Shown: positions 1-64,000 of the stretch, one piece after another
Position numbering within the stretch: position 1 is the first letter of the stretch
How the letters are laid out: every line of letters starts with the position of its first letter
Source of the DNA: a virus
Taxonomy: Duplodnaviria > Caudoviricetes
Length of the DNA stretch: 64,000 nt
Reading direction: 5' to 3' (one strand)
Virus record (IMG/VR): IMGVR_UViG_3300010965_000001
Coordinates: 64,001 to 128,000 of that record
Translations under genes and position numbers: made by a program
The notes under the pieces: model-generated
Database searches by the model: none
What the model was told of the DNA's origin: nothing
The model's input: only the letters and a program-made list of their open reading frames with translations

Positions 1-41
1 ACAGGTGCCGATAGGATTAATAGCGGTTTACTCATATACAT
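1..41 (-). CDS. 5' end of a gene running off the left edge (MYMSKPLLILSAP...), possibly another glycosyltransferase
   Basis: AGAGG-TT-ATG at 41 (in-frame second ATG at 35); frame open to position 1. N-terminus resembles phage GT-B starts, but only 13 codons are visible. Confidence 0.4.
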   Translation of the reverse strand, partial: MYMSKPLLILSAP

Positions 42-60
42 AACCTCTTTTGTTTGTGTG

Positions 61-768
61 TTATTTCGTCAACTCATTCCACTCGTTCAATTCTTTGAGC
101 GAGAGAGTTTTATCGAAAATGTTTTTTGCGTAGTTTGAAAGTATATCTATTTTGCCAGCATTACGTAATGCCTTGAAGACTAAATTCTCCGTTGAGTATT
201 CACCAGCCCTGTCAAGACCAGATTGTCTCATTACCTTTAATTTTGCCTTAATCTTATCAAGTGCCTGTTCATCTCCCTTAGCCTGTTCTATTCTACTTGA
301 AATATCTTTAACCTTAGTTAATACAGTCTCCATATCAATCTTTGGATGTGTTGGGTCTGGTTTCTTAATCCAATCACCTGTCATTAATGAATAGACTGCC
401 GCACTTGCATTTGTTTCATCCAATCCTTGAACATAACATTCTACTTCTTGTCCGTGGATTTTAATATCGTGCTCATCATTCCAAATGAACTTCTTTGCAT
501 CGACATATTCTTTTACGAATTCTCTATCATCACCAATCTTCGTAAAGTCCATGATGATATGTAAGTCGATGTCACTGAATTGTGTGTAATTGTAGTTTGC
601 TGCACTTCCGACTAAAACAACATCGGAAGGTGCAACATCTACCTTTAAGAATTTTACGAACTCTACGGCGATTTTCATTAATGCCTGTTTGACTTCTGCA
701 TTGAGAGTATCACCGTCCCATAAGTTAGGATTGAGTTCACTGTGGAATTGTAGTTTTAATTTTTTCAT
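61..768 (-). CDS. Pol-beta-superfamily nucleotidyltransferase
   Basis: GS...DIDLH motif (VGSAANYNYTQFSDIDLHII) plus a downstream acidic residue (VECY). Start moved to the ATG at 768 (MKKLKL) because 772-780 is the intergenic ATATTTATA element. Confidence 0.75.
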   Translation of the reverse strand: MKKLKLQFHSELNPNLWDGDTLNAEVKQALMKIAVEFVKFLKVDVAPSDVVLVGSAANYNYTQFSDIDLHIIMDFTKIGDDREFVKEYVDAKKFIWNDEHDIKIHGQEVECYVQGLDETNASAAVYSLMTGDWIKKPDPTHPKIDMETVLTKVKDISSRIEQAKGDEQALDKIKAKLKVMRQSGLDRAGEYSTENLVFKALRNAGKIDILSNYAKNIFDKTLSLKELNEWNELTK

Positions 769-771
769 ATC

Positions 772-780
772 TATAAATAT
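772..780 (-). promoter_or_regulatory. ATATTTATA element (representative copy); probable phage-specific/late promoter
   Basis: Exact copies on the coding strand upstream of starts at 772, 17218, 22126, 23425, 31225, 32264, 34619, 37387, 40111, 43361, 55835 and 62406 (minus) and 40171 (plus). Variants at 2765, 37019, 47159 and 53022. Confidence 0.7.
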
Positions 781-784
781 CAGA

Positions 785-1768
785 TTACGCCGTAAAAAGT
801 CCAAATTTCTTCCGTGGCTTCCAAGTTTCTAAGCAACTATCAATGTCGTGCATCAACCGTCTACTCATTTCACTTGCGGACATTCCGATTTCGGGATTTG
901 TCACGAACTCACGTCCAGCCAAACCTCTACGTTCACGTTCCTCTTTACCCAAATCATATACTGCTTTGAGTTGGAGTGCGGCTTCCTTATAGTCTGGTCT
1001 GTCATCAAATATGTAAGGAGTTGGGGGTGAACCTTGTAAGGAACGATTGCTCGGCCAGACAGGGAATGCCCACTCACCCCAAGTCAATCTGTCGTTGTTC
1101 TTCCACAAGTCACGGTCATGCAAAGTTTGAATTTCAAGATAATCCTTAGCCGTCAAGAATTTACCATCCAACTGAAATCCACATTGGTCTTGCAATCCAC
1201 CAGTGACATTGACAATAGTTGGTGTTCCAGCCATAAGACCTTCACAAGTTCCAAGACCGAATCCTTCATTACTTGCCAAGTTGATTGAAACGTCTGCTAT
1301 GTTATGAATGAGATTCATAAAATTCGGTTCCAATCGATTTGCAGAAAACACTACCTTGTAAGGACAGAGTTCTTTAACAACTGCGATAAGGTCTGTTCCA
1401 TTCTCATCGATGGGTTGTGTGTGCATTACTAACGCACATCTGTCTGCTTCTTCTTTGGAAAGCATATCACAGAACGTCTTAAATGCCAATACCACATCGC
1501 CAGGCAACTTACGTCTGATATTCCTGTTAACAAACAAGACGGAGAAGTCGAACTCTGCACCACCGTAGAAGTCACGTTTCAGTTCCGTCACAAGTTCAGA
1601 ATCTTTCTTAACGACTTCGACTTCAACATCCTTGCCTTCGGCGTCTTTTGTTATCTGTTTCAATTTATGCTCAATGTCTGTAACACGAATGGGATAGAAT
1701 ATCGTTTCGTTTATTCCATGTGGTACGTATGTAACCGTTACAGGAGCTGGTGTGTAATTTTTTTTCAT
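785..1768 (-). CDS. GT-B (family 4-like) glycosyltransferase, C-terminal nucleotide-sugar-binding half
   Basis: YVPHGI, FVNRNIRRK, NLASNEGFGLGTCEGLMAGTPTIVNVTGGLQDQ are typical Glycos_transf_1 motifs. Confidence 0.85.
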   Translation of the reverse strand: MKKNYTPAPVTVTYVPHGINETIFYPIRVTDIEHKLKQITKDAEGKDVEVEVVKKDSELVTELKRDFYGGAEFDFSVLFVNRNIRRKLPGDVVLAFKTFCDMLSKEEADRCALVMHTQPIDENGTDLIAVVKELCPYKVVFSANRLEPNFMNLIHNIADVSINLASNEGFGLGTCEGLMAGTPTIVNVTGGLQDQCGFQLDGKFLTAKDYLEIQTLHDRDLWKNNDRLTWGEWAFPVWPSNRSLQGSPPTPYIFDDRPDYKEAALQLKAVYDLGKEERERRGLAGREFVTNPEIGMSASEMSRRLMHDIDSCLETWKPRKKFGLFTA

Positions 1769-1781
1769 TTCATAACCCTTT

Positions 1782-2339
1782 TTAATTGTTGATAACTTCT
1801 GAACCTGCGTCTGTCAACACATGTGAATGTATTCCATATGATTGCTTTGAAATTGACATTATCAAATCACATGATGCGTAGAAAGGTGCATTCCACCGTG
1901 GATACGGCAAATCATCCCAAAGTGCCAAATATGTGATTGGTGCTATTTGACGGAGTTCATGTTCCATTTGATACAACCATCCCCAGAAACGCGGGTCGGT
2001 GAAGTGCATGATAACGTCAGGTTTTTCAGCGTCCATCAGCATTCGAATTATGTTTTCATCTCCGTATCCACTGCAAGGATAGAGAATGACACTTGGGTCC
2101 GTAACCTTTAATTCTTCTTCGATTGCTTGATTCAAGTCTAACTTCTTACCTGCTTCGGGATGGTTGATTGCGGCACCCAATTGCACAAAGTTGAAGTGAT
2201 GGCATGTGCCTAACACCAATTCTCTGCTCATCGTTCCTATACCCGATGGGGTACGAAGGTCGTCGCTTAGCAATAATATTTTCTTACGTTTTGCTTTTGG
2301 TAACCACGGATAACCGTTTCTAATTGTTGTTGAATCCAT
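1782..2339 (-). CDS. GT-B glycosyltransferase, N-terminal acceptor-binding half
   Basis: KILLLSDD...SGIGTMSREL, EKPDVIMHFTDP, YLALWDD, CDLIMSISKQS; ends 13 nt before the C-terminal half. Confidence 0.8.
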   Translation of the reverse strand: MDSTTIRNGYPWLPKAKRKKILLLSDDLRTPSGIGTMSRELVLGTCHHFNFVQLGAAINHPEAGKKLDLNQAIEEELKVTDPSVILYPCSGYGDENIIRMLMDAEKPDVIMHFTDPRFWGWLYQMEHELRQIAPITYLALWDDLPYPRWNAPFYASCDLIMSISKQSYGIHSHVLTDAGSEVINN

Positions 2340-2354
2340 AACCTTTTCCTTTAA

Positions 2355-2570
2355 TTAAATTGAACCGCTAACTGCAACACTTTGAAGTGTAACGGACAAG
2401 TTTGACAATTTTTGATATGTTGTGAGATATTCTTCCAACATTTCTACCAACGTATTTGCACCTGGTGCTTTGTTAATCTTTGATAGGGAAAGTTGCGACA
2501 ATGCCAAATCATTTGCAACCTTACGTTCATCGATAAATGTCTGCAATAAATCTTTTTCTGCTTGTGTCAT
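2355..2570 (-). CDS. hypothetical protein (71 aa)
   Basis: GGAGA RBS; tight packing with neighbouring genes. Confidence 0.6.
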   Translation of the reverse strand: MTQAEKDLLQTFIDERKVANDLALSQLSLSKINKAPGANTLVEMLEEYLTTYQKLSNLSVTLQSVAVSGSI

Positions 2571-2579
2571 GTTTTCTCC

Positions 2580-2735
2580 TTATGCTATACTACCACTATA
2601 ACTTGAACTGAACTGTAGTAAATATGTGTTTATTAAATCTGACCTACTTTTGACACCTTTCCTCGGAATTCGATTAAAAAAAGTAATCAAATGAGTATCG
2701 ATACTTACTGCTATTGTTGTTTTTTTCTTATCCAT
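2580..2735 (-). CDS. ribbon-helix-helix (CopG/Arc-like) DNA-binding protein, 51 aa
   Basis: GGAGAGG-TT-ATG at 2735. KKTTIAVSIDTHL...SRSDLINTYL fits the beta-strand/helix/helix RHH pattern. Confidence 0.55.
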   Translation of the reverse strand: MDKKKTTIAVSIDTHLITFFNRIPRKGVKSRSDLINTYLLQFSSSYSGSIA

Positions 2736-2799
2736 AACCTCTCCTTGTATTTGTTCCATACCTATATAAGTATATGGAAGCAGGAGAAAAAACGCCATA

Positions 2800-3216
2800 T
2801 TATGAAAATATTTTCAAATTTTTCATTTCTTCTTTTTTGGCTTTTTGGATAATTAAGTAGACGGCATCCGTCTTTTCGACACTTCTTGATACGAATCCAA
2901 ATATACCGCGGCAGTATTTGATAACACTGTCGTTTCTTACGTGAAACCACTTTGGATTGAAAGGTTGGTTGAATTTATACTCATTAGAGTCATGTGCATC
3001 TAAGTTAAAATGTTCATCAAAACGGAGAATATCTGTATGATAGATTCCCTGTTCCTTAACGAACTTTTTAATATCATCGTGCATATAGTTGTCGGTGATT
3101 TGGCATATTTCTAAGGCATCACCTAATTTTTGTTTTGCTTCAAAAATGGTATTCTTGATTAATGTCAAATTTGCATAATCTTTAGATACCACGATTGCTA
3201 CAGGATATTCTTTCAT
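2800..3216 (-). CDS. hypothetical protein, possibly degenerate SLOG/DUF2493-like
   Basis: VAIVVSKDY.N...IKNTI and FHVRNDSVIKYC resemble SLOG-family phage proteins; the Gly-rich motifs are degenerate. Confidence 0.45.
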   Translation of the reverse strand: MKEYPVAIVVSKDYANLTLIKNTIFEAKQKLGDALEICQITDNYMHDDIKKFVKEQGIYHTDILRFDEHFNLDAHDSNEYKFNQPFNPKWFHVRNDSVIKYCRGIFGFVSRSVEKTDAVYLIIQKAKKEEMKNLKIFS

Positions 3217-3219
3217 AAC

Positions 3220-3639
3220 TCACCGTTTGTTGTTTTTGCTCATTTGAAGTTGCTGTTTTGCCATCGAATAGAAATTTAGAAATGCCCGCATTATCGACTG
3301 TTCGTTCACTTCTTTAATTTCATGGACGGCTCGATTTATACATGCGGTTTTACAATCGTCGGGTGTCAATATAAGAAACCAACTATTTTTGGTATTGTAA
3401 TCATGTTTCTTGTGAATTTTTATAAATTGTTCATAGTCTTTGAAATTTGCCATGAACTTTTTAACTTGCGATTCTGTGGTTGTTCCATTGTAATAAAAAT
3501 GGTATTCAATGTTATCTGTGCCGTCTTCTTTAGCATCGTCACACTGATATTGAATCAATTCTATCACGTTCTTCTCATAGGGTTTACCTAAAATATTACA
3601 CAAGTTAGAACCACACGTTAATGTCTTTAATTGCCTCAT
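3220..3639 (-). CDS. hypothetical protein (139 aa)
   Basis: ATGA-type 4-nt overlap with the upstream nuclease gene. Confidence 0.6.
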   Translation of the reverse strand: MRQLKTLTCGSNLCNILGKPYEKNVIELIQYQCDDAKEDGTDNIEYHFYYNGTTTESQVKKFMANFKDYEQFIKIHKKHDYNTKNSWFLILTPDDCKTACINRAVHEIKEVNEQSIMRAFLNFYSMAKQQLQMSKNNKR

Positions 3640-4517
3640 AATACTTTCTTTGACGGTTTATTTTTGTCACACAAGGCTTTGTCTTTGGCGAACTCACAAT
3701 ACTTGCATGCTTTTGGTGAAGGTAATTTAGTATATTCTTTGAGAATGTAATTTCCATCACCATCAAAACAATCATCCATGAATGCTTGGAAATTCTGCGT
3801 AATCTTTTTAACTGTTACTTTACCTGACGCTGGTTCTACTCGCTGAAATCGTTTCTGTGGGAAGTCACTATACTCCATCAATTTACGTTTAAGGATAATG
3901 AACTCAACGTGAATTTGGTCGATTGGTATGTTATACTGTTGTGCGTAAAATTTCTTGTAAAGAATCAACTGTGCTGTTTTTGCTTCATCCTTCTTAACAG
4001 TATCTCTCCACCCCATAGTAGAAGTCTTGAAGTCGTAGATGTAAATGTCTCCACTTAAATCATCCTTGATAACAACGTCAAGATAACCCACGAAGTTCAT
4101 TGTCTCTCCCAACTTAATGTCAATGGGAACTTCAACTCCTACCAATGAGTAACCCTTCTTAGAGAAGTAATCTCCTCTGTGACGTTTGAAGTAGTTTATG
4201 ATTTCAAGTCCATCGTTATAGAACTCCAACATTTGCTCCTTACTCGTATATTCGATGAAGTTATCTGATTTCTTACTCTCCAAGTACAACTCACCCATCT
4301 TCTTACGAAGCATCTCGGGCATGTCCAATGCATCTGCGGCTACTGCCGTATCTGCATACATAACCGTTAGATATTCCTGTAAAATGTGATGGACTGCCGT
4401 TCCAAACAGCATGTGAATACTTTCCGTGAATACCTTCAAATCATCAATGTATGACAACTTCCATTTATGCGGACATGTAGCCCACATTGCGTACTGACTA
4501 TAACTGACTCTACCCAT
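3636..4517 (-). CDS. PD-(D/E)XK nuclease, Cas4/AddB-like with a probable Fe-S cluster
   Basis: SYSQY...TCP, FGTAVH, GYLDVV...IYDFKT, QLILY, and C-terminal CKYCEF..LC (four Cys in total). Confidence 0.85.
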   Translation of the reverse strand: MGRVSYSQYAMWATCPHKWKLSYIDDLKVFTESIHMLFGTAVHHILQEYLTVMYADTAVAADALDMPEMLRKKMGELYLESKKSDNFIEYTSKEQMLEFYNDGLEIINYFKRHRGDYFSKKGYSLVGVEVPIDIKLGETMNFVGYLDVVIKDDLSGDIYIYDFKTSTMGWRDTVKKDEAKTAQLILYKKFYAQQYNIPIDQIHVEFIILKRKLMEYSDFPQKRFQRVEPASGKVTVKKITQNFQAFMDDCFDGDGNYILKEYTKLPSPKACKYCEFAKDKALCDKNKPSKKVL

Positions 4518-5272
4518 TATATTGTAACCTCTGTAATTTGTTCCGTGACGGTAATTAATGATGTTGGATAAGGTAAGATTGGATGCTTCAACGAATTTAA
4601 TATCGCTTTCTTTTCTTTCTTATCTCCCAACAGGTAAATGTATCGGTGTTTACGTTCTTCAAGTTTTAAATAGAATGTTTTACCGATTTGTTTCTTTAAT
4701 ATGTCAATGCTATTTGAACCGTACATTGAGAAGACTGTGCGTGAATGAATCCACAATTTATCGTCAAGATTATATTTCAGTGCGTAACTGTCCACTAACC
4801 TCATGGAGTCTCCTTGATACAACCAGTTTGTGCCTTTGTATATTCCGCCGATATGTCCCGCTTGTGGGTCTGCGTATGAAATTAAAACTTTGATGGACTT
4901 ATCATTCTCTCTTAACCATTTGAATGATTGTCCGATTGCATATGATTCAATATTACTTCCATAACCATCGTGTATAAATAGTCGAGTCAATTCCAAAACT
5001 TCATTTTGTTTAACTAAATCTGATACGGAATCTGCCGCAAGTCTTCCTACAGGATAACCGTACGTCATACAACCAATGAGAGTTTCGGATTCACCTTCGA
5101 AGAAGGAATCTTCCTTTTCTTCTGTATAGAAAATTCCCAAGGCATACCGTGTTGAAGATGCCTTGTGAGAATAGTGATTTGTCTCAATCATATCCTTCGC
5201 GGCATCTTTTGAAATCAATCGAACGTTAATATTCTGTGTGATAACATACTGCTTGTTCTGTTCTTTTGGCAT
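4517..5272 (-). CDS. Mom-like (GNAT-fold) DNA adenine-modification enzyme
   Basis: IETNHYSH, IGCMTYG, LELTRLF, ESYAIGQS, LISYAD..AGHIGGIYKGTNWLYQG match the Mu Mom-family signature. Confidence 0.8.
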   Translation of the reverse strand: MPKEQNKQYVITQNINVRLISKDAAKDMIETNHYSHKASSTRYALGIFYTEEKEDSFFEGESETLIGCMTYGYPVGRLAADSVSDLVKQNEVLELTRLFIHDGYGSNIESYAIGQSFKWLRENDKSIKVLISYADPQAGHIGGIYKGTNWLYQGDSMRLVDSYALKYNLDDKLWIHSRTVFSMYGSNSIDILKKQIGKTFYLKLEERKHRYIYLLGDKKEKKAILNSLKHPILPYPTSLITVTEQITEVTI

Positions 5273-5531
5273 TTGGTATTAGATTTGGAAATTCTGATTT
5301 AAGTTTCTGCCACGCGGTATTTACTTCACGCATTTCTTCCCGCGTTAAGAATCTTTTATTTTTTGAGATGTCTTCTGATAAGTGGTAAGTATGTGAAGAC
5401 ACATGATGGATTCGTGCTCTATCTGATGGTTTGTCAGTTATCGCCAAATGCCGTTCTACTTCACGGTATGCTGAGAGTAGTTGACAAACCCTTTCAAGTT
5501 GAACGTCGAGTTTTTGATGCTTTAATTCCAT
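5226..5531 (-). CDS. hypothetical protein (101 aa)
   Basis: Fills the gap in the operon, overlapping both neighbours. Confidence 0.5.
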   Translation of the reverse strand: MELKHQKLDVQLERVCQLLSAYREVERHLAITDKPSDRARIHHVSSHTYHLSEDISKNKRFLTREEMREVNTAWQKLKSEFPNLIPNAKRTEQAVCYHTEY

Positions 5532-5982
5532 AAATTTCGTTTTCTATGATTTTATATTCCTTTTCCTGAAGTCCATACTTCCGCACGATTTCTAACAACG
5601 CTTCTTTGGATTCAGATGATTTCATATAAATATCATAATACTCTTTGATTTGCGCCTCTCCCAACTCAAAATGGCGTTTTAATATATCTAATACTTGCTG
5701 ATTATATTTTTTTTCAGTCGAAGGTTTGACATATTTCAAGAATATTTTCCGTTTTGGTATAATTTCATCATACACCTTATGCGTCCCACCCTGTTTCAAC
5801 TGTTGAGAATACTTCTGCATCTCATTGACAGTCTCAATCCACAGTGGATTCATAGACAGAAAACGATGTATCATAAACACACTATATGTCTTCTTATCAT
5901 CATCTGATAATGACTCATAATAGTTTGGGTCTGATACAGTCGTTATCTGTCCTATGTGGTCGAATAATGTTTTACGTTTCAC
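5494..5982 (-). CDS. clamp loader small subunit (T4 gp62-like)
   Basis: LFDHI..IT, YSVFMIHRFLSMN....ETVNEMQ and FLKYVK. GTG start at 5982 chosen because of the GGGG RBS. Confidence 0.7.
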   Translation of the reverse strand: MKRKTLFDHIGQITTVSDPNYYESLSDDDKKTYSVFMIHRFLSMNPLWIETVNEMQKYSQQLKQGGTHKVYDEIIPKRKIFLKYVKPSTEKKYNQQVLDILKRHFELGEAQIKEYYDIYMKSSESKEALLEIVRKYGLQEKEYKIIENEIYGIKASKTRRST

Positions 5983-6079
5983 TTCGGTCCCCAAGTTGAA
6001 ATTACCATCAATATAACAAGTATCACACAAGTAATTGCCGCTATCCTATCTTGATTGCGATTCACGAACTGTTTGACTA

Positions 6080-6313
6080 TCATTTTTCCCCCATGTTGTT
6101 AGTTATCCATTCACGAACTTCTGCGATTCGTGTTTCGACATCTTGCATTTCATCTTCCAATCTCACTGCGTTGTTAAATTCGGCAGGGAAGTCTGGATGA
6201 TAGTTTGTGATACCAAATCGTTTAATCTTCATCAACACTTGAATAACTTCTGCACATTCTTCTGCAAGACAGTCAAACGGGTCACCTATGTGTTTATATA
6301 GTTTGTTACTCAT
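6080..6313 (-). CDS. MazG-like nucleotide pyrophosphohydrolase
   Basis: LAEECAEVIQ...LEDEMQDV fits the EXXE...EXXD motif. Confidence 0.7.
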   Translation of the reverse strand: MSNKLYKHIGDPFDCLAEECAEVIQVLMKIKRFGITNYHPDFPAEFNNAVRLEDEMQDVETRIAEVREWITNNMGEK

Positions 6314-6507
6314 TTCGTCTCCGTTGAAGGTTTAGAGTATCCGTCGGGAGCCCACCCTTGACCTTTAAGATAAAAGTTAGAATGTGGAAACTTCCGCGTC
6401 ATTAATTTTCTACATGAAGGACACAACACCTGCTCATCCTTGTCTTTGACTAAGCAGGTGTCTTCTTCGTGTCCACACGTATCGCATTTGTAGTCGAATA
6501 GTGGCAT
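6310..6507 (-). CDS. FmdB-family zinc-ribbon protein
   Basis: MPLFDYKCDTCG...CPSC...FYLKGQGW. Confidence 0.85.
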   Translation of the reverse strand: MPLFDYKCDTCGHEEDTCLVKDKDEQVLCPSCRKLMTRKFPHSNFYLKGQGWAPDGYSKPSTETK

Positions 6508-6508
6508 A

Positions 6509-6940
6509 TTAGAGTATGATTAAGTTGCTTTTCAGTGGGGGAACATCTTCATCGGTCAGGTCTGGTGCATCTTCACCTACCAATTCTTCCACCTGTGCGG
6601 GATGTTCTTCGTCTTCAAATGGAAATTCAGGTTCTACTTCGGGGTCAGGTGCTACAAATTCATCCGTTGCCAAGTCTTCATCACGAACGTCTGCGATGAA
6701 ATCAAGATTGTCACCAGGGGAAGGAAGAAGTGTTCCACACGCTACACAGGTAAAAATCTGAATAGGTGCCATTGTCTCTTTACCCGATGGTGATATAAGT
6801 GCCGACACACGTTTAATAACGAACGATGAATTGAAGGTGAAGTTGTTACATGCGATACAACGCATTGTAGGTAACTGTGCGGCGTTCATCTTTGGTGCCG
6901 CCTGTGGTGCGTGATTGTGGTTCATTTTTCCGTTGCTCAT
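6509..6940 (-). CDS. zinc-ribbon protein with an acidic tail
   Basis: CIAC...CVAC pairs; D/E/P-rich C-terminus. Confidence 0.6.
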   Translation of the reverse strand: MSNGKMNHNHAPQAAPKMNAAQLPTMRCIACNNFTFNSSFVIKRVSALISPSGKETMAPIQIFTCVACGTLLPSPGDNLDFIADVRDEDLATDEFVAPDPEVEPEFPFEDEEHPAQVEELVGEDAPDLTDEDVPPLKSNLIIL

Positions 6941-6942
6941 TG

Positions 6943-7872
6943 TTATCCTCTTTTTATTTCGTTAAGTATTTTAATTATCATTGCCATTACGTGAATTTCT
7001 TTGTCGATTGCAAATGTGTCTGTCGCCTGATGCTCAGCGATGAGTAACATCGTCTGTGCGATATGTCCCTTTGCAAAATTGTCTACTTCATCATATAAAA
7101 ATCTATACAAATCAGTGTAATCTCTTACTTCATAATCTGTCAGTAGTTGACGGATTGCTTTGAATGCGTCTGCCTTCGAACCATCCTTCAAATGTTCTAA
7201 CAACTGTAACTTGTAATCTTGATTGATTATAGCCTGTTTATCAAGTTTTAATTGACCGCCGATTACCTGTTGCTGTGCGTAATTGATACACTTACGAATG
7301 TCGGGATATGTTGAAGTAACGATTGTTGCTACATCCTCTTTTGTATATGTGACATCCTCCGCCACAAGAATATTTGCAAGTCTTACTGCAATATCTCTCT
7401 TAGAGGGTGGCTTCACATTGAACACTTGACATCGACTCTGTATGGGTTCGATGATTCGTTCTACGAAGTTACACGTTAAGATAAACCGTGTAGTCTTGGA
7501 ATATGTTTCCATGATATTTCTGAGTGCCGACTGTCCAGCAGGAGTTAATCCATCCGATTCATCCAAGATAACCAGTTTGAATGTCTTGAAGGATACAGAA
7601 CTTGCAAACTCCTTAACAGTATCTCTAATGAAGTCAATCCCATTGGTGTCAGACGCGTTGATATACAGATAGTCACAATCGGTATTGTTGCCGATGATTT
7701 TGGCAAGACTTGTCTTACCTGTTCCAGCAGACCCAAATAGAAGGATATGTGGAATATCATTTGCATCGATACACCGTTGCATCTTCTCTTTTATATCATC
7801 GTTTCCTATGAAGTCTTTCAACGTCTTAGGACGATACTTCTCTACCCATATTTGATGTTCGTTATTGTCCAT
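6943..7872 (-). CDS. clamp loader large subunit (RFC/T4 gp44-like AAA+ ATPase)
   Basis: WVEKYRP, Walker A GSAGTGKT, Walker B ILDESD, SRC motif. Confidence 0.95.
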   Translation of the reverse strand: MDNNEHQIWVEKYRPKTLKDFIGNDDIKEKMQRCIDANDIPHILLFGSAGTGKTSLAKIIGNNTDCDYLYINASDTNGIDFIRDTVKEFASSVSFKTFKLVILDESDGLTPAGQSALRNIMETYSKTTRFILTCNFVERIIEPIQSRCQVFNVKPPSKRDIAVRLANILVAEDVTYTKEDVATIVTSTYPDIRKCINYAQQQVIGGQLKLDKQAIINQDYKLQLLEHLKDGSKADAFKAIRQLLTDYEVRDYTDLYRFLYDEVDNFAKGHIAQTMLLIAEHQATDTFAIDKEIHVMAMIIKILNEIKRG

Positions 7873-8137
7873 CTTCTATTAATCCTAATTTAGTTGCGGT
7901 GTTTTTAATTTTAAGTATACAGGTTTTGTATGCTTCCATGTCAGGAACACATTGCGTTGCCCAATAAATTTCAATTGGTGTCGGTAACCCGATGCTATTA
8001 TTCATATTAGCATCAAATTGCAGTCGAGTATCATATCCCGATTGCCAAGAATCTGCACATTGTTTATGCCAAGAAGAATTAAATCCTGTCTTATGATACC
8101 AACGTATCGGTCGTTTACATCCTTCACATGTTATCAT
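7862..8137 (-). CDS. hypothetical protein (91 aa)
   Basis: Translationally coupled to both neighbours. Confidence 0.55.
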   Translation of the reverse strand: MITCEGCKRPIRWYHKTGFNSSWHKQCADSWQSGYDTRLQFDANMNNSIGLPTPIEIYWATQCVPDMEAYKTCILKIKNTATKLGLIEDGQ

Positions 8138-8859
8138 TATGCGTTCACGTCCTGTTTAGATACCAAGAAATAGGTTGCTTTAAAATCGTCAACGTTGAAT
8201 GTAATTCTCATTAGACCCTTCGAACTGACTTCAATCTTACCAATCTTCGCATCTTTACTTGCGACAAGAACTTCCTTAAGATGTGCGGCTGAAAAATACG
8301 TAACAGCCATCTCATTGAATGTCTTAACGTCAATGTTGATTGCAACTTTGGTGGTATTGATATTGGAATGACCAATGACGAAATTGACTTTATCTTTTTT
8401 GGCGACAACTGCAAATTCCTTAACATCACTCAAAGCATTGGTTGCTTTGACGAAGTTATCAATGAACTTTTCGTCTACCGATAAAACCAAGTCCCATACA
8501 GGAAGGGTTTTGAGGTTTGGAACTTTTGCTATGATTGACATGTCCGACAATACATAGTTTACATCTACGTTTGAATCGGAAATCTGCAACATCACTGCCG
8601 CATCATCTTTCAGCCTAACATCGATGTCGATTGTTTCTCCAACAACGTTCAACAGTGAACGGAGTTTTGATGTTTGATTCACACCAAATTCACTCTCGGG
8701 GAAATTAGACTTCTCACAAGACACATCACCAATGATACTTTTTGTATCATCAACGAACTTGACAGAGAGGACATCATCCTTACAATGCCACACAACTGAT
8801 TCGGCACTTCCGTTCAAAAAGTATTTAGAAATGAATCTGTTTAATTTAGTTTTTTCCAT
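8137..8859 (-). CDS. DNA polymerase sliding clamp (T4 gp45-like)
   Basis: 240 aa with a two-repeat beta/alpha pattern; lies between PolB and the clamp loader; C-terminal KGLMRITF....KATYFLV. Confidence 0.8.
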   Translation of the reverse strand: MEKTKLNRFISKYFLNGSAESVVWHCKDDVLSVKFVDDTKSIIGDVSCEKSNFPESEFGVNQTSKLRSLLNVVGETIDIDVRLKDDAAVMLQISDSNVDVNYVLSDMSIIAKVPNLKTLPVWDLVLSVDEKFIDNFVKATNALSDVKEFAVVAKKDKVNFVIGHSNINTTKVAINIDVKTFNEMAVTYFSAAHLKEVLVASKDAKIGKIEVSSKGLMRITFNVDDFKATYFLVSKQDVNA

Positions 8860-9235
8860 CTTGTATCTCCTTTGTTGTAACTGATTGTTGTTGTCTTAAT
8901 AATGTAAAATGTGCGATTGCTTTGTCTATCACTTGTTCCAATGATGGAGCGCTGACGCGTTGTGGTTTCCATTCTCCAGTGCACGGTAACAACCCGTCCT
9001 TCATATGGTAGTATCGTGCCTGTTCCGTATGAAATGTCATTCTCCATACCATATCCCAATTTTCACTTGCTCTTCCCCACGGTTCAAATTCACACATACA
9101 ATCTATAGTATATAATACCGAATCGTGATGTGAGGGTCCGATTAATGAGGAGTAACCACCTAACAAGTTGAGAAGTTCCTCTAACTTTTTTGTTACATCT
9201 GAAGTATATCTTATGATTTGCATATTAGTCTCCAA
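8846..9235 (-). CDS. hypothetical protein (129 aa)
   Basis: Overlaps both neighbours in the operon. Confidence 0.55.
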   Translation of the reverse strand: METNMQIIRYTSDVTKKLEELLNLLGGYSSLIGPSHHDSVLYTIDCMCEFEPWGRASENWDMVWRMTFHTEQARYYHMKDGLLPCTGEWKPQRVSAPSLEQVIDKAIAHFTLLRQQQSVTTKEIQDGKN

Positions 9236-11759
9236 AGAATTGATTCATAACCTCTTCATTCGGTGAAGGAAGTGTCCACTGCATTGCATCATACAATGCG
9301 TCTAACTTCTTCTCAAATACCGCGTCAAACATTTTCTCATAATTGATATGCGTGCCAATGAAGTCCATAATTTCGTTGGGGTCTTCATAACCTTTGAATG
9401 CGATTGCTTCGATTCCAAACGGATTTTCCGTCAAGTATACCCATCGAACCTTCTCAGCGTTTTCAATCGGTTTGTGTGTTCGTGTCAAGTTATAATACGT
9501 GATTAAGTTGTTATACATGATTGCCGATTTAACTGCGGCAGGTGCTCCCTTTGTATAATTCTTGAATCCATCACTGTTTGACGAAAAGTGTTTCTGATTT
9601 TTTGACTTCAACGTATACTTCTTTACGTTGTTTACAGACGTAGGCTTTGCTACTTGTGACAGAGATAATATACGAATATTTCTCTTAAAAGTCAAGATTT
9701 TATTGTCTATTTCTTTTTTATCTAAGCCCGCCAAGATGTCTGTCAACAATTCCTTCAAAAACGTGCGGAATGCGGGGGGGAAGTCAGAACGAACCGTGTC
9801 GATTCCTGTCACTTCCATCTTATCTACCGTCAAACCGTTGTCGTTAATGGTCTGCATTGCATATCGTTTCTTCGTAAGCCACAATGCCGATTTCCCAACC
9901 TTCTCTTGTTTAGTGTAGAAGTGATGCACCGTTACATTTAAGAATTTCTCACTAAACTTGTTAAGAGAATCATTAATGAACTTCTGAACGTCTGTTGCCA
10001 CTTCAATAACATACTGTGCCATCTTCTCTTCGTCTTTGACGTTGAACGATGGATACCGTGACTTAATGATTGGAAGTGCGGACAGAAACTCAGAGTCAGT
10101 ATCACAATAAATGACATAATCTTCGTCTGTTCCAAGTTCCTTATTATAATAGTAATTTGCAACCTTCTCAGCGTATTTGATAACAGCCTGACCAGTCAAC
10201 GTAGTTGCCATTGCATTGTCAAGGTCGTAAAATCTAAATACAGGCAAACCCAACACTCCATACAGTGAGTTAAGAAGAATCTTCTGAACATGCTGTCGTG
10301 ACTTGAAATAGTTATACAATTTCTTGTCACCTGCGTCACCATACTTTTTCATCATCTTACGATACTCAACACGTTCGTCAAACCACGTTTCAAGGATTGC
10401 GGGAATGATTCCTTTAACCTTCGTGTTATATAAGATACCATTTGAACTAATTGAGAATTTACCTTCGTCTAACAAGGTTTTCAGTTGTGCATTGTCAATC
10501 TTTGACGTTTTGTTTCCAACGTGAAGTGTGTGCGTCTTCTCAACATTCTTTACGTAATCTTCACCACTCCACCCATCGATTTTACCGACTTTCGTCTCAG
10601 GAGAAACATTCAACGTACGGATGATGGACGGATAAAGACTCTGAAAGTCCAAATCGTATACCCACTCATACCGTCCAGGAATTGGTTCCTTAACGTATGC
10701 ACCTTCAAACTTTTCTTCCTTTTCATCGTGTTCACCAGCGATTTTAGTTGGTGCAACCATATTCAACTTCTTCATGTAAACCAACATCGCACCTTCTAAG
10801 AATCGTGACGAATAGAAAATATCTTCGTATGGAACATGACCCTTGTGACATGTACCCATTGCGATTTCAATAATCTTCATCTTATCATCAATCTCTTTGA
10901 CAAGTTCAACGTCATTGATGTTATACTTTAAGAATTTGTGAATGTCTGTCTTATACAAGGTATCCAATGTTCCATCATATTCAATTTTGCCGTGACCCAA
11001 TTCTTTGGTAGAGATTGCATCTAAGTTATAAGTAGGTTCACGTGAAAATGTAAACTTCTTATAAAGTGCCAAATAATCAAGACACGACACACCAGCCAAC
11101 CTATACCGTTCTCTGTAAGGCATCCACTTCACTACACCAATAGGACTAAGAAGGCATGCCGCATCGTTGCCAAGAACTCGTCTGAGTCGATGGAACAGAT
11201 ATGGAATATCGAAATAGTCAATATTCCAACCAGTAAGAACCGTTGGGGATATTTTACTATACATGGTAATGAATTTTGACAAGAGTGCTTCTTCCGTTTT
11301 AATAGGAATGATTTCAATCTTCCCATCATTACTCGGAGATAATGCACCCATTCTGTCAAGGATTAATGCGGTGTATTTGTCTTCTGCGGAGTTGTGAAAC
11401 GAAATAGCGGTGATTTCGTTCAATGCTTCTTTAACGTCAGGCAGACCTTCAACCATCGACACCTCAATGTCGATTATCATAACTTTATGATTGGTTGATA
11501 CTTCATCACTGTCAAGGTAGTTGTCTACCAACACTCTTGTTTCAGGATTTATGTCTGCTTCGTGTACTTTTCCATCTTCTTCATCTTCTTTTGACCAACG
11601 CCCAGTTTTCTTGCACTTCTTGCCCTTTAAGGACATGAATGTGCCACTATCATCATTGATGTAGGCATATCGTTTGAACGGAAACAAGGAATACCCTGCT
11701 TCATCATCCCAAAGATGAACTTCATGCTTTTCACTATCGTAATAAATATTTTGATACAA
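9225..11759 (-). CDS. family B DNA polymerase with 3'-5' exonuclease (T4 gp43-like)
   Basis: Exo DIEV, GWNIDYFD, YNINDV; polymerase DFQSLYPSI, KILLNSLYG, YCDTDS. TTG start. Confidence 0.97.
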   Translation of the reverse strand: MYQNIYYDSEKHEVHLWDDEAGYSLFPFKRYAYINDDSGTFMSLKGKKCKKTGRWSKEDEEDGKVHEADINPETRVLVDNYLDSDEVSTNHKVMIIDIEVSMVEGLPDVKEALNEITAISFHNSAEDKYTALILDRMGALSPSNDGKIEIIPIKTEEALLSKFITMYSKISPTVLTGWNIDYFDIPYLFHRLRRVLGNDAACLLSPIGVVKWMPYRERYRLAGVSCLDYLALYKKFTFSREPTYNLDAISTKELGHGKIEYDGTLDTLYKTDIHKFLKYNINDVELVKEIDDKMKIIEIAMGTCHKGHVPYEDIFYSSRFLEGAMLVYMKKLNMVAPTKIAGEHDEKEEKFEGAYVKEPIPGRYEWVYDLDFQSLYPSIIRTLNVSPETKVGKIDGWSGEDYVKNVEKTHTLHVGNKTSKIDNAQLKTLLDEGKFSISSNGILYNTKVKGIIPAILETWFDERVEYRKMMKKYGDAGDKKLYNYFKSRQHVQKILLNSLYGVLGLPVFRFYDLDNAMATTLTGQAVIKYAEKVANYYYNKELGTDEDYVIYCDTDSEFLSALPIIKSRYPSFNVKDEEKMAQYVIEVATDVQKFINDSLNKFSEKFLNVTVHHFYTKQEKVGKSALWLTKKRYAMQTINDNGLTVDKMEVTGIDTVRSDFPPAFRTFLKELLTDILAGLDKKEIDNKILTFKRNIRILSLSQVAKPTSVNNVKKYTLKSKNQKHFSSNSDGFKNYTKGAPAAVKSAIMYNNLITYYNLTRTHKPIENAEKVRWVYLTENPFGIEAIAFKGYEDPNEIMDFIGTHINYEKMFDAVFEKKLDALYDAMQWTLPSPNEEVMNQFFGD

Positions 11760-11760
11760 A

Positions 11761-12936
11761 TTATCTACCCACCTGTTCTATGTATTTTGCTTTAGCGTCT
11801 TTCCATGACATACCAATTAAATCGTCATAGAATAATGTTTCGTTTGTGAGTTTACCTTCTGCATGTAGTTTTTCGTATCGTTTGATTGCCTTAACTCTCC
11901 ACCAATCTAACATACCATCAACGTCTTTGGTGTAGCGTTCAGTCAGTTTGAGGTCTTCATAACCGATTTTGTTTTGGAGATATTCTTTTGTGTTTTCGTA
12001 GATTGAACAGAAATATACACCACGCTGATACCCATGTTCGAAGTGTGATTTAATTAGTCCCACCTCCTTAAAAATCATACCAAGTATCCGTTGTTTTACG
12101 CCACTCGCGACTCCGACAGCGTTGTCAGCGTGGTATATGTTTTTATATTCGTCTGCGTACTTTATCTTTACATAATCTAACCAATATCTGTAAACCTTAT
12201 CGTCGGGTTTCACACTGATTTTACCAGCGCTGTTACCACAGTCCTTCCAATATGGAATACTGTTATACATACTATATCCGCCATAAAGACTTGTCGTTGT
12301 AAATCCTACGATTTTATCTTCATATCGGTTTTCCCACTCGTCTCTTACCGCCTTACTCGTAACCAAACATGCCATTAACTTACCACCTAAGAAGTTGTAA
12401 CCGAATGGTTGTGTTGCTACGATACAACTACCAATTGCGGTGTTGTTAATCTTCTTTGCACCGATTTTCTGTTCCTTATTCCATCCAATGTATGCGTCTC
12501 GCACTTTGATACTCATAACATCACTTGCGACATTAAGAATACCGAGATATGCACCTGTTGGTTCATCAACTACCAAAAATTTTAGATTACGTCCGATGTT
12601 TTGGTCGAACACACCTGTTGAGATGAATTGACGTAATGCATTCCAATCTTCAAGGAGCGGTCCATCATCGACAAATACAACTTTTGGTTTCAATGCTTGA
12701 ATCTGTGCGACAGTGCGTTCCTTGTCCATCAAATCAAATGGTTTCCAAATTTTATTCTTTACAAGACGGAGATTTGCAAGTTCTTTGGTGTAATTGAAAT
12801 TTACATCTTCCCACTTCTTATATAACGTGTGTTCCTCCACGGACATAGATTTAAGCAAGTTCATATTATCTACGAACTCCTTAACTCTAATGTCATGGTC
12901 ATCTTCTACATCGAAAAATGTTTCTAAATTTGTCAT
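11761..12936 (-). CDS. DUF4338 (DruA-like) GNAT-fold protein, candidate DNA-modification enzyme
   Basis: GRNLKFLV.D..TG.YLG, RDAYIGW, IGSCIVATQPFGYNFLGGKLMA, GFTTTSLYG. Confidence 0.7.
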   Translation of the reverse strand: MTNLETFFDVEDDHDIRVKEFVDNMNLLKSMSVEEHTLYKKWEDVNFNYTKELANLRLVKNKIWKPFDLMDKERTVAQIQALKPKVVFVDDGPLLEDWNALRQFISTGVFDQNIGRNLKFLVVDEPTGAYLGILNVASDVMSIKVRDAYIGWNKEQKIGAKKINNTAIGSCIVATQPFGYNFLGGKLMACLVTSKAVRDEWENRYEDKIVGFTTTSLYGGYSMYNSIPYWKDCGNSAGKISVKPDDKVYRYWLDYVKIKYADEYKNIYHADNAVGVASGVKQRILGMIFKEVGLIKSHFEHGYQRGVYFCSIYENTKEYLQNKIGYEDLKLTERYTKDVDGMLDWWRVKAIKRYEKLHAEGKLTNETLFYDDLIGMSWKDAKAKYIEQVGR

Positions 12937-12961
12937 AACCTTTTGTCTTTTAGTGTATAAT

Positions 12962-12990
12962 AATATACGAAATTATTTGATTAAAGTCAA
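12962..12990 (-). promoter_or_regulatory. sigma70-type promoter for the DUF4338-PolB-clamp operon
   Basis: TTGACT (12990-12985), 17-nt spacer, TATATT (12967-12962). Confidence 0.8.
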
Positions 12991-12991
12991 G

Positions 12992-13696
12992 TTATTTCCA
13001 ATAAGAATGGTCGTTTAAGAAAAACTTATAATTCCAAGTGTTTATAATAGTTTTTACAAATAATTTTATCATTCCAAATGTTCCCATTTTCTGTAATCTC
13101 CTATCTGATGTATATATTGCACTATCGTGCATATAAAATTTTCTCCGTGGAATTTTCTTCGAAAGGAAGTAATCTTCTGCATATATCACATTCTCATCAA
13201 ATCCATCAAACGTATCTTTTCTTACCATCATGTACATTCCAGTTGCGTACGGATACCACAAATATTTTGACAATGATTGTAGTTTACTTGATACCCAATA
13301 TATCAATTGTGACATCTTGGATGTAGAATCACAGTATGTATTTGTTGTAGCCATCCAATATTTCCCGCATATGATATGTGTTAAAGTATCGAATATTAAT
13401 CTATGGTCCCTCAACCTAATATCAGAATCCATAAACAATATATATGGAGTTTTTGCTTCTCTCGCCCCATTATTTCTCCCAACAGACGGCAATCCACCCT
13501 CGATTACTCTTATATTGAGATTATACATGCGTTTCATTTGCTCGATGACGGACAGTGTAGTATCCGTGGAGGATGCATCCGCAATTAATATTTCAACATC
13601 TTGTATATCAGATTGTCTATGAATGTCATGTAATATCAATGCTATATTAACTTCTTCATTTTTACACGGTATAACGATAGTCAAAAATTCATTCAT
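12992..13696 (-). CDS. family 2 glycosyltransferase
   Basis: TIVIPCKNEE, IADASSTD, GRNNGA, LFMDSD (DXD), AEDY, SDRR. Confidence 0.9.
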   Translation of the reverse strand: MNEFLTIVIPCKNEEVNIALILHDIHRQSDIQDVEILIADASSTDTTLSVIEQMKRMYNLNIRVIEGGLPSVGRNNGAREAKTPYILFMDSDIRLRDHRLIFDTLTHIICGKYWMATTNTYCDSTSKMSQLIYWVSSKLQSLSKYLWYPYATGMYMMVRKDTFDGFDENVIYAEDYFLSKKIPRRKFYMHDSAIYTSDRRLQKMGTFGMIKLFVKTIINTWNYKFFLNDHSYWK

Positions 13697-14337
13697 TTAA
13701 GTTCCTGTAATGTTAGGTTTCCATTAGAATCTATTTCAATATACGTTTTTAATCCATTTATCCACGCCCCGCTATTTGCATATGGAATATTTGCTTCAGG
13801 TAAATGTGAGTGACCACAGATAATCCAATCGTATTTAGTAAATTTAACCATTGCCAATGCATACGTTTTTGTATTATCTTTAAAAAATTTATCAAGTAAA
13901 CTTGGGATTATGCCATTTTTATCTATTTGTTCTATTCCCTTATAAACCCATTTAAAAAATGTTTCTATCGCAACATTCATCTTATAAAATGGATTCAATG
14001 TATGCCCATGTGTTACTAAAAATGATACACCGTTTTCAGTAACAATATACTTGTCCATAACTGGGATACCAGTTAAATGCGACAACACGTTTAATGTTTC
14101 TGTGTCGTGATTTCCACAAATCCACACGATTTCAAGGTCATTGGATTTCCCTCTAAGGAATGAGACAAGTTCCCACTGTTCCTTTGGAAGACGGTTAAAG
14201 TTCAAATCATCGAACACATCACCGTTTAAGATGATGCGTCCGTAATTTTTCCAATTCAAATTAAGAAAGTCTGCAAGTTGTTTGGCATGCGACCTCACGG
14301 ACCCCAAATGTATATCACTAACAATTAATGTTTTCAT
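13693..14337 (-). CDS. calcineurin-like metallophosphoesterase (UDP-2,3-diacylglucosamine diphosphatase/LpxH-like)
   Basis: SDIHLG, NGDVFD, GNHD, HGH, GHSH, NSGAW. Confidence 0.85.
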   Translation of the reverse strand: MKTLIVSDIHLGSVRSHAKQLADFLNLNWKNYGRIILNGDVFDDLNFNRLPKEQWELVSFLRGKSNDLEIVWICGNHDTETLNVLSHLTGIPVMDKYIVTENGVSFLVTHGHTLNPFYKMNVAIETFFKWVYKGIEQIDKNGIIPSLLDKFFKDNTKTYALAMVKFTKYDWIICGHSHLPEANIPYANSGAWINGLKTYIEIDSNGNLTLQELK

Positions 14338-14349
14338 AATATTCTCCGA

Positions 14350-17145
14350 TTATATTACTGCACAGGCGTCACCAGCACATGCGGCTTCACCTTGCAAGTC
14401 AGTGTTGTCCTCTTCTTCTACAATTTTTGTCAAATCTACATCTTTGAGGACTTTCATCATTTCATCGTACTTCTCCTTCGTAATCTCTTCAAAAGGTGCT
14501 TGTACGTAACTTCCACCATCATAATCTAAGACAGAAATACCATTGTAAAAGTCTTTATTCTCCCACATCCACTCACCGACTTTATCCCATTCATCCTTCT
14601 TAATTGACACGGTTACGGAAACATTGTTTGTATTTGCCCCCTTAACGTGCCCACAACGCACCCAATCGATGTTAAATCTCTTAGCCCTCTCTAACAGTGT
14701 CAAAGGACTTTCATCCCTGTATTTTGCGCCTTTCGGCGATTCTTGGGGAACGCTGATGATTGCTTGGATATGTGGCTTAAAGTAGTCATCTTCGACTAAT
14801 TCGGGGTGTTTCTTAGCCAAAAACTTGTAGATTGCTTCATTCTTACCGACTCTAACTCGTCTGATATAATAGGGTGCGTGGTATGCGTGGACACCACTTG
14901 CAGTGCCCAATACGATACTTGAAGTTCCCGACGGTTTGATGGTCGTTGACCGTGCGGCGGTATTAATTCCAATTATCTTTGCGACACGTTTGTTTTCATC
15001 TGTTACGATTTTTGCGGCGTTCTTTAGATTCACATCGTCAAGTTTACCACTTCCAATGCCAGTGATTCCGACACCGATAAGTGCTTCCTTCTCCGTAGTC
15101 TCTTTCCATATCTCTCGGAGGTAATGGAAGTCCGTGAATCCCGCTTGAAGTGTTGCGAGGAATGTTGCGGCTTTAACTCTTGAACTGAAATCTGCTTCAT
15201 CTTCAATATCACCTGCATTGACTTCTACTAAATTGCAAAATTGATTTGCACGTAAGGAAATCTCACAACATGGATTGACACCATACTCTTTGTCATTACT
15301 AAAGAGGATTCCTGGTTCACCACTGTTTGAGTTTTCAATCTTCTTCCACAACTCAAAGAAGTCTTCCTTCTTAACTTTGTGACGTAGCATAACAACACTG
15401 TTGTTCGCACGTGCTCTTTGTGGATTGAGTTCCCACCAATGATTGAATTTTGATGCGAGCATGTCATCATCGTCATAACTGAACAGACTAATGAGTGCGG
15501 CACGTCTAATTCCACCTGACAGAACTGCGTCTGCGATGAAACATTGCATGTCGTGAACTTGAATAGGTTTCAACTTCTCACCGACTGGCACGGAGTCCAA
15601 AATCTTCTTTAAGTCGTGAAGGCAGTCCATAAGAGGTTGAGGTCCTGGTGCCTTACCACCACTTGTAATTAACAATGAACCTTTTGGACGAATATCACTG
15701 AAATCAAATCGTGGAAGAAATTCTCCAAACATATATGCTTTGACTAATACTTTAACAGCGTCCGCCCATCCTTCGATACTATCACCCACTAAATATCGTT
15801 TTGCCTTTCCAGGTTTCTTAATTTCTGGAAGTTTCTTAACGTGATGCTTTTGTACACTGAATCCGACGCCACATCCAGTTAACAAAAGAAACATCGTCTC
15901 AGGAAATGCTTCCCAACTATCCGCTGGCATGAATGCACAATTACCAGTTACCAGTCCACCACTTAATATAAATGATTTATCATCTTCCACTTCCAAGCAC
16001 CATACATCCGATTTTTCTACATCATATTTTATATCAGTTACTACCCATGAGGTGTTTATATAATTTCCTATATTAGAACTCAATGAATACGATTTTGAAT
16101 TTGGATTACGTTTTACATTTGAACCCAAATTTGAAGATAAGTTGGTTATTGGTTTCTTGTTAATCACATACTGCCCAACCATTTCAAATAATTTTTCTGC
16201 AACTTCTTGATGATATAAATCGGAAATGTAGATAGATTTATATTTTGAAGAATTTGTAGATGAATCATATTCTGAATTTTTATATGCATCTGCACAACAA
16301 TATCCATCTACAAATGCATGAATCAATTCTATAGAATCAACTGATGGGTCTGGATATTTTTTGGTATATTTCCCAGTATATGCCATGACATCACCACTTA
16401 ATGATAGTGAGGTAGATGTCTTAAATCCCATTTCTTCAAATCTATACAAAAATTTATTTTTATCATTTCCACACAATCTTACCATTGAATATGCAGTTTC
16501 CCCATTAGAATTTTTAACATTAGTCCCATCTCCAAAAACATAACCATAGCACCAATACAACCGTTCAAATGGAGATGCAGAATCGTAATCAAAGTGTTTT
16601 AAACTTGGTGCTTTGCATAATTTATCCCCAATCTTCAATGAGGTAGTTTCAGACCAATCATGTAATATCCATCTATGATTTGATGTCGCTTTAATTTTTT
16701 TAACACTTCTTCCTCTGCGAAACGTTATTTCATTTAAGGAATCTTTACCATAATTTTTAACCACAGCAGGTTTCCAATTTCCAAGATGTGTCAATACTGA
16801 AATTTCATCACCATCCGAAAACTCTTGAAATGATTTAACTCCATCACTTGTTACGAACGCAGTATCACTACTAAAGCAGTTGTATATACGTGCTGGATTT
16901 ATTAAAACTGGTTTACCTGCAAATTGCATGCTTCTCATTGATGGTAATATCTTACGGTCATAAACAAACTGATAGGTATCTTCTATTTCTTGTGCTAACA
17001 TGGGGTATTTTACTTTGTGCATCTCTTTATTTCTTGTTACAATTTCGAACCAACTTTCTCTGCGTTTCTTATGTGGAACAAACTTTGCATATTTCATATA
17101 AGTCACGATATTGCTTAAAATTTTATTAGATATAGTCATCGCCAT
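14350..17145 (-). CDS. nrdJ: class II (adenosylcobalamin-dependent) ribonucleotide reductase with an intein
   Basis: LPSMR, GCGVG, SGGIRRAALI, EPG, NPCCE, TIKPSGT, C-terminal CAGDAC redox pair. Start moved to the ATG at 17145 (GGAG RBS). Confidence 0.92.
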   Translation of the reverse strand: MAMTISNKILSNIVTYMKYAKFVPHKKRRESWFEIVTRNKEMHKVKYPMLAQEIEDTYQFVYDRKILPSMRSMQFAGKPVLINPARIYNCFSSDTAFVTSDGVKSFQEFSDGDEISVLTHLGNWKPAVVKNYGKDSLNEITFRRGRSVKKIKATSNHRWILHDWSETTSLKIGDKLCKAPSLKHFDYDSASPFERLYWCYGYVFGDGTNVKNSNGETAYSMVRLCGNDKNKFLYRFEEMGFKTSTSLSLSGDVMAYTGKYTKKYPDPSVDSIELIHAFVDGYCCADAYKNSEYDSSTNSSKYKSIYISDLYHQEVAEKLFEMVGQYVINKKPITNLSSNLGSNVKRNPNSKSYSLSSNIGNYINTSWVVTDIKYDVEKSDVWCLEVEDDKSFILSGGLVTGNCAFMPADSWEAFPETMFLLLTGCGVGFSVQKHHVKKLPEIKKPGKAKRYLVGDSIEGWADAVKVLVKAYMFGEFLPRFDFSDIRPKGSLLITSGGKAPGPQPLMDCLHDLKKILDSVPVGEKLKPIQVHDMQCFIADAVLSGGIRRAALISLFSYDDDDMLASKFNHWWELNPQRARANNSVVMLRHKVKKEDFFELWKKIENSNSGEPGILFSNDKEYGVNPCCEISLRANQFCNLVEVNAGDIEDEADFSSRVKAATFLATLQAGFTDFHYLREIWKETTEKEALIGVGITGIGSGKLDDVNLKNAAKIVTDENKRVAKIIGINTAARSTTIKPSGTSSIVLGTASGVHAYHAPYYIRRVRVGKNEAIYKFLAKKHPELVEDDYFKPHIQAIISVPQESPKGAKYRDESPLTLLERAKRFNIDWVRCGHVKGANTNNVSVTVSIKKDEWDKVGEWMWENKDFYNGISVLDYDGGSYVQAPFEEITKEKYDEMMKVLKDVDLTKIVEEEDNTDLQGEAACAGDACAVI
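15940..16878 (-). mobile_element. intein (313 aa) with a LAGLIDADG-type homing endonuclease inside nrdJ
   Basis: RIYN|CFSSDT...VWCLEVEDDKSFILSGGLVTGN|CAF junctions; internal YGYVFGDG and FVDGYCCADA; more AT-rich than the flanks. Confidence 0.92.
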
Positions 17146-17243
17146 AGATTTCTCCGATATGTTGCGTTTTGAATGTGTATTGACTTGTAAGTGTGGGGGA
17201 TGTAACCCTTTAGTGTGTATAAATATCATTTACAAATCAATTA

Positions 17244-18611
17244 TCATTCAAAACCTTCTGTTGTTCCTTCAAGTTCATCAAATTTTCTTTTTAATAATTG
17301 TCTTACCACTTCGTTGCCATCTTTCATCTTATGTGTAGTTTCTTTACCAGCCATACTCTCTTCTTCGTAGATTTCGATTTGTCCTGTTGCGGCATTGAAC
17401 TTCGAAGGGAACGTCACACCGTCTTTTCCCATTCTATTCTTGATAATGTGCCATCTTGCGGTTCCACTCACTTTATCGTTGATTTTACGTGATAAAGAGA
17501 CAATGAAGTCTCCAATCATAATCTTCGAATATGCTTCGGAAACCTGCGCGCCGTCAATAACGTCCATTTCTGTTGCGGCTCTGTGTGCTTGTGATGCAGT
17601 CCATAACGGAATCTGAAATTCTCCCGCTACACCACGTAAATCTTCATAAATATTTTCCAAAACGAATCTTTTTTCTGTTCCGATACCTGTTAACAAGTCG
17701 GCATAGTCAACGAATACGATGTCGGGACCGAAACCCTTTATCATCTTCATCTTTTCGATGTAACTTCTCAACGTCTGAACACTTGCTGACTTTGTTGGAT
17801 AATACTTGATATGTAACGTTCCCGTAATCTCTGAAAGTCTACGTTCAACGTCTTCTTTATGGAATTTTAAGTTTTGTGATGGAATACATGTCAAATGACT
17901 ATCGAACCGAAGTCCTACATAATCTTGACTTAACTCCATTGTGAAATACAATACGTTTAATCCATTCTTCATTGCGGATGCCGCCATTGACACCAATCCC
18001 CAACTCTTACCTATACCTGCTGGGGCAACAACGATACCCATTTCACCAGGTCCAAGCCCACCATCGACAATATTGTCGATAATCTGCCAACCAGTTGAAA
18101 CGGTCTTCCGTGCGGTTTCACTAATACGATGTTCAAACATCTCTAAGTAGTCGTGACCCAAATCGGAGTCGATTCCTACCTTAAGTGCTTCATCGATAAT
18201 TTTACGAACCTCTAAGTGCTTGCCAGCGGTGAACAAATCCACAGAACTGTAAATTGCCTGTTTCAGTGCTTCATTCTTGCAGAAGTCAACAGTCTTGTCC
18301 TTAATGAACTCAAGACCTGTCATATCCTTAAAGGTATCTTTGATTGCACTCTTTACTGTTTCACGGAGTGCAGCGTTTTCAATTTCTTTTACAGCAATAG
18401 CCAACGCCTCCATTGATGGAGGTGTTTTGTATTTTATATAATGTGCTTTAATTGTGTCTACACACCAAGCGAATGATTCATTTGCGAAATACTTTGTATT
18501 GAGAGGTTCTATGACCTGTTCTAAAAATTTCACATCCGATAAGAGTGAGTAAATCAACTTGACTTGGAATGTATGTCCGAAGTCTGAAATGTTATCAATA
18601 TTACTTTGCAT
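17244..18611 (-). CDS. replicative DnaB-like helicase (T4 gp41-like)
   Basis: APAGIGKS Walker A, YFTMELS, VFVDYADL, WTASQ, IIKNRMG. Confidence 0.95.
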   Translation of the reverse strand: MQSNIDNISDFGHTFQVKLIYSLLSDVKFLEQVIEPLNTKYFANESFAWCVDTIKAHYIKYKTPPSMEALAIAVKEIENAALRETVKSAIKDTFKDMTGLEFIKDKTVDFCKNEALKQAIYSSVDLFTAGKHLEVRKIIDEALKVGIDSDLGHDYLEMFEHRISETARKTVSTGWQIIDNIVDGGLGPGEMGIVVAPAGIGKSWGLVSMAASAMKNGLNVLYFTMELSQDYVGLRFDSHLTCIPSQNLKFHKEDVERRLSEITGTLHIKYYPTKSASVQTLRSYIEKMKMIKGFGPDIVFVDYADLLTGIGTEKRFVLENIYEDLRGVAGEFQIPLWTASQAHRAATEMDVIDGAQVSEAYSKIMIGDFIVSLSRKINDKVSGTARWHIIKNRMGKDGVTFPSKFNAATGQIEIYEEESMAGKETTHKMKDGNEVVRQLLKRKFDELEGTTEGFE

Positions 18612-19653
18612 AATTGGTCGCGTATGAATTTAATTGTTCGAAGCAGGTCTTTAACCAATACTCCAATTGTGGGAATGCCCCATTTATAAAATCTTCCAGC
18701 ACCATCTTTTTGAAATCCCATTGACTCAACTTTGGAATCTCCCCTCTAATTTTTTCTGTGATTCGGAGTTTTGATGCTCCCGAAATATCAACATCCTCCA
18801 ATTGCATGAGTTTGTAATTTCGTTCTAAGATGTCTTTTGCATTACACAGATTTACATATACTTTTTCTTCTTTACCATTGGAATAATCTAACAAGTCCTT
18901 AACAGTGACCGTTGTTGATTCTGCCAGCATTGGTAATCTCTTTATAATAGTTTTTAATCCCATTCCCTTAACACCATCGATGTTATCAGATACGTCACCA
19001 TCCATAATTCGATACATAACGAAGTTATTTGATGTTATTCCGTATTCTTCAAGGATTGCCACTGAGTCATATAATTTCTTTTTAGTTGGTGACCAGACAT
19101 TGACCTTCTCATTAACCAACTGATAAAAGTCTTTATCCGATGACATAATATAGTAAAAATTATCCTCATTGTCAATAGGATTGCGTGTAATGTATGCGAT
19201 GGTATCGTCTGCTTCGATATTATCAATAGAAATGATGGTTACTGGCAAGCAAGACAGATATTGTAGTAATCTTCCGATTTGCATCTGCATGCTCGCAGAT
19301 TCATCTTCTTGACTTGAGATATTTATGTTTCTATTGTATCGAACATTGACGTGTCGTTTCGCTTTGTATTCGGGATAGAGTTTACGTCTCTTTTGACTTC
19401 CACCCTTGCCGTCAAACACGACTATGATTCGTGTAGGATTGAGTGTCTTGATGGCAAACCCAATGGATTTCAAAAATCCAGTGATTCCTCCAACGTGAAC
19501 ACCATTTTCGTTTGTAGATGGGTCGGCACAGAAGGAACGGACAAATGTGTTATGTCCGTCCACAATCAACGTGCGACTATTAGTAGAAAGAGCACGAGTC
19601 GCCTCGTGCTCCCTTTTCACTTCTTCCAATAAACTAAGATAGTTAGTCTGCAT
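18601..19653 (-). CDS. 5'-3' exonuclease / T4 RNase H-like flap nuclease
   Basis: LIVDGHN, VVFDG, YPEYKAKR, EADD, SSDKDF, GDVSDNIDGVKGMG. Start moved to 19653, coupled to the recA stop. Confidence 0.92.
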   Translation of the reverse strand: MQTNYLSLLEEVKREHEATRALSTNSRTLIVDGHNTFVRSFCADPSTNENGVHVGGITGFLKSIGFAIKTLNPTRIIVVFDGKGGSQKRRKLYPEYKAKRHVNVRYNRNINISSQEDESASMQMQIGRLLQYLSCLPVTIISIDNIEADDTIAYITRNPIDNEDNFYYIMSSDKDFYQLVNEKVNVWSPTKKKLYDSVAILEEYGITSNNFVMYRIMDGDVSDNIDGVKGMGLKTIIKRLPMLAESTTVTVKDLLDYSNGKEEKVYVNLCNAKDILERNYKLMQLEDVDISGASKLRITEKIRGEIPKLSQWDFKKMVLEDFINGAFPQLEYWLKTCFEQLNSYATNYAK

Positions 19654-20773
19654 CCAATTCGCCTTCTTGTAGTTCAAATTCATCGACATTGATTTCTCCT
19701 GCCGACTTGTATTTCATTACACATGCTTCTGCGATTAAATCATAGACATGCGCCTTAAATTCCGCGTCAGCCATCAACATATTGTACCAATCTTTCGCTT
19801 GGAACTTAATGTCATTGCCTGCCTGGTCTTTCATCGTATACCATGCTCCCGCTTGGTCAACAATCCCGTGGAGTTTCATAACACCCAACCATCCACCGTA
19901 ATTATCAATACCTGACGAAAAGTGCATGTCATACTCTGCTTGACGCATGCTCGGACCCATCCTGTTTTTTACCACAAGTGCTTTACACTTCATACCAGAC
20001 ACTTCATCACCCTTCTTCAACTGTCCAACACCTTTAAGGCGTAATCGAACAGATGCGTGGAATGCCAATGCCTTACCACCACTTGTTGTCCATTGGTCAC
20101 CAAAGGATACGCCAAGTTTCTGACGTAATTGATTTGTGAATACGACTGCGATGCGCTGGCGACCAATCATGTCTGTAATCTTACGAAGTCCTTTACCCAT
20201 GATGATTGCTTTTGCTGTTGCCCAGCCGTCCTTGTCATAGTCTGCTTCAAGTTCAACCTTAGTGGTTGCTGCCGCAACACTGTCTGCGACAATACACACC
20301 AATTTGTTCTTGTTTGCGGCTCTTACCTTTGTAATGATATTTTCAATTGCAGTAAAAACGTCTTCAATCAATTGTAGTTGAACATACACAAGTGTATTGA
20401 TGTCTACACCGATTGCCGTTAAAAATTCTTTACTTACTGCATTTTCTGTATCAATAAGAACTGCGACTCCACCTTTTCGTTGTGTTTCTGCCAAAAGATG
20501 TGCCGCTAATAGACTCTTACCACTTGCTTCAAGACCTGTTATTTCGGAAATTCTTCCAACAGGTATTCCACCGTCTTTACGGTTACTGATTGCAAGGTCA
20601 AGGATTCCAGCCCCTGTCGAAATCCATTCATTTACATTGGTTGGTGCGTCAGGGTCAGTTAAGAAGTATGCGACTTTATAATCTGTAAATTCTTTGTTAA
20701 GACTTGAATGAATCATTGCCGATAAATCGTCATTGATATTTCCACTGTCTTCTGTTACCTTCTTTTTAGCCAT
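19643..20773 (-). CDS. uvsX: RecA/UvsX recombinase
   Basis: GRISEITGLEASGKS, IDTE, DSVAA, FTNQLR, SGGKALAFHASVRL, KNR. Confidence 0.93.
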   Translation of the reverse strand: MAKKKVTEDSGNINDDLSAMIHSSLNKEFTDYKVAYFLTDPDAPTNVNEWISTGAGILDLAISNRKDGGIPVGRISEITGLEASGKSLLAAHLLAETQRKGGVAVLIDTENAVSKEFLTAIGVDINTLVYVQLQLIEDVFTAIENIITKVRAANKNKLVCIVADSVAAATTKVELEADYDKDGWATAKAIIMGKGLRKITDMIGRQRIAVVFTNQLRQKLGVSFGDQWTTSGGKALAFHASVRLRLKGVGQLKKGDEVSGMKCKALVVKNRMGPSMRQAEYDMHFSSGIDNYGGWLGVMKLHGIVDQAGAWYTMKDQAGNDIKFQAKDWYNMLMADAEFKAHVYDLIAEACVMKYKSAGEINVDEFELQEGELDAD

Positions 20774-20788
20774 ACTATTCTCCGTTAT

Positions 20789-20813
20789 AAAAAGGGAGGG
20801 ATTGCTCCCTCCC
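20789..20813 (-). terminator. intrinsic terminator after the SSB gene
   Basis: GGGAGGGA-GCAA-TCCCTCCC-TTTTT on the minus strand. Confidence 0.85.
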
Positions 20814-20820
20814 GTTTTGA

Positions 20821-21627
20821 TTATTTTTTGTTAAAAATGTCATCGAATGCTGTATCACCACTAGCGATAGCGGCTTTACCATTTTCTACGACAACTGACG
20901 CTGAAGGTGACTTCAGTGCTTCCGCAGACGGTGTGTTGCTTGACTGGTCTGTGGTTCCGTCACTTGGATTGAGGTATTCCTGAAGAATCCCCTTAAGTTC
21001 ATCGTATGTGTATCGTTGATACAATGCGTTGATGTCAGGTTGAGTTTCAAGATACTTCTGAACAAGTGCGGTGTCTTTTGATAACGGAGTTACACTTGGT
21101 TTAACACGGATATTCGTCTTACCGAATCCGTTGCCTGCTTCTTCCTTCGTGATGCTTTCAACAACAATATCACGCCCTGTAAGCGGGTCAGCGATGTTCC
21201 CATAATCGGGGTCAATCATAAACGACATAATCTCGTTTGCGACTGTCTTTCCAAATCCCCAAATCTTCACACCGTCTGCTTCAGGTTCGCCATCCTTTGC
21301 ACGAACGATGATTGGTGCGAAGACACGAAGTTTCGGTCGGAGTTTCTTTGCCAACAGAATACTTTCGTTATCTCCCGACTTAGCGAGTTTGTTAGCGAAC
21401 TCAACGATTGGGTCGGGTTCACCATAACTGATAGGTGAGAGAATCGGTTTCTTCTTATCGATGTTGAAGTGGAAGTACAATTCAACAAAAGGAATATCCT
21501 TGTTGAGTTTATATTCCACCATTCGAATCTGTGTCTTACCCGTCGGTGGTTTCCAGATGAATGAAGATTTCTGCATCGATGACTGTTGGAACTGTTCCAA
21601 CTTCGCTTTAATTTTTGCCATGTCCAT
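20821..21627 (-). CDS. single-stranded DNA-binding protein (gp32-like)
   Basis: WKP..GK.QIR, PFVELYFH, KIWGFGKTV, DP.TGRD; acidic/aromatic tail (FDDIFNKK); adjacent to recA. Confidence 0.85.
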   Translation of the reverse strand: MDMAKIKAKLEQFQQSSMQKSSFIWKPPTGKTQIRMVEYKLNKDIPFVELYFHFNIDKKKPILSPISYGEPDPIVEFANKLAKSGDNESILLAKKLRPKLRVFAPIIVRAKDGEPEADGVKIWGFGKTVANEIMSFMIDPDYGNIADPLTGRDIVVESITKEEAGNGFGKTNIRVKPSVTPLSKDTALVQKYLETQPDINALYQRYTYDELKGILQEYLNPSDGTTDQSSNTPSAEALKSPSASVVVENGKAAIASGDTAFDDIFNKK

Positions 21628-21693
21628 TATTTGTTTCTCCTTTGTATGAAATTAATTAACTTAACTTATATCCCTTGTGAATACAAGTGGTAC

Positions 21694-21722
21694 AATATAC
21701 AAATAATTTTTACCAAAGTCAA
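21694..21722 (-). promoter_or_regulatory. sigma70-type promoter for ssb
   Basis: TTGACT-N17-TATATT. Confidence 0.8.
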
Positions 21723-21723
21723 G

Positions 21724-22119
21724 TTAAATCGTAACTATATTTAATAATTTTGTGTTTATTTTTTTGATACCGTCTTCATTCGTGACAAGAATAGTATTCC
21801 TGTACAAATTCCAATCGATTTTGTATGAGTTGTCCTTATTTCCATCATTCATTAAAAGAACGATAGAATTAACGGCATTTATGGTGTAGAGTGTGTTGGT
21901 AGCCTTATTTCTATGAACAGAAATAGTGTTTTTGAGGAACGAAACCTTATTAACTTCAATGGTATCCACGTTGTAGGTACAATAGACATCTGCACCAATG
22001 TCGGTGTTTTGTAATACAAATACAGTCTTAACGGATGCGTATGCTTCCGTTATGAGTGATAATGTATCATCGACATATTTTTTCTTCGTAAAAGTACAAA
22101 GTAACTGTGAATTTTCCAT
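21724..22119 (-). CDS. conserved-looking hypothetical protein (131 aa)
   Basis: ATATTTATA element 6 nt upstream; HR.K.TNTLYTINA.N pattern. Confidence 0.7.
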   Translation of the reverse strand: MENSQLLCTFTKKKYVDDTLSLITEAYASVKTVFVLQNTDIGADVYCTYNVDTIEVNKVSFLKNTISVHRNKATNTLYTINAVNSIVLLMNDGNKDNSYKIDWNLYRNTILVTNEDGIKKINTKLLNIVTI

Positions 22120-22153
22120 ATTGAATATAAATATGAAACTAAAACTGGAAAAC

Positions 22154-23422
22154 TCATATTTCTGTCATTTCATTGTAATTTTTGCCATATTTTGTTTTAA
22201 CAGGAAACTGTCCGTTAATCTCCATTATCTTCTTCACCGTATGCAAATAACTTTCCGTTTCTCCTTCTTCTACATCAAATAATATGGAATCGTACGTATA
22301 TAAGACAGGAACAGACTTAAATGCTTGCGTATCTATCAATATCTTGCGCATTACCATCAAATTCTGCTCTGTTTCATAATTCTGTATAATGTAATTGAAT
22401 AACTTCGTATCACTGTCTGCAATAATCGGTTTTTGTGATATTACCGATGGAATATACCCATTTGTGCGATAGTCAGCCCACAACTCTGCGATGAGCGCAG
22501 GTATCTGTCTGAAATAGGTAATATGTGCATATTCATCCAACAGTCCGCCATACAACATACGAAATGTAATCTTTTTTGATTCATCATACATTTCTTCCGT
22601 AACATGGTCAACATTGAAATACTGTTTGGCGAAATGTGCATGCACCGATTCAGGCGGCAGGTCATAACCCATCAATTTTGCGATTAAGCGCACATGGTAT
22701 CCATCATAATCAAGTAAGAATAACGTTCCATTCTCAAATCTTGATATGAATGGAGTTCTACTTCCATTTTCTTTGTTAAGTGCGTTGTAATTCACGTTTC
22801 CGTATCTGTTAGACGGTCTGCCTGTTGTCGTTAAGTGATTGTATTGACTATAGACGTAACCGTTCTGAATTAATTCCTTTTTATCGAAATTATCATCGAC
22901 ACGTAATCCATATCGCTCGATTTGTGCTAACGTAGGAAGGGTAATTTGGTTTATGAATTTGCAGGGTTTATCGTCTTCACCGCTGAAGGCAAGGCAATCC
23001 TTTGAAAATTGCTCTAAGTCTTCGGTGATTGCATCGATTATTTTATAAATGGGGGTAATCTCCCAATCGCGCCTACGTTTGAAGATTTCGACTTCACATT
23101 CCATATTCTGTACATAATAGATTGATTCAATGTCTACTGAACCTTCGATATTAAAGTATTTTTTGTTATATACGAATGGTTTGTCAAAAAGTCCGCTCAT
23201 AAGTGATGGGAGATTACCGCCGATGCTCATACATTCAGAATGACTGATGCTAAATACGAACAGTTCATCTAACTTGAGTGGTTTGGCGAATATGACGATG
23301 GGAAGAGAATTCACGGGATGTGAGTTCTCATTAAATAGAGGGAATACCAAAAATCTTTCAGTCTTTGCTAATTCCTGTAGTCGGAGTGTGTCCGTTGCAT
23401 ATTCTATGATTGTAATTTTCAT
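22154..23422 (-). CDS. family A DNA polymerase-like protein (short, divergent)
   Basis: TTGRPS, motif A LLDYDGYHVRL, motif B SKKITFRMLYGG, YIIQNYET, motif C YTYDSILFD. Start at 23422. Confidence 0.8.
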   Translation of the reverse strand: MKITIIEYATDTLRLQELAKTERFLVFPLFNENSHPVNSLPIVIFAKPLKLDELFVFSISHSECMSIGGNLPSLMSGLFDKPFVYNKKYFNIEGSVDIESIYYVQNMECEVEIFKRRRDWEITPIYKIIDAITEDLEQFSKDCLAFSGEDDKPCKFINQITLPTLAQIERYGLRVDDNFDKKELIQNGYVYSQYNHLTTTGRPSNRYGNVNYNALNKENGSRTPFISRFENGTLFLLDYDGYHVRLIAKLMGYDLPPESVHAHFAKQYFNVDHVTEEMYDESKKITFRMLYGGLLDEYAHITYFRQIPALIAELWADYRTNGYIPSVISQKPIIADSDTKLFNYIIQNYETEQNLMVMRKILIDTQAFKSVPVLYTYDSILFDVEEGETESYLHTVKKIMEINGQFPVKTKYGKNYNEMTEI

Positions 23423-23428
23423 AGTATA

Positions 23429-23457
23429 AATATACAAATAAAAATGGTCAAAGTCAA
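23429..23457 (-). promoter_or_regulatory. sigma70-type promoter overlapping an ATATTTATA element
   Basis: TTGACT-N17-TATATT; the ATG lies 6 nt downstream of the -10 box, so the transcript is probably leaderless. Confidence 0.75.
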
Positions 23458-23465
23458 CTTATTTA

Positions 23466-23903
23466 TTAACTTGTTACCAAATCTGGTGTTTTAGTGGTAA
23501 TTTTCGGTGTTTCTGATATGTGTGCGAATTGTGTTAGGTCTGATAATTTCTGTTCGATTCCCTTCATCACTGAACGTGCTTTTTTCACGACTCGTAAATT
23601 CGTATCGAACACTCCATAAATAAGTGCGTTCCCATTTTGCATGTCGTGCATGGGTCCATTTAGTTTCCACGTAAGTTTTAATATGTCATACAATTCAGAT
23701 GGATATGAACTACCATTGGCAAGACCATCGTACGTTCCTTTGTCTATCTCAAGAATATAATTGGATATTTTGCTTTTGGCAAAATATCGTTCTTTAAAAC
23801 CGACACTATAATCTGCGTCTAAAATTACAGGGTAACGTTCTTTAACAGGTATTCTATTTAACATAGAAGTATATTTGTTATTTATCTCAGATGAAATTAT
23901 CAT
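23466..23903 (-). CDS. hypothetical protein at the end of the baseplate operon
   Basis: ATGA overlap with the hub gene. Confidence 0.65.
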   Translation of the reverse strand: MIISSEINNKYTSMLNRIPVKERYPVILDADYSVGFKERYFAKSKISNYILEIDKGTYDGLANGSSYPSELYDILKLTWKLNGPMHDMQNGNALIYGVFDTNLRVVKKARSVMKGIEQKLSDLTQFAHISETPKITTKTPDLVTS

Positions 23904-26725
23904 AATTCCCTAATCGTAATGGATATTTTCTTGCCAGATGAAAATGCGTTATTTAATGCCGCGAATAAATCTTCAAATACTGCATTAGTATCATTCACTC
24001 TGCCAATTGTTATATTTCTATCCTTGCCCACAATTAAACATCCCTTTGTACTTCGTGCTGTTGCTCCCCAATGAATTCGTATTCCCGTAAAATTAGGAAC
24101 GTTCTGAATTTCTGGTAAATATCTACCAAATACACCAGAGTAATTAATATCTACATTGTATGCTCCGTGGGGGATGGCGGTTTCACCATAAACTTTTGCT
24201 TGATTGTACCTTACTGTATCTTCTACCGTATCACAATAATATACATCGTTAATATACAGTTTTCCCATTGTGAATGTTGATGTATGAATATCTCTATCTA
24301 CTCTCAAGGATACTTTATCACCACCAATTGCAATAGTAGATGTCGTTGCTCGATTTGCTATAGATGCCGCGCTTCCTGCGGTCACATTGTCAAGTGCTTT
24401 TTTAATTCTTGCACCGTTGAATGGTATTAGGCATCCAGAGACTTTAGTGGTCCACCCATCAATAGCAACACTGTGAATGATGTTTATTATTCTAAAACAT
24501 ACATTTTTTTGTAAAAACAATGGAACGTAATCCACGTTGAATAGATTGCCGTAATAAAATCCACCAAGTCCATCTAACTCCATAGAAAGAGTTATTCCAA
24601 CTGGGAATCCAATGTAACTGACATCTGACCCTCTCGTGTATACTTTCAAAATGCTGTTAAATTGATTTTGATAATTTATTGCACTTGTATCGGAGAGGGA
24701 TTTTCCTAACACCACATCCCAACCCTTTTCCTTATCACTTAGAAATGAAGTGGTTCCAAGTAGTGTACCTCTTGGTGCAGGGTCTTTTGCAATTGAATGT
24801 CTATCATCGTATTGAATGCCATCAGCGTATTGTGGATAATATCCTGCGTCAGGATTTTTCTCTTCAGTTATATTTGCATTGCCATCATAAAATCCATTAC
24901 TTGCGGCTTTGAATGCCACTTGTGTTTTGGCATCACGTTGATTTGGATTCACATTTGTGTTTCCAACGTATGCGGCAGTTTGGAACTGTGATGGAAGGTT
25001 TCCATCCAATTGAATATTGCGTATGACCGTACTTATATTGTATGAAGTAAACGTTGTTACTAAAGCATCGGCAGATGTAAGATTTTCATCGGTGATTTTA
25101 ATCGACAGTAAATCATCATCGACATCCTTTATCAAATTAAATATTCCACCAGTGGATGAATTTATTATTGATAATATTTCATCTATAAATTCATTGAATT
25201 GCTTTTTCGCATTCATTGCACGGATGACTGCATTTATATTAATAAATATACGCTTGATGTGCCCAAGACGAAAATCACTACTATCTTCAGGAACTTTATA
25301 TGGTACATCACCAATATTGTTAGGTAAAGCAGTGAACTCCAATAAATCTTTTCTATATTTCACCGCACCATTTTGCATACGATACATTAATCCCTTATCC
25401 GCTGGTGTTACGTATTTTTCTGCGGTGGAATTAAATATTAAGACATCTTTGGGATTGAATGACCGCAAATATATATGATTCTTGCAGTATGCGCTGTTGT
25501 TAGCCAAATCCATAAAACTGACTAATTTGTTTGCTATATAAAACTCACTACGAGGACGATTTTTTGTTAAATCTTCCATGAATGTCGATGGGTCACCATA
25601 TAAGAATGCGTTATTTATTAATGTAAATAAATGACCAAGAGAAATATAGTACTTATCTTCAGGTAAGATATTTCCTTCACTAATGACTTCATCTGGTAAT
25701 GCAATATATTGATAATATTCCGTTCCTTCGTTAAGAAAGAATTTTTCAATCTGTGGTTGTTTTGTATATTTTTCCGCATTCAATCTCAACGTTGCCAGTG
25801 GGTCATTACTCAAAGTTTGAGATGCTCTACTCGCCGCAAGTTCATTGGCACGAGCATCAGTTTGACCAGGAATTGGACCAGTAGAACCTGCAATTACTAT
25901 ACGTGGACGTTTCTCAACCTGTTGTGTTGGTTGTGATTGTCTATCTTTTGTAGTGGCGGGTGTAGCATCCGTTACACCAGTCATCCATCGGAAGAAATTA
26001 TTACTTCTAATGTCAGGAGAATCCGTCATAAAACTATATACGAATGATGCAGGTGAGATAATTGTCGTTGTGCAGTCAAACCCACCATTTGCATTAACTT
26101 TCCATGTAAATGTAGAACATATACCAATGAGTGCATCGTAATTACCATTATTTCGTATAATAGTCTCTCTGATACTTCCCGTAGTATTTCCACGTAACAA
26201 CAATTGTACTTTGTCTTTACTATTTCCGTTTGTATTGTTGAATAAACTATCTGTATAAACTGGTGATGCTGCACTTGTAAATCCCCACTGTAAATATAAA
26301 TAAATTCCAGGGTTCATATACAATACTTGTAAATTGCCTAAATCCTCCAGCGTCCAACATTGGAAATTTACTGTTGCTCTTCTAATTGACCCAAGTGGTG
26401 TTTCATTATTAACTGCAATAGATGTGATTCCTGGTGGTGGTCGATGTCCAATATCATAATCTTTATACGTGTCCAATGTAACTCTACTCAATTTTGTAAC
26501 ACCATTGGAATTTTGCTTTATGAATTCATCTGAACCACCGTAGAGAACTGTCGAACGTGCCAATGAACTATCACCACCTTCACTGACGGCATTAGATTCT
26601 AAGATGATGTATGGTATGCGTGCAGAATGAACAAATCCCATTGCAGATGGATTTGCTATTTCAGTCTGTCGCCTGTTTATTTCATCAACAACAAATTGCT
26701 CTATTTTCGAACCAAAAATTGCCAT
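23900..26725 (-). CDS. baseplate hub-like protein with a C-terminal DUF5675-like (L,D-peptidase-fold) domain
   Basis: Hub-type N-terminus (PPPGITSI, IRRATVNFQCW, YLQWG, FDCTTTI; later ELDGLGG). C-terminus T.GKLYI....CDTVED...GETAIP.G.Y...IHWG...KGCLIVG. Confidence 0.7.
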   Translation of the reverse strand: MAIFGSKIEQFVVDEINRRQTEIANPSAMGFVHSARIPYIILESNAVSEGGDSSLARSTVLYGGSDEFIKQNSNGVTKLSRVTLDTYKDYDIGHRPPPGITSIAVNNETPLGSIRRATVNFQCWTLEDLGNLQVLYMNPGIYLYLQWGFTSAASPVYTDSLFNNTNGNSKDKVQLLLRGNTTGSIRETIIRNNGNYDALIGICSTFTWKVNANGGFDCTTTIISPASFVYSFMTDSPDIRSNNFFRWMTGVTDATPATTKDRQSQPTQQVEKRPRIVIAGSTGPIPGQTDARANELAASRASQTLSNDPLATLRLNAEKYTKQPQIEKFFLNEGTEYYQYIALPDEVISEGNILPEDKYYISLGHLFTLINNAFLYGDPSTFMEDLTKNRPRSEFYIANKLVSFMDLANNSAYCKNHIYLRSFNPKDVLIFNSTAEKYVTPADKGLMYRMQNGAVKYRKDLLEFTALPNNIGDVPYKVPEDSSDFRLGHIKRIFININAVIRAMNAKKQFNEFIDEILSIINSSTGGIFNLIKDVDDDLLSIKITDENLTSADALVTTFTSYNISTVIRNIQLDGNLPSQFQTAAYVGNTNVNPNQRDAKTQVAFKAASNGFYDGNANITEEKNPDAGYYPQYADGIQYDDRHSIAKDPAPRGTLLGTTSFLSDKEKGWDVVLGKSLSDTSAINYQNQFNSILKVYTRGSDVSYIGFPVGITLSMELDGLGGFYYGNLFNVDYVPLFLQKNVCFRIINIIHSVAIDGWTTKVSGCLIPFNGARIKKALDNVTAGSAASIANRATTSTIAIGGDKVSLRVDRDIHTSTFTMGKLYINDVYYCDTVEDTVRYNQAKVYGETAIPHGAYNVDINYSGVFGRYLPEIQNVPNFTGIRIHWGATARSTKGCLIVGKDRNITIGRVNDTNAVFEDLFAALNNAFSSGKKISITIREL

Positions 26726-26727
26726 AA

Positions 26728-27009
26728 TTATAAGTTTAAATTAATATAGTTTCTTACTATTTCAAGATGATTTGATGGAATACGAATCGTAGTTCCAGGT
26801 TTAATCTCAACTGACCCCTTACCAAGACCGTTTGATATTGCGATAATCCAATACAGTGTTTGGTCACCATAATATTGTTGTGCGATTAGGTCTAACCTAT
26901 CGGAGTCTCTTGATATTATTATAGTGTCATTGTCGTTTGGTTGTATAACTGGAAATCGTACAGTTTTTAGTTTTCCATTTATTCTCGGTATGCCATTATA
27001 TCGTTCCAT
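26728..27009 (-). CDS. LysM-like baseplate protein (gp53/tail X-like)
   Basis: DRLDLIAQQYYGDQTLYWIIAISN...PGTTIRIP. Confidence 0.85.
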   Translation of the reverse strand: MERYNGIPRINGKLKTVRFPVIQPNDNDTIIISRDSDRLDLIAQQYYGDQTLYWIIAISNGLGKGSVEIKPGTTIRIPSNHLEIVRNYINLNL

Positions 27010-28910
27010 TATTTATTCCTTTTAACAATATCATCAATAGTAGTTTGTACTGTCGGTTTCTTGATTGAAGAACCACCATGACCAGTATTTGCACCAGTAC
27101 CACCTACAGCAGTAGATGTTTTATCTGTCGATACTGTAGAGGGTGTGATGCCTGTCGTTGCTGTCCCATTCCATATTTTTTCTTTTGGTACTTCGATTGG
27201 TGGACGTGATATAACTTTATTTTCGACTCTGTACGTCACATTGTTTAAATAATATGCAACAGGAATACCTTCTGGTACTACGTCAATATTCAATGCCACA
27301 CTTACTACTAATGGAAATTCTGCGGCGTTTCCAGTAGCACTTACCCAAGGGGTTGTTGAATCAACTGTATATGTTAACGTAGAAATTACACCGACAACTC
27401 TATTGATAAATGTACCAAATTTAAATATCATATATGGTGTTGCAATCCTGTGCGTATTTTTAACTTGCGCAGGATATGTATAACTTGAAATTTGATTTAA
27501 CTTTGACTTTACTACACCCAATTCAGATTGAAAGTATATAGGAACCTTAAATGATACACTTATTGTTCTTCGTGTATTTTGATAAATTGGATATGTAATT
27601 GGATTACCGACATAATTTACGGTTGCATACGATGGACTCCACGCATCTGAATAGGTATCCATAATCGCCCTAAATGATATTGTTGGGTCTGCCGAATCGT
27701 ATGGAGAAAAATTCAATGTTACTATATCCCACCCACTCGTTGCTTCTCCGTTGTCAGATTTAACTGGGTCTAACTTTGGTATAATAACTGATTGGTCTGT
27801 TCTCTGTAATAAACTTTCAATTGCAGAATTTGTTTCAAGTGTGGTTATATATTTTTTACTATTATTGTTTGCTTCCAAAATATCAGTATAATCTTGATGC
27901 GTCTTAAATTTATATGGAGTTTTATTCACACCAGTAGTAATATCGGTAGTAATGTTAGGTCCAGGTACACGATACGTTCGTATGTTCTTGGGAATATCAA
28001 AACCCTCTTTAAAAATATACGGATTTGTTAATTGAATTCCTAACATGCTATATTGTGCAATTTGTACGCCAGGTCGCATAGGTGTACTAAAGAACAACAG
28101 ATTCTTTTCGGCATCTATATTTGCACGAAGAGTTCTATCTCTAAGAACTATCAATCTGTTAGTGTCACCTTCCCACTTGGTAGCCTCTGTAGTTGTTTCG
28201 TAATGGTCATTGCTAAATAATCCAAATAAACTATGTCGTTGTGGATGATACCCAACCATCGCTCCACCAACCGCTCCAAATATACTCAATGGATTATAGA
28301 TTCGTGTCTCAGAACGTGGATTCATTAACTGCATGCCAACTTGCTTTGCTACAAACGAAATTCCTTTTAGTGTAGACATGAATTTAGTAAGACGAGTGGC
28401 ATCTGTACTAACTATATCTAACATGGTTGATATTCCCGCTCGATATGGAGATAATGCTCCATCTATTATATTTATGACACTTTGTTGATTGTTAAATCCA
28501 AATCGAGTTCCAATATCCCTCATAATGAATGGTTGTGAACTACCATCACGTATTGATAAGGGGTCATTTATAAACGATGACCGTTTGTAGTACATATCCA
28601 ATGTAGTTTCATTTGGAAATGTTCTGAATTGTAATGTATCAGCGGTTCCATCATATTTCAGTTGTGTTGATAATGAAAAATTGGAAACATCCCACGATGA
28701 AGGTGCCAATGCAAAATTAGCAAGAGATGCATAATTAATATCTCTGTATTTTACAAGAAATTTACTGTCATCCTTACTATTGAAATTCTGAGTGAATCCT
28801 TCAGGTGGAGCACTTTTTGTAATGCCAGCCATTCCAGTGAAATAATCCACTACTCCCAACTTAGAAAATATAGATTTCTTTTTTATTAATTTTGAGAAGT
28901 CTTCTGCCAT
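27009..28910 (-). CDS. baseplate/tail-tube initiator-like structural protein
   Basis: C-terminal FRA.MD.YSD.WSPSY..VNY.G...PIY..TRRTISVSF; sits between tape measure and the LysM gene. Confidence 0.6.
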   Translation of the reverse strand: MAEDFSKLIKKKSIFSKLGVVDYFTGMAGITKSAPPEGFTQNFNSKDDSKFLVKYRDINYASLANFALAPSSWDVSNFSLSTQLKYDGTADTLQFRTFPNETTLDMYYKRSSFINDPLSIRDGSSQPFIMRDIGTRFGFNNQQSVINIIDGALSPYRAGISTMLDIVSTDATRLTKFMSTLKGISFVAKQVGMQLMNPRSETRIYNPLSIFGAVGGAMVGYHPQRHSLFGLFSNDHYETTTEATKWEGDTNRLIVLRDRTLRANIDAEKNLLFFSTPMRPGVQIAQYSMLGIQLTNPYIFKEGFDIPKNIRTYRVPGPNITTDITTGVNKTPYKFKTHQDYTDILEANNNSKKYITTLETNSAIESLLQRTDQSVIIPKLDPVKSDNGEATSGWDIVTLNFSPYDSADPTISFRAIMDTYSDAWSPSYATVNYVGNPITYPIYQNTRRTISVSFKVPIYFQSELGVVKSKLNQISSYTYPAQVKNTHRIATPYMIFKFGTFINRVVGVISTLTYTVDSTTPWVSATGNAAEFPLVVSVALNIDVVPEGIPVAYYLNNVTYRVENKVISRPPIEVPKEKIWNGTATTGITPSTVSTDKTSTAVGGTGANTGHGGSSIKKPTVQTTIDDIVKRNK

Positions 28911-28917
28911 AATATCC

Positions 28918-31191
28918 TTATGCTCTTGCTACTTTTTGTGATGTGATTTCTTTTACTAATCTACCAAATTCTCTACCATCAATTATTAATGCAGTTTTCA
29001 TGTTACGAACATCAACTTGCAAATCTTGGATTGCCTTTATAACACCAGACATGTCTACATTGTTTGAACTGCCACCGTTTACTTTACCACCCAACGATGT
29101 TCCAGCAATTACGGAATCGTTCTTATCTAATTGGTATGTTCCCTTTGCGCCAGATACAACCAAACCACCGTCAGGAGCAATTTGAGCATCCTGCACTTTA
29201 TTATTAGCACTTAACATATAGTACGCGGCTCCACCAGCAGCAAGTGCGATACCTGCTGCGATACCAAGGGTCATTGCGGATGCACCAGTTACTGCTGCAA
29301 CGGCTGCGGAAATCTGTGCGGCTGCGGCAGCCCAAAGTAATCCGACTTGTGTAACCAAATGTCCAGAAGTAATAGCATTCCACAATGCAATTCCTTTTGA
29401 TGCGACAAATATTGCACCAAATCCAACCGCAATTGATGATACTATTTTTTCCCATACTGTAAATTGTTGTGTTCCACCTGTTAATACATCTACAAGTTTT
29501 ACAATGGGTCCAAGTATACCATTTACAACTACACCAGCAACTTGAATAATTTTACCAAGTATAGGACTAAGAATTTCTGCGATATTTGCAAACATATCAA
29601 CCAATGGTTCCAATGGAGTTAATAGATTGGTAACCATACTTACGAATTTTTCCTGTAATACATTTAACTTTTCTTGTGCTGCAACCTTTTTTGCTGCAGT
29701 GTATGCCGCCTTATCGTCCGTGACTCCCAACATGAATTTCTTCTGTTGCTCAGTATCCATGCCCTTTAATTTTTCTTCCATCTGAGCACGCGCTACACTA
29801 CCAAGTTTATTTAAATTTTCTTGAATCATCAAACTTCCAGCAAGTTCATCTCTATTCATTCCAACAGATTTTGCAATTGCTTCCTGTTGTATACGATTCA
29901 TCCGTGTAAAATCTCCAGCACTTCCAACCTGTGAGAGAATTTGTTTTGTTGCACCTGCTATATCATTTTGTAACGCCAATTCTCTTGCAAGTTCGAAGTT
30001 TAAATTCTTGCCCGTGAGAACGCTTGCTTCAAATTGTGCTACAAGTGATGATTCGATATTCAAAAGACCGTCTGCTATACCATTCATCTTGTCAAGTGAC
30101 ACACCAAGTTGTTTTGCGTATACAACCGCGTCTGCCAATGCTTTTGGATTCTTAGATAATGAAAGAAATGTTGCGGCACTCATTTTTGAAATGTCTGCCA
30201 TTATACCTTTGAGTGAGAACGTCACTCCAAGACGCATTTTGGATTCAATGTTCGATTTTGCCGCCATCTCTCCCATTGTCTTTTCACTCATACCGATGAA
30301 TTGCATCTGCGTTCCAAGTCGCGCCGCCTCTGCATTTGCCATTCCCAATTCTTTGGTTAAGGCAATTTGGTCTTTGACTAATTCAAGGGATTTGCCTTGG
30401 CTAAAATCAACTGATGCCCCAAATGCTTCTGAGAGTTGATTTGATGCTTCTATCATATTTTTAACTGTTTGGAATGTCGAGCCTATACCATTAGAAGTTC
30501 TTTCTATATCAACAAACGTGTTTCGTATTTCACGTGCTTCATTTCCAGATAACATTAAAGTTTTTTGCATCTCTGAAACTTGTTCGTTTTGCTCAAACAA
30601 TATTCCAGAGATTTTATCAAATGCACCCGTTAACAAAGATATAGTTTGTATCAATCCTCCAGCACCAATGGAATCCCTGACAAGTTTAACAGCACCAGTC
30701 ATTCCATTAATTTGTGTTATATTTTTTCCAAATAAAATACTCATTGAAGTAAGCGCATCCTGATGCTTATTGTACATAGCCAACTGTGCTTCTAATGTCA
30801 AGGTTAATTGTTTTTCTAAATCAACCATCTCACCAGTTACACCAAGACCAGACTCCATATTTTTAGTATTATCAAGTTGGACTTTGTATAATTTTTCCGC
30901 AGTTTTAAGTATGTTATTCTCAGATATATAATTTTCTTTTAATTCTTTTGTTTTATCTGAATATATCTTTTTTAATAGTCCTTGATTTTTTTGCATTTTT
31001 TCTTCCAATATCCGTGTCTTATCTTGGAATTGGTTAATCAGCATTACTTCATCTTTTATCGCATCATATAATTCTAATAGGCGCTGTAAGTCCTCTACCA
31101 TTTCTTTTGGCACATCCTTCATTTTTCCCATTGCGGTATTTAAGTCATCTATTTGTTTTTTGACTTCTTCAGGTGTTTGTGGTGCTGCCAT
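28918..31191 (-). CDS. tape measure protein
   Basis: Long A/G/L-rich helical protein; ESSL.AQFEAS.LTGK.LN.E.ARELAL core; follows the tail chaperone. Confidence 0.85.
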   Translation of the reverse strand: MAAPQTPEEVKKQIDDLNTAMGKMKDVPKEMVEDLQRLLELYDAIKDEVMLINQFQDKTRILEEKMQKNQGLLKKIYSDKTKELKENYISENNILKTAEKLYKVQLDNTKNMESGLGVTGEMVDLEKQLTLTLEAQLAMYNKHQDALTSMSILFGKNITQINGMTGAVKLVRDSIGAGGLIQTISLLTGAFDKISGILFEQNEQVSEMQKTLMLSGNEAREIRNTFVDIERTSNGIGSTFQTVKNMIEASNQLSEAFGASVDFSQGKSLELVKDQIALTKELGMANAEAARLGTQMQFIGMSEKTMGEMAAKSNIESKMRLGVTFSLKGIMADISKMSAATFLSLSKNPKALADAVVYAKQLGVSLDKMNGIADGLLNIESSLVAQFEASVLTGKNLNFELARELALQNDIAGATKQILSQVGSAGDFTRMNRIQQEAIAKSVGMNRDELAGSLMIQENLNKLGSVARAQMEEKLKGMDTEQQKKFMLGVTDDKAAYTAAKKVAAQEKLNVLQEKFVSMVTNLLTPLEPLVDMFANIAEILSPILGKIIQVAGVVVNGILGPIVKLVDVLTGGTQQFTVWEKIVSSIAVGFGAIFVASKGIALWNAITSGHLVTQVGLLWAAAAAQISAAVAAVTGASAMTLGIAAGIALAAGGAAYYMLSANNKVQDAQIAPDGGLVVSGAKGTYQLDKNDSVIAGTSLGGKVNGGSSNNVDMSGVIKAIQDLQVDVRNMKTALIIDGREFGRLVKEITSQKVARA

Positions 31192-31248
31192 ATTTATTCT
31201 CTATAATGAGTTGATGTTATATAGTATAAATATCAAAAAAACATAAAT

Positions 31249-31473
31249 TTATGTCTTTTTTTGAGAAAGGGGATGGACTAATTGCTTTTGCTGTGGTGGA
31301 GGGGCGTCACTATTCTTCTCTTTTTGAATGATTTCTTCCAATTGACGTAAATAAAAATTGCGAAGGTAAATGGGCATGGAATAGACTTCACTATGTGTGA
31401 ATCCTCCACGCCCATATAAACAGAGAGCAAATACGTCTTGATGTATTTGGGGTTTATTCTCTGCCCGAAGGCC
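31249..31473 (-). CDS. frameshift-accessed extension of the tail chaperone (gp51/gpT-like), absent from the ORF track
   Basis: 74-codon frame GLRAENKPQIHQDVFALCLYGRGGFTHSEVYSMPIYLRNFYLRQLEEII...KKT*. It starts right after a T7 run (31474-31480) and has an in-frame TAA four codons upstream with no start codon in between. Confidence 0.75.
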   Translation of the reverse strand, partial: GLRAENKPQIHQDVFALCLYGRGGFTHSEVYSMPIYLRNFYLRQLEEIIQKEKNSDAPPPQQKQLVHPLSQKKT

Positions 31474-32227
31474 AAAAAAAGTCGGTGGTTAAAGGTACTT
31501 GGATTGTACTTGATTTATTACATTCAGGACATTCAAGGTCATATGACATATCAACGTCAGGTGTTGAATGAAATAATGCTTTTCTAAGTGCTAATGAATC
31601 TTGTGCTAACATCTCTTCATTAACAAACTTATTTATTATATCTTGTTTGGTTTCGCCGTCGATTGATGTAATGATATTTCTAAAACGAATTGTCATCTCA
31701 CTATCTCTACCAGTCTGTGCAGAGATTTTCTTCATTGCTTTTGCTTCTGCATCGATGTTTCGTTCATCTGCGTGTGTTGCAAGTTTAAGAATAAGATTCT
31801 TCTTAGAAATAGGAAGTTGGAATGCAAACTGTTTGGAACCTTTTGTAAATATGGATAGGTCTACTTCTTTATTTTCAAACGAAGAAATATCCACCGTGTG
31901 TTGGCTGGATTCTCCGCATTTTGGACATACAATATTTACTTCATAATCTTTACCATATGCCAAAATTCTTGATGCTACTAAAATGGCGTTTTTATCACCG
32001 ATTAACAATTCACTGTAATTGATTGGAGTTACGATAAGACTCTGAAGTAACGTATCAATAACCACACCCTTTTGAATTAGATTTCTTGAAGTTAAGATGT
32101 CTTCTTCTCTTGCGGTCATATACTTAATTTCAATAGTACCGCTTGAAAGAGGATTTGTTGCTTCGTAAAAGTAACCCTGTGATGGTAATTCAATTGTTTC
32201 TGCGGGGAATTTGCTTTCTGTTGCCAT
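31454..32227 (-). CDS. tail/baseplate assembly chaperone (T4 gp26-like)
   Basis: FP.ETIELPSQG..Y, MTAREEDIL, GDKNAIL.ASRILAYG, two CPxC pairs, ends FFWPSGRE. Confidence 0.85.
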   Translation of the reverse strand: MATESKFPAETIELPSQGYFYEATNPLSSGTIEIKYMTAREEDILTSRNLIQKGVVIDTLLQSLIVTPINYSELLIGDKNAILVASRILAYGKDYEVNIVCPKCGESSQHTVDISSFENKEVDLSIFTKGSKQFAFQLPISKKNLILKLATHADERNIDAEAKAMKKISAQTGRDSEMTIRFRNIITSIDGETKQDIINKFVNEEMLAQDSLALRKALFHSTPDVDMSYDLECPECNKSSTIQVPLTTDFFWPSGRE

Positions 32228-32281
32228 GTGTAGCTCCTTTTGTATGTTAGTAACTGTATTTAATATAAATATCTACAAAAT

Positions 32282-32310
32282 AAAAAAAGGGAGCATTTCT
32301 GCTCCCTTTT
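32282..32310 (-). terminator. intrinsic terminator (potentially bidirectional)
   Basis: A6-GGGAGCA-TTTC-TGCTCCC-T5; GAAA loop on the minus strand. Confidence 0.85.
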
Positions 32311-32332
32311 CATTGTCGATTTTTAGTTAAAT

Positions 32333-33373
32333 TTACTTCTTTTTACCTTCTAAACGGTCAATCATACTTTTGAGTTTACCATGTTCACCTTTACTCTTCA
32401 TTTTTTTGGCAATTTCTCTTAACATGTTTGCTTCACTGATTGTCACTTTTTTCTTTTTTGAGCCAATTCCTGCAGGTACACTTTTCTGTGTCTTCTGCAT
32501 CGGAGATTTTGCATGCTGACCACCATCTTTTGGAGGACACATACACCCATCCCATTCACCACATCCAGGGCATCTGTTAATTTCGCCCGCCTCTGCAACT
32601 TGTCCATATTTCTGCATCAATGAGTCCATTGCTTCTTCAAGTGATAATCCTGTTTCCATCAATTGTGAGAATTCGGGTGTACCTTGAATCTTCTGTTCGA
32701 TTTCTGATATGCGACTGTTTTCATCCATATCATTAATACCCTGACGCATCCAATCGAGGTTTTCTCCGCCGCGTTCACCACGTTGGTTGAATGTGTCCTT
32801 ATACCCACGTTTAAAACCACGACCTGCCTTGATTGAACGTCTGCCACCAGATGCAACAAGTTCTCCTTCATCATTCCAAGTATTACCTTCTTCATCGGTC
32901 CACTCTTCAGATTCTGCGATTGTTGCTGTATTCGATGTGCCAGCCATTTTCTTCTTTGAAATTGTGTTCTTGATTTGTTTTTCCTTTGCTGATAAGTAGT
33001 CTACTTCTTTTCTCGCAACATCCTTATCAATGGAATCTTCGTTTATAGTCTCTTCATGCTCTTCTGCTTCTTCTTCAGGTGTTTCCTCTTCCTCATGCTC
33101 AATGGATTCGGGTTGACCTTCACCAAAAAATTCCTCAACATGGTTAAGAAGTTCTTTTGCGGCTAAGATATGCGACTTAACCCACGCTTCGACATCTTCA
33201 TCGTCAGCATGTTTTGATGCATTGAGAGCCTGTTGTGCGATAGTCTCAAGGTCAGTCTTCATTTCACTCTGACTACCATCAACTTCCACATTATCATCTG
33301 ACTCTCCGCCCATCATCTTGCCGAACTCTTCTTTTATGATACGTTCTAAGTCCATCTTTGTGATTTTTTGCAT
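32333..33373 (-). CDS. acidic hypothetical protein, candidate head-internal protein
   Basis: Very E/D-rich; repeated (I/L/V)-x-E motifs (IIKE, INE, IAE, LME, VAE, ISE); GGAG RBS. Confidence 0.6.
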   Translation of the reverse strand: MQKITKMDLERIIKEEFGKMMGGESDDNVEVDGSQSEMKTDLETIAQQALNASKHADDEDVEAWVKSHILAAKELLNHVEEFFGEGQPESIEHEEEETPEEEAEEHEETINEDSIDKDVARKEVDYLSAKEKQIKNTISKKKMAGTSNTATIAESEEWTDEEGNTWNDEGELVASGGRRSIKAGRGFKRGYKDTFNQRGERGGENLDWMRQGINDMDENSRISEIEQKIQGTPEFSQLMETGLSLEEAMDSLMQKYGQVAEAGEINRCPGCGEWDGCMCPPKDGGQHAKSPMQKTQKSVPAGIGSKKKKVTISEANMLREIAKKMKSKGEHGKLKSMIDRLEGKKK

Positions 33374-33413
33374 TTATATCTCCATGTTAAGAAATTTAAA
33401 AATATATACACAA

Positions 33414-33902
33414 TTAGAACTGCAAGATTGCGTAGTCAAAACGTAAGGTCATGTCGATTGTCATTGGGTCACCAACTGACCAATCAAGCGTTTGAAAGTT
33501 TGCTTCTTTAATGTATGCACCTTTCAATGTCCATTCTTCAACTTTATCACCCACGGGACCAATCATGTTAATTGTAACGTCTTTCTTATAGAAGTCACTA
33601 TAACCTTCACGTCCTGTAACTGACTCATGTGATAAACGAACCCATTCCATAACCGCCTGTGCTCCCGAAGGAACGATTGGGTCATACAGTGTGCATTTCA
33701 CATCATTCCACGTTACTCTACCTTTCAATTTGCGTTTAACGTTGATATGGTCTAATGTAATATCATCAGAAGTCCAAGTAGGTCTATCGACCGCTTTCAC
33801 CATGAATGAAGGGATTCCTTCGATATACATGATGAAACGATTTTTTACTTTTGGTTCAAACGGTGAAAACATAATTTCCGAGGGGTCAAGTATAGCGGCC
33901 AT
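33414..33902 (-). CDS. tail tube protein (gp19-like)
   Basis: FEPKVKNRF, YDPIVPSGAQAVMEW, YKKD.TI...GP.GDKVEEWTLKGA; downstream of the sheath gene. Confidence 0.92.
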   Translation of the reverse strand: MAAILDPSEIMFSPFEPKVKNRFIMYIEGIPSFMVKAVDRPTWTSDDITLDHINVKRKLKGRVTWNDVKCTLYDPIVPSGAQAVMEWVRLSHESVTGREGYSDFYKKDVTINMIGPVGDKVEEWTLKGAYIKEANFQTLDWSVGDPMTIDMTLRFDYAILQF

Positions 33903-33913
33903 TTTTAATCTCC

Positions 33914-34606
33914 TTAAATTGTTAATCTTATAAAAGTACAGTTCAATAAATTTTCAATCTCTTGCTGTCTTTTAAGGTCTTTTTCTTTATGTGACAGATG
34001 ACGTTTCTCATCAACTTCTATCACAACATTTTTTTCTCTGTCATATCCGTCAACCCAGTATCCCAATTTTTCTATATGATACTCTCCGCCATTTTCAGCA
34101 TGTTGAAAGTTATAACCATACTGCTTCCCACACTCTTCAATCAGAAGACATGCCTTTGGATTGTAATTCGGTGCCATACTATTCTGTCGCATCCATTCAC
34201 TTACCGCCAGTCGTTTCTTTCTTTTTGTTTCATCCGAATCTTTTTTACCTAATTTGATTTCTCTCATTTTAAGTTTAGATTCTTCTGTATGTGGTTTTCT
34301 AATCTGTTTAATTCTTGCTTCGCATAATTTCTTATGAGCTTCTTCGGAAATTTTACGGTCTACATTTATTTCACGCAATATCCGTTTTGTTTCCTCAGTA
34401 TGATGCTTACCTAACATACCTTGATGATTTTTTATATTATTTCTAACTTCATCAGTTTGATGTTTTCCGTAAAATGGATTATTTTCACCCAAGTTAGCAC
34501 ATACTTTGCATCTTGTGTTGTTCTGTGTGGCTCGAGCCAATACATATTTATCTCTATATACTTGCTCTACGCCACACTCTGGACAATTCTTTTTATATTC
34601 TATCAT
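33914..34606 (-). mobile_element. free-standing endonuclease: Zn finger + NUMOD3 repeats + Vsr/DUF559-like nuclease
   Basis: CPECG...CKVC; HTEETK/HTEESK repeats; YWVDGYDREKNVVIEVDEKRH. Start at 34606. Confidence 0.75.
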
Positions 34607-34641
34607 CTTATAACCTTTTATAAATATCATCCAACTAAAAA

Positions 34642-36975
34642 TTATGCAGGAAACGACGCCCCTGTCGGCAATACCACGAAGTCAAGAATAATGAATTCTG
34701 CGGTTCGTGTAGGTTGGAGATAAATCTGTCCAACCAATTGATTTCTGTCAATTACTTCTGCCGTATTATTCGTCTCGTCCATAACTACCTTGAAGGTTGT
34801 CAATCCACTCTTTGCTTGGATGTTCTCCAAGTATGGATTTACGATATTCAAGAAGCGTGCGCGTGTTGCCGCTGTATTCTGTTCGAATACTAAGTAACGT
34901 GCCGATGAAGCGATGAATTTCTTCACACGAATTAACAATCTGCGAACATTGATACGGTCAAGTGCGCTTGGTTTTGCCTGAAGTGTCTTCTGACCCCATG
35001 CGGCTACGCCTGTTCCAGGGAATGTAGCGATTGGGTTGATACGACCTCCATACAAATCATCACGTTCTGCGTGTGTTAAGCGTGTGTAGGTTTCGATAAC
35101 TTCCGTTAAACCACCTCTGTTAAGACCTGCAACTGCTGTCCACTCTGCACCAACTCTGTCGTTGAATGCGAACGCACCTGCCATAACAACTGATGGGGAA
35201 ACCCAAACAGGACGATTTAAGTTATCATCGTTAATCTTAACCCAAGGATAGTACGTACCTGAGTAGTTAGTATCCAACGATGCCACTGTTGCATTTGCTG
35301 ACAAGATTGAATCATCTATGTCAAATCCATCCATCACATAAAATACATCACCACGTTCCTCACAGATTGTCATCGCGTATGATGTTACTGCGCTATGCTG
35401 ACTGTGTTGAATTCCAGGAATAACCAGCATGTTAATGTCGATTTCGTCTGGGTTGGCGATTGTGTCAAGTGCTGCCTTGTATGTCTTTGTACCTGCAGTT
35501 CCTGCCGTGCTAATATCAAAACCAAACACGTTGGTTGATGTAATATCTTTTCCAGTTGCCTTGATGACGTGAGGTTTCATACCATCAAATCCACCTTGGA
35601 ATGGAACTGTGAATTTCAATTCTTTAATGCTTGTTGCAATCGTCACTACCGTTAACGCTGAACTCGTGCATGTTGACATTAAGAATGTGTTATTTGTCAT
35701 TGATACGAAGTCACTGTCAGTTACAGAATTAACCACGACAGGATTTACAAACTGCAAGTTACTGATTTTTGAGAAATCAAAACCGAAGTAAAGTCGTGTA
35801 TTCTGTGAACTATCACTTCCACTCAAATTCGATACGAAAGTTACAGGAGGAACGTTGTTGTTAAATGGTTTGTATAAGTTGTTAAAACCAAATGGATACT
35901 GTGTTGCGCTATATTGGTCATCTACGTCAAACATTTCAACATATACATAATTTGAAAGATTTGCATAATTTCCATTCGTAACAATCTTACCAGCATCAGT
36001 GAATAACAAATATCTATCACCAATTGCACGTGCGATATAATTTTTGCTATCTTTGTTTAAGTTAACACCTGTGAATGATTCAAGTACATTCAACTTCAAG
36101 TCTGTATCATCAAATGAACGAATTGCAACATCGAACGATGCGAAGTTTGTTCCCATTCCAGCATCACCAGCTGCGATGTCACTCTGTTTCACGTTCAATA
36201 TAGATGCTTTGAATTTTGCGTTTGCATCTGTACCATCTGAGAAGGTATGAAATCTGAAAAGTTTATTTCCACTTTGGTCTGTAATCCAAGGGGTCAATGC
36301 TTCTGTGAATCCGTACTTACCAAATGCAGAACCACTTACCGTATATGCGGAACCACTTGATACAGAGGCAGTGGTTGTGCTATAAATTGCACTTGTGTTT
36401 GTTTGGAAATTCAATGCGACATAAACGGGTTTCTTTCCGTTTGGTGAAGTTCCAAATACCTTCGTAATATAATCTGCCGCGGTTGGAGTCAATGAACATG
36501 AGAATGTTTGAGCTGGAACAGCTACACCAGACACCGTAAGTGCGAAACTTGTTCCACCAGTAAGTGTTCCGCTTGTTGACGTTGTTGAAAAGTCAAACGT
36601 TGACAGTGCTGAACACGATACCGTAGGTAACAACACTGCTGCCAATGTAGAAGTAACTGAACTACCACTGAGTGATAATGCAATTGGAGTAGTGAACGTG
36701 AACCCGCCGTTACCAAGTGTTCTCACAATCGTTGCCGAAGGTGCTCCACCACGTTCCAAATACGACTTCACCGTATAGGCGGTGTAATTGGTTGGGTCTT
36801 GAGTACCGAACTTACTTTCAAATTCAGAATACGAAGTCACTTGCGTAGGAACCATTGCAGGTCCAGTTACAGTTGGACCAACGACTGCTGCACCCAACTG
36901 TGCGATACCTGCAGGTAAAAATGATAAATCTTTTTCGCGGGTAAAAACCGCTGGACTTACAATGCGTTCTGCCAT
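34642..36975 (-). CDS. tail sheath protein (gp18-like)
   Basis: SPAVFTREKD, YYPWV, WTAVAGLNRG, WGQKTLQ..PSALDRINVRRLL, PTRTAEFI.LDF. Confidence 0.96.
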   Translation of the reverse strand: MAERIVSPAVFTREKDLSFLPAGIAQLGAAVVGPTVTGPAMVPTQVTSYSEFESKFGTQDPTNYTAYTVKSYLERGGAPSATIVRTLGNGGFTFTTPIALSLSGSSVTSTLAAVLLPTVSCSALSTFDFSTTSTSGTLTGGTSFALTVSGVAVPAQTFSCSLTPTAADYITKVFGTSPNGKKPVYVALNFQTNTSAIYSTTTASVSSGSAYTVSGSAFGKYGFTEALTPWITDQSGNKLFRFHTFSDGTDANAKFKASILNVKQSDIAAGDAGMGTNFASFDVAIRSFDDTDLKLNVLESFTGVNLNKDSKNYIARAIGDRYLLFTDAGKIVTNGNYANLSNYVYVEMFDVDDQYSATQYPFGFNNLYKPFNNNVPPVTFVSNLSGSDSSQNTRLYFGFDFSKISNLQFVNPVVVNSVTDSDFVSMTNNTFLMSTCTSSALTVVTIATSIKELKFTVPFQGGFDGMKPHVIKATGKDITSTNVFGFDISTAGTAGTKTYKAALDTIANPDEIDINMLVIPGIQHSQHSAVTSYAMTICEERGDVFYVMDGFDIDDSILSANATVASLDTNYSGTYYPWVKINDDNLNRPVWVSPSVVMAGAFAFNDRVGAEWTAVAGLNRGGLTEVIETYTRLTHAERDDLYGGRINPIATFPGTGVAAWGQKTLQAKPSALDRINVRRLLIRVKKFIASSARYLVFEQNTAATRARFLNIVNPYLENIQAKSGLTTFKVVMDETNNTAEVIDRNQLVGQIYLQPTRTAEFIILDFVVLPTGASFPA

Positions 36976-37054
36976 TTATTTTCTCCAATTAAGTTGTGTT
37001 ATTATATTTGCTGTTACCAATAAATATAATATTAAAGTTATAAAATACATCTTA

Positions 37055-37342
37055 TTACTCAGAAACTTGAACTTCTGGTGTGAATATTCCAGTAAAGGGG
37101 TTCAACTTTCCTTGACCATATTTGGTGGTCATTTCATCTGTAAATGCCTTTTCTTTTACTTGTAAATCCAAAATTTCATTCTTAACTTTCGCGTTAAGAT
37201 TCTGTAACTGCGACTGTCGTTGTTCGATTGCTAACTTCTCTAATTCCATCCGCCCAAGTTCCACAATTTTGTTTTGATAATCTTGTTGGATTTTTTGGAT
37301 TACTTCCATTTCTTCGGGTGAAAATTTGATTGGTTCTGACAT
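37055..37342 (-). CDS. small coiled-coil hypothetical protein
   Basis: Heptad pattern; ends KYG.G.LNP.TG.F; ATATTTATA element upstream. Confidence 0.7.
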   Translation of the reverse strand: MSEPIKFSPEEMEVIQKIQQDYQNKIVELGRMELEKLAIEQRQSQLQNLNAKVKNEILDLQVKEKAFTDEMTTKYGQGKLNPFTGIFTPEVQVSE

Positions 37343-37439
37343 AATGTGTTTCCTTTATCGTAAATGATTGTTTGTAGTATTTCGTATATAAATATACATT
37401 AAATTTGGAAAAATGATTAAAATATCGTATATTTTACGA

Positions 37440-38252
37440 TTAATCAATAATAGTCGTTCCAAAAATGACTTGTTTTGGACTGAACTGCTTCTCTACACTT
37501 CCAGCCGCAAGTGCAAGGGTTTTGTTTATAGTAGCGGGAACCAAATAACCACTTATTTCTAAGTTAAATGTAGTTTTTACGGTTCTCTGTGTATCTGCAA
37601 CTGAATCGATGCTTGTGTTATAACTTTGAATCTTGGTTCTAAACTTGAATCGTTCTTTATCACCCCAATAACTACCTTCACTGTAAAGGATAGCTTCAAC
37701 AATTTTGTTCATTTGGTCTACTGCTTCTGTCAATACTAAGAAGTCGTATGTCATAGTCACGTAGTCAGGAATTACAACATTGAAAAGTTCCTCTGTGGGT
37801 TTTGTATTCACACTTATTGAAAAATTATCATATCGATTATTCGCTGACCATTTTTTCTTAAATGAATAGAACTGCAGTGGATTGTTGGCATCCATTTTGT
37901 CAATCGCATAGTTATCATCTTTTGAAACTGTGTTACGTTTGAATGCAATGATTGGAAGGATGATTTTATCTTTTTCATCTTTAAAGAATCCATCTCTCTG
38001 AACACTTTTCCATCGTTCGGGATTGGCATAGATTACGGGAACGTCTACTGTCATACCATTTTCTTCTACTTTTGGTTTGATTACGTTCACTACATAATAA
38101 CGAACTGCTGCATCGATGTCACGTAAAGTAACTGTAAAGTCCTTTACTGTATCACTGGCACGACTCGTCATGGTTCCACGATTTAATGGAAGTTCTTCCT
38201 GTCCTGTAGAAATTTCTACTTGTGTTTTTGGAAGTTGTGGGTCTACGCTCAT
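37440..38252 (-). CDS. tail completion/terminator protein (gp15-like)
   Basis: VPVIYANPERW, LPIIAFKR, VIPDYVTMTY, QMNKIVE; neck-cluster position. Confidence 0.7.
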   Translation of the reverse strand: MSVDPQLPKTQVEISTGQEELPLNRGTMTSRASDTVKDFTVTLRDIDAAVRYYVVNVIKPKVEENGMTVDVPVIYANPERWKSVQRDGFFKDEKDKIILPIIAFKRNTVSKDDNYAIDKMDANNPLQFYSFKKKWSANNRYDNFSISVNTKPTEELFNVVIPDYVTMTYDFLVLTEAVDQMNKIVEAILYSEGSYWGDKERFKFRTKIQSYNTSIDSVADTQRTVKTTFNLEISGYLVPATINKTLALAAGSVEKQFSPKQVIFGTTIID

Positions 38253-38725
38253 TGTGCATCTCCTGCTCTAAATTCCTGAATCTGAATCTTGCTCTTACGT
38301 GTCATATGAGCATTACATACAATAGTATAATTCCAATTTTGGTCTTGCTGACCTGCCGCTAAAGTATTTTCATTATAGTTATGAATTTCATAATACTGCC
38401 CATTCCACAATACAATGTCTCCAATTTCAGGATATACATTCTGCGCGCGCAGGATTTCTCTTTGAAAATTCAGTACGATATTTTGATTAACATCGATACC
38501 CATTTCACCATATTCTGCAATTTCAGGGTCATGCGCAATTAATGCATACAGTGTGACTGGTGCGAAATAAATTTTATTAAGCATATCACCATATAAATCG
38601 TCATCACCCATTGAGGACACGGCAAGTTTATACAATTGGATGGGAGTTTCGATAATAGTTTCCACCAATGTATGTGCTATGGTATTAAATAAATCTAAAT
38701 CTCGTTGTCTTAAAAATAGTTGCAT
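38249..38725 (-). CDS. neck/head-completion protein (gp14-like)
   Basis: DLYGD..NK.YF.PV, YPEIGDIV.WNG.YYEI; position after the gp13-like gene. Confidence 0.7.
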   Translation of the reverse strand: MQLFLRQRDLDLFNTIAHTLVETIIETPIQLYKLAVSSMGDDDLYGDMLNKIYFAPVTLYALIAHDPEIAEYGEMGIDVNQNIVLNFQREILRAQNVYPEIGDIVLWNGQYYEIHNYNENTLAAGQQDQNWNYTIVCNAHMTRKSKIQIQEFRAGDAQ

Positions 38726-38736
38726 GTATTTCCTTC

Positions 38737-39897
38737 TTATCCAATGTAAATGAGTAATGGTACATATGATAACTTACCATGTAAATAGTCTGCCTCATTT
38801 TTTTCTTTTTCAAGTTGTGCGTCTCTTGACACTTTCTCAAGATTCTCACGAAGTTGTGCAATTAATTTATCTTTGTCTGCTTGTCCTTCTGTTCGAAGTG
38901 TTGCACCATCCAATGTAAGTTCTGAACCAGGAATTGGAACAGTGGAGTATTTTGAACGAATGTTGCCAAGTAATTCTTTTGATAAAGCCAATGTATATTG
39001 ACGAATCCATTGTCTACCAACATCGTTGATAAATTGATATGTTGGATTGTCAAATTGTGCATTAGAATAGTCCGATGTAACGCCTGTTGGTGATGCAAAA
39101 GAACCACTACCAAGTGCATTATTTCTATCACCAGTTACCATGTAATCAAAATACAATGGATAATCGTATGTAGGAATTGGACTAAGTTTTACCTTGTTAT
39201 TATACATTCTAAATGAGAATGCACTTCTTCGAATCATATCATTAAATTCAATCGACTGCATACGAAGTAAATCTGCGTAAAGGGGCATCAACATAAATGA
39301 TACACCTGTTGAATATCCAGTAAATCCAAATTCCTGTAACATTGAATATGTTCCAAGACCTGTTCCCGCGAATGGGTCAAAGTAACGTGCGATAGCAGGA
39401 ACATTTTGATGATACATTGCACGAATTTCAATTGTTTTTCCACTTTCACTTACTTCTGCCCATGCATTCAAATCATATTCAGTTTGATTACGTCTTACTT
39501 GAATCATGCCTTTTTTAATATCATAGTTTGGACTTACATTTGCTTCTGCTCCATACTGTTGAGAAATTGTAATAGTTCTTCCCATGTTAGGAATAAGTAA
39601 ACGATTTGTCAAATTCGATGAAGTTGGTGAACCTTGAATGTTCAACATATTTTCTCTTATAAGAAACTGATTTATCTGCGCACCATACTCCGTGATTGCT
39701 TCTTCAAAACAAGTGAAGAAAGAACCACTCTGTAATTCGATTTCAACAATCGGATAACCAAGTTTTCGCGCACAGAAATCTGCGACCCGCGGTGCTTCAA
39801 ACACATACAATGGGTCATCTTCGTAAAGCATGAACGGCGTCATTCCAGATGCAGTAAGATACGTTGCACTGCCGTCCCAAATAGGGGTTGTTGCCAT
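38737..39897 (-). CDS. neck/head-tail adaptor protein (gp13-like)
   Basis: LGYPIVEIEL, WIRQYTLALSKELLG.IRSKY...PG..LTLDG..L, ends PLLIYIG. Confidence 0.8.
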   Translation of the reverse strand: MATTPIWDGSATYLTASGMTPFMLYEDDPLYVFEAPRVADFCARKLGYPIVEIELQSGSFFTCFEEAITEYGAQINQFLIRENMLNIQGSPTSSNLTNRLLIPNMGRTITISQQYGAEANVSPNYDIKKGMIQVRRNQTEYDLNAWAEVSESGKTIEIRAMYHQNVPAIARYFDPFAGTGLGTYSMLQEFGFTGYSTGVSFMLMPLYADLLRMQSIEFNDMIRRSAFSFRMYNNKVKLSPIPTYDYPLYFDYMVTGDRNNALGSGSFASPTGVTSDYSNAQFDNPTYQFINDVGRQWIRQYTLALSKELLGNIRSKYSTVPIPGSELTLDGATLRTEGQADKDKLIAQLRENLEKVSRDAQLEKEKNEADYLHGKLSYVPLLIYIG

Positions 39898-39906
39898 GTG
39901 TTATCC

Positions 39907-40083
39907 TTATGGTTTGTATTTTGTTATTTTTCCCAAAATTGTAAAATTTGATTTAGCACCTGTTTGGGTGGTATTGGTCATTTTGGGTGTGAATCCACGT
40001 TCAAATTTATCAGAAAAAAAGTTTGTTATTGATAATTTTGCGAACGGTGATGAGGTTTTCTTGAATATGTCAAGTAATGCCAT
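39907..40083 (-). CDS. 58-aa hypothetical protein missed by the ORF track
   Basis: AGGAG RBS, ATG at 40083, MALLDIFKKTSSPFAKLSITNFFSDKFERGFTPKM...KYKP*; ATATTTATA at 40111-40119. Confidence 0.7.
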   Translation of the reverse strand: MALLDIFKKTSSPFAKLSITNFFSDKFERGFTPKMTNTTQTGAKSNFTILGKITKYKP

Positions 40084-40170
40084 GATTTTCTCCTGTGATG
40101 GTTATTTAGATATAAATATCGGATTGTAGTTAAAAAGTGTTGCTTTATTTAAATTTATAACTAAAATTTA

Positions 40171-40179
40171 ATATTTATA
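40171..40179 (+). promoter_or_regulatory. ATATTTATA element driving the only plus-strand gene
   Basis: Same 9-mer, flipped in orientation together with the gene. A weak TTGCTT-N16-TAAAAT lies just upstream. Confidence 0.65.
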
Positions 40180-40229
40180 GACAATGGTAACGTACCTACA
40201 CAAACACAACTAACAAAGGAGAAATATAA

Positions 40230-42359
40230 ATGAAAAAGATTTTAATCGCAATATTACTTGCGTTAACGGTTCTCACATCGACTGCACATGCTGGTAAGTG
40301 GTTTACTACTTACTACGCGGTGTGGTCTTATCAAGCAGTTGGAACTGCACCAAATTCATGCCCACCGTGGGAAATTGATTGGAATGGACTAACACACATG
40401 GTGTTGTTTGACAATGGAAATGTAACACAGAATCCACCGTATTGGGCGTACATGTTTGCTGGAACTGGAAAACCAAAAAACGGAAATATACAAGCAGGTA
40501 GACCAACTGACACAGAATCGGACTCTACAGAAATTCATTATGCGGGAATTTCAAATCCAGGAAATGGAACGTGGCCTAAGTATTTGGACAGTCTTGTCAC
40601 AATTGGTCACAGAAACAACGTAAGAATGTTTATTACCATTCAAGGAGTAAATCCAACCAATCTAAATGCAATCGCAAATGACTCTGCAAAAGCACAGGTA
40701 TTAGTAAATACACTTGTTGCATGGGCTGAACGAAAAAAGTTTGATGGAGTTGAACTTGATTGGGAAGGGTGGGCTGTTCCACTTCCTCCAACTCCAATCG
40801 TAAGTAGATTTGTCCGTCTGTTGTATAGACGATTACAAACAATGAAAACAGGTCTTGGTGGAAGAGCGCAGTTGCTTGTTGCTGGCGGAAGCAATTATTG
40901 GGATAAGTATGACCCAGAACAAGATTATATGGTTGACCAATACAATTTAATGATGTATGACTACACATTTGCATGGGATGATGCCGCTGCAAGAAATGGA
41001 GTATGGCATATCTCTCCATTATATCATGGATATAAAGGTTCTTCGTACATGGGACTCAAGTGGGATTTCCCAAGTTGGCAAGGTGGTTCGTATGAAGACC
41101 GTGGACCTTTACAGTGGGCACAGAAAGGACATGATATTAAAAAGATGGGAATTGGTATACCGACATATGCAGATGTATACATCGGCACTAAAACCTTTAG
41201 AAGTGGATTCAGTCAAATCATGTCTAATGGTCCATATAAAGTTTATGAAGGACTAAAGTCAATTGGTGGTACAAAGGTTTGGGATGATGCTCAGAAGGTT
41301 GAACATACTTATGGAAGAACAACTGCGGCATATCCTTGGTGGTGGTATCAATCGATTCCTGCCAACACAGACTATTATGCAGTATCAGAAACTCCAGCAT
41401 CAATCGCAATGAAATACGAATGGATAGTTAAGATTGGCGCAGGTGGGGTAATGACATACGATTATTGCAATGACATGAATGGTGCATATCCGAAGGGTGA
41501 CAAACGTAGGCATCCGTTAAATAGAGCAGTAGGTGATGCTATTTTAGGATTGCCACCAACACCAGTTGACAGTTCGATTATTGCTCCTCCAGATACAACG
41601 GCAGTTCCACAACCTCCAGTGGATGGTGGAATGGATGTTACAAGTGATTCTATCTTCGTTGGTAAACAACTTATTACACCGTGGAATTCTGACCGTTCTT
41701 GGGCAATCGGTGTTAATTGGAATGGAGATTCGGCAGTAGTAAATTATTCCGCATGGGGTGGATTACAATTGGCAGTTGGTGGTTGGGATAGATATGTTAT
41801 CGTTGATACTGTTAAATATGACTCAATTAGATTTAACGTAAAGACTGTGGCAGGGAAGAATATTAACATGTTCAGTGGATTCCAAAGTTCAATAGATTCT
41901 GGATACATGCGCATTGATGTGAAATCATTCCCAGTGTCAGATAAATGGGCAACACAAACATTACACATTCCATTCCCTTGGTATATGTTCTATGTACAAG
42001 TATCTGATGGGTCTGTGCAAACAGTTTACTTCGACAACTTTATATTGATTCCAAAAGTTGGTGTGACGCCTCCAGATACAATAAAACCGATACCACCGGC
42101 GTGTGATACGGTATTTGTGACGGACACGGTTATAGTTGCTCCACCACTTAAAACACCAACTGCAAGTATTTCATCTATTCCAGGCACGACATTCTTAATA
42201 TGGAATTCATGTGGAGCAGATGCAGTTAAGATTGATAAGTATGGACCAGTGGCAACGACAGGACATAAGAATGTACTACTTACAAAGACTACTACGTTCG
42301 TATTAACAGCAACGAATAAGGCAGGAAGTGTAAGTGTATCGACAACGATGTTGAAGTAA
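40230..42359 (+). CDS. secreted GH18 (chitinase-like) glycoside hydrolase with CBM-like and Ig-like C-terminal domains
   Basis: Signal peptide ending TAHA|G; IDWNGLTH, FDGVELDWEG, NLMMYDY, KMGIGIPTY, GAGGVMTY; P/T-rich linkers. Confidence 0.88.
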   Translation: MKKILIAILLALTVLTSTAHAGKWFTTYYAVWSYQAVGTAPNSCPPWEIDWNGLTHMVLFDNGNVTQNPPYWAYMFAGTGKPKNGNIQAGRPTDTESDSTEIHYAGISNPGNGTWPKYLDSLVTIGHRNNVRMFITIQGVNPTNLNAIANDSAKAQVLVNTLVAWAERKKFDGVELDWEGWAVPLPPTPIVSRFVRLLYRRLQTMKTGLGGRAQLLVAGGSNYWDKYDPEQDYMVDQYNLMMYDYTFAWDDAAARNGVWHISPLYHGYKGSSYMGLKWDFPSWQGGSYEDRGPLQWAQKGHDIKKMGIGIPTYADVYIGTKTFRSGFSQIMSNGPYKVYEGLKSIGGTKVWDDAQKVEHTYGRTTAAYPWWWYQSIPANTDYYAVSETPASIAMKYEWIVKIGAGGVMTYDYCNDMNGAYPKGDKRRHPLNRAVGDAILGLPPTPVDSSIIAPPDTTAVPQPPVDGGMDVTSDSIFVGKQLITPWNSDRSWAIGVNWNGDSAVVNYSAWGGLQLAVGGWDRYVIVDTVKYDSIRFNVKTVAGKNINMFSGFQSSIDSGYMRIDVKSFPVSDKWATQTLHIPFPWYMFYVQVSDGSVQTVYFDNFILIPKVGVTPPDTIKPIPPACDTVFVTDTVIVAPPLKTPTASISSIPGTTFLIWNSCGADAVKIDKYGPVATTGHKNVLLTKTTTFVLTATNKAGSVSVSTTMLK

Positions 42360-42360
42360 T

Positions 42361-42397
42361 AAAAAGGGAGTGCTCTTGGTAGGGCACTCCCATTTTT
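42361..42397. terminator. bidirectional terminator between the convergent GH18 and T9SS-cargo genes
   Basis: A5-GGGAGTGCTC-TTGGTA-GGGCACTCCC-A-T5. Confidence 0.85.
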
Positions 42398-42401
42398 ATG
42401 C

Positions 42402-43313
42402 TTATTTTATAACTGTAAGTTTCTTCGTTTCTGAAAATTTATCTACGGTAAGACGATATACATACATACCGCTTGTCAAATCTGATGCAAGCAACACTCT
42501 TGAATAATTTCCTGCTGTAAGCGTCTCTGCAACAAGTGTCTTTACTTCTCTACCAGTAATATCAAATACTGTTAATCGTGCAAATCCACTTATTGGAAGT
42601 GTAAACGAAATTGTGGTAGAAGGATTGAACGGATTTGGGTAGTTTTGATTCAATAAGAATACAGAAGGTGCCAATATATTCACTTCAATTTCATCGGAAT
42701 ATGTGAACGCACCATCTCTATCAATCTGCTTCAATCGATACTGAACAGTTCCATTTGCAGTTTTATCAGTAAATGAATAATCCTTTGGTGAACTTGACGT
42801 TCCTGCCCCTGTAACAAATCCAACCTTTGTCCACACACCATCCCTACGTTCGATGTCAAACCCGAAATTATTAGTCTCTGTGGCGGTATTCCAATTAAGT
42901 GTTACGACAGTTCCCTTTGCCTGTGCGGTGAATGATGTAAGTTCAACAGGAAGTGCATCAAATAAAAAGTAATGACTTTGCTCTGAGGAATACCCAATCG
43001 CTTTTGCAGTTATTCTAAAACCATTGTGATATACGGTTGATGCGTTTACCTTTATATCTGTGAATTTTGCAACTCCACTTACGGTAGTTTTCGAAAGTGT
43101 TCCCGACAATGTACCTTCACCGTGAGTTAAACTAAGTGTGACAAGTGCTTCACTATCACCAGAATGCCACTTGTGAATTGCAACGATTGGCTGTTTTGAT
43201 AAGAGAACGTTTGCACTATCTCCGTTAGGTTGCTGGCTAAATTTAAGACTTGAACTGAAAGTAAAAGTCGTAACCATAAGTAACATTGTTAAAAGTTGTA
43301 TAAGTTTCTTCAT
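42402..43313 (-). CDS. secreted Ig-like protein with a type IX secretion (T9SS/Por) type-A C-terminal sorting domain
   Basis: Signal peptide; LKFSQQP...QPIV...GTL...GVAKF Ig-like domain; LPVELTSFTA...YRLKQIDRDG.F.YS domain; FLLNQNYPNPFNPSTTISF...VFDITGREV...SGMYVYRL...KKLTVIK CTD. Confidence 0.9.
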   Translation of the reverse strand: MKKLIQLLTMLLMVTTFTFSSSLKFSQQPNGDSANVLLSKQPIVAIHKWHSGDSEALVTLSLTHGEGTLSGTLSKTTVSGVAKFTDIKVNASTVYHNGFRITAKAIGYSSEQSHYFLFDALPVELTSFTAQAKGTVVTLNWNTATETNNFGFDIERRDGVWTKVGFVTGAGTSSSPKDYSFTDKTANGTVQYRLKQIDRDGAFTYSDEIEVNILAPSVFLLNQNYPNPFNPSTTISFTLPISGFARLTVFDITGREVKTLVAETLTAGNYSRVLLASDLTSGMYVYRLTVDKFSETKKLTVIK

Positions 43314-43424
43314 ATGTTTATCCTTTATATAGTTTTATGATAAGATTGTCTTATCACTTATATAAATATACAAAGAATAAACTTCTGTAAATAGTTAGAA
43401 CTTTCTAATGAACATTAGAAGTTT

Positions 43425-44114
43425 CTAATATTTCCCCTTACTCAAATTCTCTTTCCACGGTAACATTGTCAAATTACTGTATTTTGCTATCTCTTTTGGA
43501 GGTATTCCATTGTCAAATCCACAACGAACTCCTACAATATGGTCTATTTGATATGCACCCTCTACACCGCAACGTCCACGTTTATCAAAATTTTCAAGAA
43601 TTGGATTCTCACGTAATGACTTATATGTCTCTTTCCATACGTCTGCTTTATATCGTTTCCAAATTGGAAATTTCTCTTCATACTCTTCCCATGAGGAGAA
43701 GCCTGCTTTGACGGCGCGCATTTGTTTTATACCATCCTCTGTTATGACATCGTTCCAAGTCTTTTTATATTTGTAATTTGCACATCCGTCACAAATTGCG
43801 TTTATTTTATCCGCACGTTTTCTATTATCATCCCTCGCATAATACAGCACTTTGCCACAGTCAGGACAGTTTCTTGTAAATTTAGCTGGTTCACTTTTCT
43901 TTCGTCGTGCCGTTTGGTCATGATTCGGTTTACGTCCTTTCAATGCCTTGGACAGTTGACTGCGTTGCTTCTTCGAAATAACTTTGCAATTAAGATTTGC
44001 CTTGCCACCGCATGTGCGACCATTTCTAATTGCTCCATCTCTATTACTTTTAGTTGAGTGATAAACAGTACCACCACATTTAGGACATTCTCTCGACCAT
44101 TCTGTAATTTCCAT
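43425..44114 (-). mobile_element. free-standing HNH-type endonuclease with tandem Zn fingers
   Basis: CPKCG..., CPDCG...CDGC; YQIDHIV...NLTMLPWKENLSKG. Confidence 0.7.
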
Positions 44115-44141
44115 AATTTTTTCCTTTTATAGTTGTATTAT

Positions 44142-44170
44142 AATATAAGGAATATTTTGGTTAAAGTCAA
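44142..44170 (-). promoter_or_regulatory. sigma70-type promoter for the HNH gene
   Basis: TTGACT-N17-TATATT immediately after the capsid terminator. Confidence 0.8.
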
Positions 44171-44175
44171 GGCAT

Positions 44176-44205
44176 AAAAAAGGAGAGCGTTTCCGCTCTC
44201 CTTTT
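44176..44205 (-). terminator. major capsid gene terminator
   Basis: GGAGAGCG-GAAA-CGCTCTCC-T6 on the minus strand. Confidence 0.88.
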
Positions 44206-44230
44206 CAAATCTACAACAATTACCACCAGA

Positions 44231-45883
44231 TTAAAGCGTCTGCAATTTGCAGATGACCTTCCCGTAAAACTCAGGGCGAACCATCTTCTTTGCATATCTT
44301 GTGAGCACGCCTTTTCTTGGTGTGAAATTTGACGGGTCATAAACCAACGGTGTCATAACAAGTGGCACGTATGGTGCATAAACCGCACCTGTCTCAAGGA
44401 ACTGCTGTCCACGGAATCCAACGAGGATTGTGTTTTCCAACATGTAAGGATTCTTATAGACGGTGAAGCGGTTGTTGATTGCTCCGACCTTCTGAACACC
44501 CATTGCATATTGCTGTTTGTCGCCATTCGTATCGGCCGAATATCCAGGAATTGACTCAAGGATTGTTGACACTTCTGGTGAACAGACAAGGAAGTTTGCA
44601 CCCCCTCTCATTGTACGCTGATGAATCTTGTTGCTTACCTTCTGAACCTTGGTAATCAACGTCTGATACCAGGTCTGCTGTGTGTATGCAGATGCTGCAT
44701 TAACACTTGAATCCATTTGGAATGTACTCGTACCTGCATCAAAATATTCACCAGTTCTCGCTGACCAATATTCCGTGGTCAATGCGTTTTGAATCAACAT
44801 GTCAAGGATTTCCAAATCGATTTCCATCGAGATGTATTCCGACAACATGCTTGTTAATTCTGCTTCCGCGTCGATTGAATGGAATGCATTCAAGTCTTGC
44901 GCGAATTCAGGTGTCCACACTGCTTTCAACTTACGTGTTTTTGCCACGATAGGAATCGAGCGCATCTCAATGTTGATTTCAGGGATAGCAAGTGTGTCAA
45001 GAATTCCTGAACCCACTGTATCTTCGAAGTCACCACGAGTTGTCTGTGTTGGTTGAACTTGGTACTGAACGTTAATGTCACCACCCGTTGCTGAACCACC
45101 CGAACCTGCAAGTGTACCAGAAACGATAAACTGAACCAATGTATCATTCGATACAAGTTTCGTGTATGCTGGGTAGAATGTTACAACTCTGGTTGCACTT
45201 GAACCACTGATGGTCCATGCACGAACACCATTCATGTCAGCGTTAGCCGATGTGAACGTCGATGCTGCCATCGTGACCTTCTGTAAACCAAATGATGGCT
45301 GTAATATAGAAGCCGAAAGGTTCATGTCATAATTCACATCTGCCCATGATGCTGAGGTAATTGTGAGTGACGATGACGCGAATGCAACACTCGTATCATT
45401 GATTGAATAACCAAAACGACCTGCACCATAAAGACCATTATTGCTAAGTGTCTCAAATGCTGAACCGCTTGTGTTACCGTACAACGATGTCTGCGAGTTG
45501 AAACCAGGCTGGTTGTTGTTATACTTAAAGTCTAAGTAGAACACAAGACCAGATGGAAGACTCATTGGTTGAACCGAAACGAATTCCTTCGAAGCGATTT
45601 CACCGAACACTTTACGAACCAATGGAAGTGCAACACCAGTCCATGCTTCCTGACCTGTGTTACCACCGATTGTTCCTGTGCCCGTTGCGTTTGCTTCTGA
45701 AATCAACTGTTTCGCTTGATTTTCAAGAAGCGTGCTCATTCCGTGCTTATCAAAGTCGGAACCCACACCTTCTAAAAGACCAGACTTTTCCCACTTGTCA
45801 ACAAGCTGTTTGGTCTCGTTAATCTGCTTGCGGTACATACCCTCTGTATTCACAAGTTTTTCTATGCCAGATAATGCGCTCAT
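44231..45883 (-). CDS. major capsid protein (T4 gp23-like)
   Basis: LENQA, LPLVRKVF, VQPMSLPSGLVF, AKTRKLKAVWTPEFAQDL, YAPYVPL, TRYA. Probable maturation site LISE63|A. Confidence 0.97.
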   Translation of the reverse strand: MSALSGIEKLVNTEGMYRKQINETKQLVDKWEKSGLLEGVGSDFDKHGMSTLLENQAKQLISEANATGTGTIGGNTGQEAWTGVALPLVRKVFGEIASKEFVSVQPMSLPSGLVFYLDFKYNNNQPGFNSQTSLYGNTSGSAFETLSNNGLYGAGRFGYSINDTSVAFASSSLTITSASWADVNYDMNLSASILQPSFGLQKVTMAASTFTSANADMNGVRAWTISGSSATRVVTFYPAYTKLVSNDTLVQFIVSGTLAGSGGSATGGDINVQYQVQPTQTTRGDFEDTVGSGILDTLAIPEINIEMRSIPIVAKTRKLKAVWTPEFAQDLNAFHSIDAEAELTSMLSEYISMEIDLEILDMLIQNALTTEYWSARTGEYFDAGTSTFQMDSSVNAASAYTQQTWYQTLITKVQKVSNKIHQRTMRGGANFLVCSPEVSTILESIPGYSADTNGDKQQYAMGVQKVGAINNRFTVYKNPYMLENTILVGFRGQQFLETGAVYAPYVPLVMTPLVYDPSNFTPRKGVLTRYAKKMVRPEFYGKVICKLQTL

Positions 45884-45914
45884 ATAATTTATTTCTCCTT
45901 CTTATGTTTGATTG

Positions 45915-47048
45915 TTATTTTGTAATTCCAGCCAATTTTTGGAAACGTGCTGCTAACTCTGTTCCTTCGTTAATAACTGACTTTTGGACAGTTGCTACAC
46001 TTGGACGTGTTGAACCTACTGTGCGTGATGCCATTGACTCAACAATCTTATGTGCCGAATTTGACTTAGGTGCTGCCTGTTTCATGCCTGTGAATGCTTC
46101 TTCTAACGTCGAATAAATGAGTTTGCACTCTTTCAACGTAATAGCGCGGTCAAGCGTTTCAATCACACGTAACTTCTGTGATTCATTCATTGAATGATTC
46201 TTGAAAAGTTTGTTTGTGAATAAAAGTTTAGCGTTCAAAAGGTTTACTTCGTTAAGTTTGCTACGTAAAAACACGATAACATTGCGGTGTTCTTTGAGGC
46301 TCTTCTTAACTTCATTTAATTCATTTGATGAAGGTGATGCTTCGTATTCATTCTTGAGTTCTTTGATAAGTTCTTCAAGATTGACTTCCTCTTCCATCTC
46401 TGCTTCATCACCTTCCTGTGCGATTTCTTCCTTTACTGCTGTGTAGGTAAGACCTGTCTTCTTCTTTGCGAATTGACTTCCAGCCTTCTCAACACCCTTA
46501 ACTGCATTTTTTTCTGCCTTGTTAGCACCAGTTGTATTCGAAGTTGTTAAATAATCTGCGGCTTCCGAAAGTGATGCTTCTTCTTCAAGTGCACGGACGA
46601 TTGAATCAAGTGAGAATTCATCAAGTTCTTCAGGCTCTTCTTCACCTTCTGCACCAAACTCATCACCACCATCTTCAGCTGGTTCTTCTTCGAAATCCAT
46701 ATCATCACCAACACCACCTTCTGCTGCTGCAGGAGTAAGTGTTACTGTACCACTGATATTGAATTGCTCTTCACCGCCACCCATTTCCTCTTCGCCGAAC
46801 TCTTCACCTTCTGGTGCGCCAAACTCTTCTTCACCAGCTGTATCTGCGCCAAACTCTTCTCCGCCTTCTTCACCACCACCAAACTCATCTTCTTCTTCGC
46901 CATCAACTTCATTTTGAAGAGTTGCGTTGAGCATTGATTGTAATTTAGGTGCGAATGCTTCTTCAAGAGCGGCTTTTGCGTTTGCCATTGCGGTCTCACG
47001 GACGGCTTTAGCATCTGCGATAGCCTCTCGTAAAAGGTCATCTTTCAT
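45915..47048 (-). CDS. prohead scaffolding protein (gp22-like)
   Basis: Directly upstream of the capsid gene; acidic EEFG repeats; LNEVNLLNAKLLFTNK; ends RFQKLAGI. Confidence 0.8.
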   Translation of the reverse strand: MKDDLLREAIADAKAVRETAMANAKAALEEAFAPKLQSMLNATLQNEVDGEEEDEFGGGEEGGEEFGADTAGEEEFGAPEGEEFGEEEMGGGEEQFNISGTVTLTPAAAEGGVGDDMDFEEEPAEDGGDEFGAEGEEEPEELDEFSLDSIVRALEEEASLSEAADYLTTSNTTGANKAEKNAVKGVEKAGSQFAKKKTGLTYTAVKEEIAQEGDEAEMEEEVNLEELIKELKNEYEASPSSNELNEVKKSLKEHRNVIVFLRSKLNEVNLLNAKLLFTNKLFKNHSMNESQKLRVIETLDRAITLKECKLIYSTLEEAFTGMKQAAPKSNSAHKIVESMASRTVGSTRPSVATVQKSVINEGTELAARFQKLAGITK

Positions 47049-47231
47049 ATTGTTTCTCCTTTAATATTGTATTTAGGGAATCTTAACTTATTGAGAAGTT
47101 AAATAGAAGTGTAATATTTTTTTGCAAACCCCATATATGGTAGGCATGGGGTATTTAATATAAGTATAAACAAATTTCGGAAACGAGCAATTTATTTAAA
47201 AATATTTTGCCTGTTTCCGAAATTATGTTAA

Positions 47232-47447
47232 TTAGTATTTCTCTTTTGCTTTTGCCTCTGCCGTTTCATATTCATTACGTCTGATTGATGAAATGTGTTT
47301 ACGTCTCTTTTTTGCCGAAGGTTTTTCAAATTCACGATGAAGTTCAAATTCTTCTAATACCTTAAAGTTCTTCATCTTACGTTTGAAATCTTTAAGTGCG
47401 AATTCTAAATTACCATTCTTAACTGCGACTACGATGTTTGTTGCCAT
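47232..47447 (-). CDS. rpsU: phage-encoded ribosomal protein bS21
   Basis: V.VKNGNLEFALKDFKRK......E...HREFEKPSAKKRRK is the bS21 signature. Confidence 0.85.
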   Translation of the reverse strand: MATNIVVAVKNGNLEFALKDFKRKMKNFKVLEEFELHREFEKPSAKKRRKHISSIRRNEYETAEAKAKEKY

Positions 47448-47473
47448 AACTATTTACCCTTTATGTTGTGTGT

Positions 47474-48121
47474 TTAATATTCTTTTTTAACAGATGGTTT
47501 AGGTGCCTGTTGCATCTTTCCCTTCTTTGCTTGATTTACTGCCGCGGCCGCTTCTTCATGTGACATTCCTTGCTTCGTTCGTAATTCATAATACTTTGAA
47601 CCTGCATGTGTATTCAATGGTTCACGTGCTTCATTCAAATCATCTTCGGTGTTTGTAACTTCCGCCTGTTTGTGTTTACGATAGTATGCTTCCTCTTCTA
47701 TCCCAACGGGACTTTCGTCCATTCCCATCGCTTCCATCTGTTCATCTGGAACATCGAAGTAACGATTTAAGATAACACCCATATCCTCATAGAGAGTTAA
47801 CATTCTCTGTTGGAGTGCCTGTGCTTCACCAGCGACTTTGGCAAACTCTTTAGCATATGTTTTAAGTTCTTTTGTATTACGTTTGATGGTAATATTATCG
47901 AACCATGTATCACTCTTTGATACTAAATAGTGTTCAGCGTTCTGCGCAAGGGAGTCAAAATATTGTGCAATCTGCTTGTATTTACCTAAGTTATATAGTA
48001 TTTTGCCAAGAGATTTAAACTTCGTAATCTGCTTGTCAAAATTACCTTTAACCTGCTCAATATTAACTTGTGGCTGGTCTTGCTTGTCCTTTATTTGTTC
48101 GTACATTTCTTTAAGTTTCAC
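47474..48121 (-). CDS. head-module hypothetical protein
   Basis: MKLKEMYE start; WFD.IT.KRN.KEL...F.K.A.E..L.QR...LYEDMG..LNRYF core. Confidence 0.7.
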   Translation of the reverse strand: MKLKEMYEQIKDKQDQPQVNIEQVKGNFDKQITKFKSLGKILYNLGKYKQIAQYFDSLAQNAEHYLVSKSDTWFDNITIKRNTKELKTYAKEFAKVAGEAQALQQRMLTLYEDMGVILNRYFDVPDEQMEAMGMDESPVGIEEEAYYRKHKQAEVTNTEDDLNEAREPLNTHAGSKYYELRTKQGMSHEEAAAAVNQAKKGKMQQAPKPSVKKEY

Positions 48122-48122
48122 G

Positions 48123-48986
48123 TTATTCTCCCATTATGTGTTTTATGGATTGCTGAACCGCTTCTCTAATTTCTTGATTTGTTACTTTTGGTGATGGTCT
48201 TGTTGGTAAAATCGACTGCTTTGGTTCTGCATTTACTTCAGGTTCTGCACCGAAATCTTCTTCACCTTCGGGTGCTCCTTCGTCATTACCGATGATTTCC
48301 AACGTTACGGAACGATTTAAGAATGCACCACCTGTTAAATGCTTTAAGTCCACTCTTGAAATAGATGAACCTTTAACACCAAATTTCAGATATGACATTC
48401 TATGACCACTTGATACATCAACTAATGAGACTTTAATCGAATCTTGAATAAGATGAAAATCACCTTCTGCAAGTTTCAATCCTTGATTCTTTGCTAACAC
48501 ATTTGTAATATAATTTGTTGTTTCTTCATCGAAGTTGAAGTTCAATACCACCCGTGGTTGATTGTCTTCTATTTCAACTTCAATTTCACCAAATGTGATT
48601 TTTGCTTCTCTTGGTGCATCACCCTGTTCTGACAAGAGTTGTGCATCTTCTGTTAAGTTGTATCGTTCGAAAAATTCGACCAATTGACCAGCAAGTTCAA
48701 TACGTTCATTCTTAGGGAACATTTCATTCCATAAATATTTGCGAACTGTCATTTCCGCTATGTATTTCTTCGCTGCGAACTCAACAATCGACATAATATT
48801 ATTCTTTGCTCCTCTGTTAGAGTAGTTTTCCTTCATAACTTGTGAGCGTAAATGTTTGAATGACGGAACCACCTTCTGATTGAATGTCTGCCAATCCTTA
48901 AAGATATACTCTTTTAAGGTTTGAATGCCAATCTTATCTTCGGCTGGAATCTCTTTTCGTTCATTTAAGATGTCAGTAAGTTTCAT
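48123..48986 (-). CDS. head-module hypothetical protein
   Basis: MKLTDILNE start; GTG initiation; tight operon. Confidence 0.65.
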   Translation of the reverse strand: MKLTDILNERKEIPAEDKIGIQTLKEYIFKDWQTFNQKVVPSFKHLRSQVMKENYSNRGAKNNIMSIVEFAAKKYIAEMTVRKYLWNEMFPKNERIELAGQLVEFFERYNLTEDAQLLSEQGDAPREAKITFGEIEVEIEDNQPRVVLNFNFDEETTNYITNVLAKNQGLKLAEGDFHLIQDSIKVSLVDVSSGHRMSYLKFGVKGSSISRVDLKHLTGGAFLNRSVTLEIIGNDEGAPEGEEDFGAEPEVNAEPKQSILPTRPSPKVTNQEIREAVQQSIKHIMGE

Positions 48987-49002
48987 TATTTATTCCTTTT
49001 TA

Positions 49003-49785
49003 TTAAAATCCGCTTTTAAGTTGTGACGCGTACGAACGTGCTTCCGCATAACTATTATTGGTATCTATTTCTCTCCGTTTTCCACCATTTGTATTACTAT
49101 CTCTCCATCGTTCAAACTCTTCAAGTGGTTTGGCATATGGTGAATTTGATGGGAATAATACGGCTGTTTTAACTGTATCTCCGTCTACCATGATTACCTC
49201 ATATTTATAATCACCATCTACTTCATTAACTGTATTCTTTTTAAGATATGCACGATTTATTTTTGCCGCTGGCAACGTTGACTGTCGCTGTAATGTTTTT
49301 TTGATTTCCATTGCATGTTGGAGATTGTCTGCGAAATCAATTTCACGTTCTTCACCTTCTGGTGCCGCCTTCTTCCAATTAAGGAACTCAAAATATGGTT
49401 TACCATAAGCACCGTCTGATGGATACAATATAGCCAACTTAGACAGCATTCCATTATATGATATAGCCCTAAACATTCGTTGTGGTTTTCCTGCTTCTTG
49501 AACAGGTGCAGTTTTCATCTGTTGTAAAATTGCTTTTGCTTCATTATAGTCTTTTGCAAACAAAAGTTTACGTCCTTGACCACCGTTCTTCTGTGACCAA
49601 TTTATATAATTTGCATATGGAAATCCACCAGCACCTTCGTATCCTTCTGGATATGCTACTAAAACTTCAGTATCACCAACTTTTCCTTTTGATGCAACAT
49701 ACTTGGTGTTGTATTGGTCATTTACTGATGGAGTGTATTCCTCTGTAAATTTATCAAAATTTTCTCTAAGTAAATGAAAGTTCAC
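49003..49785 (-). CDS. hypothetical protein with three ~60-aa internal repeats
   Basis: Three copies of (V/I/L)(Y/F)P....(G/A)(F/K)PY..(Y/F).(N/R)W......R......(Y/L)..A......(M/L)(K/Q). Confidence 0.7.
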   Translation of the reverse strand: MNFHLLRENFDKFTEEYTPSVNDQYNTKYVASKGKVGDTEVLVAYPEGYEGAGGFPYANYINWSQKNGGQGRKLLFAKDYNEAKAILQQMKTAPVQEAGKPQRMFRAISYNGMLSKLAILYPSDGAYGKPYFEFLNWKKAAPEGEEREIDFADNLQHAMEIKKTLQRQSTLPAAKINRAYLKKNTVNEVDGDYKYEVIMVDGDTVKTAVLFPSNSPYAKPLEEFERWRDSNTNGGKRREIDTNNSYAEARSYASQLKSGF

Positions 49786-49786
49786 A

Positions 49787-50401
49787 TTATTCTCCCGTTA
49801 AAATTTCTGTAATAATCTTGTTAATGCGTGCATACTTGCCAAGTTGTTTATCCATTACCAAATCCACACCTTCATTCATACGATTACTTGGATGCATGAA
49901 TGCTCCTTGAGTAGAAGGATTTGATACAAAATCAAATGCGATAAGTTCAAAGTCATCTTGAACGATGTTGTTATTTGATTCGTCCATTTTAACTGAGCCT
50001 AATCCTCTTGAACTGATACCTAACTTAATTCCTGCTCTGAATAATTCTTTTAAAATGTTTCCAGAAGGTGTTCCAAGAACTTCAATCTCACCCATTAAGT
50101 TGTTAGAGTCCCACCAAATTCTACGAACATTGTGACTTGCATTATTCAAGTTTACAATGGAACTGTCGGGATGGTCTAACTCACCAAGTGCTCTACGTTC
50201 TTTAACTTGAATTTCGGAATATTTCTTAGATTCACGCATAAGAACTTCTGCAGGATATACTCTTCCATTTTGGTTCTTTGCTTCCGCGCGCTGAAGAACT
50301 CCACCGACTATTAACGGTTTATTCTGTGAGATGCTTTCGTTTACTAATTCGGTTGATACATCGAACAAAATGGTATTTATAAGTAATTGTCTGCCGTCCA
50401 T
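49787..50401 (-). CDS. prohead core protease (T4 gp21-like)
   Basis: LQRAEAKNQNGRVYP, GELDHP, LGISSRGLGS, FDFVSNPSTQGA. Confidence 0.95.
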   Translation of the reverse strand: MDGRQLLINTILFDVSTELVNESISQNKPLIVGGVLQRAEAKNQNGRVYPAEVLMRESKKYSEIQVKERRALGELDHPDSSIVNLNNASHNVRRIWWDSNNLMGEIEVLGTPSGNILKELFRAGIKLGISSRGLGSVKMDESNNNIVQDDFELIAFDFVSNPSTQGAFMHPSNRMNEGVDLVMDKQLGKYARINKIITEILTGE

Positions 50402-51498
50402 TATTTCATCCTTTTCTTAATCACCTGTTTAGGTGCTGCTGGTTGAATTGCGAATTTATCGGAAAGTTTATCCAAATAATTCATCATCTTTACTAATTCC
50501 TGTGCTAACCCTCTATCACCACCACGTGCGTACTTTGTCGCCAACTCTTTTGTTGTTGCACGAAGTGCTTCAAGTTCTTCCAATTTGCTTTCTTCGGGTT
50601 TAATATCTTCGTAAATTTCACGAATCATATGTGAAAGTTCCGCAATTTCTTCAGGTTTTGGTGGAGCCTCCTCCTCACCCTCTGGAGGTAATTCCTCGCC
50701 TTCTGCCCCCGTTGGTGCACCTTCTGCCCCTGGTTCTGCGGGCGGGAGTGGTTGTCCGTCAGGTCCGACTTCTCCACCTTCTGGTGGCATTTCTTCGCCC
50801 GTTGGAGGCATCGTCATTCCGCCTCCCCCGCCGCCACCCGTCGAACCTCCACTACCCCCTCCAACATCACCCATATCTCCACTTGGTGCGGGAGGTGCGG
50901 CACCTGCCTCAGCACCGCCATCAATGTTGTCATTTGGTTGACCACTCATTGGGTCTTCAATTTTTGCTAAGTTATAATAGACAACATCCAAAATATCTTT
51001 ACGTAAGAAATATTCGTCCGCTTTCATATTCACACCAGTTTCCTTCGTGAAGTCACGTGCGGCTCGTTGGATGAAATCTTGATATACTTTGAATGCATCT
51101 TCCTTCGTAAAGGTTCCGTCTGCCTGCATTCTGTCAAACAATTCTTTAATATCTTTCATGTCTTCTTTGTAACGTTCACTTCCCATCACAAAGTCCATCA
51201 ATTCTTTTGCTTGGTCAGACATTTTAATATCAAAGTCTACTTTGTTAATAACATCCTCAAATAGTTTACGACGAGTTTCGGAAATTGCACCTTTACGTTT
51301 CGGAGGTGCAAGTTTCATACCTAACACTGTTCCAATTTTCTTACGTCTTGCCTCACCCTTGGAAGTGCCACCAGTAAATGCGTTTGGAGTTTGAATAATG
51401 TCCGTCCCAGTTCCAATTGTACCAGATGACGCAGTAGAATTCATCTCTTGCATTATAGCAGTTCTAATAAGTTTACGGAGTTCGTGAAGTTTAGCCAT
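50401..51498 (-). CDS. head-module hypothetical protein with a G/P/E-rich disordered segment
   Basis: N-terminal TPNAF motif; low-complexity linker; coupled to the protease gene. Confidence 0.65.
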   Translation of the reverse strand: MAKLHELRKLIRTAIMQEMNSTASSGTIGTGTDIIQTPNAFTGGTSKGEARRKKIGTVLGMKLAPPKRKGAISETRRKLFEDVINKVDFDIKMSDQAKELMDFVMGSERYKEDMKDIKELFDRMQADGTFTKEDAFKVYQDFIQRAARDFTKETGVNMKADEYFLRKDILDVVYYNLAKIEDPMSGQPNDNIDGGAEAGAAPPAPSGDMGDVGGGSGGSTGGGGGGGMTMPPTGEEMPPEGGEVGPDGQPLPPAEPGAEGAPTGAEGEELPPEGEEEAPPKPEEIAELSHMIREIYEDIKPEESKLEELEALRATTKELATKYARGGDRGLAQELVKMMNYLDKLSDKFAIQPAAPKQVIKKRMK

Positions 51499-52354
51499 TT
51501 TTCATTCCTTTAAATTCTTTGATAAGTTCGTAATACCGTAAAAGTGAAAGAACATGCTCATCTTTTACAAATTTAATTGTGTCAAATTTATTGAGCATCG
51601 AAACTGTTTCTTGTAATTTGATACGTGTGACGGTATCATCCACTTTACCAAGAAATTGCTTTAACTGTTTCTTGATTCCAGGAATTTGTTGTTTCATGTA
51701 CTCCAATAATTTTGAATTATTTGATGAGTTGTAGATGTATTCTTTTAATACTTTCCTTTGATTCTCATCAAGTTGTGAACTGTATTTACGATTGAATTTA
51801 TCAACGAGCAGTCGATAGGTAATCAATCTAATGTCAGTATTCTCTTTCTCATACTGTTCAAGAATTGTTTCCGTATCTTTCTTTGTTTCTTTGTTAGCAA
51901 CGATATGCTCTATGATTGTAAATCTTTCACGTATGATTTGTTCAGGTGTTGCGGTAATATCATTCTCAAATAACTTATAGATACTCGCATATAACTTGTA
52001 ATTATCAAGTTTGGTATCAAAGAATTTTTCAATATCATAAGATTCTTTAATTTTTTTGATGACTTCGTACTTTTCTTTTCTAAGTTGTTTTTCACTGATG
52101 GTACTACGTGAACGGAGAACTTCTTCCAATAATGCATTTGCCTTCATCTCAGTAGAGAATCGATTACGAATCAAAATTTGATATAATTCCTGCTCTTTAC
52201 CGAGAGCGGTCTTCTTATTAAAGAATTCCTTAATAATAGAAAGTGACGGTGAATTTTCATTCCCGTTGACTGTATCACTTGTTAGTTTTCGTAACAAGAT
52301 TTCAAAGACTATCGCTGGATTTTTTATCTTGCTGTGTTTAATCATATTATTCAT
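51491..52354 (-). CDS. conserved head-module protein downstream of portal
   Basis: KHSKIKN..I.FE.L.R..T.D, YKLYASIY.LFE, KFN.KY..L...Q..VL.EYI. Confidence 0.75.
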   Translation of the reverse strand: MNNMIKHSKIKNPAIVFEILLRKLTSDTVNGNENSPSLSIIKEFFNKKTALGKEQELYQILIRNRFSTEMKANALLEEVLRSRSTISEKQLRKEKYEVIKKIKESYDIEKFFDTKLDNYKLYASIYKLFENDITATPEQIIRERFTIIEHIVANKETKKDTETILEQYEKENTDIRLITYRLLVDKFNRKYSSQLDENQRKVLKEYIYNSSNNSKLLEYMKQQIPGIKKQLKQFLGKVDDTVTRIKLQETVSMLNKFDTIKFVKDEHVLSLLRYYELIKEFKGMKNG

Positions 52355-52992
52355 ATTGTTAGTCTAATAAATTTACAATTAAGAAAATTCTCAATTTCTG
52401 TTTGTCTACGTATATCACACTCACGTAATTTTCCACAAGAATCAAAATGATGTGATTCATCTATTTCAATCACAACATTTTTTTCTTTATCATATCCATC
52501 AACCCAATAACAAAGTTCTTTAATATGATGTTCACCACCATTGAGTGCATGCTGAAAATTATATCCATTTTCTTTTCCATATTGTTCTATCAATTTACAT
52601 GCGTTTGGATTAAAATTTGGAAAAACTACAATATCTTCACCATGCTCAGAATAAAGTTTTTTAATTCTACCGATTGTTGCTAATCGTAAATTTTTTCTCC
52701 ATTCATCCGTCCGAATAATACCTTTTCTTGATTTTCCAATATTATTTTCACTAATAGCACAACTATTACATTTTTTGTTATCTCTTATAGAATATACAAG
52801 AGAATATTTATCTTTATATTCCATAATAGAATTACAGGTTGGACACACTTTTTCAAATGGTGAAGTTATATTGGAATATTTAGTTGGCCCCTTAATACGA
52901 GAATCGTCCAATTTTGTTAATCCTTTATTCCATGCCACCTGTTGCCCAATAACATTTTTATTCCACGGAATATTACCTTTTTTAACTGCCAT
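52351..52992 (-). mobile_element. free-standing endonuclease (Zn finger + NUMOD3-like + Vsr/DUF559-like)
   Basis: CPTC...CNSC; NFNPNACKLIEQYGKENGYNFQHALNGGE...YWVDGYDKEKNVVIEIDESHH; paralog of 33914-34606. Confidence 0.75.
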
Positions 52993-53057
52993 TATTTTTA
53001 CCTTTATAATATTATTTCATACATAAATATAAGAATATTATTAATAATACACAGTTT

Positions 53058-55013
53058 TTAGATGATTAAGTTGCTTTCATCCAGCATTCTTGGTTCTTTT
53101 TTCTCTTCTACCACATGTTCTGTGTTTAAACTTTCGGTAATCATTTCCTTAGTCTTTCTATTCTTCATTTCGTTAATCCACTTATTAGCCGATTCCATTG
53201 GGAAAGGACTTCTATTAGTTTTATTAGGTCTACTTGGATTCAAATCAGTGTTTCTAACTGTATTGAAATATCCAGTTGAACCAAGTGGGTCACGACCTCG
53301 TGGATGGTTGTCTTGTCCATATCCCATCGCAAGTTTATTGAACGAACCCTTCTCATTTCTACGGACATTGGTGGTTCCGAAGTCAATTTCTTCACCGTCC
53401 TGACCAACAGGTTTTACCATCTTTTCATTATTTGTAACCGCAAATTCACGTCCATCAATGTTCAATGATGCTAAATCATGCGGTGTACCGAATGAACGTC
53501 CCGTCTTCTCAGGGTCATTTCCTTCTTCTTCAATCTGTTTCATACGGAAACGTCTACGTGCATCATCCGCTGTTTCTTCACGTTGGGTATCCATATCATC
53601 GTCACTCATATCAAACACATTCTTGTATATCCACGTTGTTGATAAGGTGTTAAGTTCACTTAAGTCCTTAACGAGATTGATTTTCGTCTGTAATAACGCC
53701 AACTTTTCCTGCTCATAAATCGTTGACGGATTTGTCAACTGCAATGAAAAGTCTACCAAGTCTTTATCTTCAAATCCTTGTGAATACAAGTGAACTACCG
53801 CCATCTTGTACAATTCACTCTCTACAATACGTTGAATACGTTCGATTGTTCTTGCAAATCTAACGTCTTCTGCTGCAAGTGTTGCTTTTCCGCCCAATTT
53901 TTCATCAAATCCTAAGAAGGCTTTTGGAATTTTGAGTGCGGCGAACAATTTATTCTTTAAATATTCAATATCGTCTATAGCATTGAACTCAAGTCCAGGA
54001 AGGTTTTCAATTGTTGTAGTGTTATCCCCACCACGAACTGGAAGATAGAAGTCTTCCGTGATGTTCATCATGTTATATTTTAAGTTATAATCACCATTTG
54101 CAGGATTCACATATGGTGCCTTCTTCATCGTATCCATAATACGTTGCATGTATTCATCAACTTGTGGAGGAGGTATATTTCCAATGTCGATTTTGAAGAC
54201 GCGCTTCTCAGGTGCCCTCATAATACGATGGATTAACATAGCATCTTCCATAAGGATTAACTGTTTCCAAAGTTTACGCGCAGGCTCCAACGTTGAGCGA
54301 CCATAAGGTAAGAAGTTTGAATCTCCGAGTAAACGGAAGTGAGCAACTTCATAATTTTGATAGATTGGTGCGTTTGTTCCAACTCGCGATTGGATGTATG
54401 CGGCGTTTTGAACTCTAAACTGAACACTATTTGGATTCATTGGGTCAAATCCTTCTTCTCTCAAGATTTCAAATGTTGAGATTGGGTGAACGTTGACGAT
54501 ACCAAACTTGTCAGATATATCTAACTTCAAGAAGAAGTCACCATACTTACACATACCACGAATCCATCCCCAAAGGTTGAATTCAATGTTAAGAATGTCA
54601 TAGAAAAGATTTTTGAGAACGCTCAATACACGTTCATTGTCAGTCTTGATGGTTAAGCAGTATCCATACTCACTTCGAACAGTCGTTTCATCTGCGAAGA
54701 TGTCAAGTGCTGCTGCAATGATTGGGTCCGTATCCATCGAATCATAGTCTGACAATAGTTCCATACGTGATGCCAAGTAAGGACCAGCAATACCACGACC
54801 AAAACCACTTCCGCCATATCCATTCTGACCACCCAATGGTTTGTTCGCGGAGTGTATCTTAGTGAAACGGTCAATCAAAAAGTTTGTTTCAAGTCCACCC
54901 ATCGATTGAAGATGGTTGGTATCGGAAACTTTTAGTTTCTTTCCACCCAAATTTCTAACGATAACGTCACTTGAAAAAAGTTTTTGTAATCTAGTGAATA
55001 GTTTAGTGTCCAT
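53058..55013 (-). CDS. portal protein (T4 gp20-like)
   Basis: IAAALDI.ADE, CKYGDFF, LMEDAMLIHRIMRAPEKRVFKIDIGN.P, EDFYLPVRG, ALKIPK.FLG. Confidence 0.96.
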   Translation of the reverse strand: MDTKLFTRLQKLFSSDVIVRNLGGKKLKVSDTNHLQSMGGLETNFLIDRFTKIHSANKPLGGQNGYGGSGFGRGIAGPYLASRMELLSDYDSMDTDPIIAAALDIFADETTVRSEYGYCLTIKTDNERVLSVLKNLFYDILNIEFNLWGWIRGMCKYGDFFLKLDISDKFGIVNVHPISTFEILREEGFDPMNPNSVQFRVQNAAYIQSRVGTNAPIYQNYEVAHFRLLGDSNFLPYGRSTLEPARKLWKQLILMEDAMLIHRIMRAPEKRVFKIDIGNIPPPQVDEYMQRIMDTMKKAPYVNPANGDYNLKYNMMNITEDFYLPVRGGDNTTTIENLPGLEFNAIDDIEYLKNKLFAALKIPKAFLGFDEKLGGKATLAAEDVRFARTIERIQRIVESELYKMAVVHLYSQGFEDKDLVDFSLQLTNPSTIYEQEKLALLQTKINLVKDLSELNTLSTTWIYKNVFDMSDDDMDTQREETADDARRRFRMKQIEEEGNDPEKTGRSFGTPHDLASLNIDGREFAVTNNEKMVKPVGQDGEEIDFGTTNVRRNEKGSFNKLAMGYGQDNHPRGRDPLGSTGYFNTVRNTDLNPSRPNKTNRSPFPMESANKWINEMKNRKTKEMITESLNTEHVVEEKKEPRMLDESNLII

Positions 55014-55019
55014 ACTTAG

Positions 55020-55811
55020 TTACTCCAATATTTCTATAAATTCACAATTTAAAAAATTAGTAATTTCCAATTTTCGTTTTTTATCACACTCTTCTTTTCT
55101 TTTGTGGTGTTTTTCGTAATATTCAATAACCACATTCTTTTCTTTGTCATATCCATCTACAAAATATCCAAGTTCTTTGATATGATATTCTCCACCGTTA
55201 AGTGCATGCTGAAAGTTATAACCATGTTCTTTACCATATTGCTCTATAATTTCACATGCTTTTGGATTGAAATTTGGAAATTTAACATTATATTTTTCGG
55301 CGTGTGCAATTGATGCCAATCTTAATTTTTTCCGTGTTTCATCTGATGGAACATTGCCTATGTGCGATATACTCAAATTTTTCTTATGTTCATCAGAAAA
55401 AGTTGTTCCAAGTTGAGAAATACTTATCTTATGTTTAGTTTCTTCCGAACAAGTATGAAAATGTTTTCCAGTCTGAGATATACTCATTTTTTTCTTAGAT
55501 TCTTCAGTATGTACCTTTCCATACATCGGGGCATCAATACCTTTATATTTTCCAAATTTAGATTTTGATATTTTGTCTATAGTTTCTTGTGGCATTCCAT
55601 TTTCAAATTGTTTTTTAGATGCTTCTCTGATTTTTTCCTTAGTTTCTTCTGACCGATGTTTTCCAAAATGTGGATGATTTTCTTTATTCATAAAACGTAT
55701 TTTAGCTGAACAAGATTTACAATTAAAATTATTTGCAATGGATTGGTCACGTATTTCCATTGATTTATATATTATTGGTTTTCCACACGTAGGACAAAGT
55801 TTTTCAAACAT
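55020..55811 (-). mobile_element. free-standing endonuclease (Zn finger + multiple NUMOD3 + Vsr/DUF559-like)
   Basis: CPTCG...CKSC; HRSEETK, HTEESK, SEETK, SDETR repeats; YFVDGYDKEKNVVIEYYEKHH. Confidence 0.75.
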
Positions 55812-55842
55812 TTTTACCTCATTTAGTGTATAGATATAAATA

Positions 55843-57429
55843 TTAGATTAACCAAATTAAATCTTCTTTTTTCCCACCAACTTGCCAATCCCACGCATTA
55901 TTTGATAATGCTTTTGGTACGAATACTGGTTGCACCTTTGTAATGTGTGATAATGCCACTTTTTGTAACTCAATTCCTTCGGTTCTTAAACGAAGTGCCG
56001 TATCTCTAACCCACAATCCAATTGCATATGACATTACTAAGTCATCATTATAACCAGCAATTGCTTCTGCTTTTGCACCGTTAAAGATATAAGTAAAGAG
56101 TTCATCAATTAATCGCTTACTTCTAATAGTTACACTATAATCTCTCATATATGAATCCATTTTAGAGATGATAAGTGGTTTGGTTCGTTGTGTTGTAGAG
56201 AAACCTGCGGTTAATTGTGATTTCTCTTTTAAATCGATTCGTTTATCAAGATTTACTGCGGTATCTACCAATGCCAAATCTTTTGATGCGTAAAATAAGT
56301 TTTGATAATTTCTATCCAATACTTCTTGAATAACTGCCCATCCGATATTTGCATTTTCTATAACAAGAAGTGCGTTGTTGTATTCGGTTGCGACCGTTAC
56401 ACACATGCCGCCGAATTCTTTAGTGCCAATCTTTCCTTTATATTCTGCAACTTGCTCAAGAGTTTCCGCGTCAATTACTTGAATAGCGGAGTAGTCATTT
56501 CCATCACCTCTCGCCACGTCAGCACTTACCATGTATGTGCGTGAATAGTCGGGATACTGCCAAATCCAATATGCACTTTCTATTCCACGTTTTTCCATTG
56601 GTTCTTTAACCATTGTATCCATGTATACCTTGAGTACTTCTGGGGGAACGATACTATTACCAGACGAAATAAAGTCCGCATCACATTCCTGCGCCGCAAG
56701 TTTTGCTCCAAGTTTTACAGTCTGCTTATCTCGCCATGATTGGTCACGCTCGGGATGTACTGTCCAATCCATACGTATTGTGTGGAAGTTATTGACTCCC
56801 GACTCAGCCTCTACCCATGTTCTGTGGAAGAAGTTACCAACACCATTTGGCGTGGAAAGAACAATAACATCTCCACCCGTTGATAATGCAGGTTGTGCAC
56901 CAGTCCAAATATCATCAATCTCATCAATGAACGCCGCTTCGTCAATAATAAGTAATGACAATGCTTCTGAACGACCTGCGTCTGGTGAACTTGAAACGGC
57001 TTTGATTTGTGAACCATTTGTAAAACGGATTGAGAGTTTGTTCTGCTCTACCGTCTGATTCTTTAACCAACTTGGAAGGTTTGATTGCATGACTTGAACC
57101 TTTGTGACAAGGTTCTTTGCGGTATCCTGCTTCGTTGCGATAACAAGAATATTTTTGTCTGCGTTGAAGGTCATCAACCATAATGCGTACGCGGCAACAA
57201 GTGTTGAGATACCCAACTGACGTGACTTTAACACGATATTATAGTTGTTATCTCGTAGTTCGTACAACGCATTCTTTTGGAATGGGTATAGAACGAATGG
57301 AATCTTACCTCTAACTGGATGCTGAATGAAGCAATATTTTGACATGAAGTGGACTGGGTCTGCCACGCACTTCACATATTCTTCATGGATTAGTTGCTTT
57401 ACTGTTTTTTGTGCTGGTGTGTCTGCCAT
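55843..57429 (-). CDS. terL: terminase large subunit (T4 gp17-like)
   Basis: KSRQLG, LIIDEAAF, LSTPNG, SADVARG...D.S, NDDLVMS. Confidence 0.96.
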   Translation of the reverse strand: MADTPAQKTVKQLIHEEYVKCVADPVHFMSKYCFIQHPVRGKIPFVLYPFQKNALYELRDNNYNIVLKSRQLGISTLVAAYALWLMTFNADKNILVIATKQDTAKNLVTKVQVMQSNLPSWLKNQTVEQNKLSIRFTNGSQIKAVSSSPDAGRSEALSLLIIDEAAFIDEIDDIWTGAQPALSTGGDVIVLSTPNGVGNFFHRTWVEAESGVNNFHTIRMDWTVHPERDQSWRDKQTVKLGAKLAAQECDADFISSGNSIVPPEVLKVYMDTMVKEPMEKRGIESAYWIWQYPDYSRTYMVSADVARGDGNDYSAIQVIDAETLEQVAEYKGKIGTKEFGGMCVTVATEYNNALLVIENANIGWAVIQEVLDRNYQNLFYASKDLALVDTAVNLDKRIDLKEKSQLTAGFSTTQRTKPLIISKMDSYMRDYSVTIRSKRLIDELFTYIFNGAKAEAIAGYNDDLVMSYAIGLWVRDTALRLRTEGIELQKVALSHITKVQPVFVPKALSNNAWDWQVGGKKEDLIWLI

Positions 57430-57436
57430 AAATGCC

Positions 57437-58201
57437 TTAGAATACTATACGGTAATAACCAATACTCACTTGATTATTCCATGTATTAGGAATATCTTTG
57501 AATGCATTCAATTTGTAATTGACGATAAAGATGTTCTTATCATAAAAGTTGAGGAGAACTCCAACTTTAAATTCGTTAGCACCAAGTTCTCCACCCAATC
57601 CAAGATTCATAAATGGTATATCTTTGGATTTTTCTGGTGCGACTGCGGCTTGGAAATCATACACCTTGAACATATCCAATGTTTGATTTAACGTATCGGT
57701 GAATTTTAATCTCGCAGAGTAAAATCCATTTTCTAATTTGCTTCCAATTGCCGTAATTTTAAATTCATCCATCAACACATTTAATCTACGTGTTGTTGAA
57801 TCTACATAATGAAACTCACCTGAGACAGCGTATGGACGTAAGTATCCCTTGAAGTATGCCACTGAGTCTTTCACTTCTGTTGTGGTATTGACGTAAACCG
57901 TGTCAGGTTTAACTCTTGCCATAAGTAACAACGTAATAATTTCATTCTTCTTCTTAACGTCTTTCGCCATTCCCTCATTTTCTTGCTTAAGTTTATTGAA
58001 TATTTCCTTCTGTGAGGTATATTCATATGCAAGTTTTGTATAGGAACTATCTTTCTCTTTTACAGCGGAGTCCATCATTACGATTCTATTACGTAATTCT
58101 AACTTTTCCTTTTCTATTTGTGACATTCTGTAGTCTGAATAGAAAAATTGACCTATGATTAATACACAGAGTCCGATGATAACCTTCATTTCTAACTTCA
58201 T
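57437..58201 (-). CDS. membrane-anchored coiled-coil protein with a C-terminal beta region, spanin-like candidate
   Basis: N-terminal TM helix (VIIGLCVLIIGQFFY), coiled coil, amphipathic beta strands ending VSIGYYRIVF. Confidence 0.5.
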   Translation of the reverse strand: MKLEMKVIIGLCVLIIGQFFYSDYRMSQIEKEKLELRNRIVMMDSAVKEKDSSYTKLAYEYTSQKEIFNKLKQENEGMAKDVKKKNEIITLLLMARVKPDTVYVNTTTEVKDSVAYFKGYLRPYAVSGEFHYVDSTTRRLNVLMDEFKITAIGSKLENGFYSARLKFTDTLNQTLDMFKVYDFQAAVAPEKSKDIPFMNLGLGGELGANEFKVGVLLNFYDKNIFIVNYKLNAFKDIPNTWNNQVSIGYYRIVF

Positions 58202-58213
58202 ACGTATACCTTT

Positions 58214-58786
58214 TTATTGTTGAAATATTTTTGGAAATTTATATCCAAATGCTTTCACGAGTTGACCTGCTACTGCGTTTGCTTCATCTTCTATCTCGCC
58301 GCCAATATCTTGAACTGGTCCTTTTATCTTGTCATTGTCAAGTTGTTGTTTATGAACTAACTCATGTGCAAGACTACGTGCGATGTCGGCGGTATTTCTA
58401 TTTGAACCATACACAACACAATGTGAAGTAGATGGGTCAAATGCCGCCATTGTCTTGAGAGCATAGGAACCTCTATCATTTGTGACTGTGACCCTAACAG
58501 GAGTTGTTATTCCTAAATTCTTTAACGCATACTCTGTGAACTTACGGAGCATACTGAACTTAGTCTTTGCAACATCACCATCATCAGTCTCTAAAAGATA
58601 AGAACATTTACCCTTAACTTCACCAATTGCTGCAGCGGGAGCATCTCCAAGTGATGCATTAACGTGCGCTTCAGCCGACCCGCCTTGAACAAATGGCATG
58701 CGATACCCACTGTTATGTTTCCTAACAATGGGTGGGTGCATGTGTTTCTTTTTCTTTACTTCAGTCAACAATGTCTTTAGTTTCAT
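58214..58786 (-). CDS. zincin-like metallopeptidase-domain protein
   Basis: RSLAHELVHKQQ (HEXXH) and downstream EDEANA.AG; MKLKTLLTE N-terminus. Confidence 0.7.
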   Translation of the reverse strand: MKLKTLLTEVKKKKHMHPPIVRKHNSGYRMPFVQGGSAEAHVNASLGDAPAAAIGEVKGKCSYLLETDDGDVAKTKFSMLRKFTEYALKNLGITTPVRVTVTNDRGSYALKTMAAFDPSTSHCVVYGSNRNTADIARSLAHELVHKQQLDNDKIKGPVQDIGGEIEDEANAVAGQLVKAFGYKFPKIFQQ

Positions 58787-59100
58787 TATGGTTCCTTTGG
58801 TGCTTCCGCAGGAGGAAGCTGATTCGTTGTATCATTGATTGGTTCTTTTCCTTTTTGCCATACCTTGCCAGCAAAACTGATACCATTTGCAAGTGCATAT
58901 AAGAACAATGTTCCTTGTGCTATGTCAGGCATTATACCATCCTTAAGCGTAACATAGATGAACATCGACCATACAGAAATATTCGACATAACAACTGTAG
59001 TCACAAAAGAAAATCTTGTTGCCGACCAGGAGGTGGCATCTGACACTTCTTGTAACATCGATGACATTTTATTGAATAACGTTTGAATCCACCGTTGCAT
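58786..59100 (-). CDS. putative holin (two TM segments)
   Basis: GGGGAG RBS and ATG at 59100; S.TRF + TM1, TM2 ending GKVWQK, charged tail. Confidence 0.55.
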   Translation of the reverse strand: MQRWIQTLFNKMSSMLQEVSDATSWSATRFSFVTTVVMSNISVWSMFIYVTLKDGIMPDIAQGTLFLYALANGISFAGKVWQKGKEPINDTTNQLPPAEAPKEP

Positions 59101-59644
59101 GATACTTCTCCCCGAAGGACTTCTCAAAATCTTCATACATCTGTTTGAGAACATTGTCCATTCGTTCTTTGTAGTGATTCACATCACCCTGTCCTAACTT
59201 CCACGTTTCATACTGTATTGATGCAAGTTGCTCATTTACGACATCAACATTGGTTGTGCCTTCTTCAAGTCGAATTTTTTCTTCTTTGACCTGTTGTTCA
59301 CAATCTCTGATAAACGAACGAATATTTTCTTTCACTTTATTCTTTTCATATTCTTCGTACTTACCAGCAATACGTAATTGAGTTTCCATTTCAATGACAC
59401 AATCGAAACACATATTATGTAACCAATACATCTTATTGTCTAACTTTTTATTCATTACATGCTTACATTTTGGACACCATAAGGGCATTCGTGCAAATTC
59501 CATGAATGATTCTTTCGGTGCTTCTTTTGCTTTCGGACCATCCAACTCAGGAGTCCAACCAAATTGTAATGTGTTTGTATACTTTGTCAAAAATCCATCG
59601 ATTTTCGCTTTAACTCTATCTTGTTCTGTACCTTTACCAGCCAT
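59069..59644 (-). CDS. Zn-finger hypothetical protein
   Basis: CPKC...CFDC; GAGG RBS before the ATG at 59644. Confidence 0.7.
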   Translation of the reverse strand: MAGKGTEQDRVKAKIDGFLTKYTNTLQFGWTPELDGPKAKEAPKESFMEFARMPLWCPKCKHVMNKKLDNKMYWLHNMCFDCVIEMETQLRIAGKYEEYEKNKVKENIRSFIRDCEQQVKEEKIRLEEGTTNVDVVNEQLASIQYETWKLGQGDVNHYKERMDNVLKQMYEDFEKSFGEKYHATVDSNVIQ

Positions 59645-59660
59645 GTATAACCTCTTCTTT

Positions 59661-62402
59661 TTAGTTTGTATCGTATTGTGCAAGTTCTTGTGGAATTGCA
59701 AATGGTGTTGTTTTCACCGTCTTCACATATTCTTTAAAAATTGCGTCTCTTAATTTTGGAAATTTAAATTGTGGACTCATCATCTTTGTAAACATCGTTT
59801 CAAATGTGCTGACATCTGCATAAGAAATCGGGTCTTTGAATAAATAACGTAACATCTTCTCAGGGTCCGTTTCGATTGTCTTAACATCCAATTTAACACG
59901 TTTACCCTTTGCGTCCATTGTATAAGTTACCAATTGTAATCCATTTTTGAAATCCAATTGATACTTCTGCTTAATTGCAGGGTCTTTTGTATTCATGTTA
60001 ATAACTGCAAAGGCTGATGTTAATAAGTAGTTACGATGTGCTGCTTTCAGCCCTGCTCTTGTACCTTGTGCACCACTCATTACCTTTTCCATCCAAGGGA
60101 CGTTACCAATCATAAAGTCAATCTGAATTGATTCTCCCATGAACTTGTTATGGTCATCTACTACAGGTGCCTTAAATGATATTTGAATCAATCCAGTATT
60201 AATAACCCACACAATGGATGGGTCACTACTTTCCGTAGGTGTCCTGCGTTTGTATTCTTTCAATCCTAACTTATTCATATACTTTCTAAGTGCATCGAAG
60301 AATGTATCCTTGTCAAATGGTTCTTTAAGCCCGATATACTTTGCCATTGCATTAATATCAACTGCAATATCAACGTCATTCATTTCAGGTTTCAAATAAT
60401 TTCCGATGTGTCTGTATTGTAACCCATGCATCTTAATTGAATCGATACAATTTTGAATAGTAGCATCTCTGTATTGGACAGGCATGTTAGGAAGAGGTCC
60501 AAATGATGTACCACCTTCAGTCAATCGTTTCTTTTGAATCTGCTCCATGAGGTTTTTTAATTTCATGTTCTTCCTTTCAGCAATTTGTTTTTTAATATAC
60601 TTGTCCGCCACAGATTCTGGACTTTCGTTCTTTAATAGTTCCAATGCCTTTCCAAGTTTTGTAGATACTAATTGAAAATATTTAATTGTATCTTCCTTCT
60701 TCTTAGGAATCTGAATGTACTTGTCCGCATTTTGGTCAAAGTCTATTTTGATTTTCTGTAAACCATCACTCAACTGAATAAGCAAATCTCTAATTTGAGA
60801 AGGGTTCTGTTTAATCTGTTTACTGATTGAACGGTCTAACATACTAATCTGTTCCATGTAATGCCAATTCAAATTCTTTCGTTTAAGGAATTGACTCTTG
60901 TCGATAACCTTAACCATAGAACCATCGGGTGCTTTGAATACGACACCTTCAATTTCATCACCGAAGTGCGACTTGTAAGTTTGAAGTGCTTTAAGCATTT
61001 CATCCTTATTAGACATTGCGATAGTTTTCACAACATTGAGAATCTTTGTCTTTAATTCTTTTGTTTTTGGTGTTGTTCTGCTGTTAATAATCGTGTCATA
61101 CTTCTGAATGATTTTTGCCAACTTCTCAACGTGCTTAAATTTAACTGCACCAACCCCAACTTTAGGAGTTGCTGTAAACTTTGTTTCTCCCTGAGAGGAA
61201 AGATTTGCTGCGAATTTTTCGACTTGTGCACGGTCTAATCCTTTTCCATCTGCGATAACATGGATGATAATGAATACACCTTTACCAATCTTCTCTTGAC
61301 TGTATAATGTTACGTTGGAATCGTATGATGCAATTCCTTCACCCTTAACAGATACAGTGTTAACTTTATGTCCAACTGCGTTACCAACGGCACCCAATAT
61401 ATTGATATTTTGTAGTCGTTCGTGGAATAAACGGAAATCATCGAACATGAAATTTTCTGCATAATCGGTTGATTGACGTGCTTTTGTATTTCGTGATGAA
61501 GTATAGAATCCTTCTTCATCTACACCAAATTCCATATCCTTCCCATCAACCTTTTCCGTTACTTCAAATCCTTGATTATTTTCGTTCCATGCTTTTAAGA
61601 AGTTGAGTAATTCCGCGGGAGAAAGGTCTTCAAAGTGCATCAACCCTCCTCTGCGTTCTTCTTTTAATGGTTCTTCCGAAGGATTTAATTTATTTCCTAA
61701 TTCATCCACTGATACGGATTCATCATTATATTTCAAGTCCAACGATTCACGTAAATTTTTAGTCAACATATCAAACAACTTTTTAACGGTTGTTGGGTCT
61801 ACGTTTGGATAATTTGTTGCAAAGTGTTTGTAATCTTTATTTACGATGTCTTTACGTAAAATTGTCGCACTAATTGGTTGACCACTCAATCCATCGGTTC
61901 TACGTCCGTAGACGATTGGTTGTGGCACAGGAAGAAGGATTGCCGTAATACCTTGTGGAGTATGTTTTCCATCACGAGTACCAACAGTCTTATATTTACC
62001 ATTTATAGTTGTAACAAACTCATTACTTCTCTTTTGGTCATTCTCTTTATCACTTGCACCAAGAGCAATCTTCCCAACCATATCTTGTGGAAGTGCTAAC
62101 ACATGCTCATATGCCGTTTGCACAGGTGATTCATATGCAGATGCCATAACTTTGATTTTTGGATTAAGTTTCAATGTCTTCAAAACCATCAAACTTTGTT
62201 TCTGCGTAACACCTTCACGTTCTTTTGGACTTACAAATACTAAGACCTGTGAAACTTCAGGATGTGCCGCATATTGATTTGCAATATGTAAGTGACCACC
62301 ATGCGGAGGTTTATATCCGCCGGGAAGCAATACTGTAATATCTCCTTGTTGCTCAAAGAGGAATGGTGCTACCATTTTCCGTGTAAGTTGTTCTATATTC
62401 AT
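59661..62402 (-). CDS. three-domain protein: HIGH-class nucleotidyltransferase + RNA-ligase-like domain + Pol-beta-like nucleotidyltransferase
   Basis: PGGYKPPHGGH and ISAT.LR; EKVDG, KGE, EGVVFK, KVIDK; IGN....NDVDIAVD and QIDFM. Confidence 0.75.
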   Translation of the reverse strand: MNIEQLTRKMVAPFLFEQQGDITVLLPGGYKPPHGGHLHIANQYAAHPEVSQVLVFVSPKEREGVTQKQSLMVLKTLKLNPKIKVMASAYESPVQTAYEHVLALPQDMVGKIALGASDKENDQKRSNEFVTTINGKYKTVGTRDGKHTPQGITAILLPVPQPIVYGRRTDGLSGQPISATILRKDIVNKDYKHFATNYPNVDPTTVKKLFDMLTKNLRESLDLKYNDESVSVDELGNKLNPSEEPLKEERRGGLMHFEDLSPAELLNFLKAWNENNQGFEVTEKVDGKDMEFGVDEEGFYTSSRNTKARQSTDYAENFMFDDFRLFHERLQNINILGAVGNAVGHKVNTVSVKGEGIASYDSNVTLYSQEKIGKGVFIIIHVIADGKGLDRAQVEKFAANLSSQGETKFTATPKVGVGAVKFKHVEKLAKIIQKYDTIINSRTTPKTKELKTKILNVVKTIAMSNKDEMLKALQTYKSHFGDEIEGVVFKAPDGSMVKVIDKSQFLKRKNLNWHYMEQISMLDRSISKQIKQNPSQIRDLLIQLSDGLQKIKIDFDQNADKYIQIPKKKEDTIKYFQLVSTKLGKALELLKNESPESVADKYIKKQIAERKNMKLKNLMEQIQKKRLTEGGTSFGPLPNMPVQYRDATIQNCIDSIKMHGLQYRHIGNYLKPEMNDVDIAVDINAMAKYIGLKEPFDKDTFFDALRKYMNKLGLKEYKRRTPTESSDPSIVWVINTGLIQISFKAPVVDDHNKFMGESIQIDFMIGNVPWMEKVMSGAQGTRAGLKAAHRNYLLTSAFAVINMNTKDPAIKQKYQLDFKNGLQLVTYTMDAKGKRVKLDVKTIETDPEKMLRYLFKDPISYADVSTFETMFTKMMSPQFKFPKLRDAIFKEYVKTVKTTPFAIPQELAQYDTN

Positions 62403-62462
62403 ATGTATAAATATTAAGATTAATTGGATTTAATGTCGATTTTTACATTTAATACTCATTTA

Positions 62463-64000
62463 TTACCATGTCGTTAATGCTGTTCTTACCCATGCGTTAC
62501 TTCCTGTGCAGACATAAATATAATTTGCAGTATATCTTATTTCACCAAGTGTACCCGAAGATGATATACTTGCTGGTTCTGTTTGAAGTGCTGAGACACG
62601 ATACCCACTTGTTGTTGTCACTGAACCAGTTGTAATTAAACTCTGTGAAATATGAACGTTTCCATTTGGGTATGCTATCAACGATGCGCCATTGTATAGA
62701 CCAGTAGAACTTGGAATATTACCACCAATTGCAACAGTTCCATCATATTTGATTTTTACTTGAACATTAAGTCCACCGTTTGGTAATGTATTTCCAGCCG
62801 TGCCGTTTGTAAAAAATCTAAACTGTCCTTCGTCACCTTGAAAATAGAATAACCCACCTGCACCATTTGCTCTGTATTTAAACACACCACCGTTGTAATA
62901 TATATTATCCGCCATCCACACATTATTAAATGCAAATGGTTGAAATTCCAAAGACCCCATTTTAAGTGACGAATCAGATGAATTGTATGCCCCAATTACA
63001 GATTGACTTGCAATCGTTACCATACCTGTTGAATCGGCGACCAATGTTGAACCAGAAAAATTTGAGGTAGTTGAGTTAATAGTTCCACCAAGAGCAACTG
63101 TTCCATTGGCATTGATTTTAAGTTGAACTGCCAATCCATTTGTGACGGCTCCTCCAGCTGCACCTGCTGGGAAAAATCTAAACTGTCCTTCTGTTCCCTG
63201 AAAATAAAACAATCCACCCGCACCAGCTGCCCTATATCTAAATGCCCCATTGTAATATATATTTTCAGATAACCACCCATTGTTTAATGCATATGGTTGA
63301 AATTCTAACGACCCAATTTTTACGGTGGACTCAGTTGTGTTAAATGATGCAATTGATGCTGACCCATTTAGTTTAAGATACCCATTTATTGTTTCATTCC
63401 CGATGAATGTATTGGACCCAGTTGTTGCAAAGGTAGACGCATTAAGTGATGACACATGTGATGCCGTTACAGCATAGGATGCGGTTCCTTGGAGTGGACC
63501 GTTAAATGTGCCAAGTGCTGTAATGTTAGATGCGGTTATATTTCCAGTTAATGAAAGACTTCCACCATACGTTGAGTATGATACAGATGATGGTTGTGCT
63601 ATCAAGTCTCTAACTCGTGAATCTGTTAAACCAGAACCAGTAGTAGACCAAGTTATACCATTGTCAGTAGACTTTATAACTCCACCTGGATTACATGCCA
63701 AATATAATGTTCCATTAATTGATGTCATTGATGTATATGCCGTTGATAACGGCGTCGTCCCACACATACCCCACGACACACTATCAGAAGAACTATAGAT
63801 ACCTACACCATAATGTGATATATAAAGTTTTCCATTGTGAACTACCATTGCAACCGACTCTGCACTCGATGCTGTTACAAATCTATCCCATGACACACCC
63901 GCATTTGAAGTTCTGAACAATCCATAATTTGTTGACGTATATAGATATGACGCAGACTCCACGAACGAATACATTGTCGGTGCTGATGGTATTCCAGTTC
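62463..64000 (-). CDS. tail-fibre/virion structural protein, 5' end truncated by the window edge
   Basis: Frame open to 64000; BNR-like RTSNAG.SW/KSTDNG.TW repeats; GTASYA and TTGSNTF.G fibre motifs; C-terminal G.LGEIR....YIYVC...N.W.R. Confidence 0.75.
   Translation of the reverse strand, partial: TGIPSAPTMYSFVESASYLYTSTNYGLFRTSNAGVSWDRFVTASSAESVAMVVHNGKLYISHYGVGIYSSSDSVSWGMCGTTPLSTAYTSMTSINGTLYLACNPGGVIKSTDNGITWSTTGSGLTDSRVRDLIAQPSSVSYSTYGGSLSLTGNITASNITALGTFNGPLQGTASYAVTASHVSSLNASTFATTGSNTFIGNETINGYLKLNGSASIASFNTTESTVKIGSLEFQPYALNNGWLSENIYYNGAFRYRAAGAGGLFYFQGTEGQFRFFPAGAAGGAVTNGLAVQLKINANGTVALGGTINSTTSNFSGSTLVADSTGMVTIASQSVIGAYNSSDSSLKMGSLEFQPFAFNNVWMADNIYYNGGVFKYRANGAGGLFYFQGDEGQFRFFTNGTAGNTLPNGGLNVQVKIKYDGTVAIGGNIPSSTGLYNGASLIAYPNGNVHISQSLITTGSVTTTSGYRVSALQTEPASISSSGTLGEIRYTANYIYVCTGSNAWVRTALTTW
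62721..63330 (-). repeat. tandem duplication of an ~82-aa module in the fibre gene
   Basis: GSLEFQP(Y/F)A(L/F)NN...NIYYNG...GAGGLFYFQG.EGQFRFF...GTVA.GG at ~63085-63330 and ~62721-62972; also similar at DNA level. Confidence 0.85.

What the first reader, a model, noticed from the sequence alone, without database searches (positions are those of the whole stretch)
31249..31500. Hidden +1/-2 programmed frameshift joining the gp26-like chaperone to a gp51/gpT-like domain
Seen: the chaperone ends GAC TTT TTT TGG CCT (DFFWP). The +1 frame after the T7 run (31474-31480) reads FFGLRAENKPQIHQDVFALCLYGRGGFTHSEVYSMPIYLRNFYLRQLEE to TAA at 31249. That frame is closed by TAA four codons upstream and has no start codon before the conserved-looking block. 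Established: tail chaperones just upstream of tape measure genes use G/GT frameshifts (usually -1, -2 in Mu), and the F(T/S)xxE...MP..R..Y pattern recalls gpT/T4 gp51-type domains. Inference: products are 257 aa and about 325 aa, made by a non-canonical shift direction. The -1 frame (track ORF 31278-31475) is also open but looks non-protein-like.
Basis: partly seen in the sequence, partly recalled or inferred. Interest (0 to 1): 0.72.

Follow-up and report, generated by a model that had tools for sequence, protein, structure and literature searches.

The report
+1 frameshift in phage hub-chaperone gene
One tail-assembly gene of this 210-kb uncultured phage very probably makes a short and a long protein because some ribosomes slip forward one base on a run of seven U's. 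Phage T4 has a short and a long protein of the same family as two separate genes (26 and 51), and I found no published report of the slip.

Summary
The 257-aa ORF (32227..31454, minus strand) is a T4 gp26/gp51-family protein (Pfam PF12322). It sits between the tail tube gene and a tape-measure-like gene. It carries TTT TTT T at 31480..31474. The +1 frame then runs 74 codons to TAA at 31249, with no start codon before its conserved block.

Comparison is decisive. In 64 distinct relatives the same ~70-aa extension follows the gene and is never in frame. It is +1 in most (minimal motif YTT_T GG). It is -1 in one nested clade, which has a canonical A_AAT_TTC heptamer. Distant Bacillus, Listeria and Xanthomonas phages do the same.

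Natural single-ORF long forms also exist. Their junction (FFGI/IFGL) matches the predicted +1 junction FFGL without a gap. The two contigs I looked up carry a second, short paralog ending FFWP..., as T4 has gp26 and gp51.

The N-terminal ~90 residues of a modelled relative best match the three solved tail assembly chaperones (Z 5.9-6.4).

Best reading: a programmed +1 ribosomal slip of tRNA-Phe gives 257-aa and 325-aa forms. It is a lambda G/GT-type system in a different family and direction.

This scan already noted the -1 version in at least 65 other genomes. This window adds the +1 variant and a +1 to -1 switch. Homology of the extension to the gp51 C-terminus is only weakly supported.

The parts
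31454..32227 (-). Frame-0 ORF, 257 aa: the short form. It is a T4 gp26/gp51-family hub-assembly chaperone with two CxxC pairs and ends ...DFFWPSGRE.
   Evidence: Pfam PF12322 at E 2.8e-16, 60.3 bits against a cut-off of 24.5, covering residues 26-252 to the end of the profile. phrog_150 baseplate hub at E 6.9e-19. It is the only PF12322 match in the 210-kb genome.
31474..31480 (-). Slippery run TTT TTT T: two Phe codons plus the first base of TGG. This is the proposed site of the +1 slip of tRNA-Phe (UUU to UUU), after which GGC is read.
   Evidence: It is the only place in the 35-nt shift window where a P-site tRNA can re-pair at +1 (read). The run is invariant in 28 close relatives. Variants in other relatives keep YTT_T. 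It is the only in-frame TTT TTT T in the genome.
31489..31491 (-). TAA that closes the +1 frame upstream. With the frame-0 stop at 31454..31456 it bounds the shift window.
   Evidence: In many relatives the +1 frame opens only 8 nt before TGG.
31249..31473 (-). +1-frame extension: 74 codons plus TAA. It is a conserved helical domain with consensus YRP.LH.QIF.L.Y.S.GGF....VY.MP.YLR.FY..KL.
   Evidence: A profile search found 1388 cluster representatives at E<=1e-3. There is no Pfam or PHROG match at significant level.
31450..31467 (-). Position of a covarying 7-bp hairpin seen in relatives, 6 nt after the T run. In this window only GGG/CCC remains. An alternative GCC-UUCG-GGC mini-hairpin lies at 31472..31463.
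   Evidence: On alignment A3, 87% of cells are paired, 4 of 7 pairs show compensatory changes, and 0 of 500 shuffles reach the covariation score. Slid controls score far lower.
32264..32273 (-). GATATTTATA promoter-like motif 37 nt upstream of the gene's ATG. An intrinsic terminator lies just upstream at 32311..32284.
31225..31234 (-). The same GATATTTATA motif, 15 nt after the extension's stop and upstream of the next gene. The extension therefore fills the whole gap between the frame-0 stop and the next promoter-like motif.
28918..31191 (-). 757-aa putative tape measure protein. It is long, rich in Ala, Leu and charged residues (helical by inference, not predicted here), and has a Gly/Ala-rich hydrophobic C-terminal third.
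   Evidence: The translation was read and tblastn matches the gene downstream of the hub-chaperone gene in relatives L001, L014 and L066. The gene at that place is annotated as tape measure protein in immuto, LIS04 and HSE3; no similarity to those three genes was detected. There is no Pfam or PHROG match.
33414..33902 (-). Tail tube protein (T4 gp19-like).
   Evidence: phrog_4542 at E 2.3e-26.
34642..36975 (-). Tail sheath protein.
   Evidence: Pfam PF04984 and PF17482, and phrog_23 at E 1.5e-66.

Best explanation
The gene is the tail/hub assembly chaperone of a contractile-tailed phage and belongs to the T4 gp26/gp51 family. Most ribosomes read it in frame 0 and stop at 31454, giving a 257-aa short form. 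A fraction shift +1 on the U7 run: P-site tRNA-Phe re-pairs from UUU to the overlapping UUU, U 31474 is skipped, and GGC rather than UGG is decoded next. Those ribosomes continue for 74 more codons and give a 325-aa long form. The long form shares residues 1-251 with the short form and ends in a conserved three-helix domain. Both forms are needed, as with lambda gpG/gpGT. By analogy, the shared part would act on the tape measure and hub, and the extension would give the long form an extra contact. Shown here: the two frames, their conservation, the slippery site, and natural fused and split versions. Inferred: that the shift is ribosomal and +1, its efficiency, and the roles of the two forms.
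For: 1. Family and place. The ORF matches PF12322 above the cut-off. The gene order is sheath, tube, this gene, tape-measure-like gene.
2. The extension is conserved and always out of frame. Among 80 IMG/VR relatives at 45-53% identity, 79 have it and none has it in frame 0. In 38 of 59 distinct junctions no start codon precedes the conserved block, and in many the +1 frame opens only 8 nt before TGG.
3. The slippery motif follows the frame. +1 loci have TTT TTT TGG, TTT CTT TGG or TTC TTT TGG. The 12 -1 loci form one clade (support 100/100) nested inside the +1 clade. They have lost the T7 run (TTC TTC, or TTC TTT in two contigs) and have a canonical A_AAT_TTC heptamer.
4. Distant family members at 25-29% identity are also recoded. 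Listeria LIS04, Bacillus SP-15, B. cereus HSE3 and uncultured LR756508 use +1 at UUU_Y. Xanthomonas XacN1 uses -1 at U_UUU_UUU.
5. Natural single-ORF long forms exist (293-318 aa, PF12322 plus extension). The conceptual +1 product aligns to one of them over residues 9-319 at E 5e-51, with no gap at the junction FFGL/FFGI.
6. The two contigs looked up carry a second, short paralog ending SFFWP... immediately or one gene upstream. T4 likewise has gp26 (the PF12322 domain only) and gp51 (the domain plus 48 aa). This genome has only one PF12322 gene.
7. In an exhaustive search of 48,161 PDB chains, the top three matches to the long-form model are the three solved tail assembly chaperones. These are 3FGX (Z 6.4), 3KLU YqbN (Z 6.2) and HK97 gp13 2OB9 (Z 5.9), each over residues 1 to about 90. 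PMC9603447 names them as TACs.
8. Contigs from three studies show no indel in the run.
Against: There is no protein or ribosome-profiling evidence; everything is comparative. The A-site codon UGG is a sense codon, and the phage carries its own tRNA-Trp, tRNA-Phe and tRNA-Gly(GCC), so there is no obvious hungry codon. In-frame TTT TGG is not avoided elsewhere in the genome (16 against 3 TTC TGG), so UUU_UGG alone is probably not enough. The covarying downstream hairpin of relatives is degenerate in this window. Five relatives have an ATG in the +1 frame 14 nt before TGG. The structural Z scores of about 6 are modest by the tool's own caveat.
Confidence: 0.8

Rival explanations
1. A -2 ribosomal frameshift on the U7 run. 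tRNA-Phe slips back two bases, giving the same reading frame but one extra Phe (..DFFFGLR..).
For: On TTT TTT T a -2 re-pairing is as perfect as a +1 one.
Against: Relatives with TTT CTT TGG, TTC TTT TGG, TTT CTA and TTC TTT CGT cannot re-pair at -2 but can at +1. Natural in-frame long forms have FFG or IFG, which is the +1 spacing.
Confidence: 0.05
2. Transcriptional slippage. RNA polymerase drops one U, or adds two, on the T7 run, so a subset of mRNAs encodes the long form in frame.
For: A homopolymer of 7 is at the low end of what can slip. The T7 run is invariant in most close relatives.
Against: Recoding persists in relatives whose run is only T3 or T4, namely immuto, L050, L057, HSE3 and LR756508. 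The -1 clade uses a heptamer that is not a homopolymer. No RNA data were available to test this directly.
Confidence: 0.06
3. The extension is a separate small protein, started independently or by termination-reinitiation, and is not fused to the chaperone.
For: Gene callers list it as a separate small ORF in most of the top 150 cluster representatives and in GenBank records. Five relatives have an ATG at -14.
Against: This window and 37 other distinct junctions have no ATG/GTG/TTG before the conserved block. In many relatives the frame opens only 8 nt before TGG. The slippery motif co-varies with the frame. Natural in-frame fusions have the predicted junction.
Confidence: 0.04
4. An artefact or decay: an assembly indel in the homopolymer, or a broken gene.
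For: Homopolymers are error-prone.
Against: The same frame offset occurs in more than 50 independent assemblies and four cultured-phage genomes, including ones without a homopolymer. Contigs of three studies agree. No relative has the two parts in frame at this motif.
Confidence: 0.02

Closest known systems
Lambda gpG/gpGT, HK97 gp12/gp13 and other tail assembly chaperones with a conserved programmed frameshift (Xu, Hendrix and Duda 2004, Mol Cell 16:11; listed as reference 38 of PMC9024508)
   Same: The gene sits between the tail tube and tape measure genes. It gives two products that share an N-terminus, and the long one is made by a shift near the end of the short ORF. The N-terminal ~90 residues of this family model onto HK97 gp13 (2OB9, Z 5.9), YqbN (Z 6.2) and 3FGX (Z 6.4), the top three hits of 48,161 chains.
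   Different: The direction here is +1, not -1. The protein is about twice as long, with a Zn-ribbon-containing domain, and belongs to Pfam PF12322. No TAC Pfam family matched. Similarity of the extension to the T domain was not tested.
Bacteriophage T4 gp26 (208 aa) and gp51 (249 aa), hub assembly chaperones (Leiman et al. 2010, PMC3004832, Table 2)
   Same: They belong to the same Pfam family. gp26 is the bare domain and gp51 is the domain plus a 48-aa C-terminal tail. This parallels the short and long forms here and the two-paralog contigs L090 and L091.
   Different: T4 uses two genes and no recoding. Sequence similarity of the gp51 tail (newer Pfam PF28602) to this extension is weak: E 0.005 and probability 7%, and nothing with smaller profiles.
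The +1 frameshift of E. coli prfB (CUU_UGA_C); from established knowledge, not checked here
   Same: A P-site tRNA re-pairs one base forward on YUU_U. The variant TTT CTT TGG in immuto and L050 has the same CUU_U.
   Different: The A-site codon is a sense codon (UGG), not a stop. No Shine-Dalgarno-like element lies upstream in this window. A downstream hairpin is seen in relatives instead.
-1 frameshifts in the same gene family noted earlier by this scan (U_UUU_UUC, at least 65 other genomes; AI notes)
   Same: The family, the place in the genome, the two-form logic and the parallel with T4 gp26/gp51 are the same.
   Different: This lineage shifts +1. One clade within it has switched to -1 using a different heptamer (A_AAU_UUC), one codon upstream.

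Membership tests
Pfam PF12322 T4_baseplate (T4 gp26/gp51 hub assembly proteins) | Profile match above the curated gathering score | tested here: met
   60.3 bits against a cut-off of 24.5, E 2.8e-16, profile positions 8-219 of 219. T4 gp26 and gp51 match the same profile end to end.
Pfam PF12322 T4_baseplate (T4 gp26/gp51 hub assembly proteins) | Required for hub or tail assembly but absent from, or substoichiometric in, the virion | not testable with these tools
   This needs genetics and proteomics. PMC3004832 lists gp26 and gp51 as hub assembly chaperones.
T4 gp51-type long form (PF12322 domain plus C-terminal tail; newer Pfam PF28602) | C-terminal tail homologous to that of gp51 | tested here: inconclusive
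   PF28602 is not in the local library. hhalign A1 against A2 gave no match. Larger profiles gave a collinear 51-column alignment at E 0.005, probability 7%. Both models show the same helix order: a short helix, a 14-15-residue helix, a 5-6-residue helix, then a long helix.
Tail assembly chaperone G/GT-type recoding | Located between the major tail/tube gene and the tape measure gene | tested here: met
   The tube gene is at 33902..33414, this gene at 32227..31249, and the tape-measure-like gene at 31191..28918. The same order holds in immuto, LIS04, SP-15 and HSE3.
Tail assembly chaperone G/GT-type recoding | Overlapping second frame without its own start, reached through a conserved slippery site | tested here: met
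Tail assembly chaperone G/GT-type recoding | Both the short and the frameshifted long protein are made | not testable with these tools
   No RNA or protein data are available. Indirect support comes from natural fused long forms beside short paralogs.
Tail assembly chaperone G/GT-type recoding | TAC fold (HK97 gp13 / YqbN type) | tested here: inconclusive
   The top three of 48,161 chains are 3FGX, 3KLU and 2OB9, at Z 6.4, 6.2 and 5.9, rmsd 3.2-3.9 A over 76-82 residues. Z below 8 is modest by the tool's note, and the model is of a relative (P0138), not of this protein.
prfB-type +1 frameshift | In-frame stop codon in the A site and an upstream Shine-Dalgarno-like stimulator | tested here: not met
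   The A-site codon is UGG. The upstream sequence ACC ACC GAC has no SD-like run.

The most novel reading that the evidence does not exclude
The Phe-Phe codons at the end of the PF12322 domain are an evolvable recoding hotspot across very different contractile-tailed phages. Four solutions appear: +1 at UUU_Y, -1 at U_UUU_UUY, -1 at A_AAU_UUC, or a gene duplication. The +1 version is a phage signal not described before: a P-site tRNA-Phe slip before a sense codon, helped by a covarying hairpin 6 nt downstream. This would also mean that T4's long-puzzling gp26 and gp51 are the split equivalent of the lambda G/GT chaperone pair.
Probability: 0.55. Interest if true: 0.75.

Novelty: new variant of a known kind. 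Interest (0 to 1): 0.62.

Why it matters
It would give a function and a logic to two T4 proteins (gp26, gp51) that have been called hub assembly chaperones or catalysts without a mechanism. They would be the short and long forms of a tail assembly chaperone.

It would correct the annotation of a very common phage gene. The extension profile finds 1388 cluster representatives, and most of the best 150 are called as orphan small ORFs. None of the five annotated GenBank records I opened marks a frameshift.

It offers a natural series in which one gene family solves the same two-form problem by +1 slipping, -1 slipping or duplication, with a +1 to -1 switch inside one clade. That is useful material for understanding what sets frameshift direction and efficiency.

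+1 frameshifts at a sense codon are rare in bacteria and phages.

Tried and rejected
- The extension alone has no significant Pfam or PHROG match.
- hhalign of the 43-sequence extension profile against 25 full-length gp51 homologs gave nothing. An HMM of the extension against T4 gp26 and gp51 was not significant.
- PF28602 could not be used because it is absent from the local library.
- Foldseek of the long-form model against AlphaFold DB Swiss-Prot and against the PDB gave no match at E<=0.001. The extension domain (residues 217-287) matched only generic helical pieces at Z<=5.6.
- No RNA holder was listed among the sequencing runs, and only contigs could be laid, not raw reads. Run-length heterogeneity and expression are therefore untested.
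- The -1 ORF (P0003) gave weak tblastn matches. These are a shadow of the conserved +1 frame, and that frame is open in only 11 of 64 relatives.
- A hungry-codon explanation was considered and set aside. The phage encodes tRNA-Trp, tRNA-Phe and tRNA-Gly(GCC), and TTT TGG is not avoided elsewhere.
- Avoidance of TTT TTT T elsewhere in the genome is in the expected direction but not significant (Fisher p 0.18).
- Seven literature searches found no paper linking gp26, gp51 or PF12322 with a frameshift. The library lacks most subscription journals.
- I did not run a complex prediction, because no specific binding partner is claimed.

Full report
**What is in the sequence**

All features are on the minus strand. 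A 257-aa ORF runs from 32227 to 31454. Near its end it reads ACC GAC TTT TTT TGG CCT TCG GGC AGA GAA TAA, so the T7 run is at 31480..31474 and the stop at 31456..31454.

The +1 frame is closed by TAA at 31491..31489. From there it is open through the T run, and from GGC (31473) it continues for 74 codons to TAA at 31251..31249. It has no ATG, GTG or TTG before its conserved block.

A +1 shift on the run would give a 325-aa protein: residues 1-251 of the short form plus 74 more.

Two details need correction: the short protein ends four codons after DFFWP, and the upstream TAA is five codons before GGC.

**What the gene is**

- The short form matches Pfam PF12322 (T4_baseplate) at 60.3 bits against a cut-off of 24.5, right up to the Trp after the two Phe. 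It also matches phrog_150, baseplate hub.
- Upstream lie the tail sheath (36975..34642), a homing-endonuclease-like gene, the tail tube (33902..33414) and an unassigned 346-aa ORF.
- Downstream lies a 757-aa protein rich in Ala, Leu and charged residues, with a Gly/Ala-rich hydrophobic C-terminal part. It matches the gene that follows the hub-chaperone gene in relatives L001, L014 and L066. The gene at that place is annotated as tape measure in immuto, LIS04 and HSE3, though I detected no similarity to those three genes.
- The window is bases 64001-128000 of a 210,562-bp IMG/VR virus record. That record has only this one PF12322 gene.
- A GATATTTATA motif sits 37 nt before the gene's ATG. It recurs 15 nt after the extension's stop, ahead of the tape-measure-like gene. 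The extension therefore fills the entire gap between the frame-0 stop and the next promoter-like motif.

**Comparative test**

A scan of IMG/VR with the short form returned 80 loci at 45-53% identity.

- In 79 of them tblastn finds the extension peptide just downstream (E 1e-7 to 1e-19). It is never in frame 0. It is at +1 in most and at -1 in the rest.
- Across 64 distinct loci the extension frame has no stop in the 50 codons after the frame-0 stop. The other two frames are open in 11 of 64 and 0 of 64.
- In 38 of 59 distinct junctions there is no start codon in the extension frame before the conserved block. In many, that frame opens only 8 nt before TGG.

The slippery motif follows the frame.

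- +1 loci read TTT TTT TGG CCT, with variants TTT CTT TGG and TTC TTT TGG.
- All -1 loci have lost the T7 run (TTC TTC, or TTC TTT in two contigs). They have the canonical X_XXY_YYZ heptamer A_AAT_TTC one codon upstream.
- On a maximum-likelihood tree the 12 -1 rows form one clade (support 100/100) nested inside the +1 clade. This indicates one switch of direction within the lineage.

**More distant relatives**

tblastn against GenBank phages found family members at 25-47% identity.

| Phage | Site | Frame of extension |
|---|---|---|
| Microcystis phage Mel-JY01 | TTT TTT TGG | +1 |
| Flavobacterium phage immuto | TTT CTT TGG | +1 |
| Uncultured LR756508 | TTT CTA | +1 |
| Listeria phage LIS04 | TTT TTT AGT | +1 |
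| Bacillus phage SP-15 | TTT TTT CAC | +1 |
| B. cereus phage HSE3 | TTC TTT CGT | +1 |
| Xanthomonas jumbo phage XacN1 | GC T_TTT_TTT | -1 |

These come; the extension HMM scored E 1e-23 to 6e-4.

The common denominator of the +1 sites is a UUU codon followed by U or C, so tRNA-Phe can re-pair one base forward. A -2 slip or polymerase slippage cannot explain the sites with only T3 or T4. None of the five annotated records opened marks a frameshift. The stretch is either blank or called as a small hypothetical ORF.

**Natural fused and split versions**

A profile of 43 extension peptides was searched against 1.84 billion cluster representatives. It found 1388 hits at E<=1e-3.

- Most of the best 150 are 56-130 aa, that is, the extension frame called as an orphan ORF.
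- Seven are 293-318-aa single ORFs that match PF12322 over residues up to about 225 and carry the extension in frame.
- Their junctions (SIFGLSAENK, SFFGITPQYKP) match the predicted +1 junction here (DFFGLRAENKP).
- The conceptual 325-aa product aligns to P0138 over residues 9-319 at E 5e-51, with no gap at the junction.
- The contigs of two such long forms carry a second PF12322 gene upstream (immediately upstream in L090, one gene away in L091). It has no extension and ends SFFWPSLGEIN or SFFWPDAGV, like the frame-0 end here.
- T4 shows the same pair. gp26 (208 aa) is the bare domain, and gp51 (249 aa) is the domain plus a 48-aa tail.

The family therefore always provides a short and a long form, by +1 slipping, -1 slipping or two genes.

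**Is the extension the gp51 tail?**

This is only weakly supported.

- Small profiles gave nothing.
- Larger profiles gave a collinear 51-column hhalign match at E 0.005, probability 7%.
- AlphaFold models of a natural long form (pLDDT 88.6) and of a gp51 homolog (pLDDT 91.3) have the same order of C-terminal helices.

I treat the parallel with gp51 as one of architecture, and homology of the tails as open.

**Fold**

An exhaustive structural search of 48,161 PDB representatives was run with the long-form model. The three best matches were 3FGX (Z 6.4), 3KLU YqbN (Z 6.2) and 2OB9 HK97 gp13 (Z 5.9). Each covers model residues 1 to about 90, with rmsd 3.2-3.9 A over 76-82 residues.

PMC9603447 groups these three as phage tail assembly chaperones. 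The Z scores are modest and the model is of a relative. Even so, the fact that the top three are all tail assembly chaperones supports the view that PF12322 proteins are such chaperones with added domains.

**Mechanism**

Within the 35-nt shift window only the T run lets a P-site tRNA re-pair at +1.

In 28 close relatives a 7-bp hairpin starts 6 nt after the run.
- 87% of cells are paired.
- 4 of 7 pairs have compensatory changes, some of which cost amino-acid changes in the extension.
- 0 of 500 shuffles reach the covariation score, and slid controls are far lower.

In this window the hairpin is degenerate. Only GGG/CCC, or a GCC-UUCG-GGC mini-hairpin, remains.

The phage encodes 34 tRNAs, including Phe(GAA), Trp(CCA) and Gly(GCC). 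In-frame TTT TGG is not avoided elsewhere (16 against 3). UUU_UGG alone is therefore probably not sufficient. The doubled UUU may matter, because in-frame TTT TTT T is unique to this gene among 151 long ORFs. What stimulates the slip here remains open.

**Quality of the DNA**

Contigs from the probable source sample, and from two other studies at 90-99% identity, cover the run without an indel. Only contigs were available, not raw reads, and no RNA runs.

**Novelty**

Seven searches of the held literature found no paper connecting gp26, gp51 or PF12322 with a frameshift.

This scan's own notes already describe the -1 version (U_UUU_UUC) in at least 65 other genomes, with the same T4 parallel. 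I read those notes only after reaching the same view. What this window adds:
- the +1 direction;
- the +1 to -1 switch inside one clade;
- natural long forms whose junction confirms the +1 product;
- the match to the tail-assembly-chaperone fold.

It is a new variant of a known kind, the frameshift of tail assembly chaperones.

Noticed in passing
window 33914-34630 (-): A 238-aa homing-endonuclease-like gene lies between the sheath and tube genes. It matches the NUMOD3 motif (E 1.5e-10), phrog_314, and weakly DUF559. Relatives have the tube gene directly after the sheath gene.
   Followed up: no
window 32333-33373 (-): A 346-aa ORF between the tube gene and the hub-chaperone gene has no Pfam or PHROG match. 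tblastn found no counterpart in the 12 relatives' loci searched, and where the tube gene matched it lies directly upstream of the hub-chaperone gene. An intrinsic terminator follows it at 32311..32284.
   Followed up: partly
window, 9 exact copies, e.g. 32264-32273, 31225-31234, 34619-34628, 40111-40120 (-): The motif GATATTTATA occurs 24 times with at most 1 mismatch, against 10.3 expected; 0 of 100 shuffles reach that count. The copies are mostly on the gene strand, and the two checked (32264-32273, 31225-31234) lie just upstream of gene starts. It looks like this phage's (late?) promoter element.
   Followed up: partly
G000:C1:170373-189916 (outside the window): The phage genome carries a block of 34 tRNA genes and a tmRNA gene (tag AEEKSSFTFDDAMAFIMGEAVNAEYAYAA), all on the minus strand.
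   Followed up: no
whole genome G000: Phe codon choice depends on the next base. TTT is 47% of Phe codons before a T-starting codon but 59% before others. Of 25 Phe-Phe pairs followed by T, only one is TTT TTT T. This looks like general avoidance of long in-frame T runs.
   Followed up: partly
L007, L013, L021, L023, L038 (14 nt before TGG): One sub-clade of relatives has an ATG in the +1 frame just upstream of the T run (A ATG TYG AGT TTT TTT GGC). The extension could there also be started on its own.
   Followed up: no
L091:2500-2850: In one two-paralog contig a 116-aa Cys-rich ORF (faint DUF7487) is inserted between the short and the long PF12322 genes.
   Followed up: no

Follow-up and report, generated by a model that had tools for sequence, protein, structure and literature searches.

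A type IX secretion cargo gene and a GH18 glycosidase gene as a candidate accessory cassette between the capsid and neck genes of a T4-like phage

Gene order and transcription signals at the capsid-neck junction

The window analyzed here is a stretch of 64,000 nucleotides (positions 64,001 to 128,000) of a phage record of 210,562 bp that is 100% complete according to CheckV; coordinates are those of the window unless otherwise noted. The genome is T4-like, with a Gp23 capsid protein and sheath, portal, gp15-like, and neck genes. [quoted passage not shown] In gene order, the left-hand border of the interval is the T4-type major capsid protein gene (44231-45883, minus strand; PF07068 Gp23, E = 8e-77). 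The right-hand border is a 386-aa neck or head-tail adaptor gene (38737-39897, minus strand; phrog_211 head-tail adaptor, E = 3.6e-12), homologs of which come after the capsid gene in most of 80 relatives.

Two further ORFs in the interval, both absent from the preliminary description, lie on the minus strand. Between the capsid gene and the cassette is an HNH-like ORF of 229 aa (43425-44114; phrog_5104, E = 1e-25), probably a mobile endonuclease. Just upstream of the neck gene is a conserved 58-aa ORF (39907-40083) whose homolog in the nearest relative (L006), 47% identical, occupies the corresponding place; it is part of the phage backbone and lies outside the cassette.

The promoter-like element ATATTTATA is enriched in the window, with 15 copies where 1.8 are expected, a count that none of 100 shuffles reached. 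There are 34 copies in the 210-kb genome, their strand agreeing with that of the downstream gene in nearly all cases, and the element is also found upstream of the ribonucleotide reductase and homing-endonuclease genes of this phage. Each cassette gene has its own correctly oriented copy, as had been noted: the GH18 copy (40171-40179, plus strand) precedes the ATG at 40230 by 51 nt and is among only five plus-strand copies genome-wide, and the copy for the cargo gene (43361-43369, minus strand) precedes the one at 43313 by 48 nt. A third copy (40111-40119, minus strand), divergent from the GH18 promoter, faces the 58-aa ORF, which starts 28 nt downstream, and the neck operon. The single bidirectional terminator proposed for the two genes is borne out by hairpin scan and folding. 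The predicted intrinsic terminator (42366-42391) has a GC-rich stem of 11 bp, preceded by an A-run and followed by a T-run. Its folding energies on the two strands are -27.4 and -19.9 kcal/mol (z about -6.5 for either), and on each strand a U-run comes after it.

The block is not a chimera. We checked contig support across it and found that Logan contigs tile positions 38500-45000 at 100% identity and a depth of 5-7; they derive from two runs of a single sample, which is probably the one that was assembled. These contigs, built independently by a different assembler, bridge the neck-to-GH18, tag gene-to-HNH, and HNH-to-capsid junctions at even depth. Among RNA runs, we found none that holds the cassette stretch.

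A tagged binding protein and an untagged glycosidase

The cargo protein (encoded on the minus strand) ends in what we regard as a genuine type-A T9SS sorting domain, as first proposed. Residues 225-301 of 303 (42411-42641) pass both curated models, TIGR04183 (44.5 bits, cut-off 23) and PF18962 (37 bits, cut-off 27), and are the sole match to a T9SS type-A tag in the whole phage genome. The conserved motifs of the tag are all kept (N-Y-P-N-P-F-N-P, G-x-Y, and a terminal K-x-x-x-x-K): in an alignment with 31 bacterial homologs, there is no variation at N224, P226, N227, P228, F229, N230, P231, G282, and Y284, and conservation is at least 90% at K298 and K303. AlphaFold models residues 232-301 as an all-beta, Ig-like fold (pLDDT 89-97), and Foldseek matches of the protein include the C-terminal domain (CTD) of RgpB (5ag8) and PorU (6za2).

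The rest of the protein has no catalytic domain, in agreement with the preliminary description, and consists instead of binding-type modules. An FN3-like "LPVELTSFTA" domain (residues about 122-215; 42669-42950) is modeled by AlphaFold with pLDDT >90 over residues 125-212. It is preceded by an Ig-like domain (residues about 20-120; 42954-43256), for which the Atlas model of residues 20-125 gives TM scores of 0.82-0.86 to Big_1/invasin-type Ig domains; in our own AlphaFold model the domain has pLDDT <50. The first 20 or so residues (43254-43313) have the features of a Sec signal peptide: MKK, a 16-residue hydrophobic stretch, and then Ser-rich small residues, with residues 2-16 predicted to be helical.

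The GH18 assignment is secure (residues 28-415 against PF00704, E = 5e-21, 76.1 bits, gathering cut-off 29.6). The protein comprises a leader (1-21), a catalytic domain (about 24-445), a binding-module-like domain (about 481-605), and an I-set-like Ig domain (about 620-709), with Pro-rich linkers before and after the binding-module-like domain. In the catalytic motif D172-G-V-E175-L-D177-W-E179, residues D172, D177, and the general acid E179 are kept, and the motif aligns with the FDG(L/F)DLDWE of chitotriosidase and a nematode chitinase. Glu replaces the middle Asp of DxxDxDxE, and this is invariant in an 11-member clade and is also the consensus of 44 homologs. AlphaFold predicts a (beta/alpha)8 barrel with the chitinase insertion domain (pLDDT >90, residues 24-445), with Foldseek TM scores (by target) of 0.75-0.80 to chitotriosidase, AMCase, and bacterial and insect chitinases. 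The GH18 is thus a real member of its family with an intact predicted active site, and it looks active. Its subfamily is small, with 348 relatives among 1.84 billion representatives.

With Pfam, the tail of the GH18 gave no match even at E <= 10, and an NCBIfam scan of the protein at E <= 0.01 gave only a weak ChiD match and no TIGR04183, TIGR04131, or NF033708. The tail domains resemble Ig repeats and GH18-plus-tag proteins, the last one matching I-set-like Ig repeats. The GH18 itself has no T9SS sorting domain of type A, B, or C, a tag that 13 of 43 bacterial homologs carry. Its leader, with MKK, a hydrophobic helix, small residues, and AHA|G, is predicted to be helical at residues 2-18; the hydrophobic helices of the two leaders, both judged from sequence, are 15-17 residues long. 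The Sec signal peptides ascribed to both proteins are therefore supported by leader features in sequence and by N-terminal helices in AlphaFold. The description of the GH18 as a secreted hydrolase holds for the hydrolase and its Sec leader, but "secreted" needs care: a protein that carries a Sec leader but lacks a T9SS tag would, in a diderm host, be expected to halt in the periplasm unless lysis or another route frees it.

Bacterial origin and residence in a phage hot spot

Both genes trace to Ignavibacteria-like bacteria of the FCB group. The module of FN3-like domain and type-A tag is 50-57% identical to thousands of Ignavibacteria/Bacteroidota proteins, and the phylogeny called for in the preliminary description places the GH18, on a long branch, inside a bacterial clade with 100/100 support. 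The four bacterial genomes that have the closest relatives of both the GH18 and the tag module all encode the sortase PorU above cut-off and have from 65 to >150 copies of the tag module each, the best being 54% identical to that of the phage. Since even the closest bacterial homologs of the cassette proteins share no more than 45-57% identity with them and belong to high-GC genomes, the true donor is unsampled. A search of 5.8 billion proteins gave no close copy of either cassette protein, and neither matches any PHROG family.

In composition, the two genes are typical of the phage. Ranked by codon-usage distance among the long genes of the phage, they stand at the 23rd and 71st percentiles, and their GC3 values are 0.29 and 0.26, compared with 0.64-0.85 in the bacterial homolog genes. 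The GC content of the cassette is within the phage range and about 20 points below that of the bacterial homologs. The phage-like codon usage and GC3 imply long residence under purifying selection. Together with the phage promoter-like motifs, the codon usage favors domestication over recent pick-up, as had been suggested.

The site itself is hypervariable. Across the 80 relatives the capsid-to-neck gap ranges from 0.13 to 7.5 kb, and its contents include homing endonucleases, PhoH, an endolysin, and another T9SS-tagged protein. In the nearest relative, a homing endonuclease of 526 aa occupies the site; in a second relative (L067) a homolog of the HNH-like ORF is the sole gene between capsid and neck genes; and in a third (L019) the site holds an endolysin (PG_binding_1 plus GH19). 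The cassette is a singleton: a synteny check found it in none of the 80 relatives, so that any selection for it is putative. T9SS-tagged genes as such recur in the T4-like clade, where two other T4-like relatives carry different ones, and in IMG/VR, where at least 146 stretches have relatives of the tag module.

These observations bear on whether the two genes are neutral passengers, dragged into a recombination hot spot by, for example, homing-endonuclease activity and persisting without benefit. The restriction of the cassette to this phage, the HNH-like ORF adjoining it, the endonuclease at the site in the nearest relative, and the lack of PHROG matches would all fit such an account. However, both ORFs are intact with their catalytic and sorting motifs all kept, codon usage and GC3 are fully phage-like and far from those of the bacterial homologs, each gene has a promoter-like motif and the pair a common insulating terminator, and T9SS-tagged genes recur in related phages. 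We therefore consider neutral carriage unlikely.

Candidate functions and comparison with known systems

We favor the reading, at a probability of about 0.6, that the two genes are a genuine accessory ("moron" or AMG-like) cassette of a complete T4-like phage whose host would be an FCB bacterium, probably Ignavibacteria-like, with a T9SS. Both genes would have been taken from an FCB-type bacterium into the hypervariable site and then adapted to the phage through codon usage, one promoter-like element each, and a two-way terminator that would insulate the cassette from the neck operon. During infection, host Sec would export both pre-proteins. On the established T9SS pathway, the host machinery would recognize the type-A CTD of the cargo and move the protein across the outer membrane; a PorU-type sortase would cut off the tag, and the Ig-like plus FN3-like remainder, which could act by binding only, would be released or glycolipid-anchored on the infected cell. 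The GH18 would remain in the periplasm, reaching the outside only at lysis or via another route, and may cleave a beta-1,4-GlcNAc-containing polymer. The most likely benefit is a remodeling of the cell surface or of the surrounding glycan matrix. The masking of receptors, competition for the T9SS, and an adhesin role, put forward in the preliminary description, are further candidate functions. FCB bacteria use type IX secretion to build their surface coat, their gliding machinery, and their arsenal for degrading polysaccharides, and phage cargo put into it could alter what an infected cell displays or digests.

The GH18 family includes lysozyme and peptidoglycan endo-N-acetylglucosaminidase activities in CAZy, and the enzyme might instead belong to a lysis module, as a Sec-exported, holin-independent cell-wall hydrolase, the tagged protein being unrelated or helping to breach the outer membrane. 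The Sec leader without a T9SS tag would put the enzyme in the periplasm near peptidoglycan, one relative has an endolysin in the same hot spot, and most viral CAZymes serve lysis according to a soil-virus preprint (10.1101/2024.12.20.629349). We nevertheless rejected the GH18 as the phage endolysin. The phage already has an SLT-domain lysin candidate in a separate ORF (genome position 164982-165350); we found no T4-lysozyme or GH19 homolog, and no holin or spanin adjoins the GH18 gene, the flanks being neck genes, the cargo gene, and the HNH-like ORF. The predicted fold is that of a deep-cleft chitinase with an insertion domain, the 280-residue binding tail is atypical of endolysins from phages of diderm hosts, and the relatives in bacteria are extracellular enzymes of modular build that carry FN3, Ig, and T9SS tags. 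A role in lysis is accordingly improbable.

Perhaps the most intriguing, if quite doubtful, proposal is that a host design of enzyme and T9SS tag in one protein has been divided by the phage between two genes, the tagged Ig/FN3 protein acting in trans to ferry the GH18 to the surface of the infected cell or anchor it there, or occupying the T9SS or a surface receptor against competing phages. If true, a virus would here for the first time be seen to reprogram type IX secretion, not merely to use it. Taken as a rival to the accessory cassette proper, such use of the tag in trans (binding of the GH18 by the tagged protein and its carriage or anchoring via the T9SS, or a block of the T9SS or receptor that excludes superinfecting phage) is a long shot. 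It would account for a GH18 without the tag that some homologs carry, a neighbor with little beyond binding domains and a tag, and the presence of both within one insulated cassette. The genes are, however, convergent and not co-transcribed, and no other locus pairs the GH18 and cargo families.

In T4, hoc is downstream of the capsid gene, and Hoc is an Ig-domain capsid decoration that binds capsids in the cytoplasm. The cargo gene, likewise downstream of the capsid gene, also encodes tandem Ig/FN3-type sandwiches; such domains are common on phage structural proteins, and FN3-like-domain genes occur among neck and sheath genes in two other T4-like contigs (L213 and L241). Yet Hoc has neither export leader nor T9SS tag; here the two would take the protein out of the cytoplasm, the site of virion assembly, and it lacks a PHROG structural match and is missing from the 80 relatives that retain the structural genes. 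We rejected a Hoc-like decoration of capsid or neck on the leader and tag and on this absence, and rate virion decoration as very unlikely. An assembly chimera or host contamination, which might be suspected from bacterial-type proteins unique to this contig and from the low coverage (about 5-7x), can be practically discounted given the bridging contigs, the phage-like codon usage and GC, and the phage-specific motifs before both genes.

On the accessory-cassette reading, the junction between capsid and neck genes emerges, in a large clade of environmental T4-like phages, as a landing site for host-interaction genes, and the locus is a clean candidate for a first experiment: a complete genome, a small, well-folded cargo with a textbook tag, and an untagged chitinase-type neighbor. 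Family 18 chitinases with an alpha+beta insertion domain (human chitotriosidase, 1HKK and 4WJX; AMCase, 3FXY; Bacillus circulans ChiA1, 1ITX) have the fold predicted for this neighbor (TM 0.69-0.80 by target) and a catalytic motif that aligns with its own, but are only 15-19% identical to it, and the change of the middle Asp to Glu is a subfamily-wide trait. As in viral auxiliary chitinase genes, a virus carries a chitinase-family gene that may widen the host's use of polysaccharides. The soil survey lists 14 GH18 genes among 1.43 million viral genes (bioRxiv 10.1101/2024.12.20.629349), and the proven viral chitinase, which supports host growth on chitin, is a prophage GH19 (ISME J 2025, PMC11788074). 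That enzyme belongs to a temperate phage, whereas the GH18 here comes from a presumably lytic phage of the T4-like type and has a T9SS cargo gene as its partner.

A further parallel is found in the secreted CAZymes of Ignavibacteria and Bacteroidota, such as those with SP-GH-CBM-FN3-Por architecture described for Melioribacter roseus (Kadnikov et al. 2013, PMC3534657). Members of the GH18 clade often bear FN3, Ig, and Por_Secre_tail, domain types also among those that Kadnikov et al. list for secreted CAZymes; the difference is that in the phage two separate genes, convergently oriented, encode the enzyme and the FN3-plus-tag module.

The preliminary description knew of no phage T9SS-cargo system, and this claim does not stand. 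The cassette is preceded by "Cryophage" (MT820023), a 76-kb Bacteroidetes phage with three T9SS type-A cargo genes, for which a hijack of the T9SS was proposed that would add enzymatic capacity, serve competition, or exclude superinfecting phages (Bellas et al. 2020, Nat Commun 11:4403, PMC7468147), and the matches in IMG/VR point the same way. Phage use of the host T9SS is, on the sequence evidence, probable here and not unprecedented, the precedent being this one paper together with metagenomic matches. Both are uncultivated phages of FCB hosts, known from sequence, with type-A-tagged genes in flexible, variable regions. The Cryophage cargo, however, consists of an endoglucanase, a GH39, and a PA14-domain protein, whereas here, in the capsid-neck hot spot of a 210-kb T4-like myovirus, the tagged protein is non-enzymatic and it is the neighboring glycosidase that is untagged.

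A two-gene insert at the capsid-neck junction

The phage is a T4-like myovirus, and its single IMG/VR virus record of 210,562 bp, of which the window forms positions 64001-128000, is rated 100% complete by CheckV. A Gp23-type major capsid gene lies at 44231-45883 on the minus strand (PF07068, E = 8e-77), and further T4-like structural genes encode a gp15-like tail-sheath stabiliser, head-tail adaptor, sheath, portal, and baseplate hub. Nearly every gene is carried on the minus strand. In minus-strand order, the capsid gene is followed by an HNH-like ORF (43425-44114, minus; phrog_5104), the 303-aa T9SS-tagged gene (42402-43313, minus), the opposite-strand 709-aa GH18 gene (40230-42359, plus), a conserved 58-aa ORF, and the neck genes. 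Between the two convergent genes, a hairpin at 42366-42391 folds strongly on either strand and has a U-run after it on each. The head module also encodes a ribosomal protein bS21 (47232-47447, minus; PF01165, 51 bits), just upstream of the scaffold gene; among 5.8 billion proteins this phage bS21 has only one other relative, at 87% identity.

Scaffold, capsid, gap, neck, and gp15-like follow one another in this same order in 80 IMG/VR relatives with capsid proteins 56%-75% identical. The capsid-neck gap itself varies among them from ~130 bp to 7.5 kb, and here spans 39898-44230. Synteny of the cassette did not extend to these relatives: neither this GH18 nor this tagged protein is found in any of the 80. 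In the nearest relative, the gap is occupied by a homing endonuclease of 526 aa, and another has the HNH-like ORF alone. In a third (L019), the gap holds PhoH, unknown genes, a gene for a different T9SS-tagged protein (635 aa, its tag scoring above cut-off), and an endolysin of family GH19. Across a large environmental clade of T4-like phages, the capsid-neck junction is thus a hypervariable hot spot for insertions.

The tagged protein and the GH18 enzyme

In the 303-aa protein, residues 225-301 score above the cut-offs of the two curated models of the type-A sorting domain (TIGR04183, 44.5 bits against 23; PF18962, 37 against 27), and all hallmark positions of the tag are kept in an alignment with 31 bacterial homologs, so the assignment made in the preliminary description holds. 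It is the sole sorting domain of this type in the whole phage genome. AlphaFold models an FN3-like sandwich (residues 125-212) and the tag (232-301) with pLDDT >90, and structural matches of the protein include PorU and the RgpB C-terminal domain. The N-domain (residues 19-115) has pLDDT <50 in AlphaFold and no meaningful Pfam match at E ≤ 10; in the model that the ESM Atlas gives for this sequence, the N-terminus has a TM score of 0.82-0.86 to Big_1/invasin-type Ig domains. Since the N-terminal 100 residues are seen only in the Atlas model, the label "Ig-like" is reasonable but less firm; this domain and the tail of the GH18 protein are assigned from the Atlas model and sequence matches, which are weaker evidence. 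Profile searches find no catalytic family in the 303-aa protein, in agreement with the earlier view of a cargo lacking a recognisable catalytic domain. Judged by these matches, it qualifies as a bona fide candidate for T9SS cargo, and its only domains besides the tag are of the binding kind.

The 709-aa protein matches the GH18 family at 76 bits (cut-off 29.6). Its motif D-G-V-E-L-D-W-E retains both catalytic residues, Asp and Glu; the Glu at the centre of the motif is a clade-wide trait. The modelled fold is that of a chitinase with a deep cleft and an insertion domain. The tail (residues 455-709) has pLDDT <50 in AlphaFold and no meaningful Pfam match at E ≤ 10; sequence matches place in it one domain common to GH18 proteins with a C-terminal T9SS tag, followed by a terminal I-set-like Ig domain. 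Por_Secre_tail is present in 13 of 43 bacterial GH18 homologs, and profile scans of the phage protein find no T9SS tag of type A, B, or C. The predicted product is an exported, chitinase-type enzyme without a tag. It had been described as secreted: the Sec leader stands, but with that leader only and no tag the enzyme would be expected to remain periplasmic unless freed by lysis or another route.

From established pathway knowledge, the 303-aa protein would undergo Sec export, followed by T9SS passage and PorU processing, and the GH18 enzyme would reach the periplasm and be released at lysis. An attractive idea is that the tagged protein acts in trans, as a carrier of the tag-less GH18. A complex prediction for GH18 residues 22-709 with tagged-protein residues 20-303 scored 0.00 and gave no answer, and is evidence neither way. 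The idea that the GH18 is the phage's endolysin is weakened by a separate lysin candidate elsewhere in the genome.

This candidate, an ORF of 208 aa outside the window (whole-genome coordinates G000:C1:164982-165350, minus), has an SLT lytic-transglycosylase domain scoring 38.8 bits and is likely the phage's own wall hydrolase. Searches of the phage for a T4-lysozyme or GH19 homolog found none.

Integration into the phage and bacterial origin

The window contains 15 copies of the element ATATTTATA, where 1.8 would be expected, and the whole genome contains 34 (29 minus, five plus). The window copies lie at 772, 5625, 17218, 22126, 23425, 31225, 32264, 34619, 37387, 40111, 43361, 55835, and 62406 on the minus strand and at 40171 and 49201 on the plus strand, and nearly all of the 34 genome copies are 4-50 nt upstream of a start codon on the same strand. 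GH18, among the few plus-strand genes, is preceded at 51 nt by a copy on its own strand, and the tag gene at 48 nt by a copy on the minus strand; computed from the genome copies, the chance of a correctly oriented element in one given 60-nt window is ~0.005. For several copies, just 4-12 nt separate the end of the element from the start codon, a hint that some of the mRNAs behind them lack a leader or have a very short one; no RNA sequencing run containing the stretch is listed. Reverse-complementing ATATTTATA, as read in gene direction, gives exactly the T4 late-promoter consensus TATAAATA(T). The genes behind it are structural, nucleotide-metabolism, and homing-endonuclease alike. Since ribonucleotide reductase is among them, as are a polymerase-like ORF and homing-endonuclease-like ORFs, the label of late promoter was rejected; we call it a phage promoter-like element, without assigning a temporal class. 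Two homing-endonuclease-like ORFs (33914-34630 and 55020-55811, both minus; phrog_314), among tail and portal genes, each stand directly behind their own copy.

A chimeric host insert, raised in the preliminary description, is contradicted by Logan contigs from two runs of one sample, probably the source of the assembly. Together these contigs cover 38500-45000, with 100% identity and a depth of 5-7, and single contigs span neck-to-GH18, tag gene-to-HNH, and HNH-to-capsid. The GC content of the cassette (0.38-0.42) is inside the phage range, and the synonymous codon usage of its two genes falls at the 23rd and 71st percentiles among the phage's own long genes. Their GC3 values are 0.29 and 0.26, compared with 0.64-0.85 in the closest bacterial GH18 genes, which are also much farther from the phage in codon usage. 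The cassette is neither an artefact nor a recent acquisition. Phage-like codon usage and the ATATTTATA copies before both genes bear out the proposal of domestication rather than recent hitch-hiking, and every component first described (hydrolase, sorting domain, two-strand hairpin, and oriented elements) is present.

In the phylogeny, the phage GH18 sits on a long branch nested within bacterial and metagenomic proteins, in a clade with 100/100 support. This subfamily is small, with 348 relatives among 1.84 billion representatives (24 below 1e-30). Searching 185,579 species genomes with an 11-sequence alignment, we found close copies (45%-47% identity) in two MAGs only and more distant copies in Ignavibacteriota MAGs. 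The FN3-like plus tag module has 50%-57% identity to thousands of proteins, whose named carriers are mostly Ignavibacteriales or unclassified Bacteroidota; an SP-GH-CBM-FN3-Por architecture has been documented for CAZymes of Ignavibacteria (PMC3534657). All four genomes with the closest GH18 have a PorU-type sortase above cut-off and 65 to >150 copies of the module (best 54% identity). A single kind of T9SS-bearing bacterium could therefore have donated both genes, and this kind is the likeliest type of host. The cassette is a real, well-adapted, host-derived, two-gene accessory unit.

The genome JBLMZA01 ("Acidobacteriota bacterium MAG215"; L094/L095) carries PorU-type sortase pieces above cut-off and ~139 copies of the FCB-type FN3-plus-T9SS tag module; either its assignment to that phylum is questionable or T9SS cargo is not confined to the FCB group.

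Related genes in other phages

GH18 is rare in viral catalogues (14 of 1.43 million genes; bioRxiv 10.1101/2024.12.20.629349), and the phage GH18 had no match among GenBank phages (tblastn) or in a pattern scan of IMG/VR. Among GenBank phages, the tagged protein matched only through its FN3-like domain, in four huge phages, whose matching ORFs failed the CTD models. The same FN3-like domain occurs in a secreted Cys-rich family of 236-239 aa (L213:5926-6645 and L090:2402-3112, the latter from LR756502.1), with 63% identity between a T4-like contig, where it lies directly upstream of a neck gene, and a 642-kb huge phage. Its short C-terminal tail fails the CTD models.

Mini T9SS-tagged ORFs of 141-144 aa, hardly more than the tag, occur far from the capsid gene in three other T4-like contigs (L086, at G026:C1:24736-24936; L088; and L089), one above cut-off and two below.

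The preliminary description knew of no phage T9SS-cargo system, a claim that must be withdrawn. Tags above cut-off occur in two of 50 contigs of this T4-like clade, and no fewer than 146 relatives of the tag module turned up when IMG/VR was scanned with two short patterns; three of five large contigs tested from this set are near-complete T4-like genomes. In addition, variable regions of Cryophage encode an endoglucanase, a GH39, and a PA14 protein, all three of them T9SS type-A cargo, for which host-system hijacking and superinfection exclusion have been proposed (Bellas et al. 2020, PMC7468147).

What the first reader, a model, noticed from the sequence alone, without database searches (positions are those of the whole stretch)
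59661..62402. Three nucleotidyl-transfer chemistries in one ORF: candidate virion-packaged, protease-matured RNA/nucleotide-repair polyprotein
Seen: three domains in one frame. (1) A HIGH-type NTase (GGYKPPHGGH, ~61750-62350). (2) An RNA-ligase-type domain with motifs I, III, IV and V (EKVDG, KGE, EGVVF, KVIDK, ~60570-61660). (3) A Pol-beta-type NTase (GN...DVD, IDF, 59661-60566). The linkers carry L-x-E motifs (NLRE|S, PLKE|E, RLTE|G). Established: T4 gp21-type proteases cut after (I/L)-x-E, and phages use RNA ligases, CCA-like NTases and NAD-rebuilding NMNATs against tRNA-cutting and NAD-depleting defences. Inference: this may be a packaged anti-defence toolkit cut into three enzymes during head maturation and injected with the DNA.
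Basis: partly seen in the sequence, partly recalled or inferred. Interest (0 to 1): 0.8.

Follow-up and report, generated by a model that had tools for sequence, protein, structure and literature searches.

The report
Phage three-enzyme fill-and-seal repair fusion
A large T4-like phage encodes one 913-residue protein that joins a nick-sealing RNA ligase, a small polymerase-X-like nucleotide adder and a PPAT/NMNAT-like nucleotidyltransferase, most likely to refill and reseal broken nucleic acids; nothing tested supports the idea that it is cut up by the head protease and injected.

Summary
Window 59661-62402 (-) is one 913-aa ORF with three catalytic modules at almost the coordinates given.

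- N module: a HIGH/(H/T)xGH + ISxSxxR nucleotidyltransferase. Its family profile hits PPAT at E 1e-6.
- L module: closest to the nick-sealing RNA ligases NgrRnl, REL1 and T4 Rnl2 (Z 10.4-11.3). Pfam RNA_ligase scores above its cut-off.
- C module: a Pol-beta-fold NTase closest to family X DNA polymerases (ASFV Pol X Z 7.8, 156 of 176 residues aligned). It is not a CCA-adding enzyme and not Pfam RlaP.

All catalytic residues are invariant or nearly so. The three modules recur in phage metagenomes (759 hits) alone, as adjacent genes, and fused in every order (N-L-C, L-C-N, N-C-L, N-C, N-ligase). That marks a functional triad.

Best reading: a cytoplasmic fill-in-and-seal break-repair enzyme, on the ligase + NTase pattern known from RlaP systems. 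The role of the HIGH module is unknown.

The polyprotein idea is not supported:
- [IL]xE occurs 8 times, against 8.1 expected.
- RLTE|GG belongs to a near-invariant hhxEGGN motif that stand-alone proteins also carry.
- The position beside head genes matches that of T4 rnlB (gp24.1).

The idea cannot be excluded without virion proteomics. The same stretch was also noted from an overlapping window of this genome; no look-alike on other DNA turned up in the scan.

The parts
59661..62402 (-). Whole gene, 913 aa (P0001), with modules in the order N-L-C
   Evidence: the only copy of each module in the 210,562-bp phage genome
61722..62357 (-). N module (residues 16-227): HIGH-superfamily (cytidylyltransferase-like) nucleotidyltransferase. 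PGGYKPPHGGH lies at 62292-62324 and ISATILR at 61854-61874.
   Evidence: The profile of 63 relatives hits PPAT 3nd5 at E 1e-6, with NMNATs weaker. NCBIfam NadD scores E 6e-5. Pfam PF01467 is below cut-off here but above it in relatives. Position 34 is H in 43 and T in 20 of 63; H37 and R183 are invariant in 63 of 63.
60573..61667 (-). L module (residues 246-610): Rnl2/Rnl5/REL1-type nick-sealing RNA ligase with a helical C-terminal subdomain. Motif I EKVDG 61542-61556, III KGE 61338-61346, IV EGVVF 60936-60950, V KVIDK 60897-60911.
   Evidence: Pfam RNA_ligase scores 29.5 bits against a cut-off of 27. The AF2 model has pLDDT 93.8. Foldseek top hit is T4 Rnl2 at E 6e-7. VIA gives NgrRnl Z 11.3, REL1 11.0 and T4 Rnl2 10.6, with DNA ligases at 8.6 or less. 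E283, K284, E485 and G486 are in 34 of 34 relatives.
59676..60566 (-). C module (residues 613-909): PolX-like Pol-beta-fold nucleotidyltransferase. It has an N-terminal helix, the LTEGG motif at 60510-60524, G-N...D-V-D at 60369-60404, and the third Asp (QID) at 60117-60125.
   Evidence: The AF2 model has pLDDT 92.8. The top Foldseek PDB hits listed are family X polymerases, from E 4e-5. The top 9 VIA hits are PolX, led by ASFV Pol X at Z 7.8 with 156 of 176 residues aligned. AFDB clusters are also PolX. No Pfam family matched in 50 members. G667, D676, D678 and D762 are in 50 of 50.
62406..62414 (-). ATATTTATA element 3 nt upstream of the ATG; a possible phage promoter or initiation motif
   Evidence: 15 copies in the window against 1.8 expected. 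It sits in front of genes of mixed classes, so it does not date expression.

Best explanation
The gene encodes a single-chain, three-enzyme nucleic-acid break-repair protein that acts in the infected cell. The PolX-like C module adds the missing nucleotide(s) to a 3'-OH end. The Rnl2/Rnl5-type L module then adenylylates the 5'-phosphate and seals the resulting nick. The target is most probably RNA (tRNA or other structured or duplex RNA cut by host defence nucleases), or a duplex whose 3' strand ends in ribonucleotides. The HIGH-superfamily N module is a third, obligatorily associated activity of unknown substrate. It makes, or by pyrophosphorolysis reverses, an adenylyl-pyrophosphate linkage of the NAD/dephospho-CoA type. 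No proteolytic processing is needed, because relatives run the same three modules as fusions in any order or as separate neighbouring genes. Shown: domain identities, intact active sites, and recurrent fusion and adjacency. Inferred: substrate, order of reactions, and anti-defence role.
For: Catalytic residues are invariant. Architectures among 154 representatives by profile search were N-L-C 5, L-C-N 4, L-C 9, C-L 5, N-C 9 and N-C-L 1. When the DUF6267 ligase variant is also scored, N-ligase and N-C-ligase forms appear. Split but adjacent L and C genes occur in L012 and L017. All three families are about 100% viral, with 759 hits. Ligase-associated Pol-beta NTases that restore lost 3' nucleotides before ligation are a described pattern in jumbo phages (PMC7824862). 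RlaP was shown to add 1-2 NMPs to damaged RNA (bioRxiv 10.64898/2025.12.29.696909). The phage carries 34 tRNA genes and a separate ATP-dependent DNA ligase, so L is not the replicative ligase.
Against: No activity has been measured for any member. The closest folds of C are DNA polymerases, and both L's clade and PolX prefer duplex gaps or nicks rather than anticodon-loop breaks, so the target could be DNA. The phage lacks detectable end-healing enzymes: AAA_33 kinase, RtcB and CCA enzyme were all absent. The protein could therefore only mend 3'-OH/5'-P breaks. The PolX match is moderate (Z 7.8, TM about 0.35). The repair model does not explain the N module.
Confidence: 0.5

Rival explanations
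1. Ribo-patch or BER-like DNA repair. The PolX-like module fills short gaps in phage (or host) duplex DNA, perhaps with ribonucleotides. The Rnl2/Rnl5-type ligase then seals the 3'-ribo nick, as proposed for Deinococcus DraRnl working with a repair polymerase.
For: C is nearest to family X DNA polymerases, thumb included. The best structural match of L is the Rnl5 nick-sealing ligase NgrRnl. PMC5397189 proposes that Rnl5 seals ribo-nicks made by PolA or PolX. ASFV pairs Pol X with a ligase (own knowledge).
Against: The phage already has an ATP-dependent DNA ligase. L ranks RNA ligases above DNA ligases. No AP endonuclease or glycosylase partner was seen next to the gene. C has no 8-kDa/HhH DNA-binding domain.
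Confidence: 0.25
2. The protein is packaged into the prohead, cut after L-x-E by the gp21-type protease into three enzymes, and injected with the DNA as an anti-defence kit.
For: The phage has a Peptidase_S77 prohead protease. Five of the eight [IL]xE strings fall in or beside the two inter-module regions, and one is at residue 15. The gene and several homologues lie next to TerL, portal, protease or MCP genes. Three of five relatives' contigs also encode S77.
Against: The total [IL]xE count equals the shuffled expectation. RLTE|GG is an intrinsic hhxEGGN domain motif present in stand-alone proteins that begin M-INEGGN. Natural L|C gene splits fall about 20 residues upstream of it. The site before L is FGK in roughly a third of relatives. 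No MuF, portal or MPTase hub and no recognisable targeting peptide were found. No known T4 gp21 substrate is a multi-enzyme polyprotein, and T4 rnlB also sits by head gene 24 (own knowledge).
Confidence: 0.07
3. The protein is not a repair enzyme. The modules make or destroy small nucleotide molecules. The HIGH module would rebuild NAD+ or a CoA precursor, and the Pol-beta-fold module would make or cap a signalling nucleotide, to counter NAD-depleting or nucleotide-signalling defences.
For: The N profile is nearest to PPAT and NMNAT. CD-NTases appear among weaker fold matches of the C core (Z 4.1-5.5). N relatives are also fused to P-loop kinases, an arrangement that resembles NadR.
Against: The ligase module acts on polynucleotide ends in all characterised relatives. 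C matches PolX over palm and thumb better than it matches CD-NTases. No NadV partner is in the genome.
Confidence: 0.08

Closest known systems
T4 RNA ligase 2 (gp24.1), Naegleria NgrRnl (Rnl5), Trypanosoma REL1: nick-sealing RNA ligases
   Same: The adenylyltransferase fold matches at Z 10.4-11.3. Motifs I, III, IV and V are present, with K284 as the predicted AMP acceptor. There is a helical C-terminal subdomain as in Rnl2. The gene lies next to head genes, like T4 rnlB (own knowledge).
   Different: Sequence identity is only 12-18%, and the Pfam score is barely above cut-off. Motif V reads K-x3-K. The domain is embedded between two other enzymes. The N-terminal signature is GIxHIEDLKP.
Family X DNA polymerases, especially the minimal ASFV Pol X
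   Same: Palm plus thumb align over 156 of 176 residues of ASFV Pol X (Z 7.8). The G-[NS]...D-x-D...D catalytic layout is invariant.
   Different: No Pfam PolX model matches. There is no 8-kDa or HhH domain. The module has an extra N-terminal helix with the hhxEGGN motif and extra C-terminal helices. Z and TM are only moderate. The substrate (RNA, DNA, templated or not) is unknown.
[quoted passage not shown]
   Same: It is a Pol-beta-fold NTase coupled to an RNA ligase, here by fusion. The expected job, adding 1-2 nucleotides to a damaged 3' end before sealing, is the same (PMC7824862; bioRxiv 10.64898/2025.12.29.696909).
   Different: There is no PF10127 match in the protein or the genome. 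RlaP has an NTase plus an all-helical C domain, whereas this module has a beta-rich, PolX-like thumb.
PPAT (CoaD) and NMNAT (NadD/NadR/NadM), HIGH-superfamily adenylyltransferases
   Same: The (H/T)xGH and ISxSxxR motifs are shared. The family profile hits PPAT at E 1e-6, with NMNATs weaker.
   Different: This is a separate, almost purely viral clade. It is habitually fused to ligase and PolX-like modules. The substrate is unknown, and no NadV is in the genome.
Bacterial LigD (polymerase + ligase + phosphoesterase) and the kinetoplastid editosome (TUTase + REL1)
   Same: The logic is the same: one machine combines nucleotide addition and sealing, plus a third end-directed activity.
   Different: The polymerase fold differs (AEP in LigD). 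The third module is a HIGH NTase rather than a phosphoesterase or exonuclease. There is no homology beyond the ligase core.

Membership tests
Rnl2-type RNA ligase (Pfam PF09414, covalent nucleotidyltransferases) | Pfam model match above the gathering score | tested here: met
   29.5 bits against 27, residues 279-495; 32.9 bits on the six-frame search
Rnl2-type RNA ligase (Pfam PF09414, covalent nucleotidyltransferases) | Motifs I (KxDG), III, IV (EGxV) and V with the catalytic Lys | tested here: met
   EKVDG, KGE, EGVVF and KVIDK are present. E283, K284, E485 and G486 are in 34 of 34 relatives.
Rnl2-type RNA ligase (Pfam PF09414, covalent nucleotidyltransferases) | Fold closest to nick-sealing RNA ligases rather than DNA ligases or capping enzymes | tested here: met
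   NgrRnl Z 11.3, REL1 11.0 and T4 Rnl2 10.6, against DNA ligases at 8.6 or less
Rnl2-type RNA ligase (Pfam PF09414, covalent nucleotidyltransferases) | ATP-dependent sealing of 3'-OH/5'-P nicks with a 3' ribonucleotide requirement | not testable with these tools
   Needs a biochemical assay
Family X DNA polymerase | Pol-beta palm with G-[GS] and D-x-D...D | tested here: met
   G667 is in 50 of 50. Position 668 is N in 39 and S in 11 of 50. D676, D678 and D762 are in 50 of 50.
Family X DNA polymerase | Thumb subdomain following the palm | tested here: inconclusive
   The alignment covers 156 of 176 residues of ASFV Pol X, but at Z 7.8 and rmsd 3.7. Foldseek TM is about 0.35.
Family X DNA polymerase | Match to the Pfam PolX models (DNA_pol_B_palm and thumb) | tested here: not met
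   No Pfam hit for this domain or 49 relatives. Only 13% of one related Atlas cluster carries PF14792.
Family X DNA polymerase | 8-kDa/HhH DNA-binding domains | tested here: not met
   Only one helix precedes the palm. These domains are also absent from ASFV Pol X (own knowledge).
RlaP (PF10127) | PF10127 model match | tested here: not met
   No match at E <= 1 in the protein or anywhere in the genome
RlaP (PF10127) | Association with an RNA ligase | tested here: met
   Fused to the ligase here and in many relatives, and adjacent when split
HIGH-superfamily nucleotidyltransferase (PF01467 clan) | (H/T)xGH and ISxSxxR motifs | tested here: met
   HGGH at 34-37 and ISATILR at 177-183. H37 and R183 are in 63 of 63; position 34 is H in 43 and T in 20.
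HIGH-superfamily nucleotidyltransferase (PF01467 clan) | Model or profile match | tested here: inconclusive
   PF01467 scores 13.7 bits, below the cut-off of 21, for this protein. Relatives pass (P0014 29.6 bits; best E 2.5e-14). The family profile hits PPAT at E 1e-6. No structure model of this domain was made.
T4 gp21 (prohead protease) substrates / packaged internal proteins | [IL]xE cleavage sites above chance and conserved at module boundaries | tested here: not met
   8 observed against 8.1 +/- 2.5. The L|C site is part of a domain motif that stand-alone proteins also carry, and the N|L site is not conserved.
T4 gp21 (prohead protease) substrates / packaged internal proteins | Presence in virions and N-terminal capsid-targeting peptide | not testable with these tools
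   No cultured relative was found in the phage GenBank set beyond Lak-phage N-domain hits. Needs proteomics.
Polyvalent proteins (Iyer et al. 2017, PMC5512222) | Fusion to hub domains (zincin MPTase, MuF, portal, ArdC-N) | tested here: not met
   No such domain is in the 913-aa protein. A separate small HExxH protein lies two genes away.

The most novel reading that the evidence does not exclude
The HIGH-superfamily module works on polynucleotide ends, not on a vitamin-type small molecule. NAD, FAD and dephospho-CoA are all A-5'pp5'-X, which is chemically the same as the ligation intermediate AppN. The module could therefore pre-adenylylate 5'-phosphate ends. Alternatively it could resolve abortive AppN ends by pyrophosphorolysis, an aprataxin-like rescue that regenerates ATP. 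With the PolX-like filler and the Rnl2-like sealer this would give a self-contained three-step repair machine, and the first HIGH-fold enzyme acting on nucleic-acid termini. Its direct fusion to ligase modules even without the PolX-like part fits this.
Probability: 0.12. Interest if true: 0.8.

Novelty: new variant of a known kind. Interest (0 to 1): 0.55.

Why it matters
Phage repair of RNA broken by host defence nucleases is known mainly from T4 Pnkp/Rnl1 and, recently, RlaP. This finding defines a large, almost purely viral triad that has no literature I could find. It consists of an Rnl2-like ligase (including Pfam DUF6267 as a divergent ligase), a PolX-like NTase absent from Pfam, and a dedicated HIGH NTase. 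The fusions are natural Rosetta-stone evidence that nick-sealing RNA ligases work with a PolX-type filler. That partnership was only speculated for Deinococcus Rnl5, and the physiological role of T4 Rnl2 itself is still unknown. The fusions therefore offer a tractable one-protein system for finding what Rnl2-type ligases repair in vivo, and for asking what a PPAT/NMNAT-like enzyme contributes to ligation.

Tried and rejected
- PHROGs gave no family for the protein.
- phmmer against PDB sequences gave nothing meaningful for the whole protein. The L and C profiles also gave nothing.
- tblastn against GenBank phages found only the N domain, in Lak megaphages.
With P0001 alone it found nothing. 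A 10-sequence L+C alignment gave 11 loci.
- Stand-alone relatives looked up by identity sat on 1.2-1.6 kb contigs, so they gave no neighbourhood.
- Burroughs & Aravind 2016 (PMC5062991) is not held. 'DUF6267' occurs in no paper.
- No RNA holder was listed among the sequencing runs, so expression timing was not examined.
- The ATATTTATA element was considered as a late-promoter marker. It was rejected because it precedes genes of mixed classes.
- The idea that L is the phage's replicative ligase was rejected, because a separate DNA_ligase_A_M gene exists.
- The idea that C is a CCA-adding enzyme was rejected. CCA enzymes align at Z 4.0-4.2 over the core only, against PolX at 7.8.
ARAGORN calls an ordinary tRNA-Asn there.
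Full report
**Setting.** The window is bases 64001-128000 of a 210,562-bp phage record.
- It has a T4-type large terminase (55843-57429) and a gp20-type portal (53058-55013).
- It has a Peptidase_S77 (gp21-type) prohead protease at window 49886-50416, and a major head protein, tail sheath and baseplate hub.
- ARAGORN finds 34 tRNA genes elsewhere in the genome.
- The finding is the 913-aa ORF at 59661-62402 (-). It lies between a fibre-like gene and four small genes that precede the terminase.

**Observation.** All quoted motifs are present at the stated coordinates. Profile envelopes divide the protein into N 16-227, L 246-610 and C 617-909. An exhaustive HMMER search found 759 relatives at E <= 1e-3. 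Each module also occurs alone, so these are three autonomous domains.

**N module.**
- The signature PGG[FY]KPx(H/T)xGH plus ISxSxxR is that of the cytidylyltransferase-like HIGH superfamily. H37, R62 and R183 are invariant in 63 sequences, and position 34 is H (43) or T (20).
- A profile of the family hits phosphopantetheine adenylyltransferases (3nd5, E 1e-6), and NMN/NaMN adenylyltransferases more weakly.
- NCBIfam NadD scores E 6e-5. Pfam PF01467 is sub-threshold for this protein but significant in relatives.
- The clade is essentially viral. Its substrate cannot be read from sequence.

**L module.**
- Pfam RNA_ligase is just above its cut-off.
- The AF2 model (pLDDT 93.8) is closest to the nick-sealing RNA ligases: NgrRnl Z 11.3, REL1 11.0, T4 Rnl2 10.6. 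T4 Rnl1 and Trl1 follow at 9.0, and DNA ligases at 8.6 or less. Foldseek puts full-length T4 Rnl2 first.
- Motif residues E283, K284, E485 and G486 are invariant. D286, G287, E355 and K498 are nearly so.

**C module.**
- No Pfam family matches it or 49 relatives. It is not RlaP PF10127.
- The AF2 model (pLDDT 92.8) matches family X polymerases in three independent searches:
  - In Foldseek against PDB, the top hits listed are Pol beta, lambda, mu or TdT, from E 4e-5.
  - In VIA-align, the top nine are PolX, and ASFV Pol X aligns 156 of 176 residues at Z 7.8. Other Pol-beta-fold enzymes (TUTases, CD-NTases, PAPs, CCA enzymes) align only about 90-105 core residues at Z 4-6.
  - AFDB clusters give PolX as well.
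- G667, D676, D678 and D762 are invariant.
- The match is moderate, so I call it PolX-like, not a PolX member.

**Functional linkage.**
- By profile search the modules occur as N-L-C, L-C-N, L-C, C-L, N-C and N-C-L.
- Pfam DUF6267 turned out to be a divergent ligase-like domain. hhalign gives 80% probability and aligns VTEKvDG with vKWDGsP, and motifs IV/V (GGEGYVI...IKLVNR) are visible. It replaces L in N-C-DUF6267 and N-DUF6267 proteins.
- In L012 and L017 the L and C modules are separate adjacent genes.
- Fusion in every order, plus adjacency when split, is strong evidence that the three activities serve one process.

**Mechanism.**
- A ligase plus a Pol-beta-fold NTase is the described pattern of phage RNA repair. 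RlaP NTases are predicted to restore nucleotides lost from broken ends before ligation (PMC7824862). RlaP was recently shown to add one or two NMPs to damaged RNA (bioRxiv 10.64898/2025.12.29.696909).
- Both the Rnl2/Rnl5 clade and PolX work on duplex nicks and gaps. Schmier et al. proposed that the Rnl5 ligase DraRnl seals 'ribo-patch' nicks made by a repair polymerase such as PolX (PMC5397189).
- I therefore favour fill-in-and-seal repair, with RNA as the likelier target (0.5) and DNA ribo-patch repair as the main rival (0.25).
- The phage has its own ATP-dependent DNA ligase. It has no detectable NAD-dependent ligase, CCA enzyme, AAA_33 kinase, RtcB or NadV. The enzyme would thus handle 3'-OH/5'-P breaks without healing steps.
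- The role of N is unexplained. Its fusion to ligase modules even without C suggests that it serves the ligation step.

**Polyprotein hypothesis.**
- The premise that the phage has a gp21-type protease is true.
- [IL]xE occurs 8 times, against 8.1 +/- 2.5 expected.
- The L|C 'site' RLTE|GG is part of a hhxEGGN motif. E629 is kept in 47 of 50 relatives, and G630 and G631 in 45 of 50 each. The motif is also found in stand-alone proteins that start M-INEGGN or MIKLLPLLEGGN.
- In L012 the separate C gene has its own SD and starts MLTKTNLRKLIREEIKRMLLEGGN. This corresponds to internal M613 of this protein, so the true module boundary is about 20 residues upstream of the proposed cut.
- The L-x-E before L is FGK in roughly a third of relatives, and solo ligases start at MGIKHIEDL.
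- The gene's place near head genes recurs in relatives: beside portal, protease and MCP in L011, near TerL in L013, and after MCP in L015. This mirrors T4 rnlB (gp24.1, next to head gene 24; own knowledge), and other relatives sit among baseplate or fibre genes.
- I rate the model at 0.07. It is untested, not disproved.

**Novelty.** The kind (ligase + NTase repair) is known. This triad, its PolX-like NTase, and the reading of DUF6267 as a ligase appear undescribed. I classify it as a new variant of a known kind, with interest 0.55.

Noticed in passing
relatives P0027, P0030, P0044, P0057, P0076 (alignment A6): Pfam DUF6267 (PF19782, 'unknown function') appears to be a divergent covalent nucleotidyltransferase (ligase) domain. 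It has a K-W-D-G motif I and GGEGYVI...IKLVNR motifs IV/V. It stands in for the Rnl2-like module in HIGH-NTase + PolX-like + DUF6267 proteins.
   Followed up: partly
window 58214-58786 (-): This 190-aa protein carries an HELVH (HExxH) motif. It has weak Tox-MPTase3/Peptidase_M78 hits and 906 homologues, some named ImmA-like Zn peptidase. A homologue lies directly beside the L-C-N gene in L009/L010. It is a possible accessory or processing protease.
   Followed up: partly
window 59069-59701 (-): This 210-aa protein has a CxxC...CxxC zinc ribbon and matches PHROG 4182 (unknown function). A weak homologue lies just downstream of the permuted N-C-L gene in L004 (11834-12151).
   Followed up: no
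window, 15 sites, e.g. 62406-62414, 55835-55843, 43361-43369, 40171-40179: ATATTTATA occurs 15 times against 1.8 expected, nearly always on the coding strand just upstream of or at gene starts. The genes are of mixed classes (RNR, DNA polymerase fragment, baseplate hub, sheath, adaptor, homing endonuclease). It is probably a phage promoter or initiation element. In three cases it lies inside the listed ORF start, so those starts may be downstream.
   Followed up: partly
window 60564-60566 (-), residue M613: The internal Met (MKLKNLMEQ...) aligns with the start codon of the stand-alone C gene in L012. This looks like the scar of a gene fusion. Separate translation of the C module from here is possible but untested.
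   Followed up: partly
window 55020-55811 (-) and 33914-34630 (-); L013 11138-13815: NUMOD3-type homing endonucleases sit between the terminase and portal genes and near the sheath gene. In relative L013 the terminase homologue is in three separated pieces, which suggests introns, inteins or inserted endonucleases.
   Followed up: no
G000 174569-189916 (outside the window): ARAGORN calls a cluster of 34 tRNA genes, all on the minus strand. One is an ordinary tRNA-Asn at 187204-281, where another first-stage note read 'permuted tRNA-like modules'.
   Followed up: no
window 22154-23437 (-): This 427-aa ORF matches only the C-terminal part of a PHROG DNA polymerase family. The polymerase gene may be split.
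   Followed up: no
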